Assembly: GCA_947450095.1 (NCBI GenBank)
Contig: CANFUF010000006.1
Location: forward strand, 1,004-65,003
Direction: 5' to 3'
Origin: Roseiflexaceae bacterium
GTDB lineage: Bacteria; Chloroflexota; Chloroflexia; Chloroflexales; Roseiflexaceae
DNA: 64,000 bases
Of this stretch, positions 1 to 64,000 are shown one piece after another (position 1 is the first letter of the stretch; each line of letters begins with the position of its first letter). The notes beneath the pieces are model-generated. The model was given only the letters and a program-made list of their open reading frames with translations, made no database searches and had not been told where the DNA came from. The translations under genes were made by a program, and so were the position numbers.

Positions 1-13
1 GGCAATTGGGCAA

Positions 14-253
14 TTACAACACGCTTTGGAGCAATGATGCGATGATGGTCAAGATAACACTGACGACAAGCGGTGACAAATCAATATTGTTGAATGTTAC
101 CTTGGGACGAATTGGCGCAAGTACGGGTTCGGTAATCGGCTTGAGGGCAGTGTTGATGTTGTTGGTGCCATCTTTGTCGATCCACTGCATGATAAAGCGA
201 ATGAACAACAGAAGTTGATAGACCCAAATAACTGTTCCGATAATTCCCATCAT
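14..253 (-). CDS. YggT family small integral membrane protein
   Basis: 79-aa ORF with two hydrophobic segments (IIGTVIWVYQLLLFIRFI, SPLVVSVILTIIASLL) in a YggT-like layout. Lies 12 nt downstream of panE on the same strand. Confidence 0.65.
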   Translation of the reverse strand: MMGIIGTVIWVYQLLLFIRFIMQWIDKDGTNNINTALKPITEPVLAPIRPKVTFNNIDLSPLVVSVILTIIASLLQSVL

Positions 254-265
254 GAACGTGCTCCT

Positions 266-1186
266 TTACGATATACGGCTTTCGGTGGTTGTATCGACAA
301 TGTCCATCATATCACACAGCAGGTGATTAATCGGGACAGAGATACCACAATTGTGGGCATAGCGCACTACTGCACCATTGATGGTTGCAATTTCACTGGG
401 GCTGCCACGCAACACGTCTTGCAATGTCGAAGACCGATTGGCGGCGGTGGCTGTCGCCACATGGAGTACATGTGCGACTGGGTCATCATATGGCAACGTA
501 ATATTGAGTGCCTGTGCCACCGCCACGGCTTCATTGACTGCTTGGGTGAGCAAGGCACGGGCACCAGCATGACTAGCCACCATCCCATTGGGTATGCGCA
601 AAATTCCCGTGAGGGCATTAATCCCGACGTTGACAATCAACTTGCCCCACACGAGGCTGTCCAAATTATCACTGGCGTGGGCTGGCAATCCCCCGTCTGC
701 GAAGGCCGCACTCAGTTGCTGAATCATGGCTGGCGCAAGGGTGGTGGCAAACACCGTATCACCCATGCCAGCATGGCGCACGTGCCCGGGGCCCACTAAT
801 GTTGCGCCGAGCGATGTGACGCCGCGGGTGACCCGCGCGTCGCCGAGTGTTTCGGCTAACACGTCGGCGCCGCCAATGCCGTTTTGGAGCGTCACACAGA
901 TGCCGTGGGGGGCGAGGGCTTGGGCTGCTTGTTGGGCGGCCCAGGCGGTTTGGTGGTATTTCACCAATACCAGCGCCACATTGGCGCCCCCCACGGCCGT
1001 GGCATCAGTGGTGGCGTGGGGGTGGCAGGTGGTGGTGAGGCCGTCACGTTCGCGATGTAGCCCCTGTTGGTTGATGGTGTCGACTTGGGTCTGCCAGCCA
1101 TCAACCAACCATACCTCGTGGTGGGGTGCGAGGTATGAGGCCAGCAGGCACCCCATTGCGCCAGCGCCAATAATCGCTATTTTCAC
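266..1186 (-). CDS. panE: 2-dehydropantoate 2-reductase (ketopantoate reductase, ApbA/PanE family)
   Basis: N-terminal MKIAIIGAGAMGCLLASYL dinucleotide-binding GxGxxG. C-terminal SSTLQDVLRGSPSEIATINGAVV resembles the ApbA_C motif. GTG start overlaps the panB stop (GTGA). Confidence 0.85.
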   Translation of the reverse strand: MKIAIIGAGAMGCLLASYLAPHHEVWLVDGWQTQVDTINQQGLHRERDGLTTTCHPHATTDATAVGGANVALVLVKYHQTAWAAQQAAQALAPHGICVTLQNGIGGADVLAETLGDARVTRGVTSLGATLVGPGHVRHAGMGDTVFATTLAPAMIQQLSAAFADGGLPAHASDNLDSLVWGKLIVNVGINALTGILRIPNGMVASHAGARALLTQAVNEAVAVAQALNITLPYDDPVAHVLHVATATAANRSSTLQDVLRGSPSEIATINGAVVRYAHNCGISVPINHLLCDMMDIVDTTTESRIS

Positions 1187-2022
1187 GCGTCGGCCTCGAG
1201 GCGGCGCAACAACTCGGCATCAATCGGGAAGCTGTTTTCGGCACCGGGGAATTGGCCATTGAGCACATCTTGGTGATATTGTTGCATGCCGTTTTGAATG
1301 AGCTGACCTGCCTCAGCATAGCGTTTGCCAAAGGGCAACCCAAAGCCGGGGAACATGCCAAACATTTCGTGGGTGACCAACACTTGTCCGTCACAGCCAA
1401 TTCCTGCCCCGATTCCGATAGTGGGGACTTTGAGGCGCGAAGTGATGTAGGCGGCCAAATCAGCAGGCACTGCTTCCATCAACACACACCAACATCCTGC
1501 GGCTTCCATCGCCAAGGCATCATCCAAAATCCGTTTGGCGGCGGCGTAGTTTTGGCCACCGATGACGTTGATACCACCAAGGCTGGCAGCAGTTTGGGGT
1601 GTCAATCCAATATGGGCGATAACGGCAATCCCGGCATCGACGATGGCTTTGGCAGTGGGCGCTTGTTTGCTCGTCCCTTCCAATTTGACACAATCCATAC
1701 CTGCTTCTTTGATGAGGCGGCCGGCGTTGCGGATGGCTTCGCTGATGTCGGCTTGATAGGCCATAAATGGCATATCACCGACCAACAAACAGTTTTTGGC
1801 GGTGCGGCCGACTGCTTTGCAATGGTGCACCATTTCATCCATGGTGACGGGTGAGGTGCCACTATAGCCCAGCATGACCATGCCCAACGAATCGCCGACC
1901 AGGATCATTTCGACCCCAGAATCGTCGACGAGGCGGGTAAACGGCGCATCATAGGCGGTGAGCATGGCGAATTTGCGTTTGCCTTTGAGCGATTGAATAA
2001 AGGGGATGGTTACCTTGGCCAT
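1183..2022 (-). CDS. panB: 3-methyl-2-oxobutanoate hydroxymethyltransferase
   Basis: Motif MLTAYDAPFTRLVDDSGVEMILVGDSLGMVMLGY is typical PanB. Internal ATG at 2022 is preceded by GGAG; the 327-aa track ORF has an implausible N-terminal extension. Confidence 0.9.
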   Translation of the reverse strand: MAKVTIPFIQSLKGKRKFAMLTAYDAPFTRLVDDSGVEMILVGDSLGMVMLGYSGTSPVTMDEMVHHCKAVGRTAKNCLLVGDMPFMAYQADISEAIRNAGRLIKEAGMDCVKLEGTSKQAPTAKAIVDAGIAVIAHIGLTPQTAASLGGINVIGGQNYAAAKRILDDALAMEAAGCWCVLMEAVPADLAAYITSRLKVPTIGIGAGIGCDGQVLVTHEMFGMFPGFGLPFGKRYAEAGQLIQNGMQQYHQDVLNGQFPGAENSFPIDAELLRRLEADA

Positions 2023-2083
2023 GAGTGACTCCTTTGTCAATACACCGGGAATTTCACGCGGTGTTTGGTTTATTTTACGGTAA

Positions 2084-3325
2084 TTATGCGGGATGTTGAT
2101 ATGTCTGCAAAAAATGCAAGGCGGCATGTACATAGACCGCCGCGGCCCGCTCGACTTCCGCCACAATCACGTATTCGTTGGGCTGATGGGGGATGCGTTT
2201 GCCGCCGGGGCCATACACTACCACCGGCACTCCGGCATCGCGGGTGATAATCGTGCCATCCGTCGACCCAGGTACGCCGCCGAATGGCGCCTCTTGCTGG
2301 TAGACGGTGCGATGCCCATGCTGGAGTGATTGTACCAACGGGTGATCGGCGGCGATTTCGGTCGAAGGACGATCATCGATGATACTGACGGCAAACCGAA
2401 AGGCACTATCGATTTGCTGTACTTCGTGCATTAGTTCCTCGACCCGCGCCACAATCGCCGGGTGTGATACCCCTGGAATGGTGCGAATGTCGAGGTAGGC
2501 GTCACAGCTGTCGGGGAGCACGTTGATTTGGCTGGCTTCGCCACTAATCGGGGCGCGGGCCACCGTGGGACTGAGGTAGATTTTGCCCAGCAATGGGTGC
2601 TCACCATGTGCCGCCCGTAATTCGGTTTGGATGCCTAGGACGCGATGCAACAGCTGAATCATACCGGTGAGGGCATTGACTCCTTCTTCGGGCATGGCGC
2701 CGTGGGCGACCCGCCCAAACGACTCGAGTTTGAGCCGCAGTGCCCCTTTTTGAGCAATACAGACTTCATGTTCTTCGGGCTCACAGATAATCGCCCCGGC
2801 GGCACCATGGGCATGACCACTCGCCACGATATCTTTGATGCCAATCATCAACCCTTCTTCGTCCACGGGGATGAGTAAGCGGATGGTACCGGCAAATTGG
2901 GCACCTGCCAGTTGGATGGCCCGTACCGCATACAGCATCGCCGCCACCCCCCCTTTCATGTCGGCGGTACCCCGGCCATACATACGGCCATCGACGATCG
3001 TGGCACCAAAGGGGTCGTACTGCCACGCACTACGATCACCCGGTGTGACTACATCGGTATGTCCTTCAAACAACAGCAACGGTCCTGCGCCGGCGTTGCC
3101 GCGTAACTCGGCCACGATATTAGGGCGCCCTGGGGCCACTTCCCAGCGTTGCGGCTGTAAGCCCCATTCGTCGAGTAGGTCATAGATCAGGGTGGCGGCG
3201 GCAGTTTCATTGGCGCCGGCTACCCCCGGCAAGTAGACACTGGGGGTTTGTACGAGAGTAGTGAGAAAGGCAATCATGCCAGCGTTGTCGAGGTGTGCCA
3301 ACGCGTGAGTGGTGGTATCTGTCAT
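2084..3325 (-). CDS. M20 family metallohydrolase (ArgE/DapE/ACY1-type deacylase/peptidase)
   Basis: LLLFEGHTDVVTPGD...W.YDPF, GRGTADMKGG, and the EE of VDEEGL are M20 metal and catalytic signatures. 413 aa. Confidence 0.8.
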   Translation of the reverse strand: MTDTTTHALAHLDNAGMIAFLTTLVQTPSVYLPGVAGANETAAATLIYDLLDEWGLQPQRWEVAPGRPNIVAELRGNAGAGPLLLFEGHTDVVTPGDRSAWQYDPFGATIVDGRMYGRGTADMKGGVAAMLYAVRAIQLAGAQFAGTIRLLIPVDEEGLMIGIKDIVASGHAHGAAGAIICEPEEHEVCIAQKGALRLKLESFGRVAHGAMPEEGVNALTGMIQLLHRVLGIQTELRAAHGEHPLLGKIYLSPTVARAPISGEASQINVLPDSCDAYLDIRTIPGVSHPAIVARVEELMHEVQQIDSAFRFAVSIIDDRPSTEIAADHPLVQSLQHGHRTVYQQEAPFGGVPGSTDGTIITRDAGVPVVVYGPGGKRIPHQPNEYVIVAEVERAAAVYVHAALHFLQTYQHPA

Positions 3326-3328
3326 CAG

Positions 3329-4165
3329 TTATATTCCCATTGTCCGGCCAATATAGGCTCCCAAACCCCCAAACAGTAATACAATCACCCCGGCAATGAC
3401 ATCGCGGGCCGTAGCGTGCATGGTGCGGCGCTTGGTGCGCCCTTCGCCGCCCCGATAACAGCGGGCGTTCATGGCGACAATCAAAATCTCGGCGCGACTC
3501 AAGGCATTGACAAATAGGGGAATCAACACCGGTACCAGTTTGCGGGTACGGGCGATGACGCTGCCTTGATCAAACCGCACGCCCCGGGCGATTTGGGCGC
3601 GCATCAGGCGCTCGAGTTCGGTAATCAGCAAGGGCACAAATTTGAGCGCAATCGTCATCGTCATCACAAATTCGTTGACAGGGAATTTGAGTTTTTTGAG
3701 GGGATCCATCATGATTTCGGCACCATCAGACAAATCCATCATGGTGGTGGTAAACATCAATGTATTGATTGAATGATAGAGCACAATCACGCGACTGAGC
3801 GTAAAAATACCGCCGAGGATGCCTTCGTACGACACCGACAAAATCCACCAGCGCCAGTAATAGTGCATTTCTACGCCCGGTATTGCCTGATAAAACAAGA
3901 CCTGGAACGGTACAAAAAAGAGCATGGTACGAAACAACAAGCGGTAACCACGCAACGTATAGCCGATTGGGATGCGGGTGGCGAGTTGTACGATAATCGC
4001 GAGTGCAAATAATGGCGCAATACTAATGAGCCCCCGAGTCATAAAGGCACACGCCATAATCACTGCCGCACAAATCATTTTGGTGCGCGGGTCGAGGTTG
4101 TGTACCGCCGAACGGATATCGATGTATTGACCAAACGTCACATTTCGAGAAAACTCAAGCGACAT
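3329..4165 (-). CDS. ecfT: Energy-coupling factor transporter transmembrane (T) component, CbiQ/EcfT family
   Basis: Polytopic membrane protein directly after the ECF ATPase gene. ATG at 4165 (MSLEFSRN) is preceded by GGAGG and overlaps the ecfA stop by 11 nt. Confidence 0.85.
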   Translation of the reverse strand: MSLEFSRNVTFGQYIDIRSAVHNLDPRTKMICAAVIMACAFMTRGLISIAPLFALAIIVQLATRIPIGYTLRGYRLLFRTMLFFVPFQVLFYQAIPGVEMHYYWRWWILSVSYEGILGGIFTLSRVIVLYHSINTLMFTTTMMDLSDGAEIMMDPLKKLKFPVNEFVMTMTIALKFVPLLITELERLMRAQIARGVRFDQGSVIARTRKLVPVLIPLFVNALSRAEILIVAMNARCYRGGEGRTKRRTMHATARDVIAGVIVLLFGGLGAYIGRTMGI

Positions 4166-5921
4166 GCGTGCCTCCTTGGGTGGTGCCATAGCGTTGCACA
4201 ATTACATCGCGTAGCTCATCGACATGCAACAAATTGGTGGGCATATCGCTGATATGTTGGCGGAGCACGCGGGCAATTTCGGCCGTTTCACTCAATTCCA
4301 AGCCAATCCCATGCAACATATCGGCATCGTTGAGCAATTCGCGCAACGTGCCTTGATCGACAACCCGCCCCTCGTGCATCACGATGGCACGGTCGGCCAA
4401 CTCGGCCAGTTCGTCGATGGTATTACCCACGAGGATGACGGTCAAATTGCGCTCTTTGGTCAAGCGGGCAATCAAATTGGCCAGCTCGGTGCGGCCACGC
4501 GGATCAAGCCCCGCCACCGGCTCATCAAGGATGAGCACCTCGGGCTGGCTAGCCAGGACACCGGCAATCGCTACGCGCCGTTTTTGACCACCACTCAAGG
4601 CATAGACATACCGCAAACGAAACGTCTGGTAATCGAGCCCTACCGCCGTCAAACATTCTTCGACAATCGCCCGTGATTGTTCGGGGGGCAGCCCGCGCCG
4701 TCGTGGCGAAAAAGAGACATCTTTGCCGACGGTTTCTTCAAATAATTGCGTTTCGGGTTGTTGGAACACGATGCCGATGCGGTCACGCAATGCCCCAATA
4801 TCATACCCTTTGGCAAATATCTCTTTGCCATCAACGGTTATCGTCCCGTGTTGTGGTTTGCGGAGCCCATTGATGCATTCAATCAAGGTACTTTTGCCGG
4901 CCTGGGTGCCTCCCAAGAGCGCCACGATTTCGCCTTTGCCTATCTGACAGGTCGCGCCACTCAGCCCCACACTGGCCATCGGTGTCCCTTGCATATAGGT
5001 GAAATGCACGTTGTCGATAGCGATGATGGTATCGTGGGTGCGTTGCGGCGGTTGGTCGGTGGGTTGGAGTGGTCTGGTCACCCCGATGTCTTGGCGTGGT
5101 AATGGTACCAAGGCATCACGCAGTTGATTGGGCGTCAATACGGGCTGGGGGATGGTGATGCCGTGGTGCATCAGTTGGGCCCCGAGGCGGGTTACCAGTG
5201 GTACATCGAGCCCCACCTGGCGGAGCTCATTGGCCCGCAGAAAGACATCCTGTGGTGTACCATCCATAAACACGTTGCCACCATCCATCACAATAATGCG
5301 GTCGAAATCGACCACTTCGTGCATGAAGTGGGTGATGTGAATTACACTCACGCCATGATTGTCACGCAATTCATGGGCCAGGCGCAGTAAGTTGCGCGCG
5401 AGTGGCGGTGCAATCATAGTCGTGGGTTCATCGAGGATCAGACAGGCGGGTTGCATTGCCAGTACCCCGGCAATTGCTACCCGCTGACGCTCGCCCCCCG
5501 ACAAGCTACTAATCTGGGAGTTGGCGAGGGCACTTAGTCCGAGTGAGGCGAGGATTGCTTGGACGCGGGCTTCGATTTGTTCCCGGGGCATTCCCAGATT
5601 TTCGGGGCCAAAGGCAATATCGTCGATGACGCGATTGGCCACCAGTTGGTCATCGGGGCGTTGGAACACCAATCCCACTTGGCGGCGGATGTCATACGCC
5701 GAATCTTCGGTCAATGTGACTCCATTGACTTCGACCCGCCCACTGGTGGGCATATACACCGCTGCGAGTACTTTGGCAAGGGTACTTTTGCCACTGCCGT
5801 TATGCCCGAGCAGTGCCACTAATTCACCTGGCTTAATGGTGAGATTGACTCCTTTGAGGGCATGGATGGCATCGTCGCGCCCTGCATTGTAGTCATAGGT
5901 TAAATCGGTGAGTTGTATCAT
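4155..5921 (-). CDS. ecfA: Fused duplicated ECF/ABC ATPase (EcfA1-EcfA2 in one polypeptide)
   Basis: Two Walker A sites (GHNGSGKST, GGTQAGKST) and two ABC signatures (LSGGERQRVAIAG, LSGGQKRRVAIAG). Start taken at MIQLTDLTYDY. Confidence 0.9.
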   Translation of the reverse strand: MIQLTDLTYDYNAGRDDAIHALKGVNLTIKPGELVALLGHNGSGKSTLAKVLAAVYMPTSGRVEVNGVTLTEDSAYDIRRQVGLVFQRPDDQLVANRVIDDIAFGPENLGMPREQIEARVQAILASLGLSALANSQISSLSGGERQRVAIAGVLAMQPACLILDEPTTMIAPPLARNLLRLAHELRDNHGVSVIHITHFMHEVVDFDRIIVMDGGNVFMDGTPQDVFLRANELRQVGLDVPLVTRLGAQLMHHGITIPQPVLTPNQLRDALVPLPRQDIGVTRPLQPTDQPPQRTHDTIIAIDNVHFTYMQGTPMASVGLSGATCQIGKGEIVALLGGTQAGKSTLIECINGLRKPQHGTITVDGKEIFAKGYDIGALRDRIGIVFQQPETQLFEETVGKDVSFSPRRRGLPPEQSRAIVEECLTAVGLDYQTFRLRYVYALSGGQKRRVAIAGVLASQPEVLILDEPVAGLDPRGRTELANLIARLTKERNLTVILVGNTIDELAELADRAIVMHEGRVVDQGTLRELLNDADMLHGIGLELSETAEIARVLRQHISDMPTNLLHVDELRDVIVQRYGTTQGGTHVA

Positions 5922-5990
5922 GCCTATACCTTTAAACCGGCAAGCCACACCTGCACGGGTGACTTGCCGGTAGTCGGGGATTCCGCAAAA

Positions 5991-6542
5991 TTAGTAGTTG
6001 CCGTCTTTGGTATCGGCGGCGGTGGTGCGCCCTGAGCGTACCAAATTGACGCCTTGGGCGACCAATACCGTAATAATTGCCGCCAACACCACTTCAACCA
6101 ATGCTTGCGGGACAATCGTGGGGATGGCAGCCGCGGGGATTAACCCAAATGCGACTAATGCACCAACCACCAAAATCGTGTTGGTCAAGGTCCCAACCAC
6201 ACCGGCTGCTGCTGCCGCTACGGCCCCATTGCCGCCTGACAGTGATTTGTAGGTGTAGTATGACGTCACACCAATCAACAATCGCGGTAATACGGATACG
6301 ATTGGATTGGTAAACAACCCGGTGGTGTCGGTAACCATACTATAAATGCCAAAGATTGCCCCAACGAGTACTCCGACAATTGGTCCTTCGAGTACCGCAC
6401 CCAAAATTACCGGGATGTGCATGATGGTCGCACTACCGCTCAAGTTGGGGACCGGGATGAACCCCAATTGTGTCACACCGAGCACAATTGCAATGGCGCT
6501 CAAGACACCGGCGACCACGATTTGGCGAACGTTGATCTTCAT
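5991..6542 (-). CDS. ECF transporter substrate-specific (S) component, specificity unknown
   Basis: Roughly 180-aa Gly/Ala/Val-rich protein with about 6 TM segments immediately upstream of ecfA-ecfT. Start at MKINVRQ (6542) is uncertain; an alternative ATG lies at 6560. Confidence 0.7.
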   Translation of the reverse strand: MKINVRQIVVAGVLSAIAIVLGVTQLGFIPVPNLSGSATIMHIPVILGAVLEGPIVGVLVGAIFGIYSMVTDTTGLFTNPIVSVLPRLLIGVTSYYTYKSLSGGNGAVAAAAAGVVGTLTNTILVVGALVAFGLIPAAAIPTIVPQALVEVVLAAIITVLVAQGVNLVRSGRTTAADTKDGNY

Positions 6543-6607
6543 TGACAGGTTCCCTTTCATCGTTACTACAAACCCAATATGGCGTCGAGGCAATTCCTCG
6601 TTTCACC

Positions 6608-7564
6608 CTAGAGATCGCGCATCGCCGGCATCCCTGCCATGCTGGTGGCCATTACCACGCTGCGCTCGATGGCCGCTGCTACCACATCGGCCGCTACACT
6701 CCCCAATTGCACCATGGCTGGGGCGGGACGTTGATTGGTCGCCACCGTAAAAATCACATCGCCATCAAACGGCGTATGAATCGGTTTAATTGCCCGTGCC
6801 ATGCCATCTTGAGCCATTTGGGCCACTTTGCGACATTCGCTTTTGCTGAGGGTGGCATCGGTGGCGACCACCACCAAGGTCGTGTTGCCCCCGTTAAACT
6901 CGGGCACCGCATGCCCGCCACGGAGCTGGGCCGCCATATCAAAAAACTGCCCACTCGGTAAGCGGGTACCGGCGATGATTTGGCCGGTGCGCTCGCGGTA
7001 GATATCCCCAAAGGCGTTGTTGACGACCAAGGCGGCGACGGTCGTGCCGTCGGGTAAGGTGATGGCATAGCTCCCGATGCCACTTTTCATGCAGCCACTT
7101 GGTCCCAGCATTTTGCCGACACTCGCGCCCATCCCCGCCCCCACACATCCCTCGATGACAGGGTCCTCACTGGCAGCGTTACAGGCTTCGTAGCCCATAT
7201 CGGGGGTGGCATACGCCAAAGGATTGCCACAACCCAAATCAAAAATCACCGCGGCGGGCACAATCGGCACTTTGGTCACCGCCACATCGAAGCCAATGTC
7301 TTTTTGGCGGAGCCAGCGCATCACGCCATCCGCAGCCGCCAACCCAAAGGCACTCCCGCCACACAACGTGATGGCATGGATGTGTTGGACGGTGCATTCG
7401 GGGGCGAGTAAATCCGTTTCACGGGTGCCAGGGGCACCACCACGCACATCCACACTGGCGGTGGTGTGGTCGGGTAACAAAATCACGGTACAACCCGTTA
7501 AGGCTTCTGCATCATCTGCATGACCTACACGAATCCCGCTGACCCTCGTCAACGTAGCCTGCAT
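6608..7564 (-). CDS. P1 (S58, DmpA/BapA-type) family aminopeptidase
   Basis: GIRVGHADD, GCTVILLP, RGGAPGTRETDLL and LCGGSAFGLAAADGVMRWL match the DmpA/P1 peptidase pattern. First gene of the co-directional array. Confidence 0.8.
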   Translation of the reverse strand: MQATLTRVSGIRVGHADDAEALTGCTVILLPDHTTASVDVRGGAPGTRETDLLAPECTVQHIHAITLCGGSAFGLAAADGVMRWLRQKDIGFDVAVTKVPIVPAAVIFDLGCGNPLAYATPDMGYEACNAASEDPVIEGCVGAGMGASVGKMLGPSGCMKSGIGSYAITLPDGTTVAALVVNNAFGDIYRERTGQIIAGTRLPSGQFFDMAAQLRGGHAVPEFNGGNTTLVVVATDATLSKSECRKVAQMAQDGMARAIKPIHTPFDGDVIFTVATNQRPAPAMVQLGSVAADVVAAAIERSVVMATSMAGMPAMRDL

Positions 7565-7827
7565 TCCCTGCCTCCATTGGCATCAGTATGACCTCATAGT
7601 CATGTGCAAAAATGAGCGTTGTATTTAGTTCGTACATGTAGTGCCAAGACTGTACCACACAGATTATCTGCTTGTCAATAGTCTCTTGATGTTTACTTTT
7701 TTGATGAAAATATTAGCCCGCGGTCGGTGAATATAACACCCAAAAATCATTCTGTTGCGGTTGTGTGCAAAAGGCAGTGACGATGCAGTGTTATGATACA
7801 GAGAACAATTATTGAATGAGGATTAAT

Positions 7828-8616
7828 ATGATTGCACCTGGTCTGCTCCGTAGCACATTGACGACCCGCCCCTGCTACTCGACGTTTGTGATGCTCCAAG
7901 ACCCGTTGGTCATCCCATTGCTCAAAAACGCCGGCTTTGATTTTTTGATTATTGACCACGAGCACATCCCCATGAGCCCAGATATGGTAGCGAACCTGGT
8001 CACTGCCGCACGCACCCACGGTATCGCGACAATTGTGCGGGTACGTGATTTGTCACGGGGTGCCATCCAACATGCCCTCGAAACCGGCGCCGATGGTGTG
8101 ATGATCCCCATGGTCGAAAGCGCTACCCAAGCCCGCTTGGCCGTCGAATGGAGCAAATACCCGCCCCACGGTACCCGGGGTTTGCACACCTTGTCGCAAG
8201 CATTTCTGCTTGACCAAACCAGTGTGGCCGGCTATCCGCCACCCCCTCACGCTACGCTCAACTACCCCCAGCGCATGAATGAACAAGTGGTAGTAGTGGT
8301 GCAAATCGAAACCGACCGTGGCCTTGCCGCCCGTGAAGAAATCTGTGCCGTGCCCGGTGTCGATGTGGTGTTTATTGGCACCTCCGATTTGAGCCAGTCG
8401 TTGGGCGTGTCGATGCAGAGCAGTGAATTTACTACTGCGGTGCAATCGATTATTATTAGCGCCCAACAAGCCGCCAAAACCGTCGGCATTATCGGTGGTT
8501 CAGCCGATGCCTTACAGCCATTTGTCGACGCAGGGGTCAATTTTTTAACACTTGCCGTCGATGGGGCCTTACTCATGCATGGCGCCAAAACCTTGTTAAC
8601 GCGTTCCTCAGAATAA
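7828..8616 (+). CDS. HpcH/HpaI family aldolase (2-keto-3-deoxy-acid aldolase type)
   Basis: GFDFLIIDHEH, IVRV, GADGVMIPMVES and PPHGTRG are characteristic of HpcH/HpaI aldolases. Start chosen at ATG 7828 (GAGGA 5 nt upstream); the track ORF starts at 7816. Confidence 0.8.
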   Translation: MIAPGLLRSTLTTRPCYSTFVMLQDPLVIPLLKNAGFDFLIIDHEHIPMSPDMVANLVTAARTHGIATIVRVRDLSRGAIQHALETGADGVMIPMVESATQARLAVEWSKYPPHGTRGLHTLSQAFLLDQTSVAGYPPPPHATLNYPQRMNEQVVVVVQIETDRGLAAREEICAVPGVDVVFIGTSDLSQSLGVSMQSSEFTTAVQSIIISAQQAAKTVGIIGGSADALQPFVDAGVNFLTLAVDGALLMHGAKTLLTRSSE

Positions 8617-8858
8617 CCAAATCGTCTGATTGTCGATGCGTGCACCTGGAATCCCGCCGCTTGACCGTCGTACATCTGCAACTGCGGTCGCTAGGTTATC
8701 GGCAAATGATACCTACATCGCAAGTAGGTTACTATCGGCGAGGGTGACGATTTCGGGTGCGCTTGTAGTAGAATCCAATTGGATTAGTCCAGACTACCCC
8801 ATCAGCGGAATTTGTCACCCACGTACTGTCTTGGTTCGCGGTGGGTTGATTGGGTCTC

Positions 8859-9221
8859 TTATCGGGGCGTAGGCGTATACATTCCGTTGATGAGTGGCAT
8901 CGATGCTGTGGCACATTGTGTGATGATTGCTACTTCGGTGGCATTAGGGAGTTCTCCCGATTGGACAATTTGGGGTACGCGTTTTTTGCCTATTTGCGCG
9001 CCCACACAGATTTTTTGCTCCATATTCATGGCACGCATGGTCAGCACTAACGCATTTATTACGGTTGCTGTGGGTTGTTGCGCAGTAGGGGTGGTGATTG
9101 TTTGTGTGGTTGTTGGGACTGTTGCAGGTACGGTGGTGTTTGTTAAGGTTGTCGGGAGCGACATTCTACAACTACTGCTGATGCTTGCAACCAGTGCCAA
9201 AAATAGAAAAATACGTATCAT
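8859..9221 (-). CDS. Hypothetical small secreted or lipid-anchored Thr-rich protein
   Basis: Internal ATG at 9221 with upstream GGAG gives MIRIFLFLALVASISSSC (signal-peptide or lipobox-like), followed by a Thr/Pro-rich stretch. No family recognised. Confidence 0.45.
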   Translation of the reverse strand: MIRIFLFLALVASISSSCRMSLPTTLTNTTVPATVPTTTQTITTPTAQQPTATVINALVLTMRAMNMEQKICVGAQIGKKRVPQIVQSGELPNATEVAIITQCATASMPLINGMYTPTPR

Positions 9222-9311
9222 GGAAGTCTCCATAATTGCAAGATTTACACAATAATATGCTGTTAGTATATGGTATTTATAATGAGTAAATGTCATAATT
9301 ACGGTACGGTA

Positions 9312-9320
9312 TGATATAAT
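9312..9320 (+). promoter_or_regulatory. Candidate extended -10 promoter element (TGnTATAAT) for the 926-aa gene
   Basis: tgatataat lies at 9312-9320 in an AT-rich divergent intergenic region, about 44 nt upstream of ATG 9364. The -35 is weak. Confidence 0.35.
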
Positions 9321-9363
9321 TTATACTAATCTTTGCGTTATTCTTTTAGAAATCGAGGGTAAT

Positions 9364-12144
9364 ATGGCATTTTTACCACTTCGTGACACAATCGGGCTTC
9401 CTAATGCCATCAAAATATACTGGGATACCCTAGATGTGCCGATTCGGCGCATCTTGGTCAAGCAACTTTTTGCAAATAAAGAACTTATCGATAAGCGCAC
9501 CAAAATACATGCCTATGACGATTTATTAGCCAAAAAACTGAATTTTCGCCAAAAATCTATCATCGAAAAACCCCTTGATTGGCGCATTGATCGCGTAGTG
9601 TTGCTGAGTGAATCACAGACACTGATTATGCACGATATTTGTCGTCGTTATTTGACGATTATGCAGGCGACCATGTTTAGCGAAATTCAAATCATTGCCA
9701 ACGGCGATCAACCAGAACCATCCCAAGGAAAGTATCCAGTGGAATGGTATCTCCGTGTGGTTGATTATTTGACAACCCAGGCCGTTCCCCCATTGGCATG
9801 TATGTTTATGTTTGCCATGTTTGCGGATTGCGAAGGACGCGATCAGGCATTTGCCGACGATCGTTACGAAGCAATTTGGCAAGCTCATTTGGCATGGTAC
9901 CGCGATCGCAGCATCCTCCCTGAATCAGCACAAAGCATCCCCGAAATCCTTACGCCCGTGACCTCAGAACCGCCCACCGATGTGCCAGTGCCACCGAAAA
10001 AAGAACCAGTACGCCCCCAAGCAGTGCGTCTGGTGATTCCTTCTGCCCCTGTGAAAACACTCCCGCTCCGTCCGGTTATGCCACCCCCACCGCCAGCCCT
10101 CGCGACTGTGCCAGCAAGTTTTGGAGCCCTGCAATACTTGGTTAATCGTGCGATTGAAGATTGCTGCGCCCAAATCAAAGGTGCATTGTCCCACGAATCG
10201 ATGCGCGAGGCCTTGCAGGAATTATTGCGCCTCAATAGTAATTCGTTGCCCTATTTTTATCATATAGGCTACTTTCAAGGATTATCAACGGCAAAATTCA
10301 CCAGCGAGAAACAACAAACCCAAATTGGCCAAGCCTGGGCGTTTTTTGGCTTTGTGATGGGAAGTCATCGTGATAATGGTGATGCAGTTGCTGGGGTCAT
10401 CGAACGCAATGCGCTCCTGTGGCAACTCATGCTCAAAAACATCCCGCCTATGGATTTACAAGTACTATACACACTCATGCCGGCATTGATTGCCTATCGC
10501 GCCTATGATGATATCGCCGATATCATGGCGCATAGTAGCGTGCCCTATCTGACCCATGCGGAGCACCCCGATAGTGTGGCCATGGTGATTTATCAAGTGG
10601 CGGCTGATTTGGTGCGTAACGGCACGCAATTGCCCCAAGCAGATCGTATTTTGCAGTTGTTAATTACCCAACTCGATGAGGCCGGTCTGCGCGGTAATTT
10701 ATATGGCCGTTGTTTGCGTAAGCGCGGCCAGTATTTTCGCCGTAAAAAACAATTTCACCAAGCCAGCGAATTATTTCAACAGGCAATTGCCATGCCCGAA
10801 TTTAGTGAAATCGCACAGACCCACGCCGATATCGGTATGGCACTGGCCAATTTCCCCGGGCTTGATGCGTTGCTTCCCAGTGATAATCATGATTTCAGAG
10901 TGGTAATCCCGGCAATTCGTGGCCAACGTGACCATTTCGAACGAGCAGTGCAATCTGGTGTTGGCGATGATACCAATGCGCAATTTGTGTTGGGATTAAT
11001 CGCGTTTGGCGAAGGCGATTACCTCGAGTCGCTGGAATACTTCCGCGTGGCCCAAATCGGGATGGAACGTCAATTGAGTGCCTATAAAGTCCGTGATTTG
11101 TACGATTGGTTGTTGTTCCTCAAAATCCGTACGTGGTCGCAACAAGTACAGCTCAGCGAAATTTCCCTATTTCGGGATGAATTAGAAGTCGTGTTCCGCT
11201 CACAAATCTTTTTCCCATTGAAACATTGGCTCAATATATTCCGCGATGTCAACAAAGTCCATCCCGAAACCGGCCGGATTATCATGATTCACTTGTTTAA
11301 CTATCGTGATGTCGATATTTATGATCTCTGTAGCATCGCAGAAGTATTTGAACAACCCTACGAAATCTGGCGCCGCTACTTTTTTGGCTCAATCAAATAC
11401 AACAACCTCAGTCGTGCCGAAAAATACACCCGTTTAACCGAAGCATGGCATATTGTGTTGGGTAACCATCAAGGTGAGGCCGCAGATTTTGTGCTGGAAT
11501 TGTTCGAAATGCATAGTACGAGCTATAGCGACTATGCGCCGTTGGTCAATCAGTTGTTTATTGAATATCTGGACGATATTTTGCGTTTGTGGGACGAAAC
11601 TGACGTGCTCTACTTACGCGCACAATTGCTGTTCATGTCAGGCCAAAGTGAAGAGGCGATTTCGTTATTGGTACAGCTGTTGAATATTTTTCTGGGGCGC
11701 CAAGAAATTCCCCAAGCCCAAGCAATTTATGCATGGCTTGAGCAACTCCATTACGCCGATATCGCGCAGTATACCCAGATTATCCAAGGTCCGGTTGCCC
11801 GCACCCGGTATGCCACCGAACCGTGTCGGGTGTTGTATGTGGGTGGTAACGAAACCCAGCAAAGTTTTAAAGATGAAATTGTCGCCAAACTTGCAACCAC
11901 CCATCCGCATATTCATGTGGAATGGGAATTGATTGGTTGGCGCTCGAATTGGGGCGACGAAGCCGCCCGCATCGAACGGCGCATCCCCACCGTCGATTTG
12001 GTCATCCTGAGCCCCTATGTGCGCACCTTGTTTGGCCGCCAAATCCGCAAAGCCGCCACCAATTGGCGGGCATCCACCGGCAAAGGCCAAGGCAAAATTT
12101 ATAGTGATATCGTGGCCGCAGTAGAATCATTCCAACTGCGCTAA
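9364..12144 (+). CDS. Large multidomain hypothetical protein: unknown N-domain, Pro-rich linker, TPR-like helical repeats, DUF2325-like C-terminal alpha/beta module
   Basis: 926-aa uninterrupted ORF with GAGGG 5 nt before the ATG. Pro-rich segment at aa ~185-252. TPR-like hairpins (for example NAQFVLGLIAFGEGDYLESLEYFRVAQ). C-terminus reads RVLYVGGNE...VDLVILSPYVRTLFGRQIRKAA. Confidence 0.7.
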   Translation: MAFLPLRDTIGLPNAIKIYWDTLDVPIRRILVKQLFANKELIDKRTKIHAYDDLLAKKLNFRQKSIIEKPLDWRIDRVVLLSESQTLIMHDICRRYLTIMQATMFSEIQIIANGDQPEPSQGKYPVEWYLRVVDYLTTQAVPPLACMFMFAMFADCEGRDQAFADDRYEAIWQAHLAWYRDRSILPESAQSIPEILTPVTSEPPTDVPVPPKKEPVRPQAVRLVIPSAPVKTLPLRPVMPPPPPALATVPASFGALQYLVNRAIEDCCAQIKGALSHESMREALQELLRLNSNSLPYFYHIGYFQGLSTAKFTSEKQQTQIGQAWAFFGFVMGSHRDNGDAVAGVIERNALLWQLMLKNIPPMDLQVLYTLMPALIAYRAYDDIADIMAHSSVPYLTHAEHPDSVAMVIYQVAADLVRNGTQLPQADRILQLLITQLDEAGLRGNLYGRCLRKRGQYFRRKKQFHQASELFQQAIAMPEFSEIAQTHADIGMALANFPGLDALLPSDNHDFRVVIPAIRGQRDHFERAVQSGVGDDTNAQFVLGLIAFGEGDYLESLEYFRVAQIGMERQLSAYKVRDLYDWLLFLKIRTWSQQVQLSEISLFRDELEVVFRSQIFFPLKHWLNIFRDVNKVHPETGRIIMIHLFNYRDVDIYDLCSIAEVFEQPYEIWRRYFFGSIKYNNLSRAEKYTRLTEAWHIVLGNHQGEAADFVLELFEMHSTSYSDYAPLVNQLFIEYLDDILRLWDETDVLYLRAQLLFMSGQSEEAISLLVQLLNIFLGRQEIPQAQAIYAWLEQLHYADIAQYTQIIQGPVARTRYATEPCRVLYVGGNETQQSFKDEIVAKLATTHPHIHVEWELIGWRSNWGDEAARIERRIPTVDLVILSPYVRTLFGRQIRKAATNWRASTGKGQGKIYSDIVAAVESFQLR

Positions 12145-12189
12145 AAAAACCGTACAATACCAAAGTGATACCGCATCAAAGGAGTACTC

Positions 12190-13719
12190 ATGTCAGCCCG
12201 AACTGAAGCATTGTTGCGCGCCTTAAATTTGACTGAACGTAACCTCGGCACCTGTAGCGGTCCCGAATGGCTCCAAACCAGCGGCGAATGGATTCCCAGC
12301 TATGATCCAGCTACCGGCGAAGTCATCGCCTATGTTCAATCCGCCGATATAGCCAGCTATGACGCCACCGTGGCCGCGGCTCAAGCCGCATTTGCCACGT
12401 GGCGCAATGTGCCTGCTCCCAAACGTGGTGAAATGATCCGCGATTTGGGAAATTTGCTCCGTGAATACAAAGAACCCTTGGGTGAACTCGTAGCCCTCGA
12501 AATGGGCAAAATCCGCCCCGAAGGATTGGGCGAAGTCCAAGAAATGATCGACATCTGCGATTTTGCGGTGGGCCTCAGCCGCCAATTGTACGGCTTGACT
12601 ATGCACAGCGAGCGCCCCCAACATCGCATGTACGAACAATGGCATCCCCTCGGTCCCATCGGGATTATCTCGGCTTTCAACTTCCCCGTGGCGGTCTGGA
12701 GCTGGAATGCCGCCATCGCTGCAGTATGTGGCGATACCAACGTCTGGAAGCCGTCAGAATTGGTGCCGTTGACCGCCGTGGCAGTGCAGCATCTCGCCAA
12801 TCGCGTCATGGCTGCGCATGGCGTCACTGGTGTCTTTACCTTGGCGGTCGGTAATGGTGCCGTAATTGGCCAACGGATGTCCGAAGACACCCGCTTGCCC
12901 TTGATTTCGTTTACCGGCAGCACCCGTACCGGCCGCAAAGTTGCCCAAACCGTCGCCGGGCGCTTTGGTAAATCGATCCTCGAACTCGGTGGCAACAACG
13001 CCATCATCGTCACTGCCAATGCCGACCTCGACATGACGGTACGGGCGGTATTGTTTGGTGCGGTGGGTACCGCTGGTCAGCGTTGTACCACTACGCGGCG
13101 CTTGATTGTCCACGAAAGTGTGGTTGAGGCCTTGTGTCAACGCCTCGTCAAGGCCTATGCCAGCGTCCCCATCGGCAATCCCCTCGACGCCGGTACCTTG
13201 GTTGGGCCATTGGCAACCACCGCAGCGGTGACGTCGATGATGGCGGCTCTTGAGCGTGCCCAAGCCGGCGGTGGTCAGGTGTTGGTGGGGGGCAAGGCCC
13301 GTCCCGACATCGGCGCTAACTTTGTCGAGCCAACGATTGTACGTATGCCCAAACAAATCGACGTCGTCTGCGAAGAAACCTTTGCGCCGATTTTGTATAT
13401 CATGAGCTACTCGACTATTGACCAAGCCATTGCCATGCATAATGACGTGGCTCAAGGTTTGAGCAGTGCGATCTTTACTGATAGCATGCGCGAAGCCGAA
13501 TTGTTCTTGTCACACGGTGGGAGCGATTGTGGGATTGCCAACGTCAATATTGGTACTAGCGGTGCCGAAATCGGTGGCGCATTTGGTGGCGAAAAAGAAA
13601 CCGGCGGTGGTCGTGAAAGCGGCAGCGATGCATGGCGGGCTTATATGCGCCGCCAGACCAATACCATCAATTGGGGCAACAGCTTGCCATTGGCCCAAGG
13701 CATCCAGTTCGGCGATTAA
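12190..13719 (+). CDS. Aldehyde dehydrogenase, ALDH7 / alpha-aminoadipic-semialdehyde (piperideine-6-carboxylate) dehydrogenase-like
   Basis: FNFPVAVWSWNAAIA, KPSE, ELGGNNA and GTAGQRCTT (catalytic Glu and Cys). N-terminal pattern SGEWIPSYDPATGEVIA is typical of antiquitin-type enzymes. Confidence 0.85.
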   Translation: MSARTEALLRALNLTERNLGTCSGPEWLQTSGEWIPSYDPATGEVIAYVQSADIASYDATVAAAQAAFATWRNVPAPKRGEMIRDLGNLLREYKEPLGELVALEMGKIRPEGLGEVQEMIDICDFAVGLSRQLYGLTMHSERPQHRMYEQWHPLGPIGIISAFNFPVAVWSWNAAIAAVCGDTNVWKPSELVPLTAVAVQHLANRVMAAHGVTGVFTLAVGNGAVIGQRMSEDTRLPLISFTGSTRTGRKVAQTVAGRFGKSILELGGNNAIIVTANADLDMTVRAVLFGAVGTAGQRCTTTRRLIVHESVVEALCQRLVKAYASVPIGNPLDAGTLVGPLATTAAVTSMMAALERAQAGGGQVLVGGKARPDIGANFVEPTIVRMPKQIDVVCEETFAPILYIMSYSTIDQAIAMHNDVAQGLSSAIFTDSMREAELFLSHGGSDCGIANVNIGTSGAEIGGAFGGEKETGGGRESGSDAWRAYMRRQTNTINWGNSLPLAQGIQFGD

Positions 13720-13732
13720 TCATAGATAAACG

Positions 13733-13771
13733 AAATCCCCGTGTAGTGCAGATGCACTACACGGGGATTTT
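13733..13771. terminator. Bidirectional rho-independent terminator between convergent genes
   Basis: aaatccccgtgtagtgca (13733-13750) pairs with tgcactacacggggattt (13753-13770). A-run before, T-run after. Confidence 0.7.
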
Positions 13772-13781
13772 GCTGTATAAC

Positions 13782-14531
13782 CTACAAAAACGTTTGTAAC
13801 GCCCACACCAACAACGGTCCGATTAACAATGCTGGTAGTAAGGCGGCGATGCGTAGTTTGGTGATGTCGAGCAGATTTAAGCCTAACCCCAACAAAATAA
13901 TCCCACCGGTACAGGTCGCGATCAATACCGTGGGGTTGTGGGTTGGGTCAGGGACAAGTTGAGCTAAACTCCCTGCCGCCAATGAAATTCCCCCTTGGAA
14001 CAACAACAACGGTACTGCCGACACCAGCACTCCCAGCCCATAGCTACTCGCCAAGGCGGCTGCGGTAATGGTGTCGAGGACGGTTTTGATAATCAAGAGT
14101 TGATTGTCGCCCCGTAAGCCATTGTCGATACTCCCCAAAATCGTGACGGGACCCACACAAAAAATCAAAAACGCGGCGAATAATCCTTCGCTAAAGCGTT
14201 GGTCATTGCTCTGCCCCAAGCGTTGTTGTACGCTGTTGGCGAGTGATCCGAGGCGGGCATCGAGATTGAGTGCTTCGCCGATACCACCGCCGACGGTGAT
14301 TGCGACTAACGCGATTACGATGCCGGCTACCCCGTGAATCGAAATATCACTGAGTCCCCAGGCAATCCGCATCCCCAGAAATAATGTGGTGAGCCCGATT
14401 GCTGATTGAACGGTATTGGCGATGCGTGGTGGTAAGGAATTGCGAAAAAAAAGCCCGACCAACGCCCCAATTAATACCCCGATGGCGTTGAGCACGCTCC
14501 CGTTGGTTTGTTGCCATAATGACAAAAGCAT
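13782..14531 (-). CDS. DUF554 (YqgA/YdfK-like) membrane protein
   Basis: GSVLNAIGVLIGALVGLFFRNSLPPRIANTVQSAIGLTTLFLGM matches the DUF554 N-terminal pattern. Polytopic, 249 aa. Confidence 0.75.
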   Translation of the reverse strand: MLLSLWQQTNGSVLNAIGVLIGALVGLFFRNSLPPRIANTVQSAIGLTTLFLGMRIAWGLSDISIHGVAGIVIALVAITVGGGIGEALNLDARLGSLANSVQQRLGQSNDQRFSEGLFAAFLIFCVGPVTILGSIDNGLRGDNQLLIIKTVLDTITAAALASSYGLGVLVSAVPLLLFQGGISLAAGSLAQLVPDPTHNPTVLIATCTGGIILLGLGLNLLDITKLRIAALLPALLIGPLLVWALQTFL

Positions 14532-14534
14532 TGA

Positions 14535-14589
14535 GCCCTCCTCGTAATTTTTGTGTGTATTGATTATACGAGATAATGAGGGCTTTTTT
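14535..14589 (-). promoter_or_regulatory. Leader hairpin overlapping the Shine-Dalgarno of the DUF554 gene
   Basis: On the minus-strand mRNA, gccctc...ctcgta pairs with tacgag-gagggc. The 3' arm contains the GGAGGG SD, 4-10 nt before ATG 14531. Confidence 0.3.
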
Positions 14590-14629
14590 GTGGTGTCGTG
14601 TGTGTGATAATGCGCTATGCTGGTCTGCG

Positions 14630-15217
14630 TTAATTCATCTGATGGATTACAGACTGTTGGGTCATGATGCGCTCTGCAACAGGGTGGCCACCCATGAGCA
14701 TCTGCCCATTATCGAGGAATAATGCCCCTGTGAGTACGCGTGATGACCGACCCATCAAAAACAGCATCGTGGTGTTTGGTGTGTGCGAGGATTTTTTTTG
14801 GCGGATACAGTTGATACGTACGCGCTGATATGCCCACATTAATGATTGTCTGCGGAAATATGTTTCGATTTCGTGAATGTTGCAATTATTTTCGCTGATG
14901 CAGGCTACATATGACAGCGACTGTTTAATCATCAGTGGTAATGGCAATAATGTGCATAATTGAATTCCAAATTGCCAACTAAGTGCGGTACTGTCTGCCT
15001 GAATCGTATTTATAATTGCATCAATTTGTTGGACTTGTGCTAAACTGTTGTTTATACGCTGTAACAATGTACTCCAATCATTGACTGACGAGTGTGCCTC
15101 CCAAATCGTCGTCGGGTGCGGTTGGCTATGCGTCAATCTGACCGTAATATCGAGCGCGGTACAGTCAATTGTTACGTTGATTTGCTGTTCGTTGGTGTCC
15201 CAACATGAAATGGGCAT
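14630..15217 (-). CDS. Hypothetical protein (no family recognised)
   Basis: Low-GC ORF. Start taken at MPISCWD (15217) so it does not overlap the divergent GntR gene. The C-terminal GALFLDNGQMLMGGHPVAE only vaguely recalls sugar-kinase/ROK glycine motifs. Confidence 0.4.
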   Translation of the reverse strand: MPISCWDTNEQQINVTIDCTALDITVRLTHSQPHPTTIWEAHSSVNDWSTLLQRINNSLAQVQQIDAIINTIQADSTALSWQFGIQLCTLLPLPLMIKQSLSYVACISENNCNIHEIETYFRRQSLMWAYQRVRINCIRQKKSSHTPNTTMLFLMGRSSRVLTGALFLDNGQMLMGGHPVAERIMTQQSVIHQMN

Positions 15218-15307
15218 AACTGCCTCAATGGTAATATACGTTTTAGAATAGAAAACCCGTGTACCTGTATGATAGGTTTTGAATAGTATACATGAGGATA
15301 GATTACT

Positions 15308-16069
15308 GTGCAAGAACATGGGGCATTGCGTAAAATCGCCAAAATCACGTTAGTAGAACAGACTGTCGATCGTGTGCAGTCATATGTATTGAGCCGGCAA
15401 TTACAACCTGGTGATACCTTGCCGTCAGAGATGCGTTTAGCCGAGACACTCGGCGTAAGTCGCCCTGTAGTGCGTGAAGCATTACGTACCTTGGTAGGAC
15501 GGGGGATGTTGACCATCGCCAATGGACGGAATGCCATTATCAGCCCGGTAACCGCCACTGCGTTGGTGCATTTTTTTGAGCGGGCTACGCAATTAAATGC
15601 GGTGACGGTGGTTGAGTTACTCGAAGTACGGCGTGGCATTGAAGTTCAGTCGATTTCGCTGGCAGCCCAACGTCGCACTGATGACCATATTGCAAAATTA
15701 AAATCGTTGCTAGCTGCGATGTACGATACGCGCTATGATTTGCAGTTGTATAGTGAGTTTGATGCGCAGTTGCATTTGCAATTTGCCGCAGCAAGTCAAA
15801 ATCAGATGATTTATTATTTTGTGGAATCACTCGGTGATGCATTGCGTCAAGTGAGCTTAGCAGGGCTTCAACATCGCCGAAATCGTGCTGAATTAGACGA
15901 AGTTCATCAAATGCATCAACAACTGGTATTTGCGGTGATAACCCAAAATAGTGCACTGGCGGAATTATCTATGGCATCACATGTAGAATCCGCAATGGTT
16001 GCGTTACGTCGCACTGGTGAAGATGGCGTGATTTCGGGAACTTCTACGGATAAAATGACGTCGTTGTAA
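15308..16069 (+). CDS. GntR/FadR family transcriptional regulator (winged HTH plus FCD domain)
   Basis: LPSEMRLAETLGVSRPVVREALRTLVGRGML is the GntR HTH signature. Helical C-terminal FCD-like half. GTG start. Confidence 0.85.
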   Translation: MQEHGALRKIAKITLVEQTVDRVQSYVLSRQLQPGDTLPSEMRLAETLGVSRPVVREALRTLVGRGMLTIANGRNAIISPVTATALVHFFERATQLNAVTVVELLEVRRGIEVQSISLAAQRRTDDHIAKLKSLLAAMYDTRYDLQLYSEFDAQLHLQFAAASQNQMIYYFVESLGDALRQVSLAGLQHRRNRAELDEVHQMHQQLVFAVITQNSALAELSMASHVESAMVALRRTGEDGVISGTSTDKMTSL

Positions 16070-16109
16070 TAGGTAATAGTGCTGATGATCCACTGAATGT
16101 GTATCGTTT

Positions 16110-16138
16110 TTGACAAATCACTGGTAAGTATGTACTAT
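16110..16138 (+). promoter_or_regulatory. Candidate sigma-70-type promoter for the MerR-family gene
   Basis: TTGACA (16110-16115), a 17-nt spacer, then TACTAT (16133-16138), about 38 nt upstream of ATG 16176. Confidence 0.35.
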
Positions 16139-16175
16139 TGCTGTAAGTTTTCGGTAATACTGTAAGGATTACTCA

Positions 16176-16835
16176 ATGAATAAAGATGGCGTAACAATAA
16201 ACGAATTATCCAAGATGGCAAATGTCACGGTGCGCACAATTCGGTTTTATACCGATGAGGGTGTGCTTGATGAGCCAGCTGGCCGCGATCGCTATGCCCG
16301 CTATACGCGCAGACACTATCTGCAGTTGAATGCCGCCCGAACCCTCAAAGAGCGCTTTCTGCCGTTGCGGGTGATTCGTGATCAAATGGCGTCGATGAGT
16401 GAATCCGATCTTGAGCGATTGGCTGGCCCAATTCCAACGCCTATTGAAGCCCGCTTCAATGAGGCCGAAGGAATTGAGAGTGCGACTGCGGCACATATTA
16501 TTGCGGCTCAGCAAATTGCATCGGTTGCATCAATGCCCCACCATGTGCGTTCGTTTGCGCCGCTTGACAATGATCTTAGTGCGAAATCACTTAATGAATC
16601 TGAATTTGATTTTTTGAGTGAGACCGTACACGAAGAACCCATCAAGCCAAAATTTACCATGCAAAGTGATCGTGGTTTGGTTCGTCATAATCAACCTGCG
16701 CAACCAGTGAATGCAATTGGCGATGTGTGGCATCGGATTGTGATTAGCCCGAGTATGGAACTCCATGTGCGTGAAGACGGTATGCAAGAAGCTGGCGAAA
16801 TTCGCCGTATATTGGCCTCGTTGCGTAAACGATAA
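16176..16835 (+). CDS. MerR family transcriptional regulator with uncharacterised C-terminal half
   Basis: INELSKMANVTVRTIRFYTDEGVLDEP...RYARYTRRHYLQL is a MerR-type HTH. The C-terminal ~130 aa lack Cys and match no family I recognise. Confidence 0.8.
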   Translation: MNKDGVTINELSKMANVTVRTIRFYTDEGVLDEPAGRDRYARYTRRHYLQLNAARTLKERFLPLRVIRDQMASMSESDLERLAGPIPTPIEARFNEAEGIESATAAHIIAAQQIASVASMPHHVRSFAPLDNDLSAKSLNESEFDFLSETVHEEPIKPKFTMQSDRGLVRHNQPAQPVNAIGDVWHRIVISPSMELHVREDGMQEAGEIRRILASLRKR

Positions 16836-16858
16836 TTTCGTCAATTAAACAGTACCTC

Positions 16859-16894
16859 ATCCCCTTTGATAATTGTATCAAGGGGGATTTTTTT
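16859..16894 (+). terminator. Rho-independent terminator after the MerR gene
   Basis: atcccctttgata (16859-16871) pairs with tatcaagggggat (16876-16888), followed by T7 (16888-16894). Confidence 0.7.
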
Positions 16895-16987
16895 GATGAA
16901 AAAACGATGAGAAAATCGTATGTGTTGTGAATACAAGAAATACCAGTGCTATGATAGTGCTGATTCGTGACGATCAAAGGAATTTAC

Positions 16988-17452
16988 ATGTCGGATGTAC
17001 GCAAACGGAATGCGTGGAATGTGGTCATTGATACGGCAATTTTTGTGGCGTTTGTAGTAGCTACTGCGCCACGGTTTACAGGGATTGCGCTCCATGAATG
17101 GTTGAGTATCGCGTTTGCTGCCGTGATTGTGATTCATTTAGTGGTGCATTGGCAGTGGGTTATCACCGTCGGGATGGGCTTTATCCGTAGATTAGGTGCT
17201 GCAGGCCGGTTTAGTTTTGTGCTGAATTTGTTGCTATTTATTGCAGTGACTTTGTTGATTTATAGTGGGGTTGCTATTTCCCGTGATGTCATGCCGGCGC
17301 TTGGGATTGATATTCGAGGCGCAATGGCGTGGCGGGGGTTGCATCGTGCGTTTTCAAATATTAGTGTGGTGTTGATTGGATTGCATGTGGCCTTGCATTG
17401 GCGTTGGATTGTCAATTTGTTTCGCCGGCAATCACGAACTATGACGAAATAG
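16988..17452 (+). CDS. DUF4405-like membrane protein (putative heme-b-binding, His-rich TM helices)
   Basis: Four TM segments with paired histidines (IALHEW...VIVIHLVVHWQW; GLHRAF...IGLHVALHWRW). ATG 16988 is preceded by AAGGA. Confidence 0.6.
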   Translation: MSDVRKRNAWNVVIDTAIFVAFVVATAPRFTGIALHEWLSIAFAAVIVIHLVVHWQWVITVGMGFIRRLGAAGRFSFVLNLLLFIAVTLLIYSGVAISRDVMPALGIDIRGAMAWRGLHRAFSNISVVLIGLHVALHWRWIVNLFRRQSRTMTK

Positions 17453-17463
17453 GAGTAGTGTAG

Positions 17464-17745
17464 ATGAAGTCGATTTTACATGGCGTAATTGTGTTGATTG
17501 TGGCTGCCACAATTGCGTGGTCTGCCCAATTCGCACTTGATCAGGGCAAATTAGGAGATTTGCATTTTGCCGAAGGACGGGGCCCTGGCTTGCGGATTGG
17601 TGGCGATGGTGGTGGTGAAGGTCGTCGCCGTGGCCAAGGGAACGTGGGTGAACTTGTCGGCACATTGCTCGAAATGACGGCGATTACCACCGTAGTGGTA
17701 ATTGGTGGCAAAATTCGCCAAGCACGCCGGCGCCGTAGTCGTTAA
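17464..17745 (+). CDS. Hypothetical small membrane-anchored Gly/Arg-rich protein
   Basis: 93 aa with GGAG 7 nt upstream. N-terminal TM (VIVLIVAATIAWSA), a GGDGGGEGRRRGQG stretch, a second hydrophobic segment and an RRRRSR tail. Lies 11 nt after the DUF4405 gene. Confidence 0.45.
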   Translation: MKSILHGVIVLIVAATIAWSAQFALDQGKLGDLHFAEGRGPGLRIGGDGGGEGRRRGQGNVGELVGTLLEMTAITTVVVIGGKIRQARRRRSR

Positions 17746-17882
17746 TTGCATGCCATTGGCGTGCAAAGAGTCCGCGGAGCTGTTTTCAATTTTCTTCATC
17801 AAATCTAAACAAAACTTGGGGAACGTTTATTGGTGTGCGGCGGTCTGTATGCCATAAGCTGATTTCAATGAAGGACAAAACG

Positions 17883-18761
17883 ATGAAGATGCACCACTGG
17901 TTAGGAATTGCAGTTACCGGCGTATTAATCGCCATCGCAAGCGTCACCACCGTCAGTGCCTTGCCGATTCCCCCCAAGCCGACAACGACTCCTCAATTGC
18001 CACTAGCCACCCCCCAACCGACCCAACTTGCTCCCCAGACGACGCGCATTCCCGCCCCTGCAGCGGTCCCGAACTTCTTGGTCAATTGTGCCACTGGTCA
18101 AGTCAACAACGTTGATCCAATTGTGATGCCAGGGATGGCTGCCATGAGCCACTATCACCAATTCTTTGGGAATCGGTCAACCAACGAAAACTCCACCTTT
18201 ACCACCTTGCGTGCCAATCGTGCCACCACCTGTGCCCCTGCTTCTGATGCATCTGCTTATTGGGCACCACAGTTGTGGCGTGGGAGCGTGGCCATCAATC
18301 CCAAAAATGTGACGGTTGTTTATTCCAAGAGCGTGACCAACCGCTTGATGCCCCACCCCGGTGGTTTGATGTTGATTGCGGGTAATTCCAAGGCTACTGC
18401 AGCTCAAGATCTGAATGTGGTGTCATGGTACTGTAGCAATGCCCCCCGTGATGTGGCCAGCACGCCACCGTTGTGTGCCCGGACCGCTGATTTGGTGGCC
18501 GATGTACGCTTCCCTGAATGTTGGAACGGCAAAGACCTCGATTCTGCTGACCACAAGAGCCACGTGACGTATGCCGCCAATGGTGTTTGTGCCGCCGGAA
18601 CTGTCGCCTTGCCCCGCATCGACTTGCTGGTGCACTACCCAGCTCAAGCCAATGTCGCCGAACTCGCCATGTCGTCAGGCTCCATCTACTCGATGCATGC
18701 TGACTTCTTCAACGCTTGGGACCCTGCCGCATTTGGTCAGCTGGTCGGCCGCATCCGCTAA
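17883..18761 (+). CDS. Secreted DUF1996 domain protein
   Basis: VDPIVMPGMAAMSHYHQFFGN...TCAPASDASAYWAPQLW and RFPECWNGKDLDSADHKSHV fit the DUF1996 pattern. Signal peptide MKMHHWLGIAVTGVLIAIASVTTVSA. Start at 17883 (AAGGA upstream). Confidence 0.7.
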   Translation: MKMHHWLGIAVTGVLIAIASVTTVSALPIPPKPTTTPQLPLATPQPTQLAPQTTRIPAPAAVPNFLVNCATGQVNNVDPIVMPGMAAMSHYHQFFGNRSTNENSTFTTLRANRATTCAPASDASAYWAPQLWRGSVAINPKNVTVVYSKSVTNRLMPHPGGLMLIAGNSKATAAQDLNVVSWYCSNAPRDVASTPPLCARTADLVADVRFPECWNGKDLDSADHKSHVTYAANGVCAAGTVALPRIDLLVHYPAQANVAELAMSSGSIYSMHADFFNAWDPAAFGQLVGRIR

Positions 18762-18772
18762 ACACCCAAAGA

Positions 18773-18819
18773 ATCCCCGCGGTGACAGTAATTGTCACCG
18801 CGGGGATGTGTGTTTTTTT
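18773..18819 (+). terminator. Rho-independent terminator after the DUF1996 gene
   Basis: Perfect 15-bp stem atccccgcggtgaca / tgtcaccgcggggat (18773-18807), followed by T7 at 18813-18819. Confidence 0.75.
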
Positions 18820-18848
18820 GCATTACCGATGAACCAGATTCAGCCTAT

Positions 18849-19844
18849 TTAGCGCTCTAATTTGTGTTGTTGCATTACTGATTTACGCCAAGTGATTTCT
18901 TGAGTTTGAGCGTCCATCACGCTGGCACGCCATTCGATATCGGCTTTGAGTTGGCTGATTTCGCGCAAATGCTGGCGCCGGCGATAATCCCAATAAATAG
19001 TCGTCTCGTTTGATATGGCAGCATCTGATTGGGCAAGCTGTTGGCGAATCAGGTCGAACTGCTGTTGCACGGCGGCATCAGCGATATCCATGTGGCAGAG
19101 GGCATAGACCGCCGCCACGTGATCTATCATGTCAGGGTGGTCAGCAAGTGCGCCGTCATCGATGGCGTGGTGGCGCTCTCCTTTGGCCAAGAACCCTGTC
19201 AATTGTTGCCCGAGTGGCGACGTGATATCGGGCAATATGAGATTGAGCAGACGTGTAACAGGGGCCAACGCCGCGCTCCAGTCATTGAGCAAATCGCTAT
19301 AGCGTAATTGTACTCGGGGTAGGTGGCGGGTATGGTATTCGGCGGCGAGGGTATAGCGCAACCACAATTGCAAGCCGACCTGGGTGGGCATCTGGTCGCG
19401 GGCGTGGAGCGACGCTGCGACTTCGAGTGGATTGCGGAGCATCATGACGGCAGTCACGGCATAGCCAGCCTGTGCCAACGGTGCTTCCCAGAGCGGCAAA
19501 GTATGACAAATCCGCGGGTCTTTGACCAAGGCTACTGGGTTGGGTGCCACATACTTGCTGATAAATGCCGTAATCTCGGCACTGGCACTATTTGTCGCCG
19601 TAGTGCCAGTGTCACAAATGCTCATGGGGATAAATGGATCATCCCACACGAAACCATGCCCTGCGAGCAAGCGATCGTGGATGTCCACCACCTCAAGCGG
19701 TTCCCAGTGCCCCGAGGAATTGTGATGGGTGTTGCTCATCATTTCGCCAGGCAAGGCTGCCCCCAACAAGTTGAGGGCGCGGGTAACGGCCGAGGTGCCA
19801 CTGCGATGCATACCGAGCACGGCACCAAATACGTTATGTGTCAT
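18849..19844 (-). CDS. Sulfotransferase family protein with C-terminal coiled-coil tail
   Basis: GMHRSGTSAV (5'-PSB loop-like) and LRNPLEVAASL (3'-PB RxPxxxxxS-like). ATG 19844 is preceded by AAGGATGG, immediately after the cysNC stop. Confidence 0.75.
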   Translation of the reverse strand: MTHNVFGAVLGMHRSGTSAVTRALNLLGAALPGEMMSNTHHNSSGHWEPLEVVDIHDRLLAGHGFVWDDPFIPMSICDTGTTATNSASAEITAFISKYVAPNPVALVKDPRICHTLPLWEAPLAQAGYAVTAVMMLRNPLEVAASLHARDQMPTQVGLQLWLRYTLAAEYHTRHLPRVQLRYSDLLNDWSAALAPVTRLLNLILPDITSPLGQQLTGFLAKGERHHAIDDGALADHPDMIDHVAAVYALCHMDIADAAVQQQFDLIRQQLAQSDAAISNETTIYWDYRRRQHLREISQLKADIEWRASVMDAQTQEITWRKSVMQQHKLER

Positions 19845-19855
19845 GGTCACCATCC

Positions 19856-21724
19856 TTAGGCGTGCAAATGGCCATGTGTGCGGAGCCATTCGACAATCAT
19901 GATGGCTGATTCTTCGGGGGTGCGATTTACTGTCTCGATGTGCATTTCGGGATTACTGGGGGCTTCGTAGGGTGAATCAATCCCGGTCATGCCGCGAATC
20001 TCACCGGCGCGGGCCCGGCGATAGAGACCTTTGGGGTCACGGCGTTCGCATTCGGCCAGCGGGGTATCGATAAAGACTTCAATGAATTCGCCTGCGACAA
20101 TGGTGCGGCGGGCGCGGTCACGTTCGCTTTGGTAGGGCGAAATCAGTGACACAATCACAATCAAGCCGGCATCAGTTAACAACCGTGCGACTTCACTGAC
20201 GCGTCGGATGTTTTCGATGCGATCAGTCGCCGCAAACCCGAGGTCGCTACTCAGGCCGTGACGGATGTTGTCGCCATCGAGGATGTAGGTGTGCTTGCCT
20301 TCGGCTGCTAGTGCCCGTTCGACCAAATTGGCGATAGTCGATTTGCCGGCGCCCGACAACCCGGTCAGCCAGAGCACGCCTGGTTTTTGGTTTTTGAGAG
20401 CCGATCGGGTCGCTTTGCTGACGTCGTGTTGTTGCCACGTGATATTGCGGGCGGCGTTAACGTCGCCGATAATCATGCCAGCAGCGACGGTTTCGTTGCT
20501 GATACGGTCAATGAAAATAAACCCACCCATGTGCCGATTGGCGGTATAGATGTCGTGGGGGATTTGGCTTTCGAATTGCACTACACAAACGCCAATCTCG
20601 TTCATTTCGAGCTGTTCGGCACTAATTTGCTGCATGCTATTGACATCGATTTTGCCACTGATTTTGGTGATGACGGCGGGGACGGTGGCTGTCCCAAGTT
20701 TGCATAAATATTGGCGACCGGGTTGGACGGGGCTTTCGTGCATCCACAGGACATGCGCTTCGATGCGCTCGGCAACCGATGCCGGTTGCTGTGCGCTACA
20801 AATCACGGCCCCCCGACTGACATCGACCTCGCGGTCGAGGACGAGTGTGACTGCTTCACCGCGGGTCGCCGAGTTTTTGTCACCATCATAATGGGCAATC
20901 CGCTGGATATATGCGGTAGTCCCCATGGGCTGAATCCGGACTTGGTCGCCGACGTTGACGGAGCCACCACTAATGGTGCCACTAAAGCCACGGAAGTCTT
21001 GGTGGGGGCGATTGACCCATTGCACCGGCATCCGGAAGGGCTCGGGCTCGCGGGCGGCATCGACGTCGACATCTTCGAGGAAGCTCATAAACGTCGACCC
21101 TTGGTACCACGGCATATTGTTGCTATGCCGAAACACATTGTCGCCGTCGAGCGCCGACAACGGTATGGCCGTGATGCTGGTGAAGTTGAGTTGGCGGGCA
21201 AATTCGCGATATTGGGTTTCGATGGTGCGAAAGATTTGCTCATCAAAGTTGACCAAATCCATTTTGTTGATTGCCAACACCACGTGCCGAATCCCCAACA
21301 ACGAGGCGATACAGCTGTGGCGATGCGTCTGCACCAACAACCCTTTGCGGGCATCGACCAATAGCACCGCCAAATCGGCCGTCGAAGCGCCGGTAGCCAT
21401 GTTGCGGGTGTATTGTTCGTGCCCTGGGGTGTCAGCCACGATAAAGCGCCGTTTGGCCGTCGAAAAAAAGCGATAGGCCACATCGATGGTGATGCCCTGC
21501 TCGCGCTCGGCTTGTAACCCATCGACAAGCAGTGACAAATCGAGGGCGGCAGCATCACCGAGTTTGCGTTGGCTTTCGATGGTAATGCCCCGCAACTGGT
21601 CTTCAAAAATCAATTGGGCATCGTACAACAAGCGGCCAATCAAGGTTGATTTGCCGTCATCGACGCTGCCACAGGTCAAGAAGCGCAACAGGCTTCGGGT
21701 GCTATCAAGCGTGACTTGGCTCAT
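19856..21724 (-). CDS. cysNC: Bifunctional sulfate adenylyltransferase subunit 1 / adenylylsulfate kinase
   Basis: GTPase motifs GSVDDGKST, DTPGHEQY and NKMD, followed by an APS-kinase P-loop LTGLSGAGKSTIA. 1-nt overlap with cysD (TAATG). Confidence 0.9.
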   Translation of the reverse strand: MSQVTLDSTRSLLRFLTCGSVDDGKSTLIGRLLYDAQLIFEDQLRGITIESQRKLGDAAALDLSLLVDGLQAEREQGITIDVAYRFFSTAKRRFIVADTPGHEQYTRNMATGASTADLAVLLVDARKGLLVQTHRHSCIASLLGIRHVVLAINKMDLVNFDEQIFRTIETQYREFARQLNFTSITAIPLSALDGDNVFRHSNNMPWYQGSTFMSFLEDVDVDAAREPEPFRMPVQWVNRPHQDFRGFSGTISGGSVNVGDQVRIQPMGTTAYIQRIAHYDGDKNSATRGEAVTLVLDREVDVSRGAVICSAQQPASVAERIEAHVLWMHESPVQPGRQYLCKLGTATVPAVITKISGKIDVNSMQQISAEQLEMNEIGVCVVQFESQIPHDIYTANRHMGGFIFIDRISNETVAAGMIIGDVNAARNITWQQHDVSKATRSALKNQKPGVLWLTGLSGAGKSTIANLVERALAAEGKHTYILDGDNIRHGLSSDLGFAATDRIENIRRVSEVARLLTDAGLIVIVSLISPYQSERDRARRTIVAGEFIEVFIDTPLAECERRDPKGLYRRARAGEIRGMTGIDSPYEAPSNPEMHIETVNRTPEESAIMIVEWLRTHGHLHA

Positions 21725-22617
21725 TAGAAGTATCCTTCGATTTTTTTCTGCTCCATTGAGCCGGGCTTGTCATAATCAATCATGCGTCCAGCCCGTTCTG
21801 AGGTTTTGGCGCTGAGTGTTTCATAGACCACTTCTTCAATGGTGGTGGCGTCTGATTCGACTGCCGCCGTCAGTGGGTAGCACCCGAGTGTACGGAAGCG
21901 AATCATGCGCATCTGTGGTGTCTCGCCGTCGTTGAGTGGCATGCGCTCGTCGTCGACCATCATGATTTGGCCATCACGCATCACGGTGGGGCGCATTTTG
22001 GCGAAATAAAGGGGGACAACTGGGATTTTTTCGCGGCGGATATATTGCCAGATGTCCAGCTCGGTCCAATTGCTGATGGGGAAGGCCCGCACACTTTCGC
22101 CGGGGGCGATACGCGTGTTGTAGAGTTGCCACAATTCGGGGCGCTGGCGCTTGGGGTCCCAACGATGATGTTGATTGCGGAACGACATGATGCGCTCTTT
22201 GGCTCGCGAACGTTCTTCGTCGCGCCGCGCGCCACCAATGGCACAATCAAATTTGTATAAATCGAGGGCTTGGCGTAATGCAACGGTTTTGAGTTCGTCG
22301 GTATGCACCCCTGAGCCATGGGTAAATACATTCACGCCTTTGGCTATTGCGTCTTCGTTGCGATGGACAAGCAGCTTCATGCCGGTTTCGGCCATGCGTT
22401 GATCGCGAAAGGCAATCATTTCGCGGAACTTCCAGCTAGTATCGACATGCAACAGCGGGAATGGGGGAAGCGAGGGATAAAACGCTTTGAGGGCCAGATG
22501 CAACAATACCGACGAATCTTTGCCGATAGAATACATCATGACTGGGCGTTCGAATGAGGCGGCCACTTCACGGATAATATAGATACTTTCCGCTTCGAGA
22601 TTTGATAGATGATCCAT
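21724..22617 (-). CDS. cysD: Sulfate adenylyltransferase subunit 2
   Basis: [12 protein letters not shown]...[14 protein letters not shown] (PP-loop) and a C-terminal EGYF are typical of CysD. Confidence 0.9.
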
Positions 22618-22702
22618 GCATCACTCCATGATAATATAGCAACTATTATATCATACGTAGTAAGAATTCCCTGATTAACGCATACTGATGTAAGGATGAT
22701 AA

Positions 22703-23659
22703 ATGTCGCAATTTGCTGATTACATCGCTCGCCAAACGCCCTTGATTGTCGATGGTGCCCTCGCCACCGAAATGGAAGCCCGCGGCGCTGATTTACACGA
22801 TTCACTCTGGTCGGCCCGCTATCTGTTTGCCCAACCCCAATTAATCCACGATGTGCATGCCGATTATATCGCTGCTGGCGCCGATATCGTGATTACTGCG
22901 AGCTATCAAGCCACCATTGCTGGCTTCCTCGCACGGGGGTGGACACAATCCCAAGCCGAACAACTTATCTGCACAGCGGTGGCGCTGGCCCAATCGGCCC
23001 GCGACGCCTGGTGGGACGCCAATGCCGCCACCACCATCCGTTTGCGCCCGTTGGTGGCTGGCTCGATAGGACCCTATGGCGCCTATACTGCCGACGGTGG
23101 CGAATACCGGGGGAATTATGGCTTGTCCCTCACTGAACTCAAAAACTTCCATCGTGAGCGCATGCGGATTTTGGTTGATGCCGGCGTCGATTTGCTGGCC
23201 TGCGAAACCATCCCCGATCTCGTCGAAGCCCAAGCCTTGGCCGAACTCCTCGGCGAGTTCCCTGGCGTCGTGGCCTGGCTGAGTCTGAGCTGCCAGAATG
23301 GCAGTCAGACCTGTGCCGGGCAATAGTTGGTTGACGTGGCCACCTGCCTGCGTCAATACCCCCAGATTGTGGCGATTGGTGCAAATTGTACGCCACCACA
23401 ATACATGACCGAGATTATTGGGACCTTGCACGCACACTCGCCTCAGGCAGTGGTTGTTTATCCTAATTCCGGTGAAACATATGACGGCGCTACTGGCACG
23501 TGGCACGGTACCGTCACCTGTGACGATTACGTGCAGGCCGCCCAGACGTGGTTGGCCGCGGGGGCACACTTGATTGGTGGCTGTTGCCGCACCAATCCGG
23601 CTATGATTGCCGGCCTGCGGACTGCATTTTTGTCAAAAGGAGCTGATGATGCAATTTGA
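22703..23659 (+). pseudogene. mmuM: Homocysteine S-methyltransferase (MmuM/YbgG-like) interrupted by one in-frame TAG at 23324-23326
   Basis: Track ORFs 22703..23326 and 23327..23659 are in the same frame. Together they give a colinear MmuM-like protein (DGALATEMEARG, ITASYQA, ACETIP, GANC, VYPNSGE, GGCCRT). Confidence 0.75.
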
Positions 23660-24623
23660 TCCCGTGCTTTACCACGATTGGCACCCCGTGATGCGGGCTG
23701 AACTGTTTACTGATGGGACGGTGCAAAAAACGCGTCTGCTCGGCGTCGATGTGGTGCTATGGCAGGCCGCCGGCGTGATTCACGCCATGCGCGATTTGTG
23801 TGTCCACCGTGGGGCCAAGCTCTCGTTGGGCAAAATTGTCAATGACTGCATCATGTGCCCCTACCATGGCTGGCAGTATGATGCTAGTGGCCAATGCGTG
23901 CATATGCCGGCTCACCCCGAACAAGTACCCCCGGCTAAAGCACGCACCGACGTCTATCAGGTCAGTATCCGTTATAACCTTGTGTGGGTCTGCTTGGGTG
24001 AACCGACCAAGGCCGTGTCCCCTTTCCCCGAATGGGACGAAGCGGGTTACGGGCACGCTGTCTGCGGTCCCTTTGGTGATATCAAGGCGCATGGGCCACG
24101 GTTGATTGAAAACTTCCTCGATGCCGCCCACTTCCCCTTTGTGCACGAAGGAGTGTTGGGTGACCCTGCTCGTCCTACCCTCGGCGACTACGAAGCGCGC
24201 ATCACCGCCGACGGCGTCGAAAGCGACCCGATTGAGGTCTATCAACCCGATCCCTACGGCGGGATTGCTGGCCGCGTTACCTACACCTATCATGCCTATC
24301 GCCCCTACACGGCCCATTTCACCAAACACATGCCCGCCGCCACTAACGGTATGGTGATGACCTTGACGCCCCATGATGACGGGGTGTGTAGCGTCTGGTT
24401 CCTCGTGGCCACCAGTGCCGTGAGCGACCATGCCGCCCTCGAAACCAATTACACCCCCCGGATTGCGGCAATTTTGGCCGAAGATGTGGCCGTGGTCGAA
24501 AGCCAGCGCCCTGAATTGTTGCCACTCGATATGCAAGCCGAGCTCCATTTGCGCTCAGACCGTGTGGCCATTGCCTACCGGCGCTGGTTGGCACAGCTCG
24601 GCCTCAAAGCAGGCGTGGCGTGA
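23646..24623 (+). CDS. Rieske [2Fe-2S] non-heme iron oxygenase (PaO/VanA-type alpha subunit)
   Basis: Rieske CVHRG...CPYHGW. Mononuclear iron motif NFLDAAHFPFVH (D-x2-H-x4-H). Start at ATG 23646/23649 after AGGAG, overlapping the mmuM 3' end. Confidence 0.8.
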   Translation: MMQFDPVLYHDWHPVMRAELFTDGTVQKTRLLGVDVVLWQAAGVIHAMRDLCVHRGAKLSLGKIVNDCIMCPYHGWQYDASGQCVHMPAHPEQVPPAKARTDVYQVSIRYNLVWVCLGEPTKAVSPFPEWDEAGYGHAVCGPFGDIKAHGPRLIENFLDAAHFPFVHEGVLGDPARPTLGDYEARITADGVESDPIEVYQPDPYGGIAGRVTYTYHAYRPYTAHFTKHMPAATNGMVMTLTPHDDGVCSVWFLVATSAVSDHAALETNYTPRIAAILAEDVAVVESQRPELLPLDMQAELHLRSDRVAIAYRRWLAQLGLKAGVA

Positions 24624-24631
24624 TGATGAAG

Positions 24632-24672
24632 AAACCCCCACGCACTGATATGTGTCAGTGCGTGGGGGTTTT
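24632..24672. terminator. Bidirectional rho-independent terminator between convergent genes
   Basis: Perfect 17-bp stem aaacccccacgcactga / tcagtgcgtgggggttt with loop tatgtg. T-run on the plus side, A-run on the other. Confidence 0.75.
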
Positions 24673-24693
24673 GTACGATGGGATGATGGTTGC

Positions 24694-25917
24694 TTAGCGG
24701 AATGGTGGTGAGGCAAGCACACCACCGCCACCCAGATTCCAGGCTTTGTTGGGTCCGCGGTCGATGTTGAACATCGTCGTGGGTCCGAGGTTGGTGTTGT
24801 AAATGTCACCATAATTGCCGACCTGCGACACGATTTGATAGCCAAAGTCTGGTGCCAGCCCAAACTGACTACCGATTTTGCCTTCGGCACCGAGCAAGCG
24901 CAACACACGGGGGTCTTTGCTGGTGGTCAACATTTCGTCGACATTGCTGCGGTCGACCCGCAACTCTTCGGCGTACATGGTGGCATAGACCGACCAGCTG
25001 ACGATGTCGTACCATTGATCGTCACCTTCGGCCATCACCGGACCCAACGGCTCGCGTGAAATGCGGTCGCCGAGGATGATGTGGTCGTCTGGTTTGGGGA
25101 AGTTGACCCGTTGGACTGCCAATTGGCTACTATCGCTGGTGACAGCATCACATTTGCCGTCGAGATAGCTTTGGTACAGCACGTTTTCGCCGTTGATTTC
25201 TACCGCCTCAAAGGTAATCCCACGGGCGGCAAAATCATCACGCAAGTTAATCAAACTGGTGGTACCAGCGCTGGCGCAAATCCGTTTGTCACGCAAATCT
25301 TCGAGGGTTTTGATGCCACTTTTTTTGGTGACCAAAAAAGTCTGGCCGTCGTGGAATGTGGTGGGTCCAAACATTAATCCTGATCCGTCGCGTGAGGCTG
25401 TCCATGTGGTATTGCGAATGACCACGTCGACGAGTTTGCTCCGAATCGCCGTGAAGCGTTCGTTGGGACCGTCGTTGGTGGTGACTGGGACAAAATTGAC
25501 CTTGTTGGCGTCGCCGAGTACTGCTGCGGCGATGACACGACAAAAATCAACATCGAAGCCGGTCCAGCGTTTGCGCACCGCATCATAAAACCCAAACCCA
25601 GGCAGATCGGCGTTGACGCCACAATTCAAGACGCCCCGTGATTGCACTGCCACCAGCGTGGATTCGCCAATTGAGGCGGGGGCTGGGGCTGGCTCGGGGG
25701 TTGCGACGCTGGTGTCTGCAGTCGGCGCGGTATCTAACGCCACTGGGGTTTCGGTTAATTGGAGCGATACTTCTTGGTCGGCACCTTTTTGCGGTGTGGC
25801 AGTGATGATAATCACTTCGGGTGTGGGCACGGCTTGGCTGACCAACCGCCCAAGGCTGCCACAGGCCATAGTCAGCAAACTAATACCAATGATGATAAAT
25901 GGAGCGAAACGACGCAT
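24694..25917 (-). CDS. Amino-acid ABC-type substrate-binding lipoprotein (AapJ/BztA-like, family 3), orphan
   Basis: Lipobox LLTMAC, a long Thr/Pro/Ala linker, then GVLNCGVNADLPGFGF...WTGFDVDFCRVIAAAVLGD...IRNTTWT. No permease or ATPase genes adjacent. Confidence 0.8.
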   Translation of the reverse strand: MRRFAPFIIIGISLLTMACGSLGRLVSQAVPTPEVIIITATPQKGADQEVSLQLTETPVALDTAPTADTSVATPEPAPAPASIGESTLVAVQSRGVLNCGVNADLPGFGFYDAVRKRWTGFDVDFCRVIAAAVLGDANKVNFVPVTTNDGPNERFTAIRSKLVDVVIRNTTWTASRDGSGLMFGPTTFHDGQTFLVTKKSGIKTLEDLRDKRICASAGTTSLINLRDDFAARGITFEAVEINGENVLYQSYLDGKCDAVTSDSSQLAVQRVNFPKPDDHIILGDRISREPLGPVMAEGDDQWYDIVSWSVYATMYAEELRVDRSNVDEMLTTSKDPRVLRLLGAEGKIGSQFGLAPDFGYQIVSQVGNYGDIYNTNLGPTTMFNIDRGPNKAWNLGGGGVLASPPFR

Positions 25918-25928
25918 AATAGTCTCCT

Positions 25929-28622
25929 TTAGGGAGTTTTGTAGGTGTAAATAGCACCAGTAGGGACGAGTTCGACGGCGTAATTGGTGGGTAACGGTTG
26001 AGCGGCGATGGCTGCGGCGACGGCTGCACTGTATTCGGGCGCCACAATCACCAAATCACTGCCGTTTTGACGCAGGTCATCCAAAAAGGGTTGCATGGCA
26101 TTGCCATCAATCCGCTGGATCACGAGTGTGGTGTTTGTGGCGTTTTGGAGTGTCAACGTATCTGCACTCTGTGATACCACCCGCCAGTCGCCACTTTGAC
26201 TCGTGAGAATGCTCTGATCACTGCCCTTGAGCGCTTCTGGTGCCATCAGATTGGCGAGTGTCGCTGGCAAACCAGGGATATAGGTAATGGTGATTTTGCT
26301 GGCTGATTTGGCTATAATACTGGCGAAGAAAGGGCAAAGCGATTGATTTTTTGATGGACAATTCGCAAACCAGCGCACATAATCTGTAGCGGACAGTGGT
26401 GTGCCGCTGCTCCACACAATCTTGCTGAAATCGACGGTACGACTCAGTTGATTGAGGCTGGTTGGCTGGGTGAGTGGGATAATCCCACGCTCATCATCGT
26501 ACGTGAGTGCGCCGGTGTCGAGTTGGACGGTATTGGAAATTAACTCACTCGCGTTTATCCACTTCCCTTTAGCTTTGATCGTGGTAACGAGCGGAGTTTG
26601 AATCAATGGCGCCACTAGTGATTCCCAATCTGAATCAATAAATTGATTGGCGGTTACTACCGCAACCGTGATGGCGTTTTTGTTGACACTGCGTTGGCTA
26701 AATTGGCTCAACAGCGATTTACTGGGGTCAATGTTGACCTCGGCAAACAGCGTCTGATTGCGAATCAATAGTTGTGTTTGGCGCATTACTGTCGTTTGTT
26801 GGGTACAGCTGTTGTTGAGTTGACAATCGAGCAACATACCGGCATTCGTACCAAATGGAGTCCGTAATACTCCTGCGCCATCGCCACATTGGGTTAGCGC
26901 TTGTTTAGGTGCAATGAATTGGGTATTAGTCGCTACGAGCAATTTGGTGATATCAATGCTGGTGCCGTAGCGATTGGCCAAATTGCCGTCGATGCTGGTG
27001 ACACGCAATGCTTTTTGGGCTGACGGGTTAAGCATCGGCCAGGCACTGGTGACGATACTATCGGCGTTGCAGGCGGGTAATACCACCACCGCAGTCGGTT
27101 GTGCGGTGGGCGCAGGGGCAGGCACATCGGTAGCTACGGGCACATCGGTGGGAATATCGGCAGGCACATCCGTTGCCACTACGACATTTGCCCCACTTGT
27201 AGTCACTGTGTTGTTGCTGGTGGTATTTGCAGATTGGAACAACGTAGACCCGATACCGCACATGCCGATGACTGCCCCAATCAGCACGATTTTGCCCAAG
27301 GTACTGCTCCAAATCCCCGCAATGGTCGAAACGATCCACGCCCACCATAAACCGCCACTCAGATTGCCCGACGGCACACTCAGTGGTGGTGCAGATTGTG
27401 GCGTCGTTTTTGCTGGGGGAATAACCGGAATCGCCGGCTTGGCAGCTGGGGGTGTCGCCTGGGGCGTCGACGCCTGCGGTACCCGGAATGTGGGCGTTGG
27501 CGCGGGGCTCCGGGTCGATACCGGTGCAGGCTGGTGGGTCACCGGCTTGCTTGGTGGTGTGGGCATGCTCAACGGCACTTGCATCTGCACCGTGGGCTGG
27601 TTAGGGGCGTTGGCCGGGCGCTTGCGTCGCCCTACGTTGTAATCGACTTCACAAATCACACATTTGCCGTCATCAGGGTACCAATGATCGGGATTATTGC
27701 CACATTGCACCAAGCGTGGTTCGATGAGCTCGATGGTATCGGCCCACTCTTTGGGGGTAGGGCGATTGTTGGTAGTCAAAAACGCCCGTTTGAATAAATT
27801 TTGCAGGGTTGCGGGCAACGAATCAATCGGTGGTGCTGCCTTCGGTGGCGCAAATTGTGGGTTGGTTACATACGGAAATATATTTTGTTTAATGCAATGG
27901 ACATGTACTTGCTCACCAGTCGTTGTCCCAGACAACGGCCGTCCTGCAAAGGGGTGGAATCCCTGCATCAGCAATTGAAACGTCAATACCGCCAAGCCAA
28001 AGGCATCGTTGTTGGCAGTGCGATCGACTTTGGCGAAATCTTTGCCTTGGAGTTCTGGTGAGGTATATTCGGGGATGCCGACGAGACAGCGATGTACTAC
28101 GTGTTTGGCATCAGTTACCTGCATCGAATCGCAATCGACCACCGTAATCAGTGCTTGATCGTTAAATAAGGCATTGCGGAAGTTGACGTCGCCAATCACA
28201 TACCCTTTGCGATGGATGGCTGCCATCGCCAACGCCAAATTTCGCGCCGAGCGGTACAAGTGGCGATGGTTCAAGTCGGGGTGTTGTTGGGCTCGTTGTT
28301 GCGGTTGCAACAAATCATACAAATCGTCAGATTTGGGGATTTTGGGCATTATATAGCCCATAAAAGTATTGCCGTTATACAGCACCGCCTCGGGCCAGGC
28401 AATCGACACATGGTTGAATTTGGCGCGAGTTTCATCGTCGGGTGGGTCGGCCACCATGGCGGTAACTTTGGCCTCTAAGGCGGCGTCGAGCCGATGGGCG
28501 TGGTAGATTTTGGCGACCATGGTGGGCTGCCCAACCACATCAAACACCGCACCTTCGCCACCAACTCCCAATTGGGAGCCGGTGGTGATGGTTTGACCTT
28601 TGTCAGTCCGAAAACGTGGCAT
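25929..28622 (-). CDS. YegI-like Ser/Thr protein kinase with zinc-ribbon, Pro-rich linker, hydrophobic anchor and SBP-like C-terminal domain
   Basis: LGVGGEGAVFDV...VAKIYH, VIGDVNFRNALF, VDCDS, PEYTSPELQ and NDAFGLAVLTFQLL resemble E. coli YegI. C..H..C..C element (CGNNPDHWYPDDGKCVIC). ~40-aa hydrophobic stretch. C-terminal Cys-containing domain with SGTPLSATDYVRWF. Confidence 0.8.
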   Translation of the reverse strand: MPRFRTDKGQTITTGSQLGVGGEGAVFDVVGQPTMVAKIYHAHRLDAALEAKVTAMVADPPDDETRAKFNHVSIAWPEAVLYNGNTFMGYIMPKIPKSDDLYDLLQPQQRAQQHPDLNHRHLYRSARNLALAMAAIHRKGYVIGDVNFRNALFNDQALITVVDCDSMQVTDAKHVVHRCLVGIPEYTSPELQGKDFAKVDRTANNDAFGLAVLTFQLLMQGFHPFAGRPLSGTTTGEQVHVHCIKQNIFPYVTNPQFAPPKAAPPIDSLPATLQNLFKRAFLTTNNRPTPKEWADTIELIEPRLVQCGNNPDHWYPDDGKCVICEVDYNVGRRKRPANAPNQPTVQMQVPLSMPTPPSKPVTHQPAPVSTRSPAPTPTFRVPQASTPQATPPAAKPAIPVIPPAKTTPQSAPPLSVPSGNLSGGLWWAWIVSTIAGIWSSTLGKIVLIGAVIGMCGIGSTLFQSANTTSNNTVTTSGANVVVATDVPADIPTDVPVATDVPAPAPTAQPTAVVVLPACNADSIVTSAWPMLNPSAQKALRVTSIDGNLANRYGTSIDITKLLVATNTQFIAPKQALTQCGDGAGVLRTPFGTNAGMLLDCQLNNSCTQQTTVMRQTQLLIRNQTLFAEVNIDPSKSLLSQFSQRSVNKNAITVAVVTANQFIDSDWESLVAPLIQTPLVTTIKAKGKWINASELISNTVQLDTGALTYDDERGIIPLTQPTSLNQLSRTVDFSKIVWSSGTPLSATDYVRWFANCPSKNQSLCPFFASIIAKSASKITITYIPGLPATLANLMAPEALKGSDQSILTSQSGDWRVVSQSADTLTLQNATNTTLVIQRIDGNAMQPFLDDLRQNGSDLVIVAPEYSAAVAAAIAAQPLPTNYAVELVPTGAIYTYKTP

Positions 28623-28651
28623 TTCGTTCCCTTGTTGCTACCGATGCAAAA

Positions 28652-29215
28652 CTATAGGTAGCCATTCACAATCATGTCGAGGCGACCAGTATCTGGGTGG
28701 ATGACTAACCCGTGGACAGGCACATCTTTGGGTAGTAGCGGGTGATTTTTGATAATCGATACGGTGCTCCGCACACTCGCTTCGACGTTGTCAAAGCCTT
28801 TGAGCCATGACTCGAAATCAATCCCGGCATAGCGCAAGGTGTTGATGGTATCGTGCGAAATCCCGCGCTCGTGGGCGAGTGTCAATATTTGTTGTGGGTC
28901 AATGGTGCCCATACCACAATCGTGATGGGCGACTACGCAGATTTCTTCGGCGCGCAGACTATACACGGCCACGAGCAGACTCCGCATCACCGATCCCCAC
29001 GGGCTAGTGACCAAGGCGCCGGCGTTTTTGATGATTTTGGCGTCGCCGTTTTTGATGCCCATTGCTTTGGGCAACAATTCGACCAAGCGCGCATCCATAC
29101 AGGCCAGTACAGCCAATCCTTTGTCGGGGAAGCGATCGTCGGTTTGGAATTGTTCATATGACCGTGATGCCACAAACGACTGATTATGCGCCAACAACGA
29201 ATCCAGTAAGTTCAT
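28652..29215 (-). CDS. Beta-class carbonic anhydrase
   Basis: Zinc ligands in CMDAR and HHDCGM. 187 aa. 29 nt upstream of the kinase gene. Confidence 0.85.
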   Translation of the reverse strand: MNLLDSLLAHNQSFVASRSYEQFQTDDRFPDKGLAVLACMDARLVELLPKAMGIKNGDAKIIKNAGALVTSPWGSVMRSLLVAVYSLRAEEICVVAHHDCGMGTIDPQQILTLAHERGISHDTINTLRYAGIDFESWLKGFDNVEASVRSTVSIIKNHPLLPKDVPVHGLVIHPDTGRLDMIVNGYL

Positions 29216-29359
29216 GATGATACATTTCTAGGATGCATGAGCGGATGAGTAGATGCACCTTTGGGTAGTATACCAATTTGCATTGACAAATGAATAACCC
29301 TGATACGTTGGGCAGATGAATATGACATGGTGCCGCCGACATGCCAGTGATAGCGAGTA

Positions 29360-30013
29360 TTAATTTCCCTCAGCTTCGCGTTGGGCTAGTTCTGCTTCGA
29401 GATAGGTGCGTAATCGCAGGTGAATCGGTTCTGCCAGGAATCGCCGTATGGTATCGGTGGTGTGGGTCTGGCCAGGGCGCATAATCCGATGTGCGTCGAC
29501 GATGCGAATACCAGGGCGATGATAGGGCTGGTACGCCACCGCATCGCCGGCTTGGATTGTACCCGGCACGATGACACGGCAGTAGAATCCGGGGCGATCG
29601 GCAGCAAAGAATCGTTTGACGAACTGGTTGTCATCCATGCGGGCATTTAATGACTCGCAGGGCGTACGCGGTGCGGTGACTTCGAGTACCACTTCGCCAA
29701 TGCTGAGCCGGTCGCCAATGGTGAAGGATGCGCTTTCGAGATTGGAGATCGTGAGATTTTCGCCGAATATCCCATTTGGTAAGGCATAGCCGAGTTCTTG
29801 TGCGAATGCATCGTAATCGGGCCGGCCATAGACATAGACGGCTTGGTCGACGCCGCCATGGTTTTGGGTGTTGACAATGATATCACCACTGACCCCGGTG
29901 ACGGTGATTTGTACTGGACCGACCGTTGGCGTCTTGAAGATGCCCGACGTGCGACTGGGATTGTGGGGGTCGAGCGGTTGGGCACGACCGATGTTGATAC
30001 TCAATACCTGCAT
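29360..30013 (-). CDS. MOSC domain protein (YiiM-like)
   Basis: GDIIVNTQNHGGVDQAVY, GENLTISNL and EVTAPRTPCESL (conserved MOSC Cys). 20 nt after the PP2C gene. Confidence 0.85.
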   Translation of the reverse strand: MQVLSINIGRAQPLDPHNPSRTSGIFKTPTVGPVQITVTGVSGDIIVNTQNHGGVDQAVYVYGRPDYDAFAQELGYALPNGIFGENLTISNLESASFTIGDRLSIGEVVLEVTAPRTPCESLNARMDDNQFVKRFFAADRPGFYCRVIVPGTIQAGDAVAYQPYHRPGIRIVDAHRIMRPGQTHTTDTIRRFLAEPIHLRLRTYLEAELAQREAEGN

Positions 30014-30033
30014 TGGAATAGTTTCCTCTGTGA

Positions 30034-30855
30034 TTAGTGTTCACGCAAGGCCAACACAAGGGTCATGTCGTCGTCGCTTTTTTGGCGGAAACGGGGCGTG
30101 TCGAGTAGTTTTTGCATTGAGACATCGGTATCTGCCAAATCCAAGGTACGCAGCCATTGGATAATCGGCCGGAAAAACCCGTCGTAGGCTTCGCCCGTTT
30201 TGTAGTTGATACACATGGGTTGCACGCCATCGCTCATCAATGCCACACCCCGCAACGCTTCGGCTTTGTGGTTAAAGCGCAAATGGGTCAGGTAATCACT
30301 ACTCGTGAGTGGCATGGTCACATTGATGAATTCACCGTTATCTGGGGTGCTCAACGTACGTGTGCCCTCGTCATCAAATATACCAACCACTGCACCATCA
30401 CCAATATGCATGACGACCCAATCATTGGGCGTCACTACCGCCACCAGCAAAGTACAGGCAAAATCACGGAGTTCTTTGTGTTCGGCAGTGGCACGCACCC
30501 CCACGGCATCGCGGGCAATCGTAAAGGCCGTACGACAGACCGTTTCGAGGGTGTCTGGCTGGGGTTGGATTTTGGGCTCCGGTTTGTCTGAGAATGGCCA
30601 CCATTGAAAGCGTTTTTTGGGGGGCTTGAGTGAATCGAAATAATTTGCGATATGGGTGACAGCCTGTTCACTGGCGATTTTGGAACCCACTTCGGAATGG
30701 GCTGCCGAACCGAGTCCGTCTGACACCGCAACAATCAACGTGTCACCGATTTGCATGACATAATGACTGTCTTGACACGGCATATTGGCGCCGATATGGC
30801 CGGTGCCGATAATTGAAGCTTTGGCAATGCGCCAACTCATGATGTGTCCATTCAT
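30034..30855 (-). CDS. PP2C-family Ser/Thr protein phosphatase (YegK/PphC-like)
   Basis: GTGHIGANMPCQDS, VAVSDGLGSA and ALMSDGV metal-binding Asp motifs. Start at ATG 30855, 9 nt after GGGAGG; the track ORF starts at TTG 30864. Confidence 0.8.
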   Translation of the reverse strand: MNGHIMSWRIAKASIIGTGHIGANMPCQDSHYVMQIGDTLIVAVSDGLGSAAHSEVGSKIASEQAVTHIANYFDSLKPPKKRFQWWPFSDKPEPKIQPQPDTLETVCRTAFTIARDAVGVRATAEHKELRDFACTLLVAVVTPNDWVVMHIGDGAVVGIFDDEGTRTLSTPDNGEFINVTMPLTSSDYLTHLRFNHKAEALRGVALMSDGVQPMCINYKTGEAYDGFFRPIIQWLRTLDLADTDVSMQKLLDTPRFRQKSDDDMTLVLALREH

Positions 30856-30905
30856 TGTAGCCAACCTCCCATGCGTATATTACACATGGGAGGTTGCAAA
30901 ATTTA

Positions 30906-31565
30906 TTAGACCGTGGTCCAGCCTTCGGGTGGGGTCAACGGTACTTGTTGACCTGGTTGTGATTGCGACACTTTGCCGAGGCTGGCCGACAACCAGACAA
31001 ACATTTCGCGGAACGAATAGCCTTTGAGGGGCAACGGTGGCCGGGTCGACAATTGTTTGAGGACTTCCATGTCGGCACCTTCGACTCCTACCGAGAAGAA
31101 GGCTACGCCCTTGCGGGATTCTTCATCTTTAATCCGGACGGCGGCACTTTTCCAGGCATCGTTGTCGGTGGGGGCGCCATCGGTAATCAAAAAGATCCAT
31201 GGGCGATAGTAGGGAGTGCCATTATCGCGGTAGAGTTTTTTGCGCATGGTAATCATGTCAAGCGCTTGTTGCAAGGCGGCACCGAGGGGGGTATCGCCAC
31301 TGGCACTCAAGGTGGGGGGATTGAATTGGCTGGCACTGCTAAAGTCTTGGAGTAATTGGGCTGGCCCAAAGGTCACGATGGCGATTTCGACCCGTGATTG
31401 GGCCACACTGTCGGTCTGCAATGAATCACGGAAGGCGGCTAAGCCTTGGTTGAGCTGGTCGATTTTTTCACCGTGCATTGAACCCGACGTGTCGAGTACG
31501 AGCACACAGGCACAGCGTGGATCGGGGTTGGTTGGGTCAAATGAGACATCTGGTAAGTTCGTCAT
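30906..31565 (-). CDS. von Willebrand factor A domain protein (YegL/TerY-like)
   Basis: MIDAS motif VLDTSGSM. TerY/YegL-like N-terminus (PDPRCACVLVLDTSGSMHGEKIDQLNQGL), LITDGAPTD. 219 aa. Confidence 0.8.
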   Translation of the reverse strand: MTNLPDVSFDPTNPDPRCACVLVLDTSGSMHGEKIDQLNQGLAAFRDSLQTDSVAQSRVEIAIVTFGPAQLLQDFSSASQFNPPTLSASGDTPLGAALQQALDMITMRKKLYRDNGTPYYRPWIFLITDGAPTDNDAWKSAAVRIKDEESRKGVAFFSVGVEGADMEVLKQLSTRPPLPLKGYSFREMFVWLSASLGKVSQSQPGQQVPLTPPEGWTTV

Positions 31566-31746
31566 TGTAGACGTGCTCCTCTATACATATAGTTTCAAAC
31601 AACGACACAAAATAATCCGGTGGCATAATTCCGTACATCTAGACGTCATGCCGGTGGCGATAGTTGCAGTTGGTGTGTGTATTCTCCGTCATAATAGAGT
31701 AGTATACATTATTGCGTTGTAATGATGACGTTGTTATGGAGGAACC

Positions 31747-32532
31747 ATGTTCGATAAACTGATTCAGTCGATTAAAGCGGGCATTCAAGATGCCCAAGAG
31801 CTCGAAGCGGTGCGCCAATTATTTGTGCAAGCAATTTCTGATATGACCCTCGATGTCAACGAAATGGGCAAGCTTTACCGCGAAATAACCTCGCACGGGT
31901 TTAGTGCCGAACAAATCCACGAACTTGGCGTGTATGCCTTGCGCGATGTGATTCAGCGCGCCAAAAGCGATGGCCGCGTCGACGACGCCGAAATGCAATT
32001 GATTCAACAAATCGTGACCTTGACAAATGTCCCCAACGAAACCCTCGGTGAATTGTTGAGCGTGTTGTTTGTGCAACGCCGACTGTATGAAGTCAGCCAA
32101 GGGCGTTTGACGCCGATTACTGTCACTGGGTTGAATTTGTACGCCAATGAAAAAGCGTATTGGGCGGAGCCATGTACGTTATATGAAAATAAAATGGTGC
32201 GCCGTGAAACGGTGGGGCGGAGCCACGGCGTCAGTCTGCGCATCATGCGCGGCGTGAGTTACCGGATTGGTGGCTCAAAAGGGCAATCAATGCCGATTTA
32301 TGAAGATGTGGCCGTGGCCCAAGGGCAGTTGATTTTTACCAATCAACGCGTGGTGTTCAAAGGTGATCGCCGCACAATGATGGTGATGCTCAAAGATGTC
32401 ATCGGTGCTGACCCCTACACGAACGCCATCGTGATTCACACCAACACATCCAAGCAACCACTCAACTTCCACTATGTGCGCCCCGAATCAGCCGAGTTGG
32501 TCGCCCAGATTTTGACGCAACTCTTGGCGTAG
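31747..32532 (+). CDS. Hypothetical two-module protein: TerB-like helical N-terminus plus PH/GRAM-like beta-rich C-terminus
   Basis: AKSDGRVDDAEMQLIQQIV resembles the TerB acidic motif. The C-terminus (EKAYWAEPCTLYE...GQLIFTNQRVVFKGD) resembles bacterial PH-like domains. GGAGG precedes the ATG. The function call is weak. Confidence 0.5.
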   Translation: MFDKLIQSIKAGIQDAQELEAVRQLFVQAISDMTLDVNEMGKLYREITSHGFSAEQIHELGVYALRDVIQRAKSDGRVDDAEMQLIQQIVTLTNVPNETLGELLSVLFVQRRLYEVSQGRLTPITVTGLNLYANEKAYWAEPCTLYENKMVRRETVGRSHGVSLRIMRGVSYRIGGSKGQSMPIYEDVAVAQGQLIFTNQRVVFKGDRRTMMVMLKDVIGADPYTNAIVIHTNTSKQPLNFHYVRPESAELVAQILTQLLA

Positions 32533-32958
32533 CGCCGGCGTGGCGGGATTGGCGACATCGGCGAGGCTGGTATGATCAAGGATGTCGCTAATCGCATTGC
32601 GCACATTGCCCATCACCGCACGCAACTGGCAGGTGGCTTCGTCAGGGCAATTACATGGCTCATATGCCATTTGCGATACACAGCCGATGGGGGCGAGTGG
32701 GCCATCGAGGATGCGTACGATTTTGCCGAGCGTGATTTCTTGGGCGGGTTTGGCCAAATAATAGCCGCCACCAATTCCCATTTTGCTATGGAGCAAGCCG
32801 GCGTTTTTGAGCGACAACATGATTTGTTCGAGGAATTTAATCGGAATATGTTCGGCTGTGGCAATGCCTTTGATTTGCATCATCGGTGATTTGGCTGGGG
32901 CACTCGCCAACAAAATCATTGCCCGTAACCCGTATTCTCCGCGCTTCGAGAGTCGCAT
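32488..32958 (-). CDS. Rrf2 family transcriptional regulator
   Basis: MRLSKRGEYGLRAMILLA...FLEQIMLSLKNAGLLHSKMGIGGGYYLA, with a Cys cluster CVSQMAYEPCNCPDEATC. Confidence 0.85.
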   Translation of the reverse strand: MRLSKRGEYGLRAMILLASAPAKSPMMQIKGIATAEHIPIKFLEQIMLSLKNAGLLHSKMGIGGGYYLAKPAQEITLGKIVRILDGPLAPIGCVSQMAYEPCNCPDEATCQLRAVMGNVRNAISDILDHTSLADVANPATPALRQELRQNLGDQLG

Positions 32959-33029
32959 GGCATATTCCCACTATTAATCAAAACTCTACCGACATTGTAT
33001 ACCATTTTGTTTGGCAACAATCGGGCAGC

Positions 33030-33064
33030 AAAAAACCACCCACAGGCATAATGCCCGTGGGTGG
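33030..33064 (-). terminator. Rho-independent terminator after the Gfo/Idh/MocA gene
   Basis: On the minus strand: ccacccacgggc, loop attat, gcctgtgggtgg (one mismatch), followed by T6. Confidence 0.7.
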
Positions 33065-33076
33065 TCGCGTTGTGTT

Positions 33077-34117
33077 TTAGAGTGTGATGGCGTGACCAGC
33101 GGCGGCGCTCCGATAAATCGCATCGACGATATCGGTGACCTGCAAGGCTTGTTCGGCCAGCACATTGGGAGTGCCGCCGTTTTTGATGGCATTGACAAAG
33201 TCGGCTGCTTGGCCGATGCCCGGCTCTTCGTTTTCTTTTTCCATCCAGTCGGGCACCCAATGCGTCAACATGCCGTGTTGGGCTTTGTTGACCTTGAGCG
33301 GGAAGACGTCGAGTCCGGCTTCGGTGCCCGACAACGAAATCGTCTCTTTTGATTCGGGCACATTCAAGGCCCACGAACATTCGAGGAGCATCGACGCGCC
33401 GTTTTCGAAGCGCACAAAGGCCGCCACTTGGTCTTCGACGGTGAATTCTTGGTAATTCCACTGCCCCCACGGATTGACGTTGGGCTTGGTGCCGAGGTGT
33501 TGTGACAAGGTGGCACTGACTTCGATGGGCTTGGGGTTGCCCAACAAATACAACGCCGTATCGAGGGTATGCACGCCAAAGTCAATCATGGCGCCGCCCC
33601 CTTGGATATGCTTGTGTACAAACGAACCCCATGACGGGATACCGCGGCGGCGCAAGGCATTGACCCGCACCATGTAGACATGCCCCAATTCGCCGCTATC
33701 GATGATTTGTTTGGCGGCTTTGACGGGGGTGCGATGGCGATAGTGGAAGCCCACGGTCAAGATTTTGTGGTTGGCCTTGGCGGCCGCAATCATCGCCCGC
33801 CCTTCGACTGGGTCGAGCGCCATCGGCTTTTCACACAACACATTGATGCCCTTATTGAGGGCCGAAATCGCCGCGGGGGCATGGAATTTGTTGGGGGTAC
33901 AGATGACCACGCCGTCGAGCTGCTCTTTGGCAAACATTTCTTCGTAGTCGCTATAGCGTCCGGCAATCCCAAATTGATTGCCCACTTCGGCCAACGATGC
34001 CGCTACTGGATCTGAGGCCGCCACCAAATCAACATCAGGATTGGCTTGGAAGCTGGGGATGTGGCGGTTGCGGGCAATGCCGCCGGTACCGACAATTCCG
34101 ATACGTACTTTGCTCAT
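33077..34117 (-). CDS. Gfo/Idh/MocA family NAD(P)-dependent oxidoreductase
   Basis: MSKVRIGIVGTGGIARNRHIPS Rossmann N-terminus and an EKP motif (CEKPMA). Start at ATG 34117. Confidence 0.85.
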   Translation of the reverse strand: MSKVRIGIVGTGGIARNRHIPSFQANPDVDLVAASDPVAASLAEVGNQFGIAGRYSDYEEMFAKEQLDGVVICTPNKFHAPAAISALNKGINVLCEKPMALDPVEGRAMIAAAKANHKILTVGFHYRHRTPVKAAKQIIDSGELGHVYMVRVNALRRRGIPSWGSFVHKHIQGGGAMIDFGVHTLDTALYLLGNPKPIEVSATLSQHLGTKPNVNPWGQWNYQEFTVEDQVAAFVRFENGASMLLECSWALNVPESKETISLSGTEAGLDVFPLKVNKAQHGMLTHWVPDWMEKENEEPGIGQAADFVNAIKNGGTPNVLAEQALQVTDIVDAIYRSAAAGHAITL

Positions 34118-34189
34118 CTGTATTCCCTTTACTTGCGTAATTTGACTGCCTGCCAAATCATAGTGCCAAATATGTCACCCGTCAACAGA

Positions 34190-34552
34190 TTACCCCGTCG
34201 CCACCACCCGGTGGATGAGCACTGCTGTTACCACCAACGCAAAAAACCAAAACCGGGCCCGTTGGCTGATGGGCAATCCCCGTTGGAGATACCACATCAC
34301 CAGCGCCGGCCCAAAAATCAACCCGCCATACAAGATATGCAACCCCGAGAGCTGCGGCGCTTGCGGTGCCATCAATCCCCCAATGATGGCATTGCTCGCG
34401 AGCAATAGCCACATGATGGCCATCGCCGCCGTACTTACCGGACTCACATCACGCTGACGCCACCAATCCATGGACACACTCGCCAGCGCCACAAACAATA
34501 CGGTTACACTGGTAATAAGGAGGCGCTGATGCAAACTGATGAGATGATTCAT
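34190..34552 (-). CDS. Hypothetical 4-TM membrane protein
   Basis: 120 aa with four hydrophobic segments. No family recognised. Confidence 0.5.
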   Translation of the reverse strand: MNHLISLHQRLLITSVTVLFVALASVSMDWWRQRDVSPVSTAAMAIMWLLLASNAIIGGLMAPQAPQLSGLHILYGGLIFGPALVMWYLQRGLPISQRARFWFFALVVTAVLIHRVVATG

Positions 34553-34561
34553 TTGCGTCCT

Positions 34562-35227
34562 TTAGTTTGTCGTCACAACTAATCCATGGGCACTTGGGCA
34601 GTGTTGCATGAGCGGGCACTTGGTACATTGTGGGCTACGGGCATGACAAATCAAGCGCCCTAACTGGATGAAGTGCATATGAAAGGCATATTTGCGCTCA
34701 TTTGGTACCAGTTGTTCTAACAATTGTTGGGCTTTGACGGGGTTTTGGGTATCAACCAGCCCCAGCCGGTAGGCCACCCGGCCGATATGGGTATCGACGG
34801 GCACTACCGGCATCCCAAAGGCAAACAACAACACGCAGGCGGCGGTTTTGGGGCCAATGCCGGGGTGGTCAGTCAGCCAGGTTTGGGCTTCGTTTGGCGT
34901 CATTTGTGCCAAAAAATCCAACGAATAAACGCCGTAATCGCTGGCTAAATGCTGCAATACGGTCTGGATGCGCGGCGCTTTGCTGTCGGCCAAGCCTGCC
35001 ACCCGAATCACCTGGGCTAATTCGTACACGGAGGCGTCGCACACCTCTTCCCATGTGGGGTAGGTGCGTTTGAGCTCGCGAAAGGCCCGACCACTATTGC
35101 GGTCGGTGGTGTTTTGCGACAAAATCGTCAGCACCAATTCGTCGAGGGCATCGCGCCCTGCCCGCCACTGACGGGTGCCATAGAAACTATCGAGGATATC
35201 AAGATATTGAGTGAGCGAATTATGCAT
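34562..35227 (-). CDS. Endonuclease III-like HhH-GPD base-excision repair protein with [4Fe-4S] cluster loop
   Basis: HhH GIGPKTAACVLLFAFG, catalytic-region VDTH, and C-x6-C-x2-C-x5-C (CHARSPQCTKCPLMQHC). Confidence 0.8.
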   Translation of the reverse strand: MHNSLTQYLDILDSFYGTRQWRAGRDALDELVLTILSQNTTDRNSGRAFRELKRTYPTWEEVCDASVYELAQVIRVAGLADSKAPRIQTVLQHLASDYGVYSLDFLAQMTPNEAQTWLTDHPGIGPKTAACVLLFAFGMPVVPVDTHIGRVAYRLGLVDTQNPVKAQQLLEQLVPNERKYAFHMHFIQLGRLICHARSPQCTKCPLMQHCPSAHGLVVTTN

Positions 35228-35294
35228 TAATCTTTACCGTAACAAGAATTCACCGTATAATTGTATATCCACTTCAATCGATCCGAGGCACCCT

Positions 35295-35960
35295 GTGACA
35301 GAGCGCGATAAGCGTATTTTGTTTGATTTCGTTGACGCTTGCCTGTTGCCCCGTTGTCCCATCTGTACGTTGGTACAACGGGCCGAACAGCGCACCTTGG
35401 CTGTGTATTGCGCCGAAGGTGCCGGTGATCAACAACGGCGTGCCGATGTACGGGCTGCCCGTGGCTTGTGTGCCCCCCATGGCGCTCAGCTCCGCGACGC
35501 CAAAGACGCCATGGCCGCCGCCGTCACCGCCTACGACGTGCTCACCAACCTGCAACGCGATTTGGTCGCGGTGCGGAGCAACCCACGGACGTGGGGGCGG
35601 CGCGGTATCGCGCGGCCGGAGCCCTGCCCGGTGTGCGTTGATATGCAACGCTACAATCGCGCCGTCTGTGCCGGGATTGTGGCTTGGAGCGCTGATCTCA
35701 CCTTGCAACAAGCGTTGGCCAACTCACACGGGATTTGTGGGCCGCACCTGCGCACCATCAGCCGTCAGGCTGGTGTCGTAGATGAGTTTTGGGGCGCGCA
35801 GTCGCAGGCGTGGCAACGCCTACACGACGAATTGGGGGAATTCATCCGCAAACGCGACAACCGCTTCCGCCACGAACGCCAAGCCAGCGAAGCTGATTCC
35901 TGGAAGCGGGCCTGGCACCAAATTTCCGGTGACGTATTGAATGACATAACGAAGGAGTAG
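35295..35960 (+). CDS. DUF6062-like protein with duplicated CPxC...G[LI]CxxH modules
   Basis: RCPICTLV...ARGLCAPHGAQL and PCPVCVDM...SHGICGPHLRTI. GTG 35295 is preceded by GAGG; the track ORF start 35211 would overlap the divergent nth-like gene. Confidence 0.5.
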   Translation: MTERDKRILFDFVDACLLPRCPICTLVQRAEQRTLAVYCAEGAGDQQRRADVRAARGLCAPHGAQLRDAKDAMAAAVTAYDVLTNLQRDLVAVRSNPRTWGRRGIARPEPCPVCVDMQRYNRAVCAGIVAWSADLTLQQALANSHGICGPHLRTISRQAGVVDEFWGAQSQAWQRLHDELGEFIRKRDNRFRHERQASEADSWKRAWHQISGDVLNDITKE

Positions 35961-35965
35961 TGTTC

Positions 35966-37297
35966 ATGAGCAATGTTGCCCTCCGACTACCTACCAAACG
36001 CGAAAGCTGGCTGTATGCCATCGCCAACCTTGGCAGCTCGATTCCCTACCAAGCCTTTTCTGCTGTCGTATTGTTTTTTTATACTGACGTCAAGCATTTA
36101 GCGCCCACCACTGCCGCCCTGATCATGACCATCTATGCCATCTGGAATGCCGCCAACAATCCTATCCTCGGGCATATGTCCGACCGCACCCGTTCACGTT
36201 GGGGGCGACGCCTTCCCTATATTCGCTTTGGAGTCATCCCCTATGCGATTGCCTTTGCCGCCATTTGGTTTGCCCCGTTTGACGGCAAATTCCAATCTAC
36301 CGAGTTAGCCATCTGGTTCTTGGTTACCATTGTGGTCTTTGAAGGATTCGGTACGGCGGTGACGGTAGCCGGTTATCAAGCCTTGCTGGCGGAAATGTTC
36401 CCCACCTATGAATCGCGCATCGAAGTAGCGGTGCGCATGAATTGGCTCCAAACCGCCGGCTTGTTTATCGGGGCTGCCTTGCCACCGGTGTTGGCCACCA
36501 TCCTCGGCTATCCCTTGATGGGGGTTGTGTTTGCGGTTGTGGCCTGTGCAGCCTATTTCATCGGTTTACGCGGCATGTATGAGCAACCCAGTTACGTTCC
36601 TACCGAGATGCCCTTTTGGGATGCGGTCAAAAACACCCTCGTCAACCGTAGTTTTGTCAGTGTGATGCTGGCGCAGATGATGCGCTTTGTCTCCACCAAT
36701 ACCTTGACCGCGGGGATGTTTTTCTTGGTCAAGTACAGCCTGCATGCGAACCCCTCGCAAACCACGTTGATTCTGGCTACTGCGTTTATCGCCGCCGGGT
36801 TGTTTTTGCCCATTTGGAGCAAATTTATCGCCTTGCGCTTTGGGCCACGCACCACCTTGATGATTGCCTATGCCAGCATTGGCTTGGCAGTAATTCCCTT
36901 GATGTTTGCCCAGTCCTTTACCCAGGCCTTGGTGGTCGCCTTCTTTTTGGGCTTCCCCGTGGCCGGTCTGATTATGATGGGTGACGTGGTAATGGCTGAT
37001 GTGATCGATGACGACGAAGCCCGTACCGGTGAGCGCCGCGAAGGGATGTTTTATGCCGTCAATGGCGCTGCCACGGCCTTGAGTAGTACCATCGTGTCGG
37101 TGGGGTTTGGGATTATTTCGACCATGTATGGCTACAATCCCGTCAACGACATCCAGCCTGCGAGTGTCGATTTCGGCTTCCGGGTCTTCATGGTGGTGTT
37201 GCCGATTATGGGGGCGATTTGTGCCATGACGGCGCTCTATTTTTATCCGTTGCACGGGCAACGCTTGGCTGATATGCGCGCCAAACTCGCCAAGTAA
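35966..37297 (+). CDS. MFS transporter, glycoside-pentoside-hexuronide (GPH/MelB-like) family
   Basis: LFFYTDV...NPILGHMSDRTRSRWGRRLPY is the GPH signature region. About 12 TM. ATG 35966 lies 8 nt after GAAGGAG, which sits in the end of the upstream gene. Confidence 0.8.
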   Translation: MSNVALRLPTKRESWLYAIANLGSSIPYQAFSAVVLFFYTDVKHLAPTTAALIMTIYAIWNAANNPILGHMSDRTRSRWGRRLPYIRFGVIPYAIAFAAIWFAPFDGKFQSTELAIWFLVTIVVFEGFGTAVTVAGYQALLAEMFPTYESRIEVAVRMNWLQTAGLFIGAALPPVLATILGYPLMGVVFAVVACAAYFIGLRGMYEQPSYVPTEMPFWDAVKNTLVNRSFVSVMLAQMMRFVSTNTLTAGMFFLVKYSLHANPSQTTLILATAFIAAGLFLPIWSKFIALRFGPRTTLMIAYASIGLAVIPLMFAQSFTQALVVAFFLGFPVAGLIMMGDVVMADVIDDDEARTGERREGMFYAVNGAATALSSTIVSVGFGIISTMYGYNPVNDIQPASVDFGFRVFMVVLPIMGAICAMTALYFYPLHGQRLADMRAKLAK

Positions 37298-37341
37298 CGA
37301 TTTTCTTTTTTTGAAAAAAATTACCTGCTTGGGGGTGAAAC

Positions 37342-37370
37342 GGCCCCATCCGAATCAACTCGGATGGGGC
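37342..37370. terminator. Hairpin between convergent MFS and dipeptidase genes (probable terminator)
   Basis: ggccccatccga / tcggatggggc 11-12 bp stem. An AT palindrome tttttttgaaaaaaa lies at 37305-37319 just upstream. The T-tail is weak. Confidence 0.45.
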
Positions 37371-37408
37371 AATTCATGGCCGCGGTTTCGTGGTGTTGAT
37401 TGTGGTGC

Positions 37409-38443
37409 TTATGCGCCCCAGGTTTTGCCGAGGATGCGCATCCAATTGTCGAAGCAGAGCTTGGCCAATTCGGCATCGCCGTAGCCCCGGGCCCGCATGG
37501 CATCGACCAGATTGGGCAAACCACTCGCATCGCCGATGGCTTGGGGGATGGTGGCCCCGTCGAAGTCTGACCCTAACCCGACGCGATCGATGCCGATACG
37601 TTTGACGAGGTAATCGATGTGGTCAACCATCACGGTCAACGCGGTATCGGCGTTTTGACCGCCGTCTTCACGCAAAAACGCCACCGCAAAGTTGAGACCC
37701 ACCATGCCGTCCGAATCACGGATGGCATCAAGTTGTTTGTCGGTCAAATTGCGGGTCGACTGGCTCAAGTTCCATACATTTGAATGGGTGGCGACGAGGG
37801 GGGCGGTGCTTAATTTGGCCACATCCCAGAAGCCTTTTTCGTTCATGTGTGACAAATCAATCATGATTTTGAGGCGGTTGCAGGCCTTGATGAGTTCTTT
37901 ACCGACGTCGGTCAAGCCAGGACCGGTATCGGGGGAATGATTGTGGCGGAAGGGTACCCCTTCGGCAAAAATCGTGGGGCGGCTCCAAACCGGCCCAATC
38001 GAGCGCAAACCGGCTTGGTAAAAGACTTCGAGCGAGTAGAGGTTTTTGTCGATAGCTTCGGCACCTTCAAAGTGCAAAATCCCACTCATGGCGCCTGCCG
38101 ATTTGGCTGCCAAAATATCGGCCACACTACGGACGACTTTGAAGTCGCCGTGTGATTCGCGTTCGATTTCGAACAATTTGGCCGTCATTTTCATGGCGTG
38201 ATTGAGCGAATATTCGAGGGGCAGCGCGGCCGGGAGGCTATCGCGATCGTTGACTTTGTCGGCGGTGGGGTCGGCGGGGATGTACACCGCAAAAAAACCA
38301 CCTGCCAAGCCGCCACGGCGGGCGCGACTCATGTCGATATGGCCGTGCGGGCTTTCGAAGAAATTATCGCCTGGATTGCGATCGGCGGTCAGCCGCAAAA
38401 GCGTGTCGTTGTGGCCGTCAAAGACCGGTATTGGTTTATTCAT
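37409..38443 (-). CDS. Membrane-dipeptidase family (M19) dipeptidase
   Basis: PVFDGHNDTLLRL is the N-terminal signature. DLSH and later His/Asp metal-ligand motifs. ATG 38443 is preceded by AAGGAG. Confidence 0.85.
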   Translation of the reverse strand: MNKPIPVFDGHNDTLLRLTADRNPGDNFFESPHGHIDMSRARRGGLAGGFFAVYIPADPTADKVNDRDSLPAALPLEYSLNHAMKMTAKLFEIERESHGDFKVVRSVADILAAKSAGAMSGILHFEGAEAIDKNLYSLEVFYQAGLRSIGPVWSRPTIFAEGVPFRHNHSPDTGPGLTDVGKELIKACNRLKIMIDLSHMNEKGFWDVAKLSTAPLVATHSNVWNLSQSTRNLTDKQLDAIRDSDGMVGLNFAVAFLREDGGQNADTALTVMVDHIDYLVKRIGIDRVGLGSDFDGATIPQAIGDASGLPNLVDAMRARGYGDAELAKLCFDNWMRILGKTWGA

Positions 38444-38554
38444 CAGCTTCTCCTTGGTGTGTGTCATGCATATGCTACGTGTCTGTCACGCTACTGTCAA
38501 ATCAGGGTGTGGTAAAATACCACTCTAGTATGCATTTGTATGAGGAATGAACAT

Positions 38555-39619
38555 ATGGTTACACCGGCATTATTGGGGTTGCTCCGTTGTCCGAGTTGTG
38601 GTTCACATCAACTCGATAATCAGACCGATGCGGTGGTTTGCCGCGTTTGCCACGTCCAATACCCCAAACACCCCGGCTATATCGACTTGATGCCACGGGG
38701 CGTTGATTTTGCCTATGTCTCCAAATATGTCAGCCAAGAAGAACAACTCTCCGAAGAGCTCGATTACCGCGATCTCGCCCCACCTGTCCTGGCCGCCGGC
38801 GTACGCAACCGTACTACGGTGCGTTTGCTCAACCTCAACAAAAACGACGTTTGTCTCGACAATGGCTGTGGTAATGGTCGTTTTGCGGTATGGAACGCTA
38901 AACTAGTCAAAACCATGGTGGGCAATGACCCCGCCACCATGTTTGCCGATGCTGCCATTACCGACATCGAGCTGACCCAAGCAGATTCACGGGTATTGCC
39001 GTTTGCCGATAATGTGTTTGACAAGGCCTTCTCGCTCGACGTGCTCGAACATTTCCCCATCGACGTCATCGATGCCTATTTGCTCGAACAAGCCCGGGTA
39101 CTCAAGCCGGGTGGGCAGTTTTTGGCGATGTCCAACACCAAAGAAAAATCAAGCCTGCAACCACTCGTCAACGTCAGCCGCTGGATTGGCCGCCAATTTG
39201 TCAAGGCTGGCGTTTATGACTTCGAACGCGAAAAACTGCGGAAATCAGACCACATCAAAGCCCTCGAAAACTGGGATGATGTCTTGGCCGCCTTCAAGCG
39301 CGCCGGCCTCAAGCCAGTCAAAGTCGTTTTTTGGAACAGCGTCTTTACCAGTTTTGTGGAACATGTGGTGATGAAACTGGGTGAAGCTTGGGCTGGGCGT
39401 GCCAAACCAGGTGATGCCAACGCCAAAAGCGCGGCTATCACCGATGGCACCGACCGCGAAATTCGGGCCCGCCGGCGCTTGCGCAAACAACTCAACCGTA
39501 CCAGCCCGGTCTATTGGGTGCTGCAATTCATTACCTGGATGATGGAACTGGATTTGTGGTTGTTTGGTTCGCTCCATTCTGGGAGTTACTTCATCGTCGT
39601 CGAAAAGCCCCGCGTATGA
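38555..39619 (+). CDS. Class I SAM-dependent methyltransferase with N-terminal Trm112-like zinc ribbon and C-terminal hydrophobic tail
   Basis: LLRCPSCGS...VCRVCH zinc ribbon. Motif I CLDNGCGNGRF. C-terminal WVLQFITWMMELDLWLFGSL. Start at ATG 38555 (GAGGA 8 nt upstream). Confidence 0.75.
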   Translation: MVTPALLGLLRCPSCGSHQLDNQTDAVVCRVCHVQYPKHPGYIDLMPRGVDFAYVSKYVSQEEQLSEELDYRDLAPPVLAAGVRNRTTVRLLNLNKNDVCLDNGCGNGRFAVWNAKLVKTMVGNDPATMFADAAITDIELTQADSRVLPFADNVFDKAFSLDVLEHFPIDVIDAYLLEQARVLKPGGQFLAMSNTKEKSSLQPLVNVSRWIGRQFVKAGVYDFEREKLRKSDHIKALENWDDVLAAFKRAGLKPVKVVFWNSVFTSFVEHVVMKLGEAWAGRAKPGDANAKSAAITDGTDREIRARRRLRKQLNRTSPVYWVLQFITWMMELDLWLFGSLHSGSYFIVVEKPRV

Positions 39620-40665
39620 ACCTACGACCACTCTATGTTTCACCCATCGGTCGTGGTGGGGTCGACATCGGCATCCAAAACATCCTGCGGGCCGTCAAGC
39701 GCGCTGGTGTCGATGGGGCCGAGCTGTTGCGCATGCCCGAGCGCTACAACTTTGCCCCGATGTTGTTACCTAGCGCCCTGCCACGTGACTGGTGGCGTGA
39801 CCGCGACATCATCCAAGCTCGTTCGCGCGTCGCTTTTGCCCTCAAGCGCCCGGGAATTCCCTTGGTGACGACTGTCCACCACCTTACCACTGACCCACGC
39901 TTGACGCCGGTGAGTAGCCTGGCACAACGGATGTTTTATCGCTTGGTCGAATCACGCTACGATGGCTGGTCCGTAGCCAAGGCCGATGCCGTGGTCTGTG
40001 TGTCACGCTATACCCAGCAGATGACCGAGGCCACCTACGGACGGCGTGACACCCATTTGATTTACGACGGCATCGATACTGACGTCTTTACGCCAACGAC
40101 CTATGGCCAGCGCCTCGATGCCTTGCCTGCCAGCGATGCCCGGGTACGATTGCTGTTTGTAGGTAATCGCACCCGCCGCAAAGGTTTTGATTTGCTGCCG
40201 CGTATCATGGATTTGTTGCCCAAAGATTATGTACTCTACTACACCGCCAGCTTTCAAGCCGGCGTCGATATCAACCCCCATCCCCGCATGATTCCCATCG
40301 GTACACCTGACCGGGATGGCTTGGTCGCCGCGTATCGTTCGTGTGACATTATGCTCTTCCCGTCACGCCTCGAAGGGTTTGGGATTGCCCCAGCCGAAGC
40401 CTTGGCATGTGGTATCCCTGTCGTCACTACCAATGCGACGGCCTTACCGGAAGTAGTAGATGACGGTAAGAGTGGTTATTTGGTCGAGCCCAATGATGTG
40501 CCTGGGTATGTGATCCGGGTGCGTGAATTGGGTGATGATGCCAAATTACGTCAGCGCTTTGGGGAATTTGGCCGCGACAAAGTGGTACGCTCGTTTGGCT
40601 ACGACATGTCAGGGCCACGCTTCCGCGACCTCTATTTGCAGTTGTTGCAACGTGGTTCCAACTGA
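39616..40665 (+). CDS. Glycosyltransferase family 4 (GT-B, EX7E)
   Basis: LLFVGNRTRRKGFDLL, FPSRLEGFGIAPAEALACGIPVVTT and GKSGYLV. ATG overlaps the upstream stop (ATGA). Confidence 0.8.
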   Translation: MNLRPLYVSPIGRGGVDIGIQNILRAVKRAGVDGAELLRMPERYNFAPMLLPSALPRDWWRDRDIIQARSRVAFALKRPGIPLVTTVHHLTTDPRLTPVSSLAQRMFYRLVESRYDGWSVAKADAVVCVSRYTQQMTEATYGRRDTHLIYDGIDTDVFTPTTYGQRLDALPASDARVRLLFVGNRTRRKGFDLLPRIMDLLPKDYVLYYTASFQAGVDINPHPRMIPIGTPDRDGLVAAYRSCDIMLFPSRLEGFGIAPAEALACGIPVVTTNATALPEVVDDGKSGYLVEPNDVPGYVIRVRELGDDAKLRQRFGEFGRDKVVRSFGYDMSGPRFRDLYLQLLQRGSN

Positions 40666-40682
40666 TTTTTGCAATAAAGTAC

Positions 40683-40720
40683 CCCCCGATTGTCGCAAGA
40701 CAATCGGGGGTTTGTGTTTT
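40683..40720 (+). terminator. Rho-independent terminator after the glycosyltransferase gene
   Basis: Perfect 12-bp stem cccccgattgtc / gacaatcggggg with loop gcaa, followed by tttgtgtttt. Confidence 0.7.
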
Positions 40721-40723
40721 ATT

Positions 40724-41530
40724 TTATTGATTGAATAAGCTATTGATGACATTGCCACCGATATTGGCAGCATTGGTGGTCGATTGGGCTTGGGGCATAT
40801 ATTGGGCCAGTGAATTGGCCAGCACCATCATCGGCATCGTCTGCAACCAGATGCGACCAGGACCTTTGAGGGTTGTCAAAAAGAGTCCTTCACCACCAAA
40901 CAAGATGTTTTTGAAGCCACTCACCATTTCGATGTCCATCGATACCGTGGGTTCAATCATTGCCACATAGCCGGTGTCGACCTTGAGGACTTGACCGGCT
41001 TCGAGGGTATACTCGACAATTTCGCCGTCAAATGCCACAAAGGCCACGCCAGGACCTTTAAGACGCTCCATGATGAATCCTTCACCGCCAAAGAAGCCGG
41101 CTCCCAGTTTGCGTTGAAAGAAAATATCAAACGTGACGCTTTTTTCGGCACACAAAAAGGCTTGCTTTTGGGCAATCACTTCTTGGCCGGCAGCCAATGT
41201 GATGGGGACGATTTTACCGGGGAAGTCGGAAGCAAACGATACGATACCACGGCCATTGGTACAGCTGTATTCAGCTACAAACAGTGATTCGCCACTCACC
41301 ACGCGCCGGAGCAAGCCACCGATACCGCCGCTCATGTTGGTGTTCATGGCGATGTTACCGCTCATCCACGCCAGACCGCCACTTTGGCTGACGATGGTTT
41401 CGCCTTGGTCGATTTCGCAAATCACGGCTTGCATCGTGCTGCCGATGATGGTGTAGTCCATGCCACCGGAACCTTTGCCTTTGGCGGCAATCGTGGGATC
41501 GGGCATGTCAATCCGTTGCGGGGTTGTCAT
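40724..41530 (-). CDS. AIM24 / TIGR00266 (DUF124) family protein
   Basis: [37 protein letters not shown]...GESLFVAEY and [15 protein letters not shown] are typical of this family. Confidence 0.8.
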
Positions 41531-41620
41531 AATTGTGCTCCTTATGCAGAGTGAACAACGTACAGACGGTAGCGCATCCAGGTTGGTTGCATAATGAGTG
41601 CAATTTGCGTGGATTGATTT

Positions 41621-42541
41621 TTATTGTAGCAAAATCGTACGGGCAGTTGCTGCATCAGCCGTGATTTGGGCGACGAGCTCGGCAAAGCCACTAAAACGTT
41701 GCTCGGGGCGGATAAACGCCACCAGGGCGAGGTCCATCACTTGGTCGTACATGTCTAGTGTGACGTCAAGCAAATGTGCTTCGATGCGTGGTTCGACCCC
41801 ATTAAACGTCGGTCGTTGCCCGATATTAGTGACCGCAGGGTATTGCTGGCCATTGAATGTGGCAATACAAGCATACACTCCGTATTTGGGCAACAGAATC
41901 CGGCTATCGATGGCGAGGTTGGCGGTAGGGAAGCCGATGGTACGACCCCGTTGGTCACCTTTGACGACCACGCCGCGGTAGGTGAATTGCCGTCCTAGCA
42001 TGTGCGTGACCGCGGTAATTTCGCCGGCCTGTAATGCCTGTCGGATAGCCGATGAGCTGGGTGCGAGCGTGTCTGCATGGATCCGTGCCACGGTGTGCAC
42101 GGTAAAGCCCATGTGTGTGCCAACCTGTGCGAGGCGTTCAGGGGTGCCTTCGCGACCACGCCCAAGGGCAAAGTCCCAGCCAACCCAGAGTGCGGTGATA
42201 TTTGTGGCGTTTGCCACCCATTGCATGAAATCCGCCGCTGACATGGCTTGCACATCACTATTGAATGCGATGCTAAAGACCGCATCGATACCACATTCCG
42301 CCATCAAGCGGATCCGTTCGGCAGGGGGAATCAATAATCCACTCGGGCGTTCGGGGTGGACCACACTATCGGGATGTGGGTCAAATGTCACCACCACTGC
42401 CAACATTTCGTGGGCATGGGCATGAGCGACAAGTTGTTGCAAAAACTGTTGATGGCCATGATGCATGCCATCAAATACTCCGATAGTGACAATACTTGGC
42501 CCCGCCAGCGCATGGGCAGGAAGTCCGCTGAATTGGTGCAT
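41621..42541 (-). CDS. ribF: Bifunctional riboflavin kinase / FAD synthetase
   Basis: TIGVFDGMHHGHQ nucleotidyltransferase motif. C-terminal riboflavin kinase (GFPTANL, PTFNG, EAHLLD). Confidence 0.9.
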   Translation of the reverse strand: MHQFSGLPAHALAGPSIVTIGVFDGMHHGHQQFLQQLVAHAHAHEMLAVVVTFDPHPDSVVHPERPSGLLIPPAERIRLMAECGIDAVFSIAFNSDVQAMSAADFMQWVANATNITALWVGWDFALGRGREGTPERLAQVGTHMGFTVHTVARIHADTLAPSSSAIRQALQAGEITAVTHMLGRQFTYRGVVVKGDQRGRTIGFPTANLAIDSRILLPKYGVYACIATFNGQQYPAVTNIGQRPTFNGVEPRIEAHLLDVTLDMYDQVMDLALVAFIRPEQRFSGFAELVAQITADAATARTILLQ

Positions 42542-42542
42542 G

Positions 42543-43415
42543 TTAGGCCTCGCCCCATTGAAAAACTTTGCGTGGATGCCATTGGGTAGCGTTATATTCG
42601 AGTACCGCTATCAATTGTCCGGTGGTGCTGAGCGCAATTGCGCGGGTGTGTGTATCGTTACTAGCGGCAATCGACATGCCGCGTTGAATCCGTGCAAGGT
42701 CACTATCATTCACGGTAACCTGTAACCAATCGGCGACCGCCGCCTGGGTCGGTTGCAGATGTTGGGCTACACCATCGCTTTGTAATTGCGCCAACGTGAC
42801 ACTATTTGCCAGCGTAAACGTGCCTACCTGAGTGCGCCGTAAGGCATGTAAATGCGCGGCACTCGCAAATAATTCGCCGATATCGCGGGCAAGCGAGCGG
42901 ATATAGGTGCCTTTGCCACACGTCACCGTAAACAACAATTGTGGCGATTGCCACGCCGTGACGGCAAAATCGTATACATGCACGGGACGGGCAGGAAGTG
43001 CTGGTGCTTCGCCACGGCGCACCAAATCATACATCCGTTCGCCATTGACATGCAATGCCGACACTTGGGGGGGCACTTGCATGATGTCGCCACAAAACGT
43101 CGTCTCGATTCGCGCAATATCTACTGGTGTTAGTGCAGGAATGGGTGCTGTCCGGACGGGGTTGCCGGTGGCATCATCGCTATCGGTAGCCATCCCAAAG
43201 GTCATGCCAGCATCGTACCCTTTGTAGGTATCGTCTTGGACATATTCGATGAGTCGTGTGGCCAACCCAAGTGCCACCACCAATACCCCGCTGGCGGCGG
43301 GATCGAGGGTACCCGCATGCCCCACCCGTTTGACACGGCTGAGGCGGCGAATTTGAGCTACAACGTCGTGCGACGTTACGCCGAGTGGTTTGTCGATGCA
43401 GAGAAATCCGTGCAT
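42543..43415 (-). CDS. truB: tRNA pseudouridine(55) synthase
   Basis: MHGFLCIDKPLGVTSHDVV...VGHAGTLDPAASGVLVVALG (catalytic Asp). Confidence 0.9.
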   Translation of the reverse strand: MHGFLCIDKPLGVTSHDVVAQIRRLSRVKRVGHAGTLDPAASGVLVVALGLATRLIEYVQDDTYKGYDAGMTFGMATDSDDATGNPVRTAPIPALTPVDIARIETTFCGDIMQVPPQVSALHVNGERMYDLVRRGEAPALPARPVHVYDFAVTAWQSPQLLFTVTCGKGTYIRSLARDIGELFASAAHLHALRRTQVGTFTLANSVTLAQLQSDGVAQHLQPTQAAVADWLQVTVNDSDLARIQRGMSIAASNDTHTRAIALSTTGQLIAVLEYNATQWHPRKVFQWGEA

Positions 43416-44398
43416 AGTGCTTGTAGGTCAGGAAGTAATAAGGCGGCTGCGCTAGCAATGGTATGGTTCGGTAAATTAATACCTGCGGCATGTGCATGCC
43501 CGCCACCACCATGTTTTTGGGCGACAGCGGCGACAACGACGTTGCGTGAACGTAAGCTGATTTTTACTCCCTGCTCCCTTTCCTTAATTAACATAATGAT
43601 TTCAAACCCATCAATGCGTTGCAGCATTTGTAGGGCTTCGTCTGATTCATCGTCACTAGCTTGGTGCGTAGCAAGCATTTCTTGAGAAACTGCTGCCCAG
43701 ACAATTGGTCCAACGACGGTCATTTCACTCACTACCCGCGATGCAAGTTTGAGTGCATCGAGCCGTGTTGAGCGGAAGACTTTTTGGACAATTTGTTGGT
43801 GATCTGCACCTGCCGCAAACAATTTGGCCCCAAGCTGGAGTGTTTCGGCGCGGGTATCGTAGATCTGGAAGCTCTGGGTGTCGGTCATAATGCCGAGGAG
43901 CAATGGTGTGGCAATTCCGGCAGTGATGGTGACTCCCAGGTATGGCAAGAACTCGGTGATGATTTCGCAGGTGGCACAGGCTTGCGGGATGATGAGGTTT
44001 TGCAGGGCAAACTGTGTGTTGGTGGCATGATGGTCGATTTGGATCATGCTGGTACGCTGGAGTGCGTCGCGGTGTTTGGCGTGTAATCCACCAAAGCGTT
44101 CACTTGACGCACAGTCAACGGCGATGACTAGGTCTGGATGGGGCCACGTGCTATTTGCATCGAGGGCGATGCTTTTGTTGACATCGGGCAACCAGGCGAG
44201 ATACGGAGGAATTGGTTGTTGGATGACGGGAATGAGTCGTGCATTGGTAATTTGGGGTAACGCACTGAGCAATCCAATCAAGGAACCAATGGCATCCCCA
44301 TCTGGATTGACATGCGTAAGCAGCATGATGGTATTGGCGTTGGCAACGCGCGATTTCCATTCACTCGCGTTATGGGAAAATATTTCTTGGCGATTCAT
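43376..44398 (-). CDS. nrnA: DHH/DHHA1 family phosphoesterase (NrnA-like oligoribonuclease / pAp phosphatase)
   Basis: LTHVNPDGDAIGS, IQIDHHATN and a C-terminal GGGHAHAAG. Start at ATG 44398; the 441-aa track ORF is an extension. 40-nt overlap with the truB start. Confidence 0.8.
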   Translation of the reverse strand: MNRQEIFSHNASEWKSRVANANTIMLLTHVNPDGDAIGSLIGLLSALPQITNARLIPVIQQPIPPYLAWLPDVNKSIALDANSTWPHPDLVIAVDCASSERFGGLHAKHRDALQRTSMIQIDHHATNTQFALQNLIIPQACATCEIITEFLPYLGVTITAGIATPLLLGIMTDTQSFQIYDTRAETLQLGAKLFAAGADHQQIVQKVFRSTRLDALKLASRVVSEMTVVGPIVWAAVSQEMLATHQASDDESDEALQMLQRIDGFEIIMLIKEREQGVKISLRSRNVVVAAVAQKHGGGGHAHAAGINLPNHTIASAAALLLPDLQALCTDFSASTNHSA

Positions 44399-44445
44399 CG
44401 CGGCGCCTTTCTGTGATGACGCAGGTAATTTGCGATGTAGTGTAT

Positions 44446-44484
44446 ACAAACACCGGAGTATGCCATAGCACCTCCGGTGTTTGT
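44446..44484 (-). other. Perfect 13-bp stem hairpin in the rbfA-nrnA intercistronic region
   Basis: acaaacaccggag (44446-44458) pairs with ctccggtgtttgt (44472-44484), 13-nt loop. No T-tract on either strand. Confidence 0.4.
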
Positions 44485-44498
44485 GAATACGGGTTTGG

Positions 44499-44846
44499 TT
44501 ATTGCGTCGGTGGTTTATCGCGTAGGAGTTCACCAATGCGAATGCTATGATCGATGGTGTTGTCCAACATAAAGCGCAAATCGGGGGCTGACCGTAGATG
44601 ACGGAGCTCACGAGCGACTTCGCGGCGGATAAATCCTTTGGCGCGATCAAGCGCTGCCATGGTCTCTTTGCGGGTCTCGGGTTCGCCCATGACGGACACA
44701 TGCACGTGGGCCATCTGTAGGTCTGGGCTCATATCGACTCGCATCACGGTACAAAAAGCCACGCGGGGATCTTTGATTTCGTGCTGGAGGAGCTGGCCGA
44801 CGATTTGTTGAATTTCGCCGGCCACTTGTTCGGTGCGTTTACTCAT
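44499..44846 (-). CDS. rbfA: Ribosome-binding factor A
   Basis: RTEQVAGEIQQIVGQLL...DPRV..CTVMRVDMSPDLQMAHVHVSV is a typical RbfA KH-like fold sequence. Confidence 0.9.
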   Translation of the reverse strand: MSKRTEQVAGEIQQIVGQLLQHEIKDPRVAFCTVMRVDMSPDLQMAHVHVSVMGEPETRKETMAALDRAKGFIRREVARELRHLRSAPDLRFMLDNTIDHSIRIGELLRDKPPTQ

Positions 44847-44852
44847 AGGCGA

Positions 44853-47774
44853 TTAGGCGGTACGTTCCACCCGCTCCTTACGATAGAACTCCAAGGTGTC
44901 ACCATCTTGGATGTCGTTAAAGCCATCCACTACTACACCACATTCATAGCCTGATGTCACTTCACGGACATCTTCTTTGAAACGACGCAAGCTACCAAGG
45001 CGACCATCGTGGACAACCACACCGCTCCGTAAGACCCGAACGGTGAGTTGACGGTTGATTTTGCCATCGGTAACATACAGCCCTGCCACCACTTCGCGGC
45101 TTGGCAAACGGAAGGTATTGCGGACTTCGGCGTACCCATCGGTGATTTCTCGGTATTCCGGGTCCAACATCCCGATCATGGCTTTTTTCATCTCATCTAC
45201 TAAGTTGTAGATGATATTGTAAAAGCGAATGTCGATACCGTGTTGTTCGGCGGCACGACGGGCTGCTGGGTCAGGACGGGCGTTGAAGCCGATGATGATA
45301 CCCCGTGAGGCAATTGCCAAATTGACGTCGCTCTCGGTAATTGTACCGGTGCCACGGTGGATGATTTTGATTTGCACTTCGGCGGTGTTGAGCTGACCAA
45401 GGGCATGTTCAATGGCCCCGAGTGAACCCATCACGTCGACCTTCATAATCAAATTGAGGTCTTTGATCTTGCCTTGTTGGATGTTGGCAAACAACCCATC
45501 GAGGCTGACTGAGCGCAGATTAGCCATGGCATCGAGGCGGATTTGGCGTTGGCGTTGGATTGCCACGCTACGGGCCACGGTCAAGTCGTCCATTACCTGC
45601 AAAATATCGCCGGCCATGGGGACTTCGTTGAGCCCGAGAATGACTACCGGTGTGGCAGGTTCGGCGAAGCGAATCCGTTTGCCCGTGTCATTAAACATGG
45701 CGCGGACCGTGCCGGTGCCATTACCGACCAAGACGTTGTCGTCGAGGCGGATGGTGCCGTTTTGGATGAGCACCGTGGCAATTGGTCCTCGTTGCCGATC
45801 CATTTCTGCTTCGACCACCGTCCCGATTGCTTTGGCGTTGGGGTTGGCTTTGTAGTCTTGGATATCCGCGACAAGCAAAATCATTTCCAACAAACCGTCG
45901 ATATTGGTGCGCATGCGGGCCGATACTTCGACACACGGGACATCACCGCCGTACGATTCAACAATCACGTTATTCACGGCGAGTTGTTGCTTGACCAAAT
46001 CGGGATTGGCATTGATGGTGTCGATTTTGTTAATCGCCACAATCAATGGCACGCCAGCGGCGCGCACGTGCGAAATGGCTTCGACGGTCTGGGGCATCAC
46101 ACCGTCGTCGGCAGCAACCACAAGCACCACGATGTCGGTGACTTGGGCACCACGGGCACGCATGGCCGTAAAGGCTTCGTGACCTGGGGTATCGAGGAAG
46201 GTGATTTTGCGCCCGGACGTTTCGACCTGATAGGCACCCATGTGCTGAGTGATACCACCGGCTTCGCCTTCGGCGACGCGGGTTTGCCGGATTGCATCAA
46301 GCAATTTGGTTTTACCGTGGTCGACGTGACCCATGATGGTGACCACGGGTGGTCGCGTAATCAAGGTCGCTTCGGTCTCGGCTGCGATGCTATCTTTGAC
46401 GTTATCGATGATACCAATCATCTGCTCGGGGACATATTGCACGGTCTCGATATTGTATTCCGCACAAATCAAGGCTGCCGTGTCGTAATCAATCTGTTGA
46501 TTGATATTGGCCAACACGCCACCCTTGAGCATGATTTTCAGAATATCGGCAGCGCTCACGCTGGTTGCTTCTGATAATTCACGGACGGTCAACGAGCTGC
46601 CGATTTGAATCGGACCCTTTGGTCGAATGACCGGACGCGGAGCGTTGTTGGGGCGTCCATTGGGCATGCGGGTCATCATGGATGAACCTCTGCCGCCTTT
46701 ACCACCCTTGCCGCGCCCTGAACCATCGCTCTCCACGAAATCTGAGGAACGCGTGGTGCTTTTGCGGTCTACGGTGTTACGTCCGCGACCCGATACGCCA
46801 CCACGGCTGCCGGGAACCGGACCACCGACACCACCGCCGACGGGACCTGATGAAAACCCGCCGCCACCAGCACCACCGCTACTGCGGTTGCCACTGGGTG
46901 GGCCACTGCGGGGCGGACCACCTGCAGGTCGATCGCCAAATGGGCGGTCGCCAGCGGGGCGTGGGGTGTAGGGACGGTCACCTGGGGGACGGTCGCCAGC
47001 GGGACGGGGAGTATAGGGCCGATCACCCGGAGGGCGGTCGCCTTGGGGACGTGGGGTATAGGGACGATCACCGGGAGGGCGGTCGCCAGCGGGGCGTGGG
47101 GTATAGGGCCGATCGCCGGCAGGGCGGTCGCCCGCGGGACGTGGGGTGTAGGGTCGATCACCGGGAGGGCGGTCGCCTTGAGGACGTGGAGTATAGGGAC
47201 GATCACCGGCAGGGCGGTCGCCTTGGGGCCGTGGAGTATAGGGACGATCACCGGGAGGGCGGTCGCCTTGGGGCCGTGGGGTATAGGGACGATCACCGGG
47301 AGGGCGGTCGCCCGCGGGACGTGGGGTATACGGGCGGTCGCCAGCGGGCCGATCGCCTACCGGGCGGTCGCCTTGGGGACGTGGGGTATACGGGCGGTCA
47401 CCGGGAGGGCGGTCGCCTTGGGGACGTGGGGTGTAAGGACGATCACCGGGAGGGCGGTCGCCTTGAGGACGTGGGGTGTAGGGCCGGTCGCCAGCGGGGC
47501 GATCGCCTACCGGGCGATCACCTTGGGGCCGTGGGGTATAGGGACGGTCGCCAGCAGGGCGGTCGCCTTGGGGACGTGGGGTGTAAGGCCGGTCACCCGC
47601 GGGACGTGGTGGGCGGTCGCCTTGAGGGCGATCACCAGCAGGACGGGCCGTTGCCGGATCGGCGGGGGCACGTTTGACGGGTTCTTTTTCGTCACCAGCA
47701 GCGCCACCTTGGGCTTTTTCGTCACTGCTCGCAAAAAAATGGAACATGAATAGTGAACGGGCGAATTTTTGCAT
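44853..47774 (-). CDS. infB: Translation initiation factor IF-2 with hyper-repetitive N-terminal region
   Basis: G-domain GHVDHGKTKLLD, DTPGHEAF and NKID, with a conserved C-terminal half. ATG 47774 lies 6 nt after GGAGG. Confidence 0.95.
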   Translation of the reverse strand: MQKFARSLFMFHFFASSDEKAQGGAAGDEKEPVKRAPADPATARPAGDRPQGDRPPRPAGDRPYTPRPQGDRPAGDRPYTPRPQGDRPVGDRPAGDRPYTPRPQGDRPPGDRPYTPRPQGDRPPGDRPYTPRPQGDRPVGDRPAGDRPYTPRPAGDRPPGDRPYTPRPQGDRPPGDRPYTPRPQGDRPAGDRPYTPRPQGDRPPGDRPYTPRPAGDRPAGDRPYTPRPAGDRPPGDRPYTPRPQGDRPPGDRPYTPRPAGDRPPGDRPYTPRPAGDRPFGDRPAGGPPRSGPPSGNRSSGGAGGGGFSSGPVGGGVGGPVPGSRGGVSGRGRNTVDRKSTTRSSDFVESDGSGRGKGGKGGRGSSMMTRMPNGRPNNAPRPVIRPKGPIQIGSSLTVRELSEATSVSAADILKIMLKGGVLANINQQIDYDTAALICAEYNIETVQYVPEQMIGIIDNVKDSIAAETEATLITRPPVVTIMGHVDHGKTKLLDAIRQTRVAEGEAGGITQHMGAYQVETSGRKITFLDTPGHEAFTAMRARGAQVTDIVVLVVAADDGVMPQTVEAISHVRAAGVPLIVAINKIDTINANPDLVKQQLAVNNVIVESYGGDVPCVEVSARMRTNIDGLLEMILLVADIQDYKANPNAKAIGTVVEAEMDRQRGPIATVLIQNGTIRLDDNVLVGNGTGTVRAMFNDTGKRIRFAEPATPVVILGLNEVPMAGDILQVMDDLTVARSVAIQRQRQIRLDAMANLRSVSLDGLFANIQQGKIKDLNLIMKVDVMGSLGAIEHALGQLNTAEVQIKIIHRGTGTITESDVNLAIASRGIIIGFNARPDPAARRAAEQHGIDIRFYNIIYNLVDEMKKAMIGMLDPEYREITDGYAEVRNTFRLPSREVVAGLYVTDGKINRQLTVRVLRSGVVVHDGRLGSLRRFKEDVREVTSGYECGVVVDGFNDIQDGDTLEFYRKERVERTA
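46923..47636 (-). repeat. In-frame tandem repeat encoding (GDRPx)GDRPYTPRP[QA] units inside infB
   Basis: Counted in the translation, aa 47-284: 14 copies of GDRPYTPRP[QA] interleaved with GDRP[APVQF] pentapeptides, about 33 GDRP motifs in total. Basic periods are 15 and 45 nt. Confidence 0.9.
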
Positions 47775-47824
47775 GTATATCCTCCATCAGGGCGTAGCGA
47801 CAGGTAATGACGTATGCAACGCCA

Positions 47825-48121
47825 TTACGCTGATGTATCGATTGTCCGTGCAAAGGACACAAGTGCTGCCCGATCCTCTTCTGTTAATGTGGTGAGCCGC
47901 AATGCACCAACAATGATGTTGCGCTCTACCAAAGTATGCCAACAGGTTACCTGCTGACAAACATACGCTCCACGACCATTTTGCTTCCCGGTGACGTCGA
48001 TGTGGACTCCCCCCGTGGCAGTGCGCACCAGTCGTACCAAACCCCGTTTGGGGTTGACACTACGACAAACGATACAGATGCGTTGGGGGATGTGCTTTGG
48101 ACGTGTCACGGCATGACTCAT
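47825..48121 (-). CDS. ylxR: YlxR (DUF448) family RNA-binding protein
   Basis: RICIVCRSVNPKRGLVRLV...GRGAYVC is the family signature. ATGA overlap with the nusA stop. Confidence 0.85.
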   Translation of the reverse strand: MSHAVTRPKHIPQRICIVCRSVNPKRGLVRLVRTATGGVHIDVTGKQNGRGAYVCQQVTCWHTLVERNIIVGALRLTTLTEEDRAALVSFARTIDTSA

Positions 48122-49443
48122 TCATTGCCAACGGAATAATCGATGTCATCGTCATCAGGAATCATATATGAAGCAATCAAGCGGTCATTGGCATACAAAA
48201 ATAACTTGTAGGGGGTGGCCCGGATTTGGAGCATCTGTCCGATGTACTCATGCCCAACCGGTCCATACTCTACATCGCGATACACAATCATCGCTTTGGC
48301 AGACACCAACCGGTCTTCGACTTTGGCGTTCGCAAGGGCAATATCGAGGAGCATGCTTTCGGTGTCGGCCGCGTGGCGGGCATCGCTCGCTTCGCGTACT
48401 TCATCCATCAACGTGCTAGAACTCTTGATGTCAATCTTCCATTTGGTCAGTTTGGCTGCCAAACGGACGTTTTGGCCTTCTTTGCCGATGGCCAATGACA
48501 ATTGCTTGTCAGGGACAATCACCACCGCTTTTTCAAGCTCGAGAATCCGTACTTCGACAACTTGGGCCGGTGATAAGGCATTGGCGATGAATTCTTTGAT
48601 GTCGGGTGACCATTGCACCACATCGATTTTTTCACCGTTCAATTCGTTGACGATGTTTTGGATGCGTACTCCGCGGATGCCCACACAGGCGCCTACGGGG
48701 TCAATCCCTTCTTGGCGGGCTGCCACGGCACATTTGGTGCGAATTCCGGGCTCGCGTGAAATGCTTTTGATTTCGACGGTGCCAGCCAAAATTTCGGGGA
48801 CTTCCATCTCGAAAATCCGGCGAATCAAATCGACTTCGGTGCGTGACACCACCAACCGCGTGCCACGATCTTCACGGCGAATGTCTTTCAAAATCACCTT
48901 GAGGCGCGTGCCTGGGCGATAATTGTCACTCGCTACTTGTTGATCTTTGGGCAAAATCGCCTCGGCCTTGCCCAAATCAATGATAATGTTGCCATTGACA
49001 TTGCGTTGCACTTGACCAATCATCAGTTCGCCACGGCGTTCGTTGAATTCGACATAGACGTTGTCGCGTTCGACATCACGAATCCCTTGCAAAATTACTT
49101 GCTTGGCCGTTTGGGCGGCAATCCGACCAAAATCGCGGGGCGTGGTTTCGACCATAATCTTGTCGAGCTGTTGAATGCTCGGGTTGACTTTGCGGGCGTC
49201 ATCAATACTAATCTCGAACCGCGGGTCTTCGACTTCGTCGACCACCAACAGCTCGGAATAGACGTGGGGGTCACCTTTGACGGGGTCGATTTCGACGCGC
49301 ACATCCATTACTGGAGGGCGGTCGCCGAGTGAACGCCGATACGCAGCCGCAAGGGCTTTTTCGACTTGTTCGATGATACGCTCGCGGGGAATCCCGCGTT
49401 CGGCTGCTATGGCTGAGATGGCTGCGAAAAATTCAGTTCTCAT
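48118..49443 (-). CDS. nusA: Transcription termination/antitermination factor NusA with non-canonical C-terminal extension
   Basis: N-terminal FFAAISAIAAERGIPRERIIEQVEKAL, S1 and two KH regions (GACVGIRGVRIQNIVNEL, AIGKEGQNVRLAAKLT). ATG 49443 is preceded by GAGGGTG. Confidence 0.9.
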   Translation of the reverse strand: MRTEFFAAISAIAAERGIPRERIIEQVEKALAAAYRRSLGDRPPVMDVRVEIDPVKGDPHVYSELLVVDEVEDPRFEISIDDARKVNPSIQQLDKIMVETTPRDFGRIAAQTAKQVILQGIRDVERDNVYVEFNERRGELMIGQVQRNVNGNIIIDLGKAEAILPKDQQVASDNYRPGTRLKVILKDIRREDRGTRLVVSRTEVDLIRRIFEMEVPEILAGTVEIKSISREPGIRTKCAVAARQEGIDPVGACVGIRGVRIQNIVNELNGEKIDVVQWSPDIKEFIANALSPAQVVEVRILELEKAVVIVPDKQLSLAIGKEGQNVRLAAKLTKWKIDIKSSSTLMDEVREASDARHAADTESMLLDIALANAKVEDRLVSAKAMIVYRDVEYGPVGHEYIGQMLQIRATPYKLFLYANDRLIASYMIPDDDDIDYSVGNE

Positions 49444-49621
49444 CTGGTCACCCTCGTGAATCCGTTTAAGAATACGAAAAGTGGGGGATACCCACTTTGA
49501 CAAACAAAACCTATCGAAGACGGACACGTACGAGCCGTGCCGAACATTCTGTTATAGTATAGCATAGATAGGTTGGTTTTGTCGTGATTTGTGTCAGTTA
49601 TTTCTGAAAAGCACCTGATAT

Positions 49622-50080
49622 ATGTATATCCTTGCAGTAGATGCCGGTTTGCGTGTTGGTTATGCCTTATTTGACATTCCCACCGCCACTTTACAATGGT
49701 ACCGTTCCCACAATTATGGCGCATTAGCGCGGTTACGTCGTGGCGCCGCCACCTTGATCGCCGCCCAACCCGATTTAGCCTTGGTGGTGGTCGAAGGAGG
49801 CGGATCGGTGGCTGAGCCATGGCAAAAAGCCGCCGACTTCCACCGCATCCCCTACTGCCAAATTCCTGCCGAGCGCTGGCGTCAAGATTTACTCTATGAC
49901 CGTGAGCAACGCAGTGGCAGTCAAGCCAAACGGGCCGCCCAACAACACGCCTCGCAAACCATTGCCGACGCCCAAGCTCCCAACCATTTCAATCAGCTCC
50001 GGCACGATGCCGCCGAGGCGATTTTGGTGGGCGAATGGGCACTTCGCCATTGCCAGCACCTGTTTTTACCAGAAAAATAA
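49622..50080 (+). CDS. Hypothetical RuvC-like (RNase H fold) nuclease-fold protein
   Basis: ILAVDAGLRVGYALF, LVVVEGGG and LRHDAAEAILVG align by eye with the RuvC acidic catalytic positions (D, E, D/H-D). 152 aa. Confidence 0.45.
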   Translation: MYILAVDAGLRVGYALFDIPTATLQWYRSHNYGALARLRRGAATLIAAQPDLALVVVEGGGSVAEPWQKAADFHRIPYCQIPAERWRQDLLYDREQRSGSQAKRAAQQHASQTIADAQAPNHFNQLRHDAAEAILVGEWALRHCQHLFLPEK

Positions 50081-50169
50081 CAAATAGATGGTGATGCCTC
50101 CGCAAAATCCTGCGATTGGTGTCTTTTCACGGTAATATATTACTAACACCGTTTATCTGAGGGGATGTC

Positions 50170-51387
50170 ATGACAGATTTGCGCACCGAACTCAAAGACC
50201 TCGTCCGCCGTGAAATCGAACAGAACCTCGCCACGCTCATCGGTATCAGCGATTGGATGTATCACAACCCCGAAATCGGTTTGCAAGAGTTCCAAGCCTC
50301 CGAAAAACTCACCGATGTGATGGCCGAATATGGCGCCACCATTCAACGGGGCGTCGCCGGCATGCCTACCGCCTTTGTGGCCGACCTGCCCGGCGGCAAG
50401 CCCGGCCCACGAATCGCCATTATCGCCGAATACGACGCCTTGCCCGAGGTGGGTCAAGGCTGCGGCCACAACATCATCGCCACCGCTGCCCTCGGCGCCG
50501 CCATGGGGCTAGCCCGCGTCACCGACCGCTTACCGGGGAGCGTGGTGTTGCTCGGCACCCCCGCCGAAGAATCTGCCGTGCCCAATGCCGGCGGCAAAAT
50601 TCACATGATTCGGGCTGGTCACTTTGACAACCTCGATGCCGCCATCATGATTCACCCCATGACCGAAGACCGCATCGATTATGATTCGTCACTCGTCGCC
50701 AAAGGCCTCGAACTGACCTTCCGGGGCAAATCAGCCCATGCCGCCGCCAATCCTCACGAAGGGGTTAATGCTCTCGACGCCTTGATTGTGATGTTTTCGA
50801 GTGTGGGTTTGCTCCGCCAGCAGATTCGTGGCGATGCCCGCATCCACGGCATCATTACCCACGGTGGTACCGCCCCCAACGTGATTCCGGCCATGACTGC
50901 CGCTCGTTTCCGCATCCGGGCCGCCGATATCGCTTATGCCGAAGAGTTGTTTAAACGAGTCATTGCCTGTGCCGAAGCCGGTGCCTTGGCGACGGGGTGC
51001 ACCGTCGAATGGCACGAATATATGCCAGCCTACCTCAATATGGTGCCCAATCAGGCTTTAGGACAGGCATTTGCGGCAAATTTAAAAAGCGTGGGGCGCG
51101 ACGTGAATAAGCCCCAAGCCCGCTCCGGTGCCGGCTCGACCGATTTGGGCAACGTGAGTCATCATGTGCCGGCGATTTGTGCCTATCTTGAGATTTGTGG
51201 CACCGAAGCGGGTTGGCATTCTACTGCGGTCGCCGATGCCACGATTACTGCCAAAGGTCATCAAGCCATTGTCGACGGTGCCGTCGCCATGGCGATGACG
51301 GCCATCGATGTCCTGTGTGATGACGACATGCGGGCTCAAGCCCGCCGTGAATTCGACGCCGCTCAGCGATTTGTAGGGGATGTGTAA
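50170..51387 (+). CDS. M20 family amidohydrolase (AbgB / M20D-like)
   Basis: AIIAEYDALPEVGQGCGHNIIATAALGAA is typical of AbgB-like amidohydrolases. 405 aa. Confidence 0.8.
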   Translation: MTDLRTELKDLVRREIEQNLATLIGISDWMYHNPEIGLQEFQASEKLTDVMAEYGATIQRGVAGMPTAFVADLPGGKPGPRIAIIAEYDALPEVGQGCGHNIIATAALGAAMGLARVTDRLPGSVVLLGTPAEESAVPNAGGKIHMIRAGHFDNLDAAIMIHPMTEDRIDYDSSLVAKGLELTFRGKSAHAAANPHEGVNALDALIVMFSSVGLLRQQIRGDARIHGIITHGGTAPNVIPAMTAARFRIRAADIAYAEELFKRVIACAEAGALATGCTVEWHEYMPAYLNMVPNQALGQAFAANLKSVGRDVNKPQARSGAGSTDLGNVSHHVPAICAYLEICGTEAGWHSTAVADATITAKGHQAIVDGAVAMAMTAIDVLCDDDMRAQARREFDAAQRFVGDV

Positions 51388-52790
51388 TGCACGATATCGT
51401 TTTTGCTACGGCGCGTCACCAGCGGGCCGCGATTGTCAGTGGCCAGATTTCGGCCCAAGAGTTGCTCAGCGCCCACCTTGACCAAATCGCCCGCACCAAT
51501 CCTGCCGTCAACGCCATCATCACCCTCGATGCCGAGGGAGCCATGGCGCATGCTGGTCATATCGATGCCTTGTTGGCCCGCGGGGTCGATTTGGGGCCGC
51601 TGGCGGGTATCCCCATCGTCCACAAAGATCTCACCGCCGCCAAAGGCTTGCGCTTTACCAGTGGTTCGCCCATTTATGCCGACCGCATCGCCGAGCACGA
51701 CTCGGTGGTGGTGCACAACCTCAAAGCGGCCGGCTGCGTGACCATCGGCAAAAGCAACGTCCCCGAGTTTGGCGCCGGCTCGCAAACCTTCAACCCTATT
51801 TTTGGTGCCACCCGCAACCCCCACGACCTGACCCGCACCAGTGGCGGGAGTAGTGGCGGAGCGGCGGCGGCCTTGGCGTGTGGCATGGTGCCCCTCGCCG
51901 ATGGCAGCGACATGGGTGGCTCTTTGCGCAACCCAGCCGCATTTTGTGGTGTGGTCGGCTTTCGCCCCTCACCGGGGGTGGTGGCCAACCTTGATTCGTG
52001 GTCGCCACTCGCCGTCGATGGTCCGATGGCCCGCAATGTCGCTGATCTAGCGTTGATGTTGTCGGCACTAGCCGTCTATGACCCCCGTGCCCCCCAATCA
52101 GTGCCCGTCGATAATCGGGGTTTGCAAAATTTTGACGCACTATCACTCAAAGGCAAGCGAGTGGCCTGGTCGCTCAATTGGGGCGATTTGCCGATGGAGC
52201 CAGCGCTGGTGGCGGTACTGGCCCAACAACGCCAACGCCTCGTCGAGCTGGGCTGTATCGTTGAGGACGTCTGCCCCGACTTTACTGGCGCCCGTGAATC
52301 GTTCCAAATCCTACGCGCCCTCGGTTTCGAAACGGGCAATGGTCCCTTGCTCGACACCCACCGCCATCTCCTCAAAGATACGGTGATTTGGAATATCGAA
52401 GCGGGGCGGGCTTTGACCGGCCCCCAAATCGCTCATGGCCAACGACTGCAACAGCAAGTGTTTTTGGGGATGCAACAATTCATGCAGCGCTATGATTTGG
52501 TGATTGGACCCACCACCCAAGTCCTCCCCTTTGACGTGACCCAACCCTATGTCACCCAAATCAACGACCAGCAATTGGCCACCTACGTCGATTGGATGAT
52601 GTCGTGCGCTTATATCACCATGACTACCCACCCCGCAATCTCACTGCCGGTGGGGATGACGGCGAGTGGGCTGCCGGTGGGCATGCAAGTGGTAGGCCGA
52701 TTCCGTGATGATGTCAATTTATTGCGGATGGCCGCCACCATCGAAACAAGTATCGATCAACAACAATTTCGCCCCGCGTTGGCACAATAG
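51387..52790 (+). CDS. Amidase-signature family amidase
   Basis: GIPIVHKD, GKSNVPEFG and TSGGSSGGAAAALA (Ser-cisSer-Lys signature). TAATG overlap with the upstream gene. Confidence 0.85.
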   Translation: MHDIVFATARHQRAAIVSGQISAQELLSAHLDQIARTNPAVNAIITLDAEGAMAHAGHIDALLARGVDLGPLAGIPIVHKDLTAAKGLRFTSGSPIYADRIAEHDSVVVHNLKAAGCVTIGKSNVPEFGAGSQTFNPIFGATRNPHDLTRTSGGSSGGAAAALACGMVPLADGSDMGGSLRNPAAFCGVVGFRPSPGVVANLDSWSPLAVDGPMARNVADLALMLSALAVYDPRAPQSVPVDNRGLQNFDALSLKGKRVAWSLNWGDLPMEPALVAVLAQQRQRLVELGCIVEDVCPDFTGARESFQILRALGFETGNGPLLDTHRHLLKDTVIWNIEAGRALTGPQIAHGQRLQQQVFLGMQQFMQRYDLVIGPTTQVLPFDVTQPYVTQINDQQLATYVDWMMSCAYITMTTHPAISLPVGMTASGLPVGMQVVGRFRDDVNLLRMAATIETSIDQQQFRPALAQ

Positions 52791-52800
52791 GAGCCCATAG

Positions 52801-53526
52801 ATGCAAATCACCTGGCTTGGCCATTCCACCATTTACCTCAAAACCACCGCCGGTACGCGCATCTTGATTGATGCCTGGATCGAAAACAACCCGGCCTGTC
52901 CGCCCGAATGGCACGCCAAACTGCGTGAACTCGGTGTTGACATCATTATGCTTACCCATGGCCACACCGACCACTGTGTCGACACGGCGGCGCTCTATTA
53001 CGACACCCAGGCCCAAGTGGTTTGTCAGTACGATGCAGTGGAATGGCTGACCTACCAAAACGTCGCCAACGAATCGATTCTTGCCCTCAACAAGGGTGGT
53101 ACCGTGCGTATCAACGATGTGCGCATCACCATGGTCAACGCCCAGCACAGCAACAGCTGGCCGACTTCCGTTGGCCCACGCATGTTTGGTAGCGAAGTGG
53201 GCTACGTGTTGCGGGTCGACAACGACATCACCGTCTATGCTGCCGGTGACACCAATGTAATGGCCGACATGGCGATTATTGCCGATTTGTATCACCCCGA
53301 CGTGGCGATGATTCCCATTGGTGACGTATATACGATGGGGCCCTATGAAGCGGCCTATGCCATGCAACTCCTCAAGTCAGCGGCAGTGTTGCCGATTCAC
53401 CATAGTACGTTTCCCGGTTTACCGGGCACCCCGGCGCAGTTCAGTGCAGAGCTGGCGTTACGGGGTGTGGTGTGTGACGTCTTGAATCTCGTCCCTGGTC
53501 AAACTATTGCACAAGGAACAAAATGA
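52801..53526 (+). CDS. Metal-dependent hydrolase, UPF0173 / metallo-beta-lactamase fold
   Basis: MQITWLGHSTIYLKT...ILIDAW and MLTHGHTDH. Confidence 0.8.
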   Translation: MQITWLGHSTIYLKTTAGTRILIDAWIENNPACPPEWHAKLRELGVDIIMLTHGHTDHCVDTAALYYDTQAQVVCQYDAVEWLTYQNVANESILALNKGGTVRINDVRITMVNAQHSNSWPTSVGPRMFGSEVGYVLRVDNDITVYAAGDTNVMADMAIIADLYHPDVAMIPIGDVYTMGPYEAAYAMQLLKSAAVLPIHHSTFPGLPGTPAQFSAELALRGVVCDVLNLVPGQTIAQGTK

Positions 53527-54479
53527 AGATCATCATCCCCAATCGCGTCGCCCCCCTGATCGAACAACGCATTCTCTCGCTCTATCCCGACATGCAAATC
53601 GTCATCACCGATGACGAAGGCATGCCCCAAGGTGACGCCAGCGACGCTACGATTTTTATGCGCTGGTGGACGTCCGTCGAAGGCTTTCGCTTGACGTTGT
53701 CGAAGGCCCCCAACGTCAAATGGGTCTACACCCCCAGCGCCGGCATCGATCACCTCGACCTCGACTTGATGCGTGAGCGCGGGATTACCTTGACCAATGC
53801 CGCCGGCGCACATGCCATCCCCATCGCCGAATTCGTGATGATGTTTGTCTTGACTCACGCCAAACGCGCGTCTGTGTTGATGAATTATGCTCGGGAAGAC
53901 TACGAAGCCACCGAGCAAACCAAACTCGAAGAGCTCGACGGCAAAACCATGGCAATTATCGGCTTGGGTAGTATCGGCCAAGAAACCGCCAAGCGCGCCA
54001 AAGCCTTTGGCATGCGCGTGGTCGGTAGTCGCCGCCGCCCCCAACCCACCAAATACGTCGACGAAGTGGTGAGTGATGACGAATGGCAAAAACTTTTGCC
54101 CGACGCCGACGTGATTGTCATCGCTGCTCCCTTGACCGACATTACCCGCGGTATGGTCGATGCCAGTGCCTTCGCCAAAATGAAGCCGACGGCCTACATC
54201 GTCAACGTGGCCCGTGGCCAAGTCATCAATACCGAAGACTTGATTGCCGCGCTGCGTGAAAATCGTATTGCCGGCGCTGGGCTCGACGTCGTCCCCGAAG
54301 AACCATTACCCGCCAATCACCCATTGTGGGATGCCCCGAATGTCTGGATTACCCCGCACATTTCGTATTCTTCCCCCAAAACCCGTGGGCGTATGATGGA
54401 CCTGTTTATCACCAACCTCGAACGCTACATGCATGGCCAAAAACTGCAAAACATTGTGAATTTCGACGAGGGCTACTAA
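53523..54479 (+). CDS. D-isomer-specific 2-hydroxyacid dehydrogenase
   Basis: NAD site GLGSIGQETAKRAKAFGMRV. NVARGQVI and ITPHIS catalytic Arg/His region. ATGA overlap with the upstream gene. Confidence 0.85.
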   Translation: MKIIIPNRVAPLIEQRILSLYPDMQIVITDDEGMPQGDASDATIFMRWWTSVEGFRLTLSKAPNVKWVYTPSAGIDHLDLDLMRERGITLTNAAGAHAIPIAEFVMMFVLTHAKRASVLMNYAREDYEATEQTKLEELDGKTMAIIGLGSIGQETAKRAKAFGMRVVGSRRRPQPTKYVDEVVSDDEWQKLLPDADVIVIAAPLTDITRGMVDASAFAKMKPTAYIVNVARGQVINTEDLIAALRENRIAGAGLDVVPEEPLPANHPLWDAPNVWITPHISYSSPKTRGRMMDLFITNLERYMHGQKLQNIVNFDEGY

Positions 54480-55430
54480 ATGATCCTGATTGGTGTTGAT
54501 GTGGGTGGCACAAAAACGATGGCGCTCGCCGTCGATCTGCAAGGGCGCGTGCTGGCCCGCGTCCAGGCGGGTGCCGGCAATTGGGAAGGCATCGGCCTCG
54601 CCGCTGCCGCCCAATTGTATGCCACCATCATCAACGATCTGCTCACCCACGCCAATGCTCACCCCGCTGATGTGGGCGCAGTGGCGTGGGGCTTGGCAGG
54701 CCTCGATTGGCCTTCGGACGAAGCCCGCTTACGGCCGTTGGTGGCACCACTCACTCCTGGCGCCACCGTGATTACAGTCAACGATGCCTTTTTGCCGTTG
54801 CGCGCCGGCAGTCATGACTCCTTTGGGGTAGGCGTGATTGCTGGTACCGGCAGTACTGTGGCGGGGGTGGCGGTGGATGGCCGGCGCTACCGCACCTTTG
54901 GGTTGGGCAGTGACTGGGCCGATTTCGCTGGCGCCCAGAGCCTAACCACTGCCGCCATGTGCATGGCGGCCGAAGCCCATTATGGCCGGCGCGCCCCCAC
55001 GCTTTTGACGGCATTACTGTGTGAATGGGGCGGGACGCCTGACATCCCCACCCTGGCCGAAGGATTGTCGCGGGGCACGATTGTACGTGACCCGGCGACC
55101 TTTGCGCCACGGGTAACTGAGGCTGCTGTCGCTGGTGATGCTGCCGCCGTGACGATTGTGCAGACGGCGGCACAATTGCTCGCGGACAATGCTAGTGCCG
55201 TTGCCCGCCAGCTCGATTTGACGTTACACCCTCATACGGTGGTGATTGCGGGCGGGGTGGCGCCGGCGTTGTTTGATTCGTTTCGGCAGGCATTGTTGCA
55301 TATATCACCACACGCCAAACCCGTGTTGTTGGCGTGTGATCCCGTTGTGGGAGCCGTGTTGTTGGCCTGTGACGCCGTGCAGCCCCGCATAGCCGCCCTC
55401 GTGCGGCGTGCCTTGACCAATGAGGAATAA
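54480..55430 (+). CDS. BadF/BadG/BcrA/BcrD-type ATPase (N-acetylglucosamine kinase-like)
   Basis: MILIGVDVGGTKT phosphate-1 motif and GTGS (VIAGTGSTVAG). Starts immediately after the upstream stop. Confidence 0.75.
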   Translation: MILIGVDVGGTKTMALAVDLQGRVLARVQAGAGNWEGIGLAAAAQLYATIINDLLTHANAHPADVGAVAWGLAGLDWPSDEARLRPLVAPLTPGATVITVNDAFLPLRAGSHDSFGVGVIAGTGSTVAGVAVDGRRYRTFGLGSDWADFAGAQSLTTAAMCMAAEAHYGRRAPTLLTALLCEWGGTPDIPTLAEGLSRGTIVRDPATFAPRVTEAAVAGDAAAVTIVQTAAQLLADNASAVARQLDLTLHPHTVVIAGGVAPALFDSFRQALLHISPHAKPVLLACDPVVGAVLLACDAVQPRIAALVRRALTNEE

Positions 55431-55432
55431 TC

Positions 55433-56743
55433 ATGTTGTCTGATGTGCGGCGCGGTGCAGGATTGATGGTAATGTTCTTTTTGTTAACGAGTTGTGGTGG
55501 GCTTTCGTTGGGGCAAGCGACGGCTACGCCGACCATGCCTCCCACTGCGACGATACCTGCTACACCGATTCCTGCGACTGCCACTATTGCCCCACCAGCC
55601 ACGGCCACGGTGGCGCCACTGCCTGCCACGTTGCAGGTGCGCCTGATTCAATCCGACAACAATTCACCACAACCGTTGATTGATGTCCTCACGCAGACGG
55701 CGGCGCTCCAACAATTGCCGATTACCGTTGATGCCCGCTCGCCTGATGGTACCTACGCCTTGGCAAGTACGACCGCTACTGCTGATCGTGTTGATGTTTG
55801 GATTGGTAGCGAATACGACCTGCAACAACTCATCAAACTTGGGGTTGTTGCGGCAAATGCGCCAGCGATTGCTGTTGACCATTATGCCTTGTATGACCGC
55901 GCTATTGCGAATAATGCCAAATATATGGTCATGCCGGTGGCTGCTCGCAATTATTTGGTAAGTATTTCTAATAGTGACTTGCTTGCGTCAATCCCTGACA
56001 CCACTGCTGACGTCATGAGCATCAACAACCTCATCACTGGTCGTGTGCGCTACAAAATGGCTTTTTCGTGGGCCGATGGACGCTGGTTCCAAATGTTGCT
56101 CAATCAACTGGGGGCGAGTGCGGTGCTTACCGATACGGGCTCGATTTTGCCTGACGAAATGGCTTTGACCGCCTTGCAATCGTTGGTCGATTTGCGCACC
56201 TTGGGTCCGCGTGATGCCACCACCTATGTCGAGGCAACCACTGATTTTGTGAATTGGCGGGTGCCGTTTACCATCGACGGTGATGCGGCTATCCGACGCT
56301 ACGAACGCCACCCTGATCAATTAACCGTGCATTTTGCCCCAGCGCCGCTGTATAGTGCCACTGGTCAACGGCTCCTTCCCCCCGTTGATGTGGTGTATGC
56401 GATTATCCCGCAAGCGATTCCTAGCGAGCGTCAAGCCCAAGTCATCCAACTCATCCAGGCACTCCAAGCCGTGCCCGCCCAGACGGAGTTGGTGCGCACC
56501 ATGCGGTGGGTGCCCCTCAATCGGGGGGTGGCGAGTAGTGGAGCATTGTCCGATGATGCCCTATTTGCCGTATTGGCGCCCCAAATCGATAGCATGACAC
56601 CGCAATTTTATGATGATGTCACGATATGTCGCTGGGATGCCTACGAGGCGGTGTTACCGATGGTGTTGCTACGGGATATTCCCCTGCAAAACGGGATTGA
56701 TGCTATCAATAATGGTTTGCGGAAATGTCTCATCGTGCCGTAA
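55433..56743 (+). CDS. Lipoprotein resembling a family-1 extracellular solute-binding protein, orphan
   Basis: Lipobox LLTSCGG and a Thr/Pro/Ala-rich linker. About 350 aa with weak SBP1-like features (WIGSEYDL, FTIDGDAAIRRY). No permease adjacent. Family call is tentative. Confidence 0.55.
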   Translation: MLSDVRRGAGLMVMFFLLTSCGGLSLGQATATPTMPPTATIPATPIPATATIAPPATATVAPLPATLQVRLIQSDNNSPQPLIDVLTQTAALQQLPITVDARSPDGTYALASTTATADRVDVWIGSEYDLQQLIKLGVVAANAPAIAVDHYALYDRAIANNAKYMVMPVAARNYLVSISNSDLLASIPDTTADVMSINNLITGRVRYKMAFSWADGRWFQMLLNQLGASAVLTDTGSILPDEMALTALQSLVDLRTLGPRDATTYVEATTDFVNWRVPFTIDGDAAIRRYERHPDQLTVHFAPAPLYSATGQRLLPPVDVVYAIIPQAIPSERQAQVIQLIQALQAVPAQTELVRTMRWVPLNRGVASSGALSDDALFAVLAPQIDSMTPQFYDDVTICRWDAYEAVLPMVLLRDIPLQNGIDAINNGLRKCLIVP

Positions 56744-56801
56744 TCTTGGCCACTCGTCAATTCATCCATGCTGTGGTACAGTGATGCAAATGGAGTGAAC
56801 G

Positions 56802-57758
56802 ATGGAAAACACGTTACAACAATTACGCCAAAAAAGTGGCTTATCGATGGTCGATGTGGCAACACGCACCGGTATTCCGGTGCGTGATATCGCTGCGGCC
56901 GAGCACGGCTTACGCCCGCTCGACGCTAACCAATTAGTGCAACTCAGTAAACTCTATGAAGTAACGGTTAAGCAACTTATCCGTTTGCCCAACGCCAACA
57001 AGGCAACGCCGTATTTGTGGATACTGGGGCTGGGGACGATTTTTATTATTGCCTCGGCAGTAGTCATGCTGGGTGGGTCGATGTTGGTGATGAGTATGCC
57101 GGCCACCCGCGTGCTCGCCGAAACACACGTGATTGCCCAGTTGGCGGATTCTCCCGATGGGGCCAGCAATCAGCTTCGCCAACATTTGGTGCAATTAGCG
57201 TTGAGTCCGGCAGTTTCACAAAAAATCATCGCCGCTGATTCCGCAACTGCCGCTCAGTTCCCCGCCGATGCACCAGCGAGTCACCCGTTAGCCGCTATTG
57301 CATCGAAACGGGGCTTGCCAGGGGCGCCATTTGGTTGTCCGATACGCCCATTAAAAGGTAAAGTCATCATGACGCAAGGCTATGCGGTTGGTACCCATGC
57401 CCCTGCTTCGATTTGGGGAGCGGTCGATTTGGCCGTTGACTCCAATGGTGATGGCAATGCTGATCCCAGCGACACCCTCGGTGCCCCGATTGTGGCCTTG
57501 CATTCTGGGATTGCCCGGGTTGTCCCCAACAACTGGTTGGCAGGTAATTATGTGCGTATCACCGATGAAATCAATGGCTGGGCTACCGCTTACGCCCACC
57601 TCAGTAAGCTCAATATTGTTAGTGGCCAACAAGTCGAAACGGGGATGATTATCGGTTGGGTTGGTGATACGGGCTACGCCAGTGGACCGCATCTCCACTA
57701 CGAAGTCTACCAACACGACGTCAACATTAATCCTCTCTCCATCCTCGAATGTTGGTGA
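56802..57758 (+). CDS. Membrane-tethered XRE-type HTH protein fused to an M23 (LytM-type) metallopeptidase domain
   Basis: LRQKSGLSMVDVATRTGIPVRDIAAAEHG HTH. TM segment YLWILGLGTIFIIASAVVMLGGSMLVM. C-terminal GNYVRITDE...AYAHL...GDTGYASGPHLHYEV. Confidence 0.75.
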   Translation: MENTLQQLRQKSGLSMVDVATRTGIPVRDIAAAEHGLRPLDANQLVQLSKLYEVTVKQLIRLPNANKATPYLWILGLGTIFIIASAVVMLGGSMLVMSMPATRVLAETHVIAQLADSPDGASNQLRQHLVQLALSPAVSQKIIAADSATAAQFPADAPASHPLAAIASKRGLPGAPFGCPIRPLKGKVIMTQGYAVGTHAPASIWGAVDLAVDSNGDGNADPSDTLGAPIVALHSGIARVVPNNWLAGNYVRITDEINGWATAYAHLSKLNIVSGQQVETGMIIGWVGDTGYASGPHLHYEVYQHDVNINPLSILECW

Positions 57759-57783
57759 TACAATACCCCTAGTTCGCAATGAG

Positions 57784-57809
57784 GCGGAACCGTACGGTTC
57801 CGCTTTTTT
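57784..57809 (+). terminator. Rho-independent terminator after the HTH-M23 gene
   Basis: gcggaaccg / cggttccgc stem, followed by T6 (57804-57809). Confidence 0.7.
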
Positions 57810-57825
57810 AATTGGGAGTCACGCT

Positions 57826-59400
57826 ATGTTTCGTATTTTGGTTGCAGAACCGATTGCCGAAGAAGGTTTGGCGCGGTTGGTGAATTCGGCCCAAATAGAT
57901 GTCAACCCCACCATAAAACGTCCCGAATTATTGGCAATAATTGCTGATTATGATGCGCTTATAGTGCGGAGCGCCACCAAGGTCGATGCCGAATTGCTGG
58001 CGCTCGGTACCAAACTGCGGGTGGTCGGTCGCGCTGGTACGGGTGTCGACAACATTGATGTCGAAAGCGCCACCCGACTCGGCATCGTCGTCGTTAACGC
58101 CCCCGCCTCAAATAGCGTCGCTGTGGCCGAACTGGCCATTGGCTTGATTTTGGCGTTGGCCCGCCACATCCCTCAGGCGCACCAACATGTCGCCCAAGGG
58201 GGCTGGAGCCGTGCCAAGTTCATGGGGCACGAAGTGCGTGGCAAAACCCTCGGCCTAGTCGGATTTGGCCGTATCGGTGCCGAAGTGTCACGCCGGGCCC
58301 GAGCTCTCGAAATGGATGTCATCGCCTATGACCCAGTGGTCTCGACCGAACGTGCCTTGCAACTAGGGGTCACGTTGTGTGCCCTCGACGAAGTCTTGCA
58401 ACGCAGTGATTTCGTGTCGTTACATGTGCCGTTAATCGATGCCACCCGCCACTTGCTCAACGCCTCCCGCCTCGCCATGATGAAACCCACGGCCTATCTC
58501 ATCAACGCCGCCCGGGGTGGCGTGATTGACGAAGCTGCCTTGGCTGATGCCTTGGCCAACAACCGACTCGGCGGCGCAGCCCTCGACGCCTATGAACAAG
58601 AACCGCCGGTCAATTCTCCGCTCCTCGATAACCCCAAAGTGATTACCATCCCCCATTTGGGTGCTTCGACGGTCGAAGCCCAAGCCTCGACGGGCGTCGA
58701 TGTGGCCGATGGCGTGCTTGATGCCCTCAAAGGCGAATCACCCCGCTATGCGGTCAATTCGCCCTATATTGCCCCCGAAGAAGTCAATTTCCTCACCCCA
58801 TATGCCACCTTGGCTCGTAGCCTCGGCAAATTGTGCTTGGGTCTGGCCGATGAGCCCATCCAACGCTACGAATTCGTCTATGCCGGCGAACTTGCCAACA
58901 CCAACACCGCCCCCCTGCGGGTAGCCTTGCTCCAAGGGTTGTTGACTGGCGTTAGCGAACAACGCATCACTGCCGTCAATGCCCCCATCATCGCCAAAGA
59001 ACGGGGTGTGCGCTTTGGGGAACGCACCGTGCCCGAAGTCGAAAACTACGCCGGTATGCTCGAACTCCAAGCTCATACTGCCAGCGGCGTGCACGTCTTT
59101 AGCGGTACGGTGTTGCGTGATCGCCCCTACGTGGTCGAACTCGACGGCTACTGGGTCACCTTCGAGCCCGCCGGTTCGCTGTTGTTTACCTATCATCGTG
59201 ACCGACCGGGTATGGTAGGTCGGGTGGGAACGTTGCTGGGCACCGTCGACGTCAACATTTCCAGCATGCAAGTGGGGCGTCTCGCCCCGCGCGAGCAATC
59301 GCTGATGGTGCTGACCTGCGACGATCACATTCCCGATAGTGTGGTGGCGCAACTGATGGCTGAATCGCATATCGAACGTGCTGTGGCCTTGGAATTATAA
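57826..59400 (+). CDS. serA: D-3-phosphoglycerate dehydrogenase (long form with ASB and ACT domains)
   Basis: MFRILVAEPIAEEG, GFGRIGAEVSRRA, and a C-terminal ACT-like region (PGMVGRVGTLLG). ATG 57826 is preceded by GGGAG; the track ORF is an N-terminal extension. Confidence 0.9.
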   Translation: MFRILVAEPIAEEGLARLVNSAQIDVNPTIKRPELLAIIADYDALIVRSATKVDAELLALGTKLRVVGRAGTGVDNIDVESATRLGIVVVNAPASNSVAVAELAIGLILALARHIPQAHQHVAQGGWSRAKFMGHEVRGKTLGLVGFGRIGAEVSRRARALEMDVIAYDPVVSTERALQLGVTLCALDEVLQRSDFVSLHVPLIDATRHLLNASRLAMMKPTAYLINAARGGVIDEAALADALANNRLGGAALDAYEQEPPVNSPLLDNPKVITIPHLGASTVEAQASTGVDVADGVLDALKGESPRYAVNSPYIAPEEVNFLTPYATLARSLGKLCLGLADEPIQRYEFVYAGELANTNTAPLRVALLQGLLTGVSEQRITAVNAPIIAKERGVRFGERTVPEVENYAGMLELQAHTASGVHVFSGTVLRDRPYVVELDGYWVTFEPAGSLLFTYHRDRPGMVGRVGTLLGTVDVNISSMQVGRLAPREQSLMVLTCDDHIPDSVVAQLMAESHIERAVALEL

Positions 59401-59419
59401 AATTCACGTTGTGTAAAAA

Positions 59420-59453
59420 CACCCCCCGTCGCAGTTTTTGCGACGGGGGGGTG
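59420..59453. terminator. Terminator hairpin between convergent serA and clpC-type genes
   Basis: caccccccgtcgc / gcgacgggggggtg stem (one bulged G). T5 follows on the minus strand, ttgtg on the plus strand. Confidence 0.6.
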
Positions 59454-59465
59454 TTGTGCGGTCTG

Positions 59466-61937
59466 TTAGACTTGGGCGGTTGGTTGGGTCTGTGGCACTT
59501 CGAGGCGCTCGGCTTTGCTAAAGCGCAATTGTTTGCCGTCTTCGTGGACCTCGCCGATGACAAAGTCGCCACTGGCGAATGCGCCATTGAGGATTTCGCG
59601 CGCCATGGGGGTCTCGATGCTCCGTTGTACGGTGCGGCGTAACGGCCGGGCGCCATAGGCTGGGTTGAAGCCAGTGGCTACCAGCCACGATTTGGCTCCT
59701 TGGTCGAGCGTCAAGGTAATCCCTTGTTCGAGCAGGCGCTTCTGCACATCGGCGGCGATGATATCGACGATTTGGATTAACTCGACTTCGGTCAACGGGT
59801 GGAAGACGATGACATCATCGATGCGGTTGAGGAACTCGGGCCGGAAGGCTTGTTTCATTGCTTCCATCACCCGTACCTGTGCTGCTGCTTGATCGTGTTT
59901 GTCGATCGCCTTGACCAAGCCAATCCCTTGTTGTTTGACGTGCTCGGTGCCAATGTTGGATGTCATAATCACGATGGTATTGCTGAAATCAACCGTCCGG
60001 CCTTGACCATCGGTCAAGCGTCCGTCGTCGAGCAACTGCAACAACGTGTTAAACACATCGGGGTGGGCTTTTTCGATTTCGTCGAACAGCACTACTTGGT
60101 AGGGGCGGCGGCGGATGCGCTCAGTCAATTGACCGGCATCGTCGTAGCCCACATATCCCGGAGGGGCACCCAACAAACGTGACACGGTGTGGCGCTCTTG
60201 GAATTCCGACATATCGATGCGGATCATGGCGTCTTCGCTGTCAAACATGAATTCTGCCAGCGCCTTGGCCAATTCGGTTTTGCCGACACCCGTGGGTCCT
60301 ACGAATACGAAGCTGCCAATCGGCCGGCGGGGATCGGCCATGCCACTGCGGGCGCGGCGGATGGCGTCAGACACCGCCACAATCGCTTCACGTTGGCCGA
60401 TGACCCGTTTTTGCAAACGCTCCTCCATGTGGACCAACTTCTCACGCTCGCGTTCGAGCATGCGCATGACTGGCACACCCGTCCACGATGAGACAATTTG
60501 GGCAATATCTTCGGCATCGACAATCTCGTCGAGGTTGGCTGTTTTGCGCCAGGCGTCGCGTTCGGTAGTGAACGATTGTTCGAGTTTGAGGAATTCGGCG
60601 CGAATTACCACGGCCCGCTCATAATCGCGTTTCTGGCTGGCATCTTCTTCGGCCACACGTAATTCTTGGAGCTTTTGCTCTTGGGTGCGCAATTCTTTGG
60701 GCATCGAATACATGTCGATACGCAATTTGGCCGAGGCTTCGTCGAGCAAATCGATGGCTTTGTCGGGCAAAAACCGGTCAGTGATAAAGCGACTCGACAA
60801 GCGCACGGCGGCATCGATGGCATCGTCACTAATCGCCAATTTGTGATGCTCTTCGTAGCGGTGGCGCAAGCCCCGCAACATGGCGATAGTGGTGGGTACG
60901 TCGGGCTCTTCCACAAATACTGGACTAAAACGGCGCTCGAGGGCGGGGTCTTTTTCGATGTGCTTGCGGTATTCATCGAGGGTAGTGGCACCAATGACTT
61001 GCAACTCGCCCCGGGCCAGTGACGGCTTGAGCATGTTCGAGGCATCGATTGAGCCTTGGGCGGCGCCTGCCCCCACCACGGTGTGCAATTCATCGATGAA
61101 CAGAATGATTTTGCCTTGGGCGGCGCGGATTTCGTCCATCACCCCTTTGAGGCGCTCTTCGAATTCACCGCGGAACTTGGAGCCGGCCACCATCGCCCCC
61201 AAATCGAGTGACAAAACCTGCTTGCCAATCAGGGGTTGGGGCACGTCGTTTTCGTGGATGCGTTGTGCCAGCCCTTCGGCGATGGCAGTTTTGCCGACGC
61301 CCGTTTCACCGACCAGCACCGGATTGTTTTTGTTACGCCGACTGAGGATGCGGATGACACGGGTGATTTCGGTTTCGCGACCAATCACCGGATCAAGTTT
61401 GCCTTCGCTGGCTAATTTGGTTAAATCGACGCTGTATTTCGACAATACTTCGTATTTGCTGTCGGCATTGGGGGTGTCAGAGCGCTGGGTGCCACGGATT
61501 TCCATGAGTGCTTGGTACAAGCGCTCTTGGGTAATATTGAAGCTACTCAAAATGCGTTGGGATGCGCCATCACGCTCATTGAGGATAGCAATCAAAATGT
61601 GCTCGATGCCCGTAAATTGGTCATTGAGGCGTTGGGCTTCATCTTCGGCGCGCTTGACCAAGCGTTGCGTGCGTGGCGTGATATAGACCTGGTTGCCATA
61701 AATGTTTTGGCCATATACCTTGGGGGATTTCTCGAGTTCGTATTCGACCCGTTGTGACACGAGCTCGACATCGACGCCCAATTTGGTCAAGGCTTTGCCG
61801 GTCAACCCGTCACGTTGGCGTAGGAGGGCGAGAAAAATATGTTCCACGTCGAGCTGGGTATGGTGCAAACCGCCCATTATGGTTTGGGCTTCGTGGAAGG
61901 CTTCTTGGGCTTTTTCGGTAAATCGTTCAAGTCTCAT
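59466..61937 (-). CDS. clpC: Class I Clp/Hsp100 AAA+ chaperone, ClpC-type
   Basis: Two Walker A sites ([26 protein letters not shown]). Short middle domain with a UVR-like [17 protein letters not shown] loop lies where ClpC carries the ClpP-docking VGF. Start at [11 protein letters not shown] (61937). Confidence 0.8.
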
Positions 61938-62060
61938 AGTTAATACCTCGTCGTCATCAGATTTTTTGGGGGGATGACTTATCAGTAGTATAGCACGCAT
62001 GATTTTTTTGGTTATTTGAGGAATATTAGAAATCGTCGTGTTGTGTGCCGTTATTTGAGT

Positions 62061-62101
62061 AAAAAAACTCCCCCACCGCAGGTATGGCACCAACAGTGGG
62101 G
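62061..62101 (-). terminator. Rho-independent terminator after the nucleoside phosphorylase gene
   Basis: On the minus strand: ccccactg...cggtgggg (8 bp with one G-U), then agttttttt. Confidence 0.55.
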
Positions 62102-62116
62102 TAATGGGGGGCGTGG

Positions 62117-62902
62117 TTATGGTTGCAGGCGCCAGGCGACTTCGGTGGCGACCATGGTTAAGTGATGGCGCAAGCTGGCGTGGGTATGCCAACCGCGACT
62201 ATCCCAGACTTCGCTACTGAGATCATCGCCGCTATACAAAATCTGGCCGAATTGCACGTTGCGGAGCTGGGCGACGGCCAGAAATGAGGCGTTTTCCATT
62301 TCGACGGTCAAGCAGCCTTCGTTGCGGCGGCGTTCGACTTTGGCCACTGTTTCACGGTAAAACGCATCGGTGGTCCAGGTTGACCCCTCGACAAAGGGAA
62401 TCTGTTGCTCGGTGAGCACATCCCGGATGACTTGGGTGACGGCGGGCTGGGCGGCTATCCAACGACTGGGGGCGACATAATGGTACGACGTCCCTTCATC
62501 GCGGAGCGCCATGGTGGGTACCACCACATGCCCCACGGTGAGTTGTTGTTGCAGCGATCCGGCCCCACCGATGGCGACGATTTGGCGAATGCCATGGCCG
62601 ATGAGTTCTTCGATCAAAGCACTGCCGATGGGCCCACCCACACTGGGGTGCATCAGGCAGATTTGACCGCCGTGGGGCATGGTAAAGACGTACAGGGGAT
62701 GAGCACCCATTTCGCTACGCAAGGCATAGACTTCACGCAGGGCGCCGTCTTTGACCAATTGTTCAATCACATCATGGAAAAAACAGAGCACCACCGCGCT
62801 GGGGATATCGAGTGGGCGACTATGGTCGGCCGCATTGATAAAGGCGCGCGGATTGGAGTCAAACTCCAACAACGGAATCTGATCGTTGTTGGGCAATGTC
62901 AT
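62117..62902 (-). CDS. PNP/UDP family nucleoside phosphorylase (uridine-phosphorylase-like)
   Basis: ICLMHPSVGGPIGSALIEELIGHGIRQIVAIGGAGSL and TVEMENASF are typical PNP_UDP_1 motifs. ATGA overlap with the upstream dioxygenase gene. Confidence 0.75.
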   Translation of the reverse strand: MTLPNNDQIPLLEFDSNPRAFINAADHSRPLDIPSAVVLCFFHDVIEQLVKDGALREVYALRSEMGAHPLYVFTMPHGGQICLMHPSVGGPIGSALIEELIGHGIRQIVAIGGAGSLQQQLTVGHVVVPTMALRDEGTSYHYVAPSRWIAAQPAVTQVIRDVLTEQQIPFVEGSTWTTDAFYRETVAKVERRRNEGCLTVEMENASFLAVAQLRNVQFGQILYSGDDLSSEVWDSRGWHTHASLRHHLTMVATEVAWRLQP

Positions 62903-63807
62903 AGCATGTCGTCCATCGACCAGTGGTTGTTCCAACGCACATCGACTTCGTCACGGACGCGTTGGAAGCGAATATCGGTGGACAAGCGCATGGTGCCATC
63001 ATCGGCTTCGTTGGTGGTGGCCGCGTGGATCATGTAGGCACTATGCACCACCATGTCACCCGCTTCGTAGTCGGCCACCAGCCAGCGGCTATCGAGGCGA
63101 TTGGCCAGCTCGGGTAAATCTTTGGTGAGCCAGCCACTCGACGACATGTTTTTGTTGTAGGCGCTGATTTGATCTTCGCGGCTCATGCCCTCGTTTTTGG
63201 CGCGGAATTCGGCTTCCATGCGGCGGCCCCAGGTGTCAGAACCTTCGAGGTAGACCAGTCCACCCATTTTGACGGGGACGTCGCCGATGGGAATCCAGCT
63301 CGTGGCCACCGTATCAGTACCTGCCCGCAAATAGGTCAAATCATAGTGGGCGCCGGTGGAATTGGCATCGTGTGGCTTGACGTAACGGATGAGTTTGCGT
63401 TTGTGCAGGTAGGGTTCGCCACCAAACAGGGCCGTATAGAACTCATAAATCGGTGCTTGCAAACAAAACGATTCATAGGCTGCCCAGCGCACCACTTCGT
63501 GGGTGATTTTGGCGATTTGGGCGTGGTCTTCACTGGCACCACTATAAATGCCGGCAGCCGGGTCGGTATCTGGTTTGAGCAGACCAGCGACTTGGTAGGC
63601 CGCAAAAAAGCGCTTGCGGAAGGCCAGCACTGCGTTGCGATCGAGGATGCCCTTGAGCCATAAATAGCCTTGGGCAGCGAATTGGTCGCGGAGTTCATTG
63701 ATGGGGGCGTGGGGATTTGAGGGCGTCAATCGCCCCATGCGGGCCGGGTCATTGGTGATGGTAAAGCCGTTGCTGACAAGTGGAGCGGGGTAGGCAAGTA
63801 TTGTCAT
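62899..63807 (-). CDS. Phytanoyl-CoA dioxygenase (PhyH) family Fe(II)/2-oxoglutarate oxygenase
   Basis: FAAQGYLWLKGIL N-terminus, an H-x-D facial-triad candidate (GAHYDLTY), distal His (VVHSAYMIHAA) and Arg (RLSTDIRF). Confidence 0.8.
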   Translation of the reverse strand: MTILAYPAPLVSNGFTITNDPARMGRLTPSNPHAPINELRDQFAAQGYLWLKGILDRNAVLAFRKRFFAAYQVAGLLKPDTDPAAGIYSGASEDHAQIAKITHEVVRWAAYESFCLQAPIYEFYTALFGGEPYLHKRKLIRYVKPHDANSTGAHYDLTYLRAGTDTVATSWIPIGDVPVKMGGLVYLEGSDTWGRRMEAEFRAKNEGMSREDQISAYNKNMSSSGWLTKDLPELANRLDSRWLVADYEAGDMVVHSAYMIHAATTNEADDGTMRLSTDIRFQRVRDEVDVRWNNHWSMDDML

Positions 63808-63843
63808 CGGGTATCTCCTTTGATGATGATGTGAGTATTATAG

Positions 63844-63883
63844 CGTATCGTACAGCCGCAGCAGGCTGCGTCTGTACGATGCG
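63844..63883. repeat. Imperfect 12-bp inverted repeat enclosing a second small dyad
   Basis: cgtatcgtacag (63844-63855) versus ctgtacgatgcg (63872-63883), one mismatch. Inner dyad cgcagc-agg-ctgcg. Lies upstream of the PhyH gene start. Confidence 0.3.
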
Positions 63884-64000
63884 AGGCAGCAGAGATAGGC
63901 ATCCATCGGCGCACGTAGGGGCGAATCATGCCGGCGAATTCATTCGCTGCTCATCGCTCTCCGCGTCTCCGTGCCTCCGCGTGAAATAAATGGCATCGCC

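Follow-up and report, generated by a model that had tools for sequence, protein, structure and literature searches.

Single-polypeptide immune sensors built on a repeat solenoid are represented by the Avs/STAND-TPR and DSR2-like proteins. The role of DpdD, a component of the Dpd system, is stated as unknown in the literature, and gene arrays of the ARMADA, Druantia III, and DISARM types have been described (bioRxiv 10.1101/2025.09.15.676423). For DUF2325, a domain remotely related to one part of the protein considered here, a literature search retrieved no functional study. The present analysis concerns a 926-aa protein of a Roseiflexaceae bacterium, encoded within the window, i.e., the whole 64,000-nucleotide stretch of DNA that was analyzed. 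Sequence comparison places it in an unnamed superfamily that is found mostly among anti-phage genes elsewhere and is fixed as a single-copy core gene in one genus of Chloroflexi.

The uninterrupted 2.8-kb reading frame with a good Shine-Dalgarno sequence, as described in the initial annotation, was recovered (Table 1), and the linker string PVPPKKEPVRPQ...PVMPPPPPAL and the C-terminal string RVLYVGGNE...VDLVILSPYVRTLFGRQIRKAA...IYSDIVAAVES that it quoted are both present in the translation. Its sampled G+C counts agree at lines 11221 (28) and 13201 (39), whereas line 9541 holds 25 rather than the 26–28 given. The lower-GC patch that it pointed out is real (48.3% for the ORF vs. 53.0% for the genome) but mild, since the ORF ranks only at the 10th percentile among equal-sized windows and at the 8th among long ORFs. 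Nor does its codon usage stand out: the divergence from the genome mean lies at the 21st percentile, and 79% of ORFs with 600 aa or more deviate further. As had been noted, no terminator precedes the aldehyde dehydrogenase (ALDH) gene, whose type assignment derives from an NF050084 score of 788.6 bits against a cut-off of 730, and the first strong hairpin downstream of the 926-aa ORF lies past the ALDH gene, where it likely marks the end of a transcript that may include the 926-aa gene. A promoter-like site at 12098–12127 falls within the 3′ end of the ORF, so that transcription of ALDH may start separately. The neighboring genes in the window encode HpcH aldolase, ALDH, DUF554, GntR, and MerR proteins; a PADLOC scan of the window found no defense gene adjoining the 926-aa gene, and none lies beside it elsewhere in the genus, a point that speaks against an immune reading, and no integrase, tRNA, or repeat was seen among the neighboring genes.

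Table 1. Positions within the window of the 926-aa gene, its encoded parts, and its immediate surroundings.
Feature	Position	Strand	Remarks
Shine-Dalgarno GAGGG	9355..9359	+	4 nt upstream of ATG; read from sequence
Whole ORF	9364..12144	+	ATG start; 926 aa + stop; single copy in genome
N-domain, aa 1–185	9364..9918	+	predicted all-alpha, 12 helices; AlphaFold2 pLDDT 90.5, pTM 0.85
Pro-rich linker, aa 186–252	9919..10119	+	30% proline vs. 5% in whole protein
Helical solenoid, aa 253–815	10120..11808	+	~560 residues; three recognizable TPR motifs
C-domain, aa 816–926	11809..12141	+	four predicted beta-alpha units; AlphaFold2 pLDDT 87.8, pTM 0.81
Gap between 926-aa ORF and ALDH gene, 45 nt	12145..12189	+	without terminator; contains AAGGAG RBS of ALDH
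ALDH gene	12190..13719	+	L-piperidine-6-carboxylate (alpha-aminoadipate semialdehyde) dehydrogenase type; NCBIfam NF050084
17-bp GC-rich hairpin	13733..13770	.	between convergent ALDH and DUF554 genes

The four-segment architecture proposed earlier was confirmed, comprising an N-domain, a proline-rich linker, a TPR-bearing solenoid, and an α/β C-domain, and the resulting four-part protein is cytoplasmic and probably non-enzymatic. No transmembrane segment is predicted in it (top 19-residue hydropathy mean = 1.45), and no NTPase, SIR2, TIR, nuclease, or protease domain is detectable in Pfam and PADLOC scans of the protein and its distant members. When the protein, its three segments, and 50 distant members were scanned against Pfam, NCBIfam, and PADLOC, TPR matches alone came back, and no profile confidently assigns the whole protein to a characterized family. 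The region of aa 1–185, in which no motif had been recognized, likewise gives no match to Pfam (nothing at E ≤ 10), to PDB structures (best E = 1.2), or to a viral structure library (best E = 2.2); because its model is nevertheless confident, the N-domain may be a new fold. An hhalign comparison shows its homology with the N-terminal part of the distant family members (probability of 93.5%, E = 2.3e-7, 137 columns), and residues H90, D91, C93, W128, Y129, R131, C156, G158, and R159 are invariant in the genus. The linker varies in length and sequence among relatives, is gapped and unconserved in the genus alignment, and has the highest dN/dS of the four parts (0.08–0.24). The solenoid opens with a conserved post-linker block (LN..., YH.GY, W325, G329, R336) and carries Pfam TPR matches at aa 423–477, 523–564, and 745–774 (TPR_2, TPR_12, TPR_16, TPR_14), of which TPR_2 (33.5 bits, cut-off 27) and TPR_12 (31.6 bits, cut-off 30.1) exceed the gathering cut-offs; outside these three motifs, it is called helical from the inspection of the translation in the initial annotation.

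The C-domain is modeled as a four-stranded beta-alpha, flavodoxin-like fold, in keeping with the small α/β module anticipated earlier. Its signature reads YVGGNETQ / GWxSNW / VRTxFGRxxR / WxxSTGxG, the elements GGNE.Q, GW.S.W, RT..G...R, and W...G.G being invariant across phyla and kept in the genus, which departs from the cross-phylum alignment of this domain at F854W and C904S only. A structure search against the PDB gave generic flavodoxin-like fold matches (best E = 3e-3, none ≤ 1e-3) that include RpiB, PTS-IIB, Argonaute MID, MilB, TIR, and receiver domains, the first five of which are phosphate- or nucleotide-binding modules, and a profile search against PDB sequences gave nothing at E < 0.4. 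These neighbors raise the alternative of an effector enzyme, in which the C-domain, alone or with the post-linker block (YH.GY, W325, R336), would act on a nucleotide or phospho-sugar in the manner of MilB-, TIR-, or RpiB-type folds, with the solenoid as regulatory sensor. Some of the fold neighbors are indeed enzymes that share a sheet-edge active site, the polar or charged residues E830, Q832, S861, R887, T888, and R895 are invariant across phyla, and a Pedosphaerales genome encodes a stand-alone C-domain protein of 223 aa, with restriction-modification and RecC genes present in the region. However, these conserved residues suit binding equally well, no significant PDB match and no known catalytic motif was found for the C-domain, and DUF2325 has no known activity; we regard the enzymatic alternative as distinctly unlikely.

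The kinship of the C-domain with DUF2325, suspected from the outset, depends on the depth of the comparison. With 69 C-domains aligned against 10 true DUF2325 sequences, hhalign gave a probability of 90.8% (E = 1.2e-6, 101 columns), against 1.3% for a reversed control and at most 1.0% for ten shuffled controls; these deeper alignments reversed the negative outcome of an earlier, shallow profile test (28 vs. 7 sequences), which had reached 15.9% and aligned only the strand 1–GG segment. This result supports the C-domain as a remote DUF2325 homolog. Strict membership, on the other hand, is not supported, because the Pfam model of DUF2325 (PF10087; threshold 33.6 bits) does not match aa 800–926 at E ≤ 10, the complete genome when searched in six frames (again at E ≤ 10), or any of 50 distant family members. 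As a result, the DUF2325-like label holds as distant homology and fails as a Pfam assignment. The two share a full-domain alignment with secondary-structure elements in register (VGG strand 1, strand 2, acidic-xVV strand 3, helix, strand 4, helix), and DUF2325 is likewise C-terminal on long helical Chloroflexota proteins (889 aa and about 640 aa); they differ in their motifs, which are GGNETQ, GWxSNW, and RTxFGR here but GGh, the SH motif, and conserved Cys residues in DUF2325. The predicted model agrees with the small α/β (Rossmann-like) fold expected of DUF2325. Since DUF2325 has no known function, the link supplies no mechanism.

Within its own freshwater genus of Roseiflexaceae, the gene is present as a single copy in 24 of 25 genomes, with 23 full-length clusters, while it is missing from all 36 genomes of 18 sister genera and found in just one of the 52 genera of the class. 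In the tree, the genus sequences form a monophyletic group, with an SH-aLRT value of 100 and a long stem (length 1.42). The locus order is fixed in relatives, with the gene between the HpcH aldolase and ALDH genes at 43–48% protein identity, and the ALDH gene is its neighbor in all genus relatives whose flanking DNA was retrieved. The gene is under strong purifying selection, as comparison with close relatives gives a dN/dS of 0.06–0.07 over its full length and of 0.03 in the C-domain. Between the genomes in which the 926-aa protein is 43–48% identical, the ALDH proteins share 84–87% identity, and the dN/dS of the 926-aa gene is about three times that of ALDH. The genus genomes are streamlined (3.1–3.5 Mb), and a strong match to a YprA/DUF1998-type helicase of the large kind occurs in only 2 of 21, which weighs against an immune reading. 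A universal, syntenic, and strongly constrained gene in streamlined genomes is atypical of immune genes, an observation that also weighs against an immune reading.

These data bear on the description of the gene as an orphan that was possibly acquired horizontally. Its low GC and its absence from every other genus in the family and in the class could be taken as signs of an orphan gene on a recently acquired island; yet the composition is mild and the codon usage ordinary, the GC deficit relative to ALDH is common to all 17 relatives compared, the clade is monophyletic, the position is fixed throughout the carriers, and the neighboring genes offer no integrase, tRNA, or repeat evidence. Such an island is scarcely credible, and recent acquisition is refuted, whereas the preferred explanation keeps a transfer that took place long ago, into the common ancestor of the genus. 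As candidates for the donor lineage, the lineages of loci L109 and L114 were set aside, because the genus clade joins them by flagged long-branch attraction.

Nor is the protein an orphan in a wider sense, because 563 clusters (at 50% identity), nearly all of 880–960 aa, were matched at E ≤ 1e-3. Phmmer comparisons with distant members gave E = 1e-60 to 1e-19 over aa ~250–920, and tblastn comparisons with loci of Verrucomicrobiota, Planctomycetota, and Hydrogenedentota gave E = 2e-43 to 1e-12. The 926-aa protein is a genus-specific branch of an unnamed superfamily having all four parts. Distant relatives share 22–31% identity with the window protein, which keeps the entire C-domain signature and, in all, 43 of the 57 columns conserved across the family. 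The near-invariant polar residues D257, R294, N319, and R322 of the distant family are changed in the window protein, an observation that counts against the preferred explanation given below; D257 is retained in half of the genus, and C904 of the family is Ser throughout the genus. The superfamily is sporadic, occurring in Verrucomicrobiota, Planctomycetota, and Hydrogenedentota and on an actinobacterial plasmid, and its carriers belong to at least four phyla, with one copy in each carrier genome outside the genus. Only 2 of 401 sampled Verrucomicrobiota genomes carry the family (12 candidates scored per genome), which makes it too sparse there for co-localization statistics. The plasmid collection holds one member, in Euzebya (Actinomycetota), and the phage collection gave no family match.

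The distant members recur within or beside arrays of YprA-type helicases (DISARM class I, Druantia III, and ARMADA-like) and also adjoin other defense candidates, with PADLOC E-values for these neighbors reaching 1e-304. For instance, at three loci (L036, L060, L061) the family gene overlaps the beginning of DrmA, and DrmB and DrmC come next, whereas its position shifts in the orders family-UvrD-DrmA-DrmB (L034) and DrmMI-DrmA-DrmB-DrmC-x-family (L109). Similarly, the orders DruE-GajB-like-family (L040, L064), DruE-SNF2-family-methylase (L066), SNF2-methylase-helicase-family-DruH3-2062 aa (L124), and PDC-S26-family (L057, L058) were found. Recognized defense genes lie near the family in at least 14 of 29 independent lineages having at least 8 kb of flank, a lower bound given the limited defense reference set, and the other 15 have no recognized defense neighbor. 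No universal neighbor gene emerged from an all-against-all BLAST of 731 neighboring ORFs from 93 loci. The gene neighbors of the distant relatives thereby suggest, through guilt by association, that the family is linked to defense.

Whether this link has any relevance to the genus may be questioned, and a housekeeping role would make the defense-island relatives irrelevant to present function. The protein would then scaffold or regulate either the neighboring ALDH of lysine catabolism or the HpcH aldolase/GntR neighborhood and would be co-transcribed with ALDH, as is suggested by the 45-nt spacing without a terminator, by the ALDH adjacency kept in all genus relatives whose flanking DNA was retrieved, by the universal, single-copy, and strongly constrained state of the gene in streamlined genomes, by the absence of adjacent defense genes in the window, and by the alteration of some family-conserved polar residues in the genus. 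However, ALDH, HpcH, or GntR genes stand beside distant family members at none of about 85 loci, synteny inside one genus is expected by descent alone, the promoter-like site may serve ALDH separately, and the protein diverges far more than ALDH. The housekeeping role is judged rather improbable; as to the question raised initially, whether the small secreted protein or the ALDH is conserved next to the gene, neither is a conserved partner outside the genus.

We hold it somewhat probable that the protein is a non-enzymatic sensor or adaptor of defense-island origin, with a ligand-binding, DUF2325-like module. In this explanation, the ancestor of the freshwater genus would have taken up one copy by ancient transfer. 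That copy would have been fixed in the interval from the HpcH aldolase to the ALDH gene and, under purifying selection, would have passed down by vertical descent ever since. The solenoid and the N-domain would bind a macromolecular target or partner, and the conserved loops placed by the predicted model at the C-terminal edge of the sheet, i.e., GGNETQ (after strand 1), GWxSNW (after strand 2), RTxFGRxxR (after strand 3), and TGxG (after strand 4), would make up either a pocket in which an anionic ligand bearing phosphate binds or a docking surface through which the protein is switched or coupled; the pocket is suggested by the position of these motifs in the model. In defense islands, the protein could serve as a free-standing sensor/adaptor module next to helicase-nuclease systems, and in the genus it would work alone, either still serving immunity or surveillance or having been exapted to another role. 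A bolder and rather doubtful extension is that the superfamily constitutes a new and widespread type of module for immunity or surveillance that consists of one gene, in which a solenoid sensor is read out via a DUF2325-like ligand-binding domain and cooperates with or backs up YprA-helicase systems, the genus being a rare case of such a module fixed as a universal core gene of a streamlined genome.

If the family acts against phages or mobile elements, a common unnamed component would be added to the landscape of DISARM, Druantia, and ARMADA, and a defense role would be the first for a DUF2325 type of domain; a single-gene immune module would similarly open a first way into the function of DUF2325-type domains. 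The question posed is why a streamlined planktonic bacterium keeps a 2.8-kb gene of putative defense-island origin genus-wide at a fixed site, for which two answers are offered with respect to the window copy, namely a core immune function or the takeover of an immune-type protein for housekeeping.

In line with the earlier remark that no characterized system has this layout, none with the four parts was found. The closest genomic settings are the ARMADA, Druantia III, and DISARM arrays (bioRxiv 10.1101/2025.09.15.676423), in that distant members lie inside or end gene orders matching those described there (YprA-like helicase, BrxHII-like SNF2, PglX-like methylase, GajB-like helicase, DruH3-DruE3), while the family is not named among the system components in the main text of that preprint, and none of these genes is near the window gene. 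Among individual components, DrmE of DISARM class 2 and DpdD of Dpd, both of unknown role, are similarly large, without recognizable catalytic motifs, and encoded beside helicases of the DrmA/DrmB or DpdJ type, and the family gene occupies a comparable slot directly upstream of DrmA at the three overlapping loci. However, its position relative to DISARM genes varies, and the window lacks any such system. Identity with either component was rejected on PADLOC and NCBIfam profile scans, as searches of nine carrier genomes with the PADLOC profiles PDLC02636 (DrmE) and PDLC02835 (DpdD) picked up none of the family genes at E ≤ 1, and neither component appeared in the PADLOC/NCBIfam scans of the protein and 50 distant members. 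Compared with the Avs/STAND-TPR and DSR2-like proteins, the window protein is without a detectable NTPase, SIR2, TIR, nuclease, or protease domain and is a fixed core gene product rather than an accessory one; at the same time, like these sensors, the family combines a long platform of helical repeats with small domains at the termini, occurs as a single gene, is spread patchily over phyla, and resides in defense islands.

The 926-aa gene is real and constrained. The initial annotation had placed the reading frame exactly and called its ribosome-binding site good, both of which are borne out, and every peptide string it quoted is found in the translation; likewise, a recount of G+C in its three sampled 60-nt lines gave 25, 28, and 39. 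The encoded protein comprises an N-domain (aa 1-185), a linker that is indeed Pro-rich (proline makes up 30% of residues 186-252), a putative helical solenoid (aa 253-815), and a C-domain (aa 816-926). Pfam supports the claimed TPR-like repeats, recognising TPR-type motifs (aa 423-477, 523-564, and 745-774; two above curated cut-offs) and no other family in the protein. Since no 19-residue window reaches transmembrane-level hydropathy (maximum 1.45), the protein is considered cytoplasmic.

Features in the window (window numbering) and in individual comparison loci (prefixed by locus)
Feature	Position	Strand	Details
145-aa Thr-rich putative secreted protein	8859-9296	-	in the variable slot between HpcH aldolase and 926-aa genes
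GAGGG ribosome-binding site	4 nt before ATG	+	sequence
926-aa ORF	9364-12144	+	ATG start, read from sequence
Promoter-like site TTTATA-18 nt-TAGAAT	12098-12127		9/12 matches; within 3' end of 926-aa ORF; 63 nt 5' of ALDH start
17-bp hairpin	13733-13770		after ALDH gene
Second lower-GC patch	14000-18000		G+C 0.45-0.50 per kb
MerR regulator	16176-16835		
Split family gene, same genus	L055/L056 (G402:C170:25023-27777)		two overlapping frames, aa 1-431 and 425-916
223-aa protein, essentially C-domain alone	L041:5665-6336		Pedosphaerales genome
901-aa protein	L052:709-3414	-	another Chloroflexota genome
889-aa protein, C-terminal near-threshold DUF2325	L052:4142-6811	-	27.9 bits
UG35-like and UG36 reverse-transcriptase (DRT) pair	L060:4033-6731		
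895-aa WP_114594635.1 with 1952-aa protein	L137:2534-11079		Euzebya pacifica plasmid pEDY32-46I

The protein is not the orphan it was taken for, as 23 full-length clusters (915-926 aa, 43-94% identity) emerged from a word-indexed search across 5.8 billion proteins; those that carry a name are from Chloroflexota or Roseiflexaceae metagenome-assembled genomes. By whole-genome search, the gene is present in single copy in 24 of 25 genomes of its own genus (the remaining one is 69% complete), in 0 of 36 genomes from 18 other genera of the family, and in 1 of 52 genera of the whole class. The gene is fixed and syntenic in the genus, the window order HpcH aldolase - (variable slot) - 926-aa gene - ALDH - DUF554 - GntR - MerR - cysNC/cysD recurring in three divergent relatives. 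Of the neighbours proposed for a conservation check, the ALDH accompanies the homologues in genus relatives, whereas the secreted-protein slot varies; close relatives have the Thr-rich protein (29-73% identity), locus L005 has a 395-aa gene on the minus strand instead, and the slot is empty in L001 and L003. In one genome of the genus the family gene is split by a frameshift near residue 428, reflecting either a pseudogene or an assembly error.

Purifying selection on the gene is strong, with an overall dN/dS of 0.06-0.07 (C-domain 0.03, N-domain 0.06-0.08, linker 0.08-0.24), against 0.02 for the ALDH gene in the same genome pairs. Its divergence within the genus nevertheless far outpaces that of its neighbours, identity being 43-48% (69-79% in the C-domain) versus 84-87% for ALDH. 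The main rival interpretation, a present-day housekeeping function tied to the co-oriented ALDH, draws on the strong constraint, on the universality of the gene in the genus, and on the missing terminator, the 45-nt gap before ALDH being devoid of any terminator-like site, as the initial annotation had reported; against it, the window-type neighbourhood is completely absent outside the genus. A promoter for ALDH itself may lie within the 3' end of the 926-aa ORF, at a site to be read against a count of promoter-like sites in the region that equals the shuffle expectation.

The proposed lower-GC patch holds insofar as the G+C of the gene is reduced (48.3% versus 53.0% for the genome; 10th percentile of 2.8-kb windows), but the reduction is only mild and codon usage is ordinary: GC3 ranks at the 13th percentile among ORFs of 300 aa or more, and codon-usage divergence at the 21st percentile of long ORFs, 79% of which deviate more. 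In 17/17 relatives compared, the G+C of the gene is 1-9 points below that of the adjacent ALDH; the low GC is therefore intrinsic to the gene and does not mark a recent transfer. Horizontal acquisition as a recent event is contradicted by this intrinsic deficit, by the fixed synteny, and by the presence of the gene throughout nearly the whole genus; instead, the genus ancestor would have acquired the gene once, anciently. The second lower-GC patch holds a 229-aa protein without family, a GntR/FCD regulator, and a MerR regulator (gene GC 0.43-0.49), and because these genes keep their synteny throughout the genus, it too looks intrinsic rather than a sign of an island. The MerR regulator matches the PADLOC model mad1 (E = 2e-8) over its first 47 residues (HTH) only, which is no evidence of a MADS system.

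The 926-aa protein belongs to an unnamed four-part superfamily. Searched exhaustively with phmmer, 1.84 billion cluster representatives yielded 563 proteins at E <= 1e-3 (359 of them at E <= 1e-10), nearly all of 880-960 aa and aligned from aa ~250 to ~920. Distant members (22-31% identity) occur on genome contigs of Verrucomicrobiales, Phycisphaerales and other Planctomycetota, and Candidatus Hydrogenedens, and one, annotated 'hypothetical protein', is carried by a 572-kb plasmid of Euzebya pacifica (hhalign E = 4.7e-40). On that plasmid, the reading frame of WP_114594635.1 starts where that of a 1952-aa hypothetical protein, not DruE-like by BLAST, has its stop codon, and the two may constitute an undescribed two-gene module. 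The N-domain looked unique by BLAST; by hhalign it is homologous to the N-terminal region of distant members (93.5% probability, E = 2.3e-7, 137 columns). Moreover, 50 distant members share 57 columns with conservation of 85% or more, of which 43, the whole C-domain signature among them, carry the same residue in the genus. In the tree, the genus sequences are monophyletic (SH-aLRT 100) and subtended by a long stem (length 1.42); the apparent sister is a flagged long-branch join and was left uninterpreted. The family gene is single copy in 9/9 carrier genomes, and was found in 2 of 401 sampled Verrucomicrobiota genomes, few candidates being scored per genome. The 223-aa protein of a Pedosphaerales genome, in a 12-kb region that also encodes an Eco57I-like methylase, RecC, and a UvrD-like helicase, consists of little more than the GGNETQ C-domain, with no solenoid remnant upstream; the domain is therefore able to exist alone.

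The N-domain model (aa 1-190; pLDDT 90.5, pTM 0.85) is confident and all-alpha with 12 helices, and matches nothing in the PDB (best E = 1.2) or a viral structure library (best E = 2.2). The C-terminal segment adopts a predicted alpha/beta fold, the likewise confident model of aa 806-926 from 28 sequences across phyla (pLDDT 87.8, pTM 0.81) comprising four beta-alpha units. Its PDB matches are generic flavodoxin-/Rossmann-like modules, none at E <= 1e-3, including RpiB, PTS-IIB chitobiose (TM 0.56-0.62), Argonaute MID, MilB, TIR, and receiver domains. By the secondary-structure string, the residues directly after strands 1-4, namely GGNETQ, GWxSNW, RTxFGRxxR, and WxxxTGxG, are invariant across phyla. 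The sheet edge after the strands is the usual ligand-binding site in such folds, and on the predicted model these loops may form a ligand pocket.

With regard to the suggested DUF2325-like C-terminus, the Pfam model matches neither the segment (E <= 10), the six-frame genome, nor the 50 distant members, and a first profile-profile test of 28 C-domains against seven true DUF2325 segments from Chloroflexota genomes gave 15.9% probability over the strand 1-GG segment only. An enlarged hhalign of 69 C-domains (a non-redundant set from 93 loci) against 10 DUF2325 sequences gave 90.8% probability (E = 1.2e-6, 101 columns) with every secondary-structure element in register, versus 1.3% for the reversed and at most 1.0% for ten column-shuffled controls; thus, remote homology is accepted, but family membership is not. 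Consistent with this homology, long helical proteins of other Chloroflexota (889 and about 640 aa) likewise terminate in true or near-threshold DUF2325 domains. The 889-aa protein shows weak hhalign similarity (E = 0.001) to the last 190 residues of the superfamily; its gene is followed on the same strand, some 700 nt away and past a 309-aa ORF, by that of a 901-aa protein without Pfam match. No characterised function of DUF2325 appears in the searchable literature. The C-domain may be catalytic; in the preferred reading, the protein would be a non-enzymatic sensor or adaptor, in which solenoid and N-domain bind a macromolecule and the DUF2325-like C-domain binds an anionic ligand or docks a partner.

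For distant members, PADLOC on selected neighbours and gene maps show a recurrent association with defence islands. In loci L036, L060, and L061 the family gene overlaps the start of DrmA-DrmB-DrmC and is preceded by DrmMI and a UG35/UG36 reverse-transcriptase pair; in L060, a composite defence island, this pair lies between DrmMI and the family-DrmA-DrmB-DrmC block. Further orders are family - GajB-like UvrD helicase - DrmA - DrmB (L034), DrmMI - DrmA - DrmB - DrmC - x - family (L109), DISARM on the strand opposite to the family gene (L073), DruE-like helicase - GajB-like helicase - family (L040 and L064, with L065 similar), DruE-like - SNF2 (DpdE/DrmD-like) - family - DrmMI-like methylase (L066), SNF2 - methylase - Mko/Hhe-like helicase - family - DruH3 - 2062-aa protein (L124), and PDC-S26 - family (L057 and L058). 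Weaker contexts include a CHAT-TPR protein, an Eco57I-like methylase with RecC, and a mad8/HerA-like ATPase. Of 29 independent lineages in which the flank spans 8 kb or more, at least 14 have defence neighbours, a raw, uncontrolled count and a lower bound that took in only homologs of already identified genes; no universal partner gene emerged when the 731 ORFs neighbouring the family gene at 93 loci were compared all against all. In the genus itself, only 2 of 21 genomes show a strong match to MZB/DUF1998, a domain characteristic of YprA defence helicases, and hence the 926-aa gene is not coupled to such a system in this genus.

PADLOC and NCBIfam scans of the 926-aa protein and 50 distant members were empty, and identity with DrmE (PDLC02636) or DpdD (PDLC02835) was rejected, as neither PADLOC model matched a family gene in the nine carrier genomes at E <= 1. 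The family gene may precede DrmA, follow DrmC, or lie convergent to the DISARM genes, and this variable placement makes it look like an independent island module, not a fixed subunit. DISARM class I, ARMADA, and Druantia III arrays have been described (bioRxiv 10.1101/2025.09.15.676423) in a text from which the family protein is absent, and it is these arrays that the gene orders of the distant members match.

Follow-up and report, generated by a model that had tools for sequence, protein, structure and literature searches.

A YegL/PphC/YegI-type triad with a putative receptor kinase in a six-gene operon of an uncultured freshwater Roseiflexaceae-like bacterium

Introduction

The question raised by this locus is whether a vWA-PP2C-kinase triad has been wired to the sensing of solutes outside the cytoplasm, as the original prediction proposed from an array in which the three genes lie together with a MOSC gene, a beta-carbonic anhydrase (CA) gene and the gene of a solute-binding protein (SBP). 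The triad itself is already known, if little understood, and the best reading of what is new here is a kinase with an outward-facing binding-protein-like domain. The same prediction described the input and output of such triads as essentially unknown, which is partly outdated, as both the biochemistry of YegI and PphC and protection against T7-like phages by TerY-P-like modules have been reported.

Results

Six minus-strand genes form one operon

The operon is chromosomal, has been inherited vertically and comes from a Roseiflexaceae-like member of the Chloroflexia, a freshwater bacterium that is uncultured; it was analysed within a window of 64,000 nucleotides (the whole stretch of DNA under study, from whose first letter all positions are counted). 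An ORF listing returned six minus-strand ORFs (vWA, PP2C, MOSC, beta-CA, kinase and binding protein) at coordinates identical to those predicted for the array; the six-gene operon is confirmed as real, and all of the sequence observations made at the outset hold. The features referred to below are these:

24632-24671, minus strand: terminator hairpin closing the operon, common to the convergent Rieske-oxygenase gene
24694-25917, minus strand: binding-protein gene (407 aa), predicted AapJ-like family-3 amino-acid-binding lipoprotein, signal peptide with LTMAC, Pro/Thr/Ala-rich tether
25929-28622, minus strand: kinase gene (897 aa)
25932-27071, minus strand: predicted ectodomain, kinase residues 518-897 (~380 residues)
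27234-27617, minus strand: kinase residues 336-463, Pro-rich linker and then hydrophobic stretch 425-463
27618-28622, minus strand: kinase residues 1-335, YegI-type atypical Ser/Thr kinase domain and zinc ribbon
27651-27704, minus strand: zinc ribbon C-x5-H-x7-C-x2-C, kinase residues 307-324
28652-29215, minus strand: Cab-type beta-CA gene (187 aa), between the PP2C and kinase genes
29216-29359, minus strand: 144-nt MOSC-CA gap, within the interval of variable MOSC copy number
29360-30013, minus strand: YiiM-like MOSC gene (217 aa), a facultative passenger with 0, 1 or 2 copies
30034-30864, minus strand: PphC/YegK-like PP2C phosphatase gene (276 aa if TTG 30864 is the start; 273 aa from ATG 30855, the start chosen by the gene caller)
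30906-31565, minus strand: YegL-like cytoplasmic vWA protein gene (219 aa), complete MIDAS (D25-x-S-x-S, GDT, TDG)
31566-31746: intergenic region from which the 261-aa and vWA genes diverge, putatively with their promoters
31747-32532, plus strand: 261-aa accessory gene, divergently transcribed from the operon

The intergenic gaps, starting with that between the adjoining vWA and PP2C genes, are 41 (or 50), 20, 144, 29 and 11 nt, and Pfam assigns VWA, PP2C_2, MOSC, Pro_CA and SBP_bac_3 to the respective proteins. As had been noticed, the SD of the binding-protein gene abuts the kinase stop codon, the TAA passing straight into AAGGAG, 6 nt ahead of the binding-protein ATG; with the SD overlapping the kinase stop, the binding-protein gene is, on sequence grounds, translationally coupled to the kinase gene. 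The array closes, again as first described, with one strong terminator 3' of the SBP gene, a hairpin with a 17-bp stem (dG -33.1 kcal/mol, z = -9.78 versus shuffles) that is followed by UUUCUUC. Within the 144-nt gap a consensus scan found no sigma-70-like match on the minus strand, and there was no terminator-like hairpin, the RNA fold of the gap not differing from that of shuffles (z = 0.23); the two transcription units first considered for the array are putative. The divergent intergenic region holds short blocks, ACGCAATAnTG and TGCAAC, that are conserved across the clade (orthologous intergenic regions of seven genomes aligned), and a consensus scan of it returned a single sigma-70-like match, a weak one at 31737-31708 (minus strand).

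Assignment of the triad

Judged by BLASTP against the E. coli proteins, the triad is a YegL/PphC(YegK)/YegI (TerY-P-type) module orthologous to them, the class to which it had originally been assigned. The vWA protein (Pfam VWA, E = 5.9e-13) is 58% identical to YegL (E = 3e-84) with DxSxS, GDT and TDG aligned, and is a strikingly conserved component of the triad, with 43-65% identity between the window protein and distant loci. The phosphatase (Pfam PP2C_2, PF13672, E = 7e-47) is 30% identical to PphC (E = 1e-33), and residues 6-327 of the kinase are 33% identical to YegI (E = 7e-49), which bears out the resemblance that had been noticed for the kinase N-terminus. Pfam Pkinase scores 27.6 bits on this protein, below its cut-off of 31.7, as expected because the YegI-type family is atypical. 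In a 16-sequence alignment GGEGAV, VAK(38), GD(145)VN, N150, D163/D165 and the zinc-ribbon residues C307/H313/C321/C324 are invariant or nearly so. K38 and D145 align with the YegI residues that were mutated as K39 and D141 (bioRxiv 10.1101/819920), so the catalytic residues, whose loss had been named as a sign against the assignment, are in place.

YegI and PphC of E. coli have been characterised biochemically, and PphC dephosphorylates autophosphorylated, membrane-bound YegI. Autophosphorylation reversed by a PP2C has been demonstrated for the E. coli proteins only and, by analogy with them, is predicted at this locus, while the vWA protein as kinase substrate is putative for every member of the family.

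A predicted single-pass kinase with a binding-protein-like ectodomain

The Pro-rich linker, the hydrophobic stretch of about 40 aa and the Cys-containing C-terminal domain that had been described for the kinase are all present. By hydropathy the hydrophobic stretch (425-463) is 40 aa long, but an alignment of 18 full-length homologues shows that the conserved TM helix is its second half only, residues 445-463, which is hydrophobic in 18 of 18 homologues with a K/R ahead of it (K444 here), the first half (425-443) being missing or charged in other sub-clades; of the one or two TM helices initially considered, one is therefore conserved. The linker after the TM helix is acidic and Thr/Pro-rich. 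This pattern points to a single-pass receptor kinase with an N-in/C-out arrangement, the C-terminal domain of which is most likely extracytoplasmic.

The predicted ectodomain has four invariant cysteines (C518, C579, C600 and C606), and for its AF2 model (pLDDT 83.4, pTM 0.83) the top 50 Foldseek matches in the PDB are all cluster C SBPs (E 2.6e-8 to 1.5e-5, the top ones with a probability of 1.0), aligned over ~240 columns at a TM of 0.26-0.36. A profile of the domain matches PrgZ and OppA structures (E = 0.0025-0.15) through one motif, W-x-DG-x-P-x-TA-x-DYV, the SGTPLSATDYVRWF motif being the segment by which it matches OppA-family structures. When run against 1.84 billion representative proteins the profile retrieves just 18 clusters, and one of these (P0152, E = 2.6e-4) is a Pfam SBP_bac_5 protein, providing a transitive sequence link. 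The ectodomain itself has no Pfam match and none to SBP_bac_5 (PF00496) at E up to 10, and a Pfam search with the full-length kinase likewise gave no match in the C-terminal half. The SBP-family-5-like domain of the original prediction thus finds support in its fold neighbours, the profile motif and the P0152 link, but the likeness is partial (TM ~0.3, no Pfam). As modelled, the ectodomain is a remote derivative of the family-5 (cluster C) solute-binding proteins, with a match to only about half of an SBP5 fold, and a Venus flytrap that binds a ligand is putative.

The binding protein encoded after the kinase belongs by its matches to family 3 (Pfam SBP_bac_3, E = 9e-12; TIGR01096, 118 bits; residues 86-397 with PDB 4z9n, E = 6e-74); it also matches M. 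tuberculosis GlnH (E = 3e-13), and its N-terminus, MRRFAPFIIIGISLLTMAC, carries a lipoprotein signal that can be read directly in the sequence. The kinase and SBP genes are separated by 9-12 nt in every relative (six clade genomes). No polar-amino-acid permease or ATPase gene was found within the 64-kb window and no ABC ATPase gene within 10 kb, the sole ABC ATPase of the window (4155-5948) belonging to another cluster. The nearest outgroup homologues of the SBP (58-59% identical) are also without adjacent ABC genes, and its "orphan" status is therefore weak evidence for signalling. What had been called a coupled orphan binding protein is indeed coupled, and is so in every relative, but to be without local ABC partners is usual for an SBP in these bacteria.

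Genes interleaved with and adjoining the triad

The CA (Pfam Pro_CA, E = 2e-14) has the zinc ligands C39/H97/C100 and the D41/R43 dyad, and its CxDxR (C39-M-D41-A-R43) and HxxC (H97-H-D-C100) motifs align with those of PDB 6y04 (E = 9e-32) and M. thermoautotrophicum Cab, 1g5c (E = 7e-28), CS2 and COS hydrolases being farther away (54-58 bits). Its gene lies 2-29 nt from that of the kinase in all clade members (six clade genomes). It would be co-expressed from the same transcript and may be a regulated or co-required enzyme, any part of it in signalling being putative.

The MOSC protein (Pfam MOSC, E = 1.1e-32; PDB YiiM 5yhh, E = 5e-20) scores 73 bits with the NCBIfam 6-hydroxyaminopurine reductase model, which is below cut-off. 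Its gene is missing in L002, L007, L010, L011, L012 and L014, two of which are the closest relatives, with 89% identity in the kinase N-domain, and four of which are further clade members; it is present once in L003 and L008 and twice in L005, and in the relatives that do not have it PP2C and CA are 41-53 nt apart. The MOSC gene is a dispensable passenger and no integral part of the operon, and we therefore drop it from the linkage that was first proposed.

The 261-aa protein (AF2 pLDDT 80) has a helical N-terminal half with weak Pfam matches to TerB and DUF533 (both E = 1e-4 and below cut-off) and a PH-like beta-sandwich as its C-terminal half, and Foldseek matches it to DH/PH, PTB, FERM-F3 and GRAM folds (E 4e-5 to 1e-2, low TM). 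It is lineage-specific, with only 22 homologues, nearly all of 261 aa, and its gene adjoins the triad in all clade members examined save L007 and L013.

Distribution and evolution

The triad was found in Cyanobacteria, Chloroflexota, Verrucomicrobiota, Acidobacteriota, Proteobacteria and others, and the order vWA, PP2C, kinase was seen in 49 of the 62 loci having enough upstream DNA among the 73 distant loci surveyed, a recurrence beyond chance. This order is kept here, but MOSC and CA interrupt its contiguity: the vWA and kinase starts are 2943 nt apart, while the median for 53 distant triads is 1550 nt. Insertions at the PP2C-kinase junction occur elsewhere too (transposase/HNH genes in L049 and L073, a second kinase in L040). 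CA, binding protein, MOSC and ectodomain were found at none (0/73) of the distant triad loci, and three stand-alone paralogous kinases are missing ectodomain, SBP and CA alike. Ectodomain, SBP and CA occur together in every clade member examined (L002-L008, L010-L015), an association that is limited to one Roseiflexaceae-like clade. The linkage of CA and SBP is thus not unique to this genome, whereas uniqueness, together with separate transcripts, had been named as an indication of chance adjacency; as to its recurrence beside yegI-like kinases elsewhere, it extends across one clade but not to the distant loci.

The flanking genes of the clade (GFO/IDH, Rrf2, CysD and CysNC) are syntenic as well, so that the association of CA, SBP and ectodomain counts as a single evolutionary event; since the flanks are equally syntenic, conserved gene order is no proof of function. 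All genes compared with L010/L011, the reference for dN/dS (MOSC has no orthologue in either), are under purifying selection, with values of 0.02 for CA, 0.04-0.06 for vWA, 0.06-0.08 for the SBP and 0.15-0.17 for the ectodomain, which is the fastest-evolving part of the locus.

Among clade orthologues the SBP is 65-72% conserved and the ectodomain 22-30%, as compared to 65-69% identity for the kinase domain. Such a mismatch of rates between SBP and ectodomain is not as predicted for a tightly co-evolving receptor pair, and counts against such a pair.

Discussion

The locus is best read as a receptor-kinase version of the triad, and we would put the chances that it is right at about even. An extracytoplasmic cue, most plausibly an amino acid or small peptide, would act on the kinase and alter its autophosphorylation; either the lipoprotein would bind the cue and pass it on to the ectodomain, or the ectodomain would bind it without help. 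Kinase and PP2C would then jointly determine whether a cytoplasmic target is phosphorylated. This target is most likely the vWA protein of the same operon, the output being MIDAS-dependent interactions of that protein. In favour of the wiring to extracytoplasmic solute sensing, as originally put forward, are an ectodomain that is SBP5-like and likely outside and an SBP gene that is coupled, but the SBP5 match is partial. Functional wiring of the triad to CA and binding protein is putative, and the CA and MOSC links may be incidental. The fullest reading, in which the lipoprotein captures an extracellular amino acid or peptide, the ectodomain reads it, the kinase switches vWA phosphorylation and the CA is a functional component, is unlikely as a whole; in that case the CA might, for example, let a bicarbonate-fixing member of the Chloroflexia adjust the response to its supply of CO2/bicarbonate. 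If true, this fullest reading would establish SBP-dependent Ser/Thr receptor kinases as a new class and would assign the YegL/PphC/YegI triad its first signal. A kinase with an external SBP-like domain and a dedicated SBP gene provides a testable hypothesis on what one branch senses, in a variant limited to one small freshwater clade of uncultured Chloroflexia.

The gene order could instead be a matter of history, with an ordinary YegLKI-type triad into or onto which CA, MOSC and SBP were inserted or appended as housekeeping or transport genes with no relation to it and then inherited, the SBP serving an ABC importer encoded elsewhere and the ectodomain being no sensor for it. We regard this as a real, if lesser, possibility, as it would account for a MOSC copy number of 0 to 2 with none in the nearest relatives, for the unrelated insertions that the PP2C-kinase junction takes elsewhere (L049, L073, L040 and E. 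coli yegJ), for flanks as syntenic as the cluster, for outgroup SBP homologues likewise unlinked from ABC genes, for a CA that evolves like a core enzyme (dN/dS 0.02) and for the very different rates of SBP and ectodomain. It sits less well with the co-occurrence of SBP, CA and ectodomain without exception in the clade and at 0 of 73 distant loci, or with a gap of 9-12 nt and an SD on the stop codon that have been kept despite identities of only 65-69% in the kinase N-domain and 22-30% in the ectodomain; the CA, moreover, lies inside the triad operon and would be co-expressed unless an internal promoter exists.

It is improbable that the C-terminal domain is cytoplasmic, with the hydrophobic stretch forming a two-helix hairpin and neither external sensing nor contact with the lipoprotein. 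E. coli YegI does have two TM helices and both termini in the cytosol (by PhoA-LacZ fusions), and the window kinase does have two hydrophobic halves, 425-443 and 445-463, with a single Lys between them, and the first could be a second TM helix in this protein, but P0026 and P0028 lack the first half, which in the P0029/P0030/P0037 group is charged or amphipathic, so that one TM helix, preceded by K/R, is conserved; the four invariant cysteines, the acidic, Thr/Pro-rich linker after it and fold relatives that are exclusively extracytoplasmic binding proteins also argue for the outside. Just as doubtful is an anti-phage switch in which the kinase uses its fast-evolving surface domain to detect that a phage has attached or that the envelope is damaged. 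TerY-P-like modules do act as stand-alone defence against T7-like phages and accompany CoCoNuT restriction systems, the ectodomain is both the fastest-evolving segment and extremely restricted taxonomically, vWA and kinase match PHROG families, and some stand-alone paralogous kinases adjoin restriction or AAA-type genes. PADLOC matches are weak (kinase with PD-T4-6, E = 9e-8, and with MkoA and mad6; 261-aa protein with candidate family PDC-S48, E = 1e-6; TerY, E = 0.0076), the TerY match is not significant, with no stretch passing, and the phosphatase and the other TerY-P components of PADLOC gave no match. The locus, however, holds a stable position among sulfur-assimilation and core genes across a family-level clade and not in a variable defence island, has no nuclease or other effector gene, and shows an ectodomain dN/dS that means relaxed constraint and not overall positive selection; the validated variant, furthermore, has an OB fold on its kinase and no membrane anchor.

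Comparison with known systems

The triad here has the same three proteins in the same order as YegL-PphC-YegI of E. coli; both kinases are membrane-anchored, and in both the PP2C-kinase junction is split by a foreign gene (yegJ in E. coli K-12, MOSC and CA here). YegI, however, has its C-terminal region in the cytosol and two TM helices, whereas the kinase here has one conserved TM helix and a predicted SBP5-derived ectodomain of ~380 aa, and the E. coli module is without a carbonic anhydrase, binding protein or TerB-like neighbour. The TerY-P triad was reportedly described by Anantharaman et al. in 2012, and its defence variant by Gao et al. in 2020. It is defined by a TerY-like vWA protein, a PP2C and a Ser/Thr kinase fused to a zinc ribbon (PMC11090510), and the same components, including the fusion of kinase and zinc ribbon, are seen here with a weakly TerB-like gene alongside. 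In place of the OB fold of the defence-validated variant the kinase here has a zinc ribbon and a membrane anchor, and the locus does not lie in an island of defence or Ter genes.

Actinobacteria have, in their GlnH-GlnX-PknG system, a Ser/Thr kinase that is controlled by a family-3 SBP, which reports extracellular amino acids (PMC6069109, PMC9769921). There, as here, an amino-acid-binding lipoprotein is encoded with a Ser/Thr kinase, and GlnH is a detectable homologue of the SBP, but GlnX relays to a soluble, TPR-containing kinase, PknG, whereas here the YegI-type kinase itself would span the membrane, and no GlnX-like or PknG-type gene was found in the operon. PknG and the kinase here are unrelated beyond the Hanks fold, so the analogy is one of mechanism and not of membership.

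The 50 best structural matches of the ectodomain model are without exception cluster C SBPs (a group with members such as NikZ, NikA, OppA/AppA and chitooligosaccharide SBPs), with which it has the motif W-x-DG-x-P-x-TA-x-D-[YF]-V in common. It falls ~120 residues short of a full SBP5, is rich in Cys in its N-terminal part and is fused to a kinase, whereas those proteins are secreted. In LuxP-LuxQ, TorT-TorS and ChvE-VirA a periplasmic binding protein docks on the external domain of a sensor kinase encoded by a neighbouring gene; those sensors are histidine kinases with no vWA or PP2C partner, whereas the kinase here is part of a Ser/Thr kinase triad.

Gene organisation and identity of the triad

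The six co-directional minus-strand genes of the original prediction, with the gaps between them and the strong terminator closing the array, were confirmed by the ORF list and by RNA folding.

Genes of the array (ORF list, with Pfam families) and its terminator, in window coordinates
30906-31565, minus strand: vWA protein (VWA)
30034-30864, minus strand: PP2C phosphatase (PP2C_2)
29360-30013, minus strand: MOSC protein (MOSC)
28652-29215, minus strand: beta-carbonic anhydrase, CA (Pro_CA)
25929-28622, minus strand: kinase (Pkinase, sub-threshold)
24694-25917, minus strand: solute-binding protein, SBP (SBP_bac_3)
24632-24671: terminator hairpin with a 17-bp stem, downstream of the SBP gene, the last of the array

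From vWA to SBP the gaps are 41, 20, 144, 29 and 11 nt, the first becoming 50 nt if PP2C starts, as a gene caller has it on an identical public contig, at the ATG that lies nine bases downstream (273 aa). The AAGGAG Shine-Dalgarno sequence of the SBP gene directly abuts the kinase stop codon, the TAA-side junction running into it as predicted, and the hairpin (dG -33.1 kcal/mol, z-score -9.8) is followed by UUUCUUC. The minus strand of the 144-nt gap gave no consensus promoter match in a scan which is uninformative for Chloroflexia promoters, and its RNA fold did not differ from that of shuffled sequences, with no terminator-like structure; Rfam and tRNA scans of the whole window found nothing. 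What is established, then, is which parts are present and how far they are conserved, as well as spacing typical of an operon with just one terminator.

Using the E. coli K-12 yegI-yegJ-pphC-yegL region as the reference for protein comparisons, the vWA protein was found to be 58% identical to YegL (E=3e-84, MIDAS residues aligned), the phosphatase 30% identical to PphC/YegK (E=1e-33) and kinase residues 6-327 33% identical to YegI (E=7e-49), the Pfam Pkinase match, at 27.6 bits, falling short of the cut-off (31.7). Alignment of 16 diverse homologues showed the G-loop GGEG, K38 (VAK), D145 and N150 (GDVNxxN), D163/D165 and the C307/H313/C321/C324 zinc ribbon of the kinase to be invariant or nearly so, and K38 and D145 correspond to the YegI residues mutated as K39 and D141 (bioRxiv 10.1101/819920), with a two-residue numbering offset due to the annotated start. 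Both the predicted triad type (YegL/YegK/YegI, TerY-P-type) and the predicted likeness of the kinase N-terminus to the atypical YegI, zinc ribbon included, are borne out by these identities and residues, and on sequence grounds the locus belongs with the YegL/PphC/YegI (TerY-P-type) triads. The architecture fits the definition of a TerY-P triad as published in PMC11090510 (a TerY-like vWA protein, a PP2C and a Ser/Thr kinase with a fused zinc ribbon). The locus was not assigned to the TerY-P defence system, as PADLOC run on seven proteins gave no significant TerY-P match; the TerY model matched the vWA protein at only E=0.0076 and the phosphatase was matched by no PADLOC model, and so the locus is filed as a YegLKI/TerY-P signalling triad and not as the defence system of that name.

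Kinase topology and ectodomain

Behind the zinc ribbon a Pro-rich linker leads into a hydrophobic stretch (425-463), of which only segment 445-463 is hydrophobic in all 18 full-length homologues aligned, always with K/R just before it; the first half is missing in two of these proteins (P0026 and P0028) and charged in a group of others (P0029/P0030/P0037). The domain beyond carries four invariant cysteines (C518, C579, C600 and C606). A single transmembrane helix, N-in/C-out, is the most economical reading of this pattern and would likely orient the ectodomain outward. E. coli YegI has two transmembrane helices with both ends cytosolic (bioRxiv 10.1101/819920), in contrast to the one conserved helix of the window-type kinases, and although this precedent speaks for two helices in the window's kinase too, we consider that topology improbable.

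The original prediction had noted an SBP-family-5-like motif in the kinase C-terminal domain, and it is through exactly this motif that the ectodomain profile matches the PrgZ and OppA structures. A confident AlphaFold2 model of residues 500-897 from a 13-sequence alignment (pLDDT 83.4, pTM 0.83) had only cluster-C (family 5) SBPs among its top 50 PDB neighbours (E 2.6e-8 to 1.5e-5; NikZ, YntA, AppA, NikA, chitooligosaccharide SBPs and CntA among them), with TM-scores of only 0.26-0.36 over about 240 columns. Searched exhaustively with the profile, 1.84 billion representatives yielded just 18 clusters, most of them the same kinases or kinase fragments, plus a lipoprotein, P0152, which matches Pfam SBP_bac_5 at E=1.2e-31. 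The isolated ectodomain matched nothing relevant in Pfam at E values up to 10, so the relationship to family 5 rests on structure, one motif and this transitive match. The ectodomain thus appears to derive, with much divergence and probably only in part, from a family-5 binding protein, and may still bind a ligand.

P0152 (663 aa) was the sole non-kinase sequence relative of the ectodomain in that search. Its SBP_bac_5 match starts only at residue 441, and the N-terminal part of the protein looks like the C-terminal half of family-5 SBPs. Permutation or duplication of a family-5 binding protein may have given rise to it.

Distribution and linkage of the additional genes

One genome per GTDB species was scanned with a kinase-domain alignment, yielding 80 loci which were searched by tblastn with the window's proteins. 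Among 73 distant loci, 62 had at least 2.5 kb upstream, and 49 of these 62 had genes in the order vWA, PP2C, kinase, with a median of 1550 nt from vWA start to kinase start in distant triads, leaving no room for other genes. Not one of the 73 (0/73) had a homologue of the CA, MOSC, SBP, ectodomain or the divergent 261-aa neighbour of the vWA gene. CA and SBP do recur beside YegI-like kinases, as the original prediction proposed to survey, in one Roseiflexaceae-like clade only: the extras are confined to L010-L016 and to the contigs found via full-length kinase homologues (L002-L008), all labelled as, or clustering with, Roseiflexaceae or Chloroflexia metagenome-assembled genomes and all with the same flanking genes (one flank holds a GFO/IDH oxidoreductase and Rrf2, the other an S-methyltransferase, CysD and CysNC). 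The association is therefore recurrent yet of one evolutionary origin, and conserved gene order by itself does not tell function apart from shared ancestry. Three stand-alone paralogous kinases (kinase domain 56-74% identical) have no vWA, PP2C, CA or SBP neighbours and so say nothing about the extras.

Within the clade the CA, the ectodomain-bearing kinase and the SBP always occur together, with gaps of 2-29 nt from CA to kinase and 9-12 nt from kinase to SBP. MOSC is missing in L002, L007, L010, L011, L012 and L014, whereas one copy is found in each of the window, L003 and L008 and two in L005; neither of the two closest relatives, with a kinase N-domain 89% identical, has it. The PP2C-kinase junction holds transposase/HNH-like ORFs in two Oscillatoriales-type cyanobacterial loci (L049 and L073), a second kinase in tandem in L040, from a genome of the Thermoanaerobaculaceae, small ORFs of no assigned identity in L070 and L077 and yegJ in E. 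coli K-12 (L001 3186-3647), and in several phyla it is an insertion-tolerant site. Since unrelated insertions are taken up there in other lineages, the explanation that CA and MOSC are mere passengers stays alive for CA, whose gene certainly lies within the transcription unit with no tie to signalling found, and is the preferred one for MOSC. The predicted wiring of the triad to MOSC is accordingly not supported by a gene whose copy number runs from 0 to 2, while for CA and SBP the linkage holds clade-wide and a putative functional wiring is inferred from this single lineage. The observations of the original prediction were correct and its core interpretation largely right.

The L005 genome carries a second, plain triad (L024, on CANJHS010000055.1, with L005 on CANJHS010000002.1) without CA, SBP or ectodomain, so elaborated and simple triads coexist as paralogues in one Roseiflexaceae assembly. 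The MAG records of L010 (89-96% identical to the window) and L014 are named 'Singulisphaera sp.' and 'uncultured Klebsiella sp.', yet have the Chloroflexia-type locus with the same flanks, which suggests mislabelled or contaminated bins. The homocysteine S-methyltransferase-like flanking gene (PF02574; window 22703-23659, plus strand) has an in-frame TAG at 23324-23326, where 10/10 orthologous loci have Ser, Pro or Thr, and so reads as two ORFs (207 and 110 aa); the same split occurs in public contigs carrying the same kinase, and a nonsense mutation or pseudogene in this population is likely.

Evolutionary constraint

Measured against the window, the more distant members of the clade had amino acid identities of 83-89% for CysD, 79-87% for GFO/IDH, 77-86% for vWA, 69-79% for CA, 65-72% for SBP, 65-69% for the kinase domain, 52-57% for PP2C, 49-57% for the 261-aa neighbour and 22-30% for the ectodomain. 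Pairwise NG86 dN/dS against L011 and L010 was below 0.18 for everything compared (CA 0.02; vWA 0.04-0.06; SBP 0.06-0.08; kinase domain 0.10-0.14; ectodomain 0.15-0.17), and every gene compared is functional; MOSC, having no orthologue in L010 or L011, fell outside this comparison. The ectodomain value is the highest of the locus, making it the least constrained segment, and gene-wide positive selection on it was rejected, as 0.15-0.17 indicates purifying or relaxed selection instead.

Accessory proteins and the intergenic region

The CA is nearest to 6y04 and to Cab of Methanobacterium thermoautotrophicum, with zinc ligands C39/H97/C100 and the D41/R43 dyad in place. The adjoining sulfur-assimilation genes raised the idea of a CS2 or COS hydrolase, which was rejected (54-58 bits compared to 100-113 for Cab-type enzymes). 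The MOSC protein is YiiM-like.

Matches of the SBP include 4z9n, an amino-acid-binding protein (E=6e-74), and GlnH of M. tuberculosis (E=3e-13). It had been called an orphan, and indeed no amino-acid ABC permease or ATPase genes occur anywhere in the 64-kb window; in Roseiflexus-like genomes the closest homologues outside the clade, at 58-59% identity, have no ABC genes linked to them either, so being locally orphan is ordinary for this family in these bacteria, which weakens the argument that an orphan SBP means a sensor. The only ABC system in the window (3329-6593, minus strand; a 597-aa double-ATPase with Walker A and LSGGQ, and two small ORFs) does not serve the SBP as an amino-acid importer and, by gene layout alone, may be ECF-type.

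The 261-aa neighbour (31747-32532, plus strand) is clade-restricted, and absent from L007/L013. Its N-terminal half is helical with weak TerB/DUF533 and PADLOC PDC-S48 matches, and its C-terminal half is PH-like with an invariant GVSxRIMRGVSYRxG motif. In the intergenic region (31566-31746) the short blocks ACGCAATAnTG and TGCAAC are kept across genomes otherwise unalignable there, and are candidate promoter or operator elements. The octamer GCCACCGG occurs twice in this region of the window, 26 nt apart, a repeat which is not conserved in relatives.

Proposed mechanism and comparison with known systems

We propose that an external cue would act on the kinase ectodomain, directly or via the co-translated lipoprotein, and would there modulate kinase autophosphorylation, which the PP2C would reverse as PphC does for YegI, with output running through the vWA protein. 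The reversal of YegI autophosphorylation by PphC is described in E. coli; the functional literature found on YegI, PphC and YegL consists of two Dworkin-laboratory studies and a 2026 RNase E interaction paper, with nothing else newer. As far as the literature shows, the kinase architecture is previously undescribed: a probable single-pass receptor with an SBP5-derived ectodomain, accompanied by a family-3 SBP coupled to it and by a beta-carbonic anhydrase embedded in the array. Control of a Ser/Thr kinase by an SBP has a precedent, described for GlnH-GlnX-PknG (PMC6069109, PMC9769921), which is a precedent in mechanism, the system in the window not being a member of that pathway.
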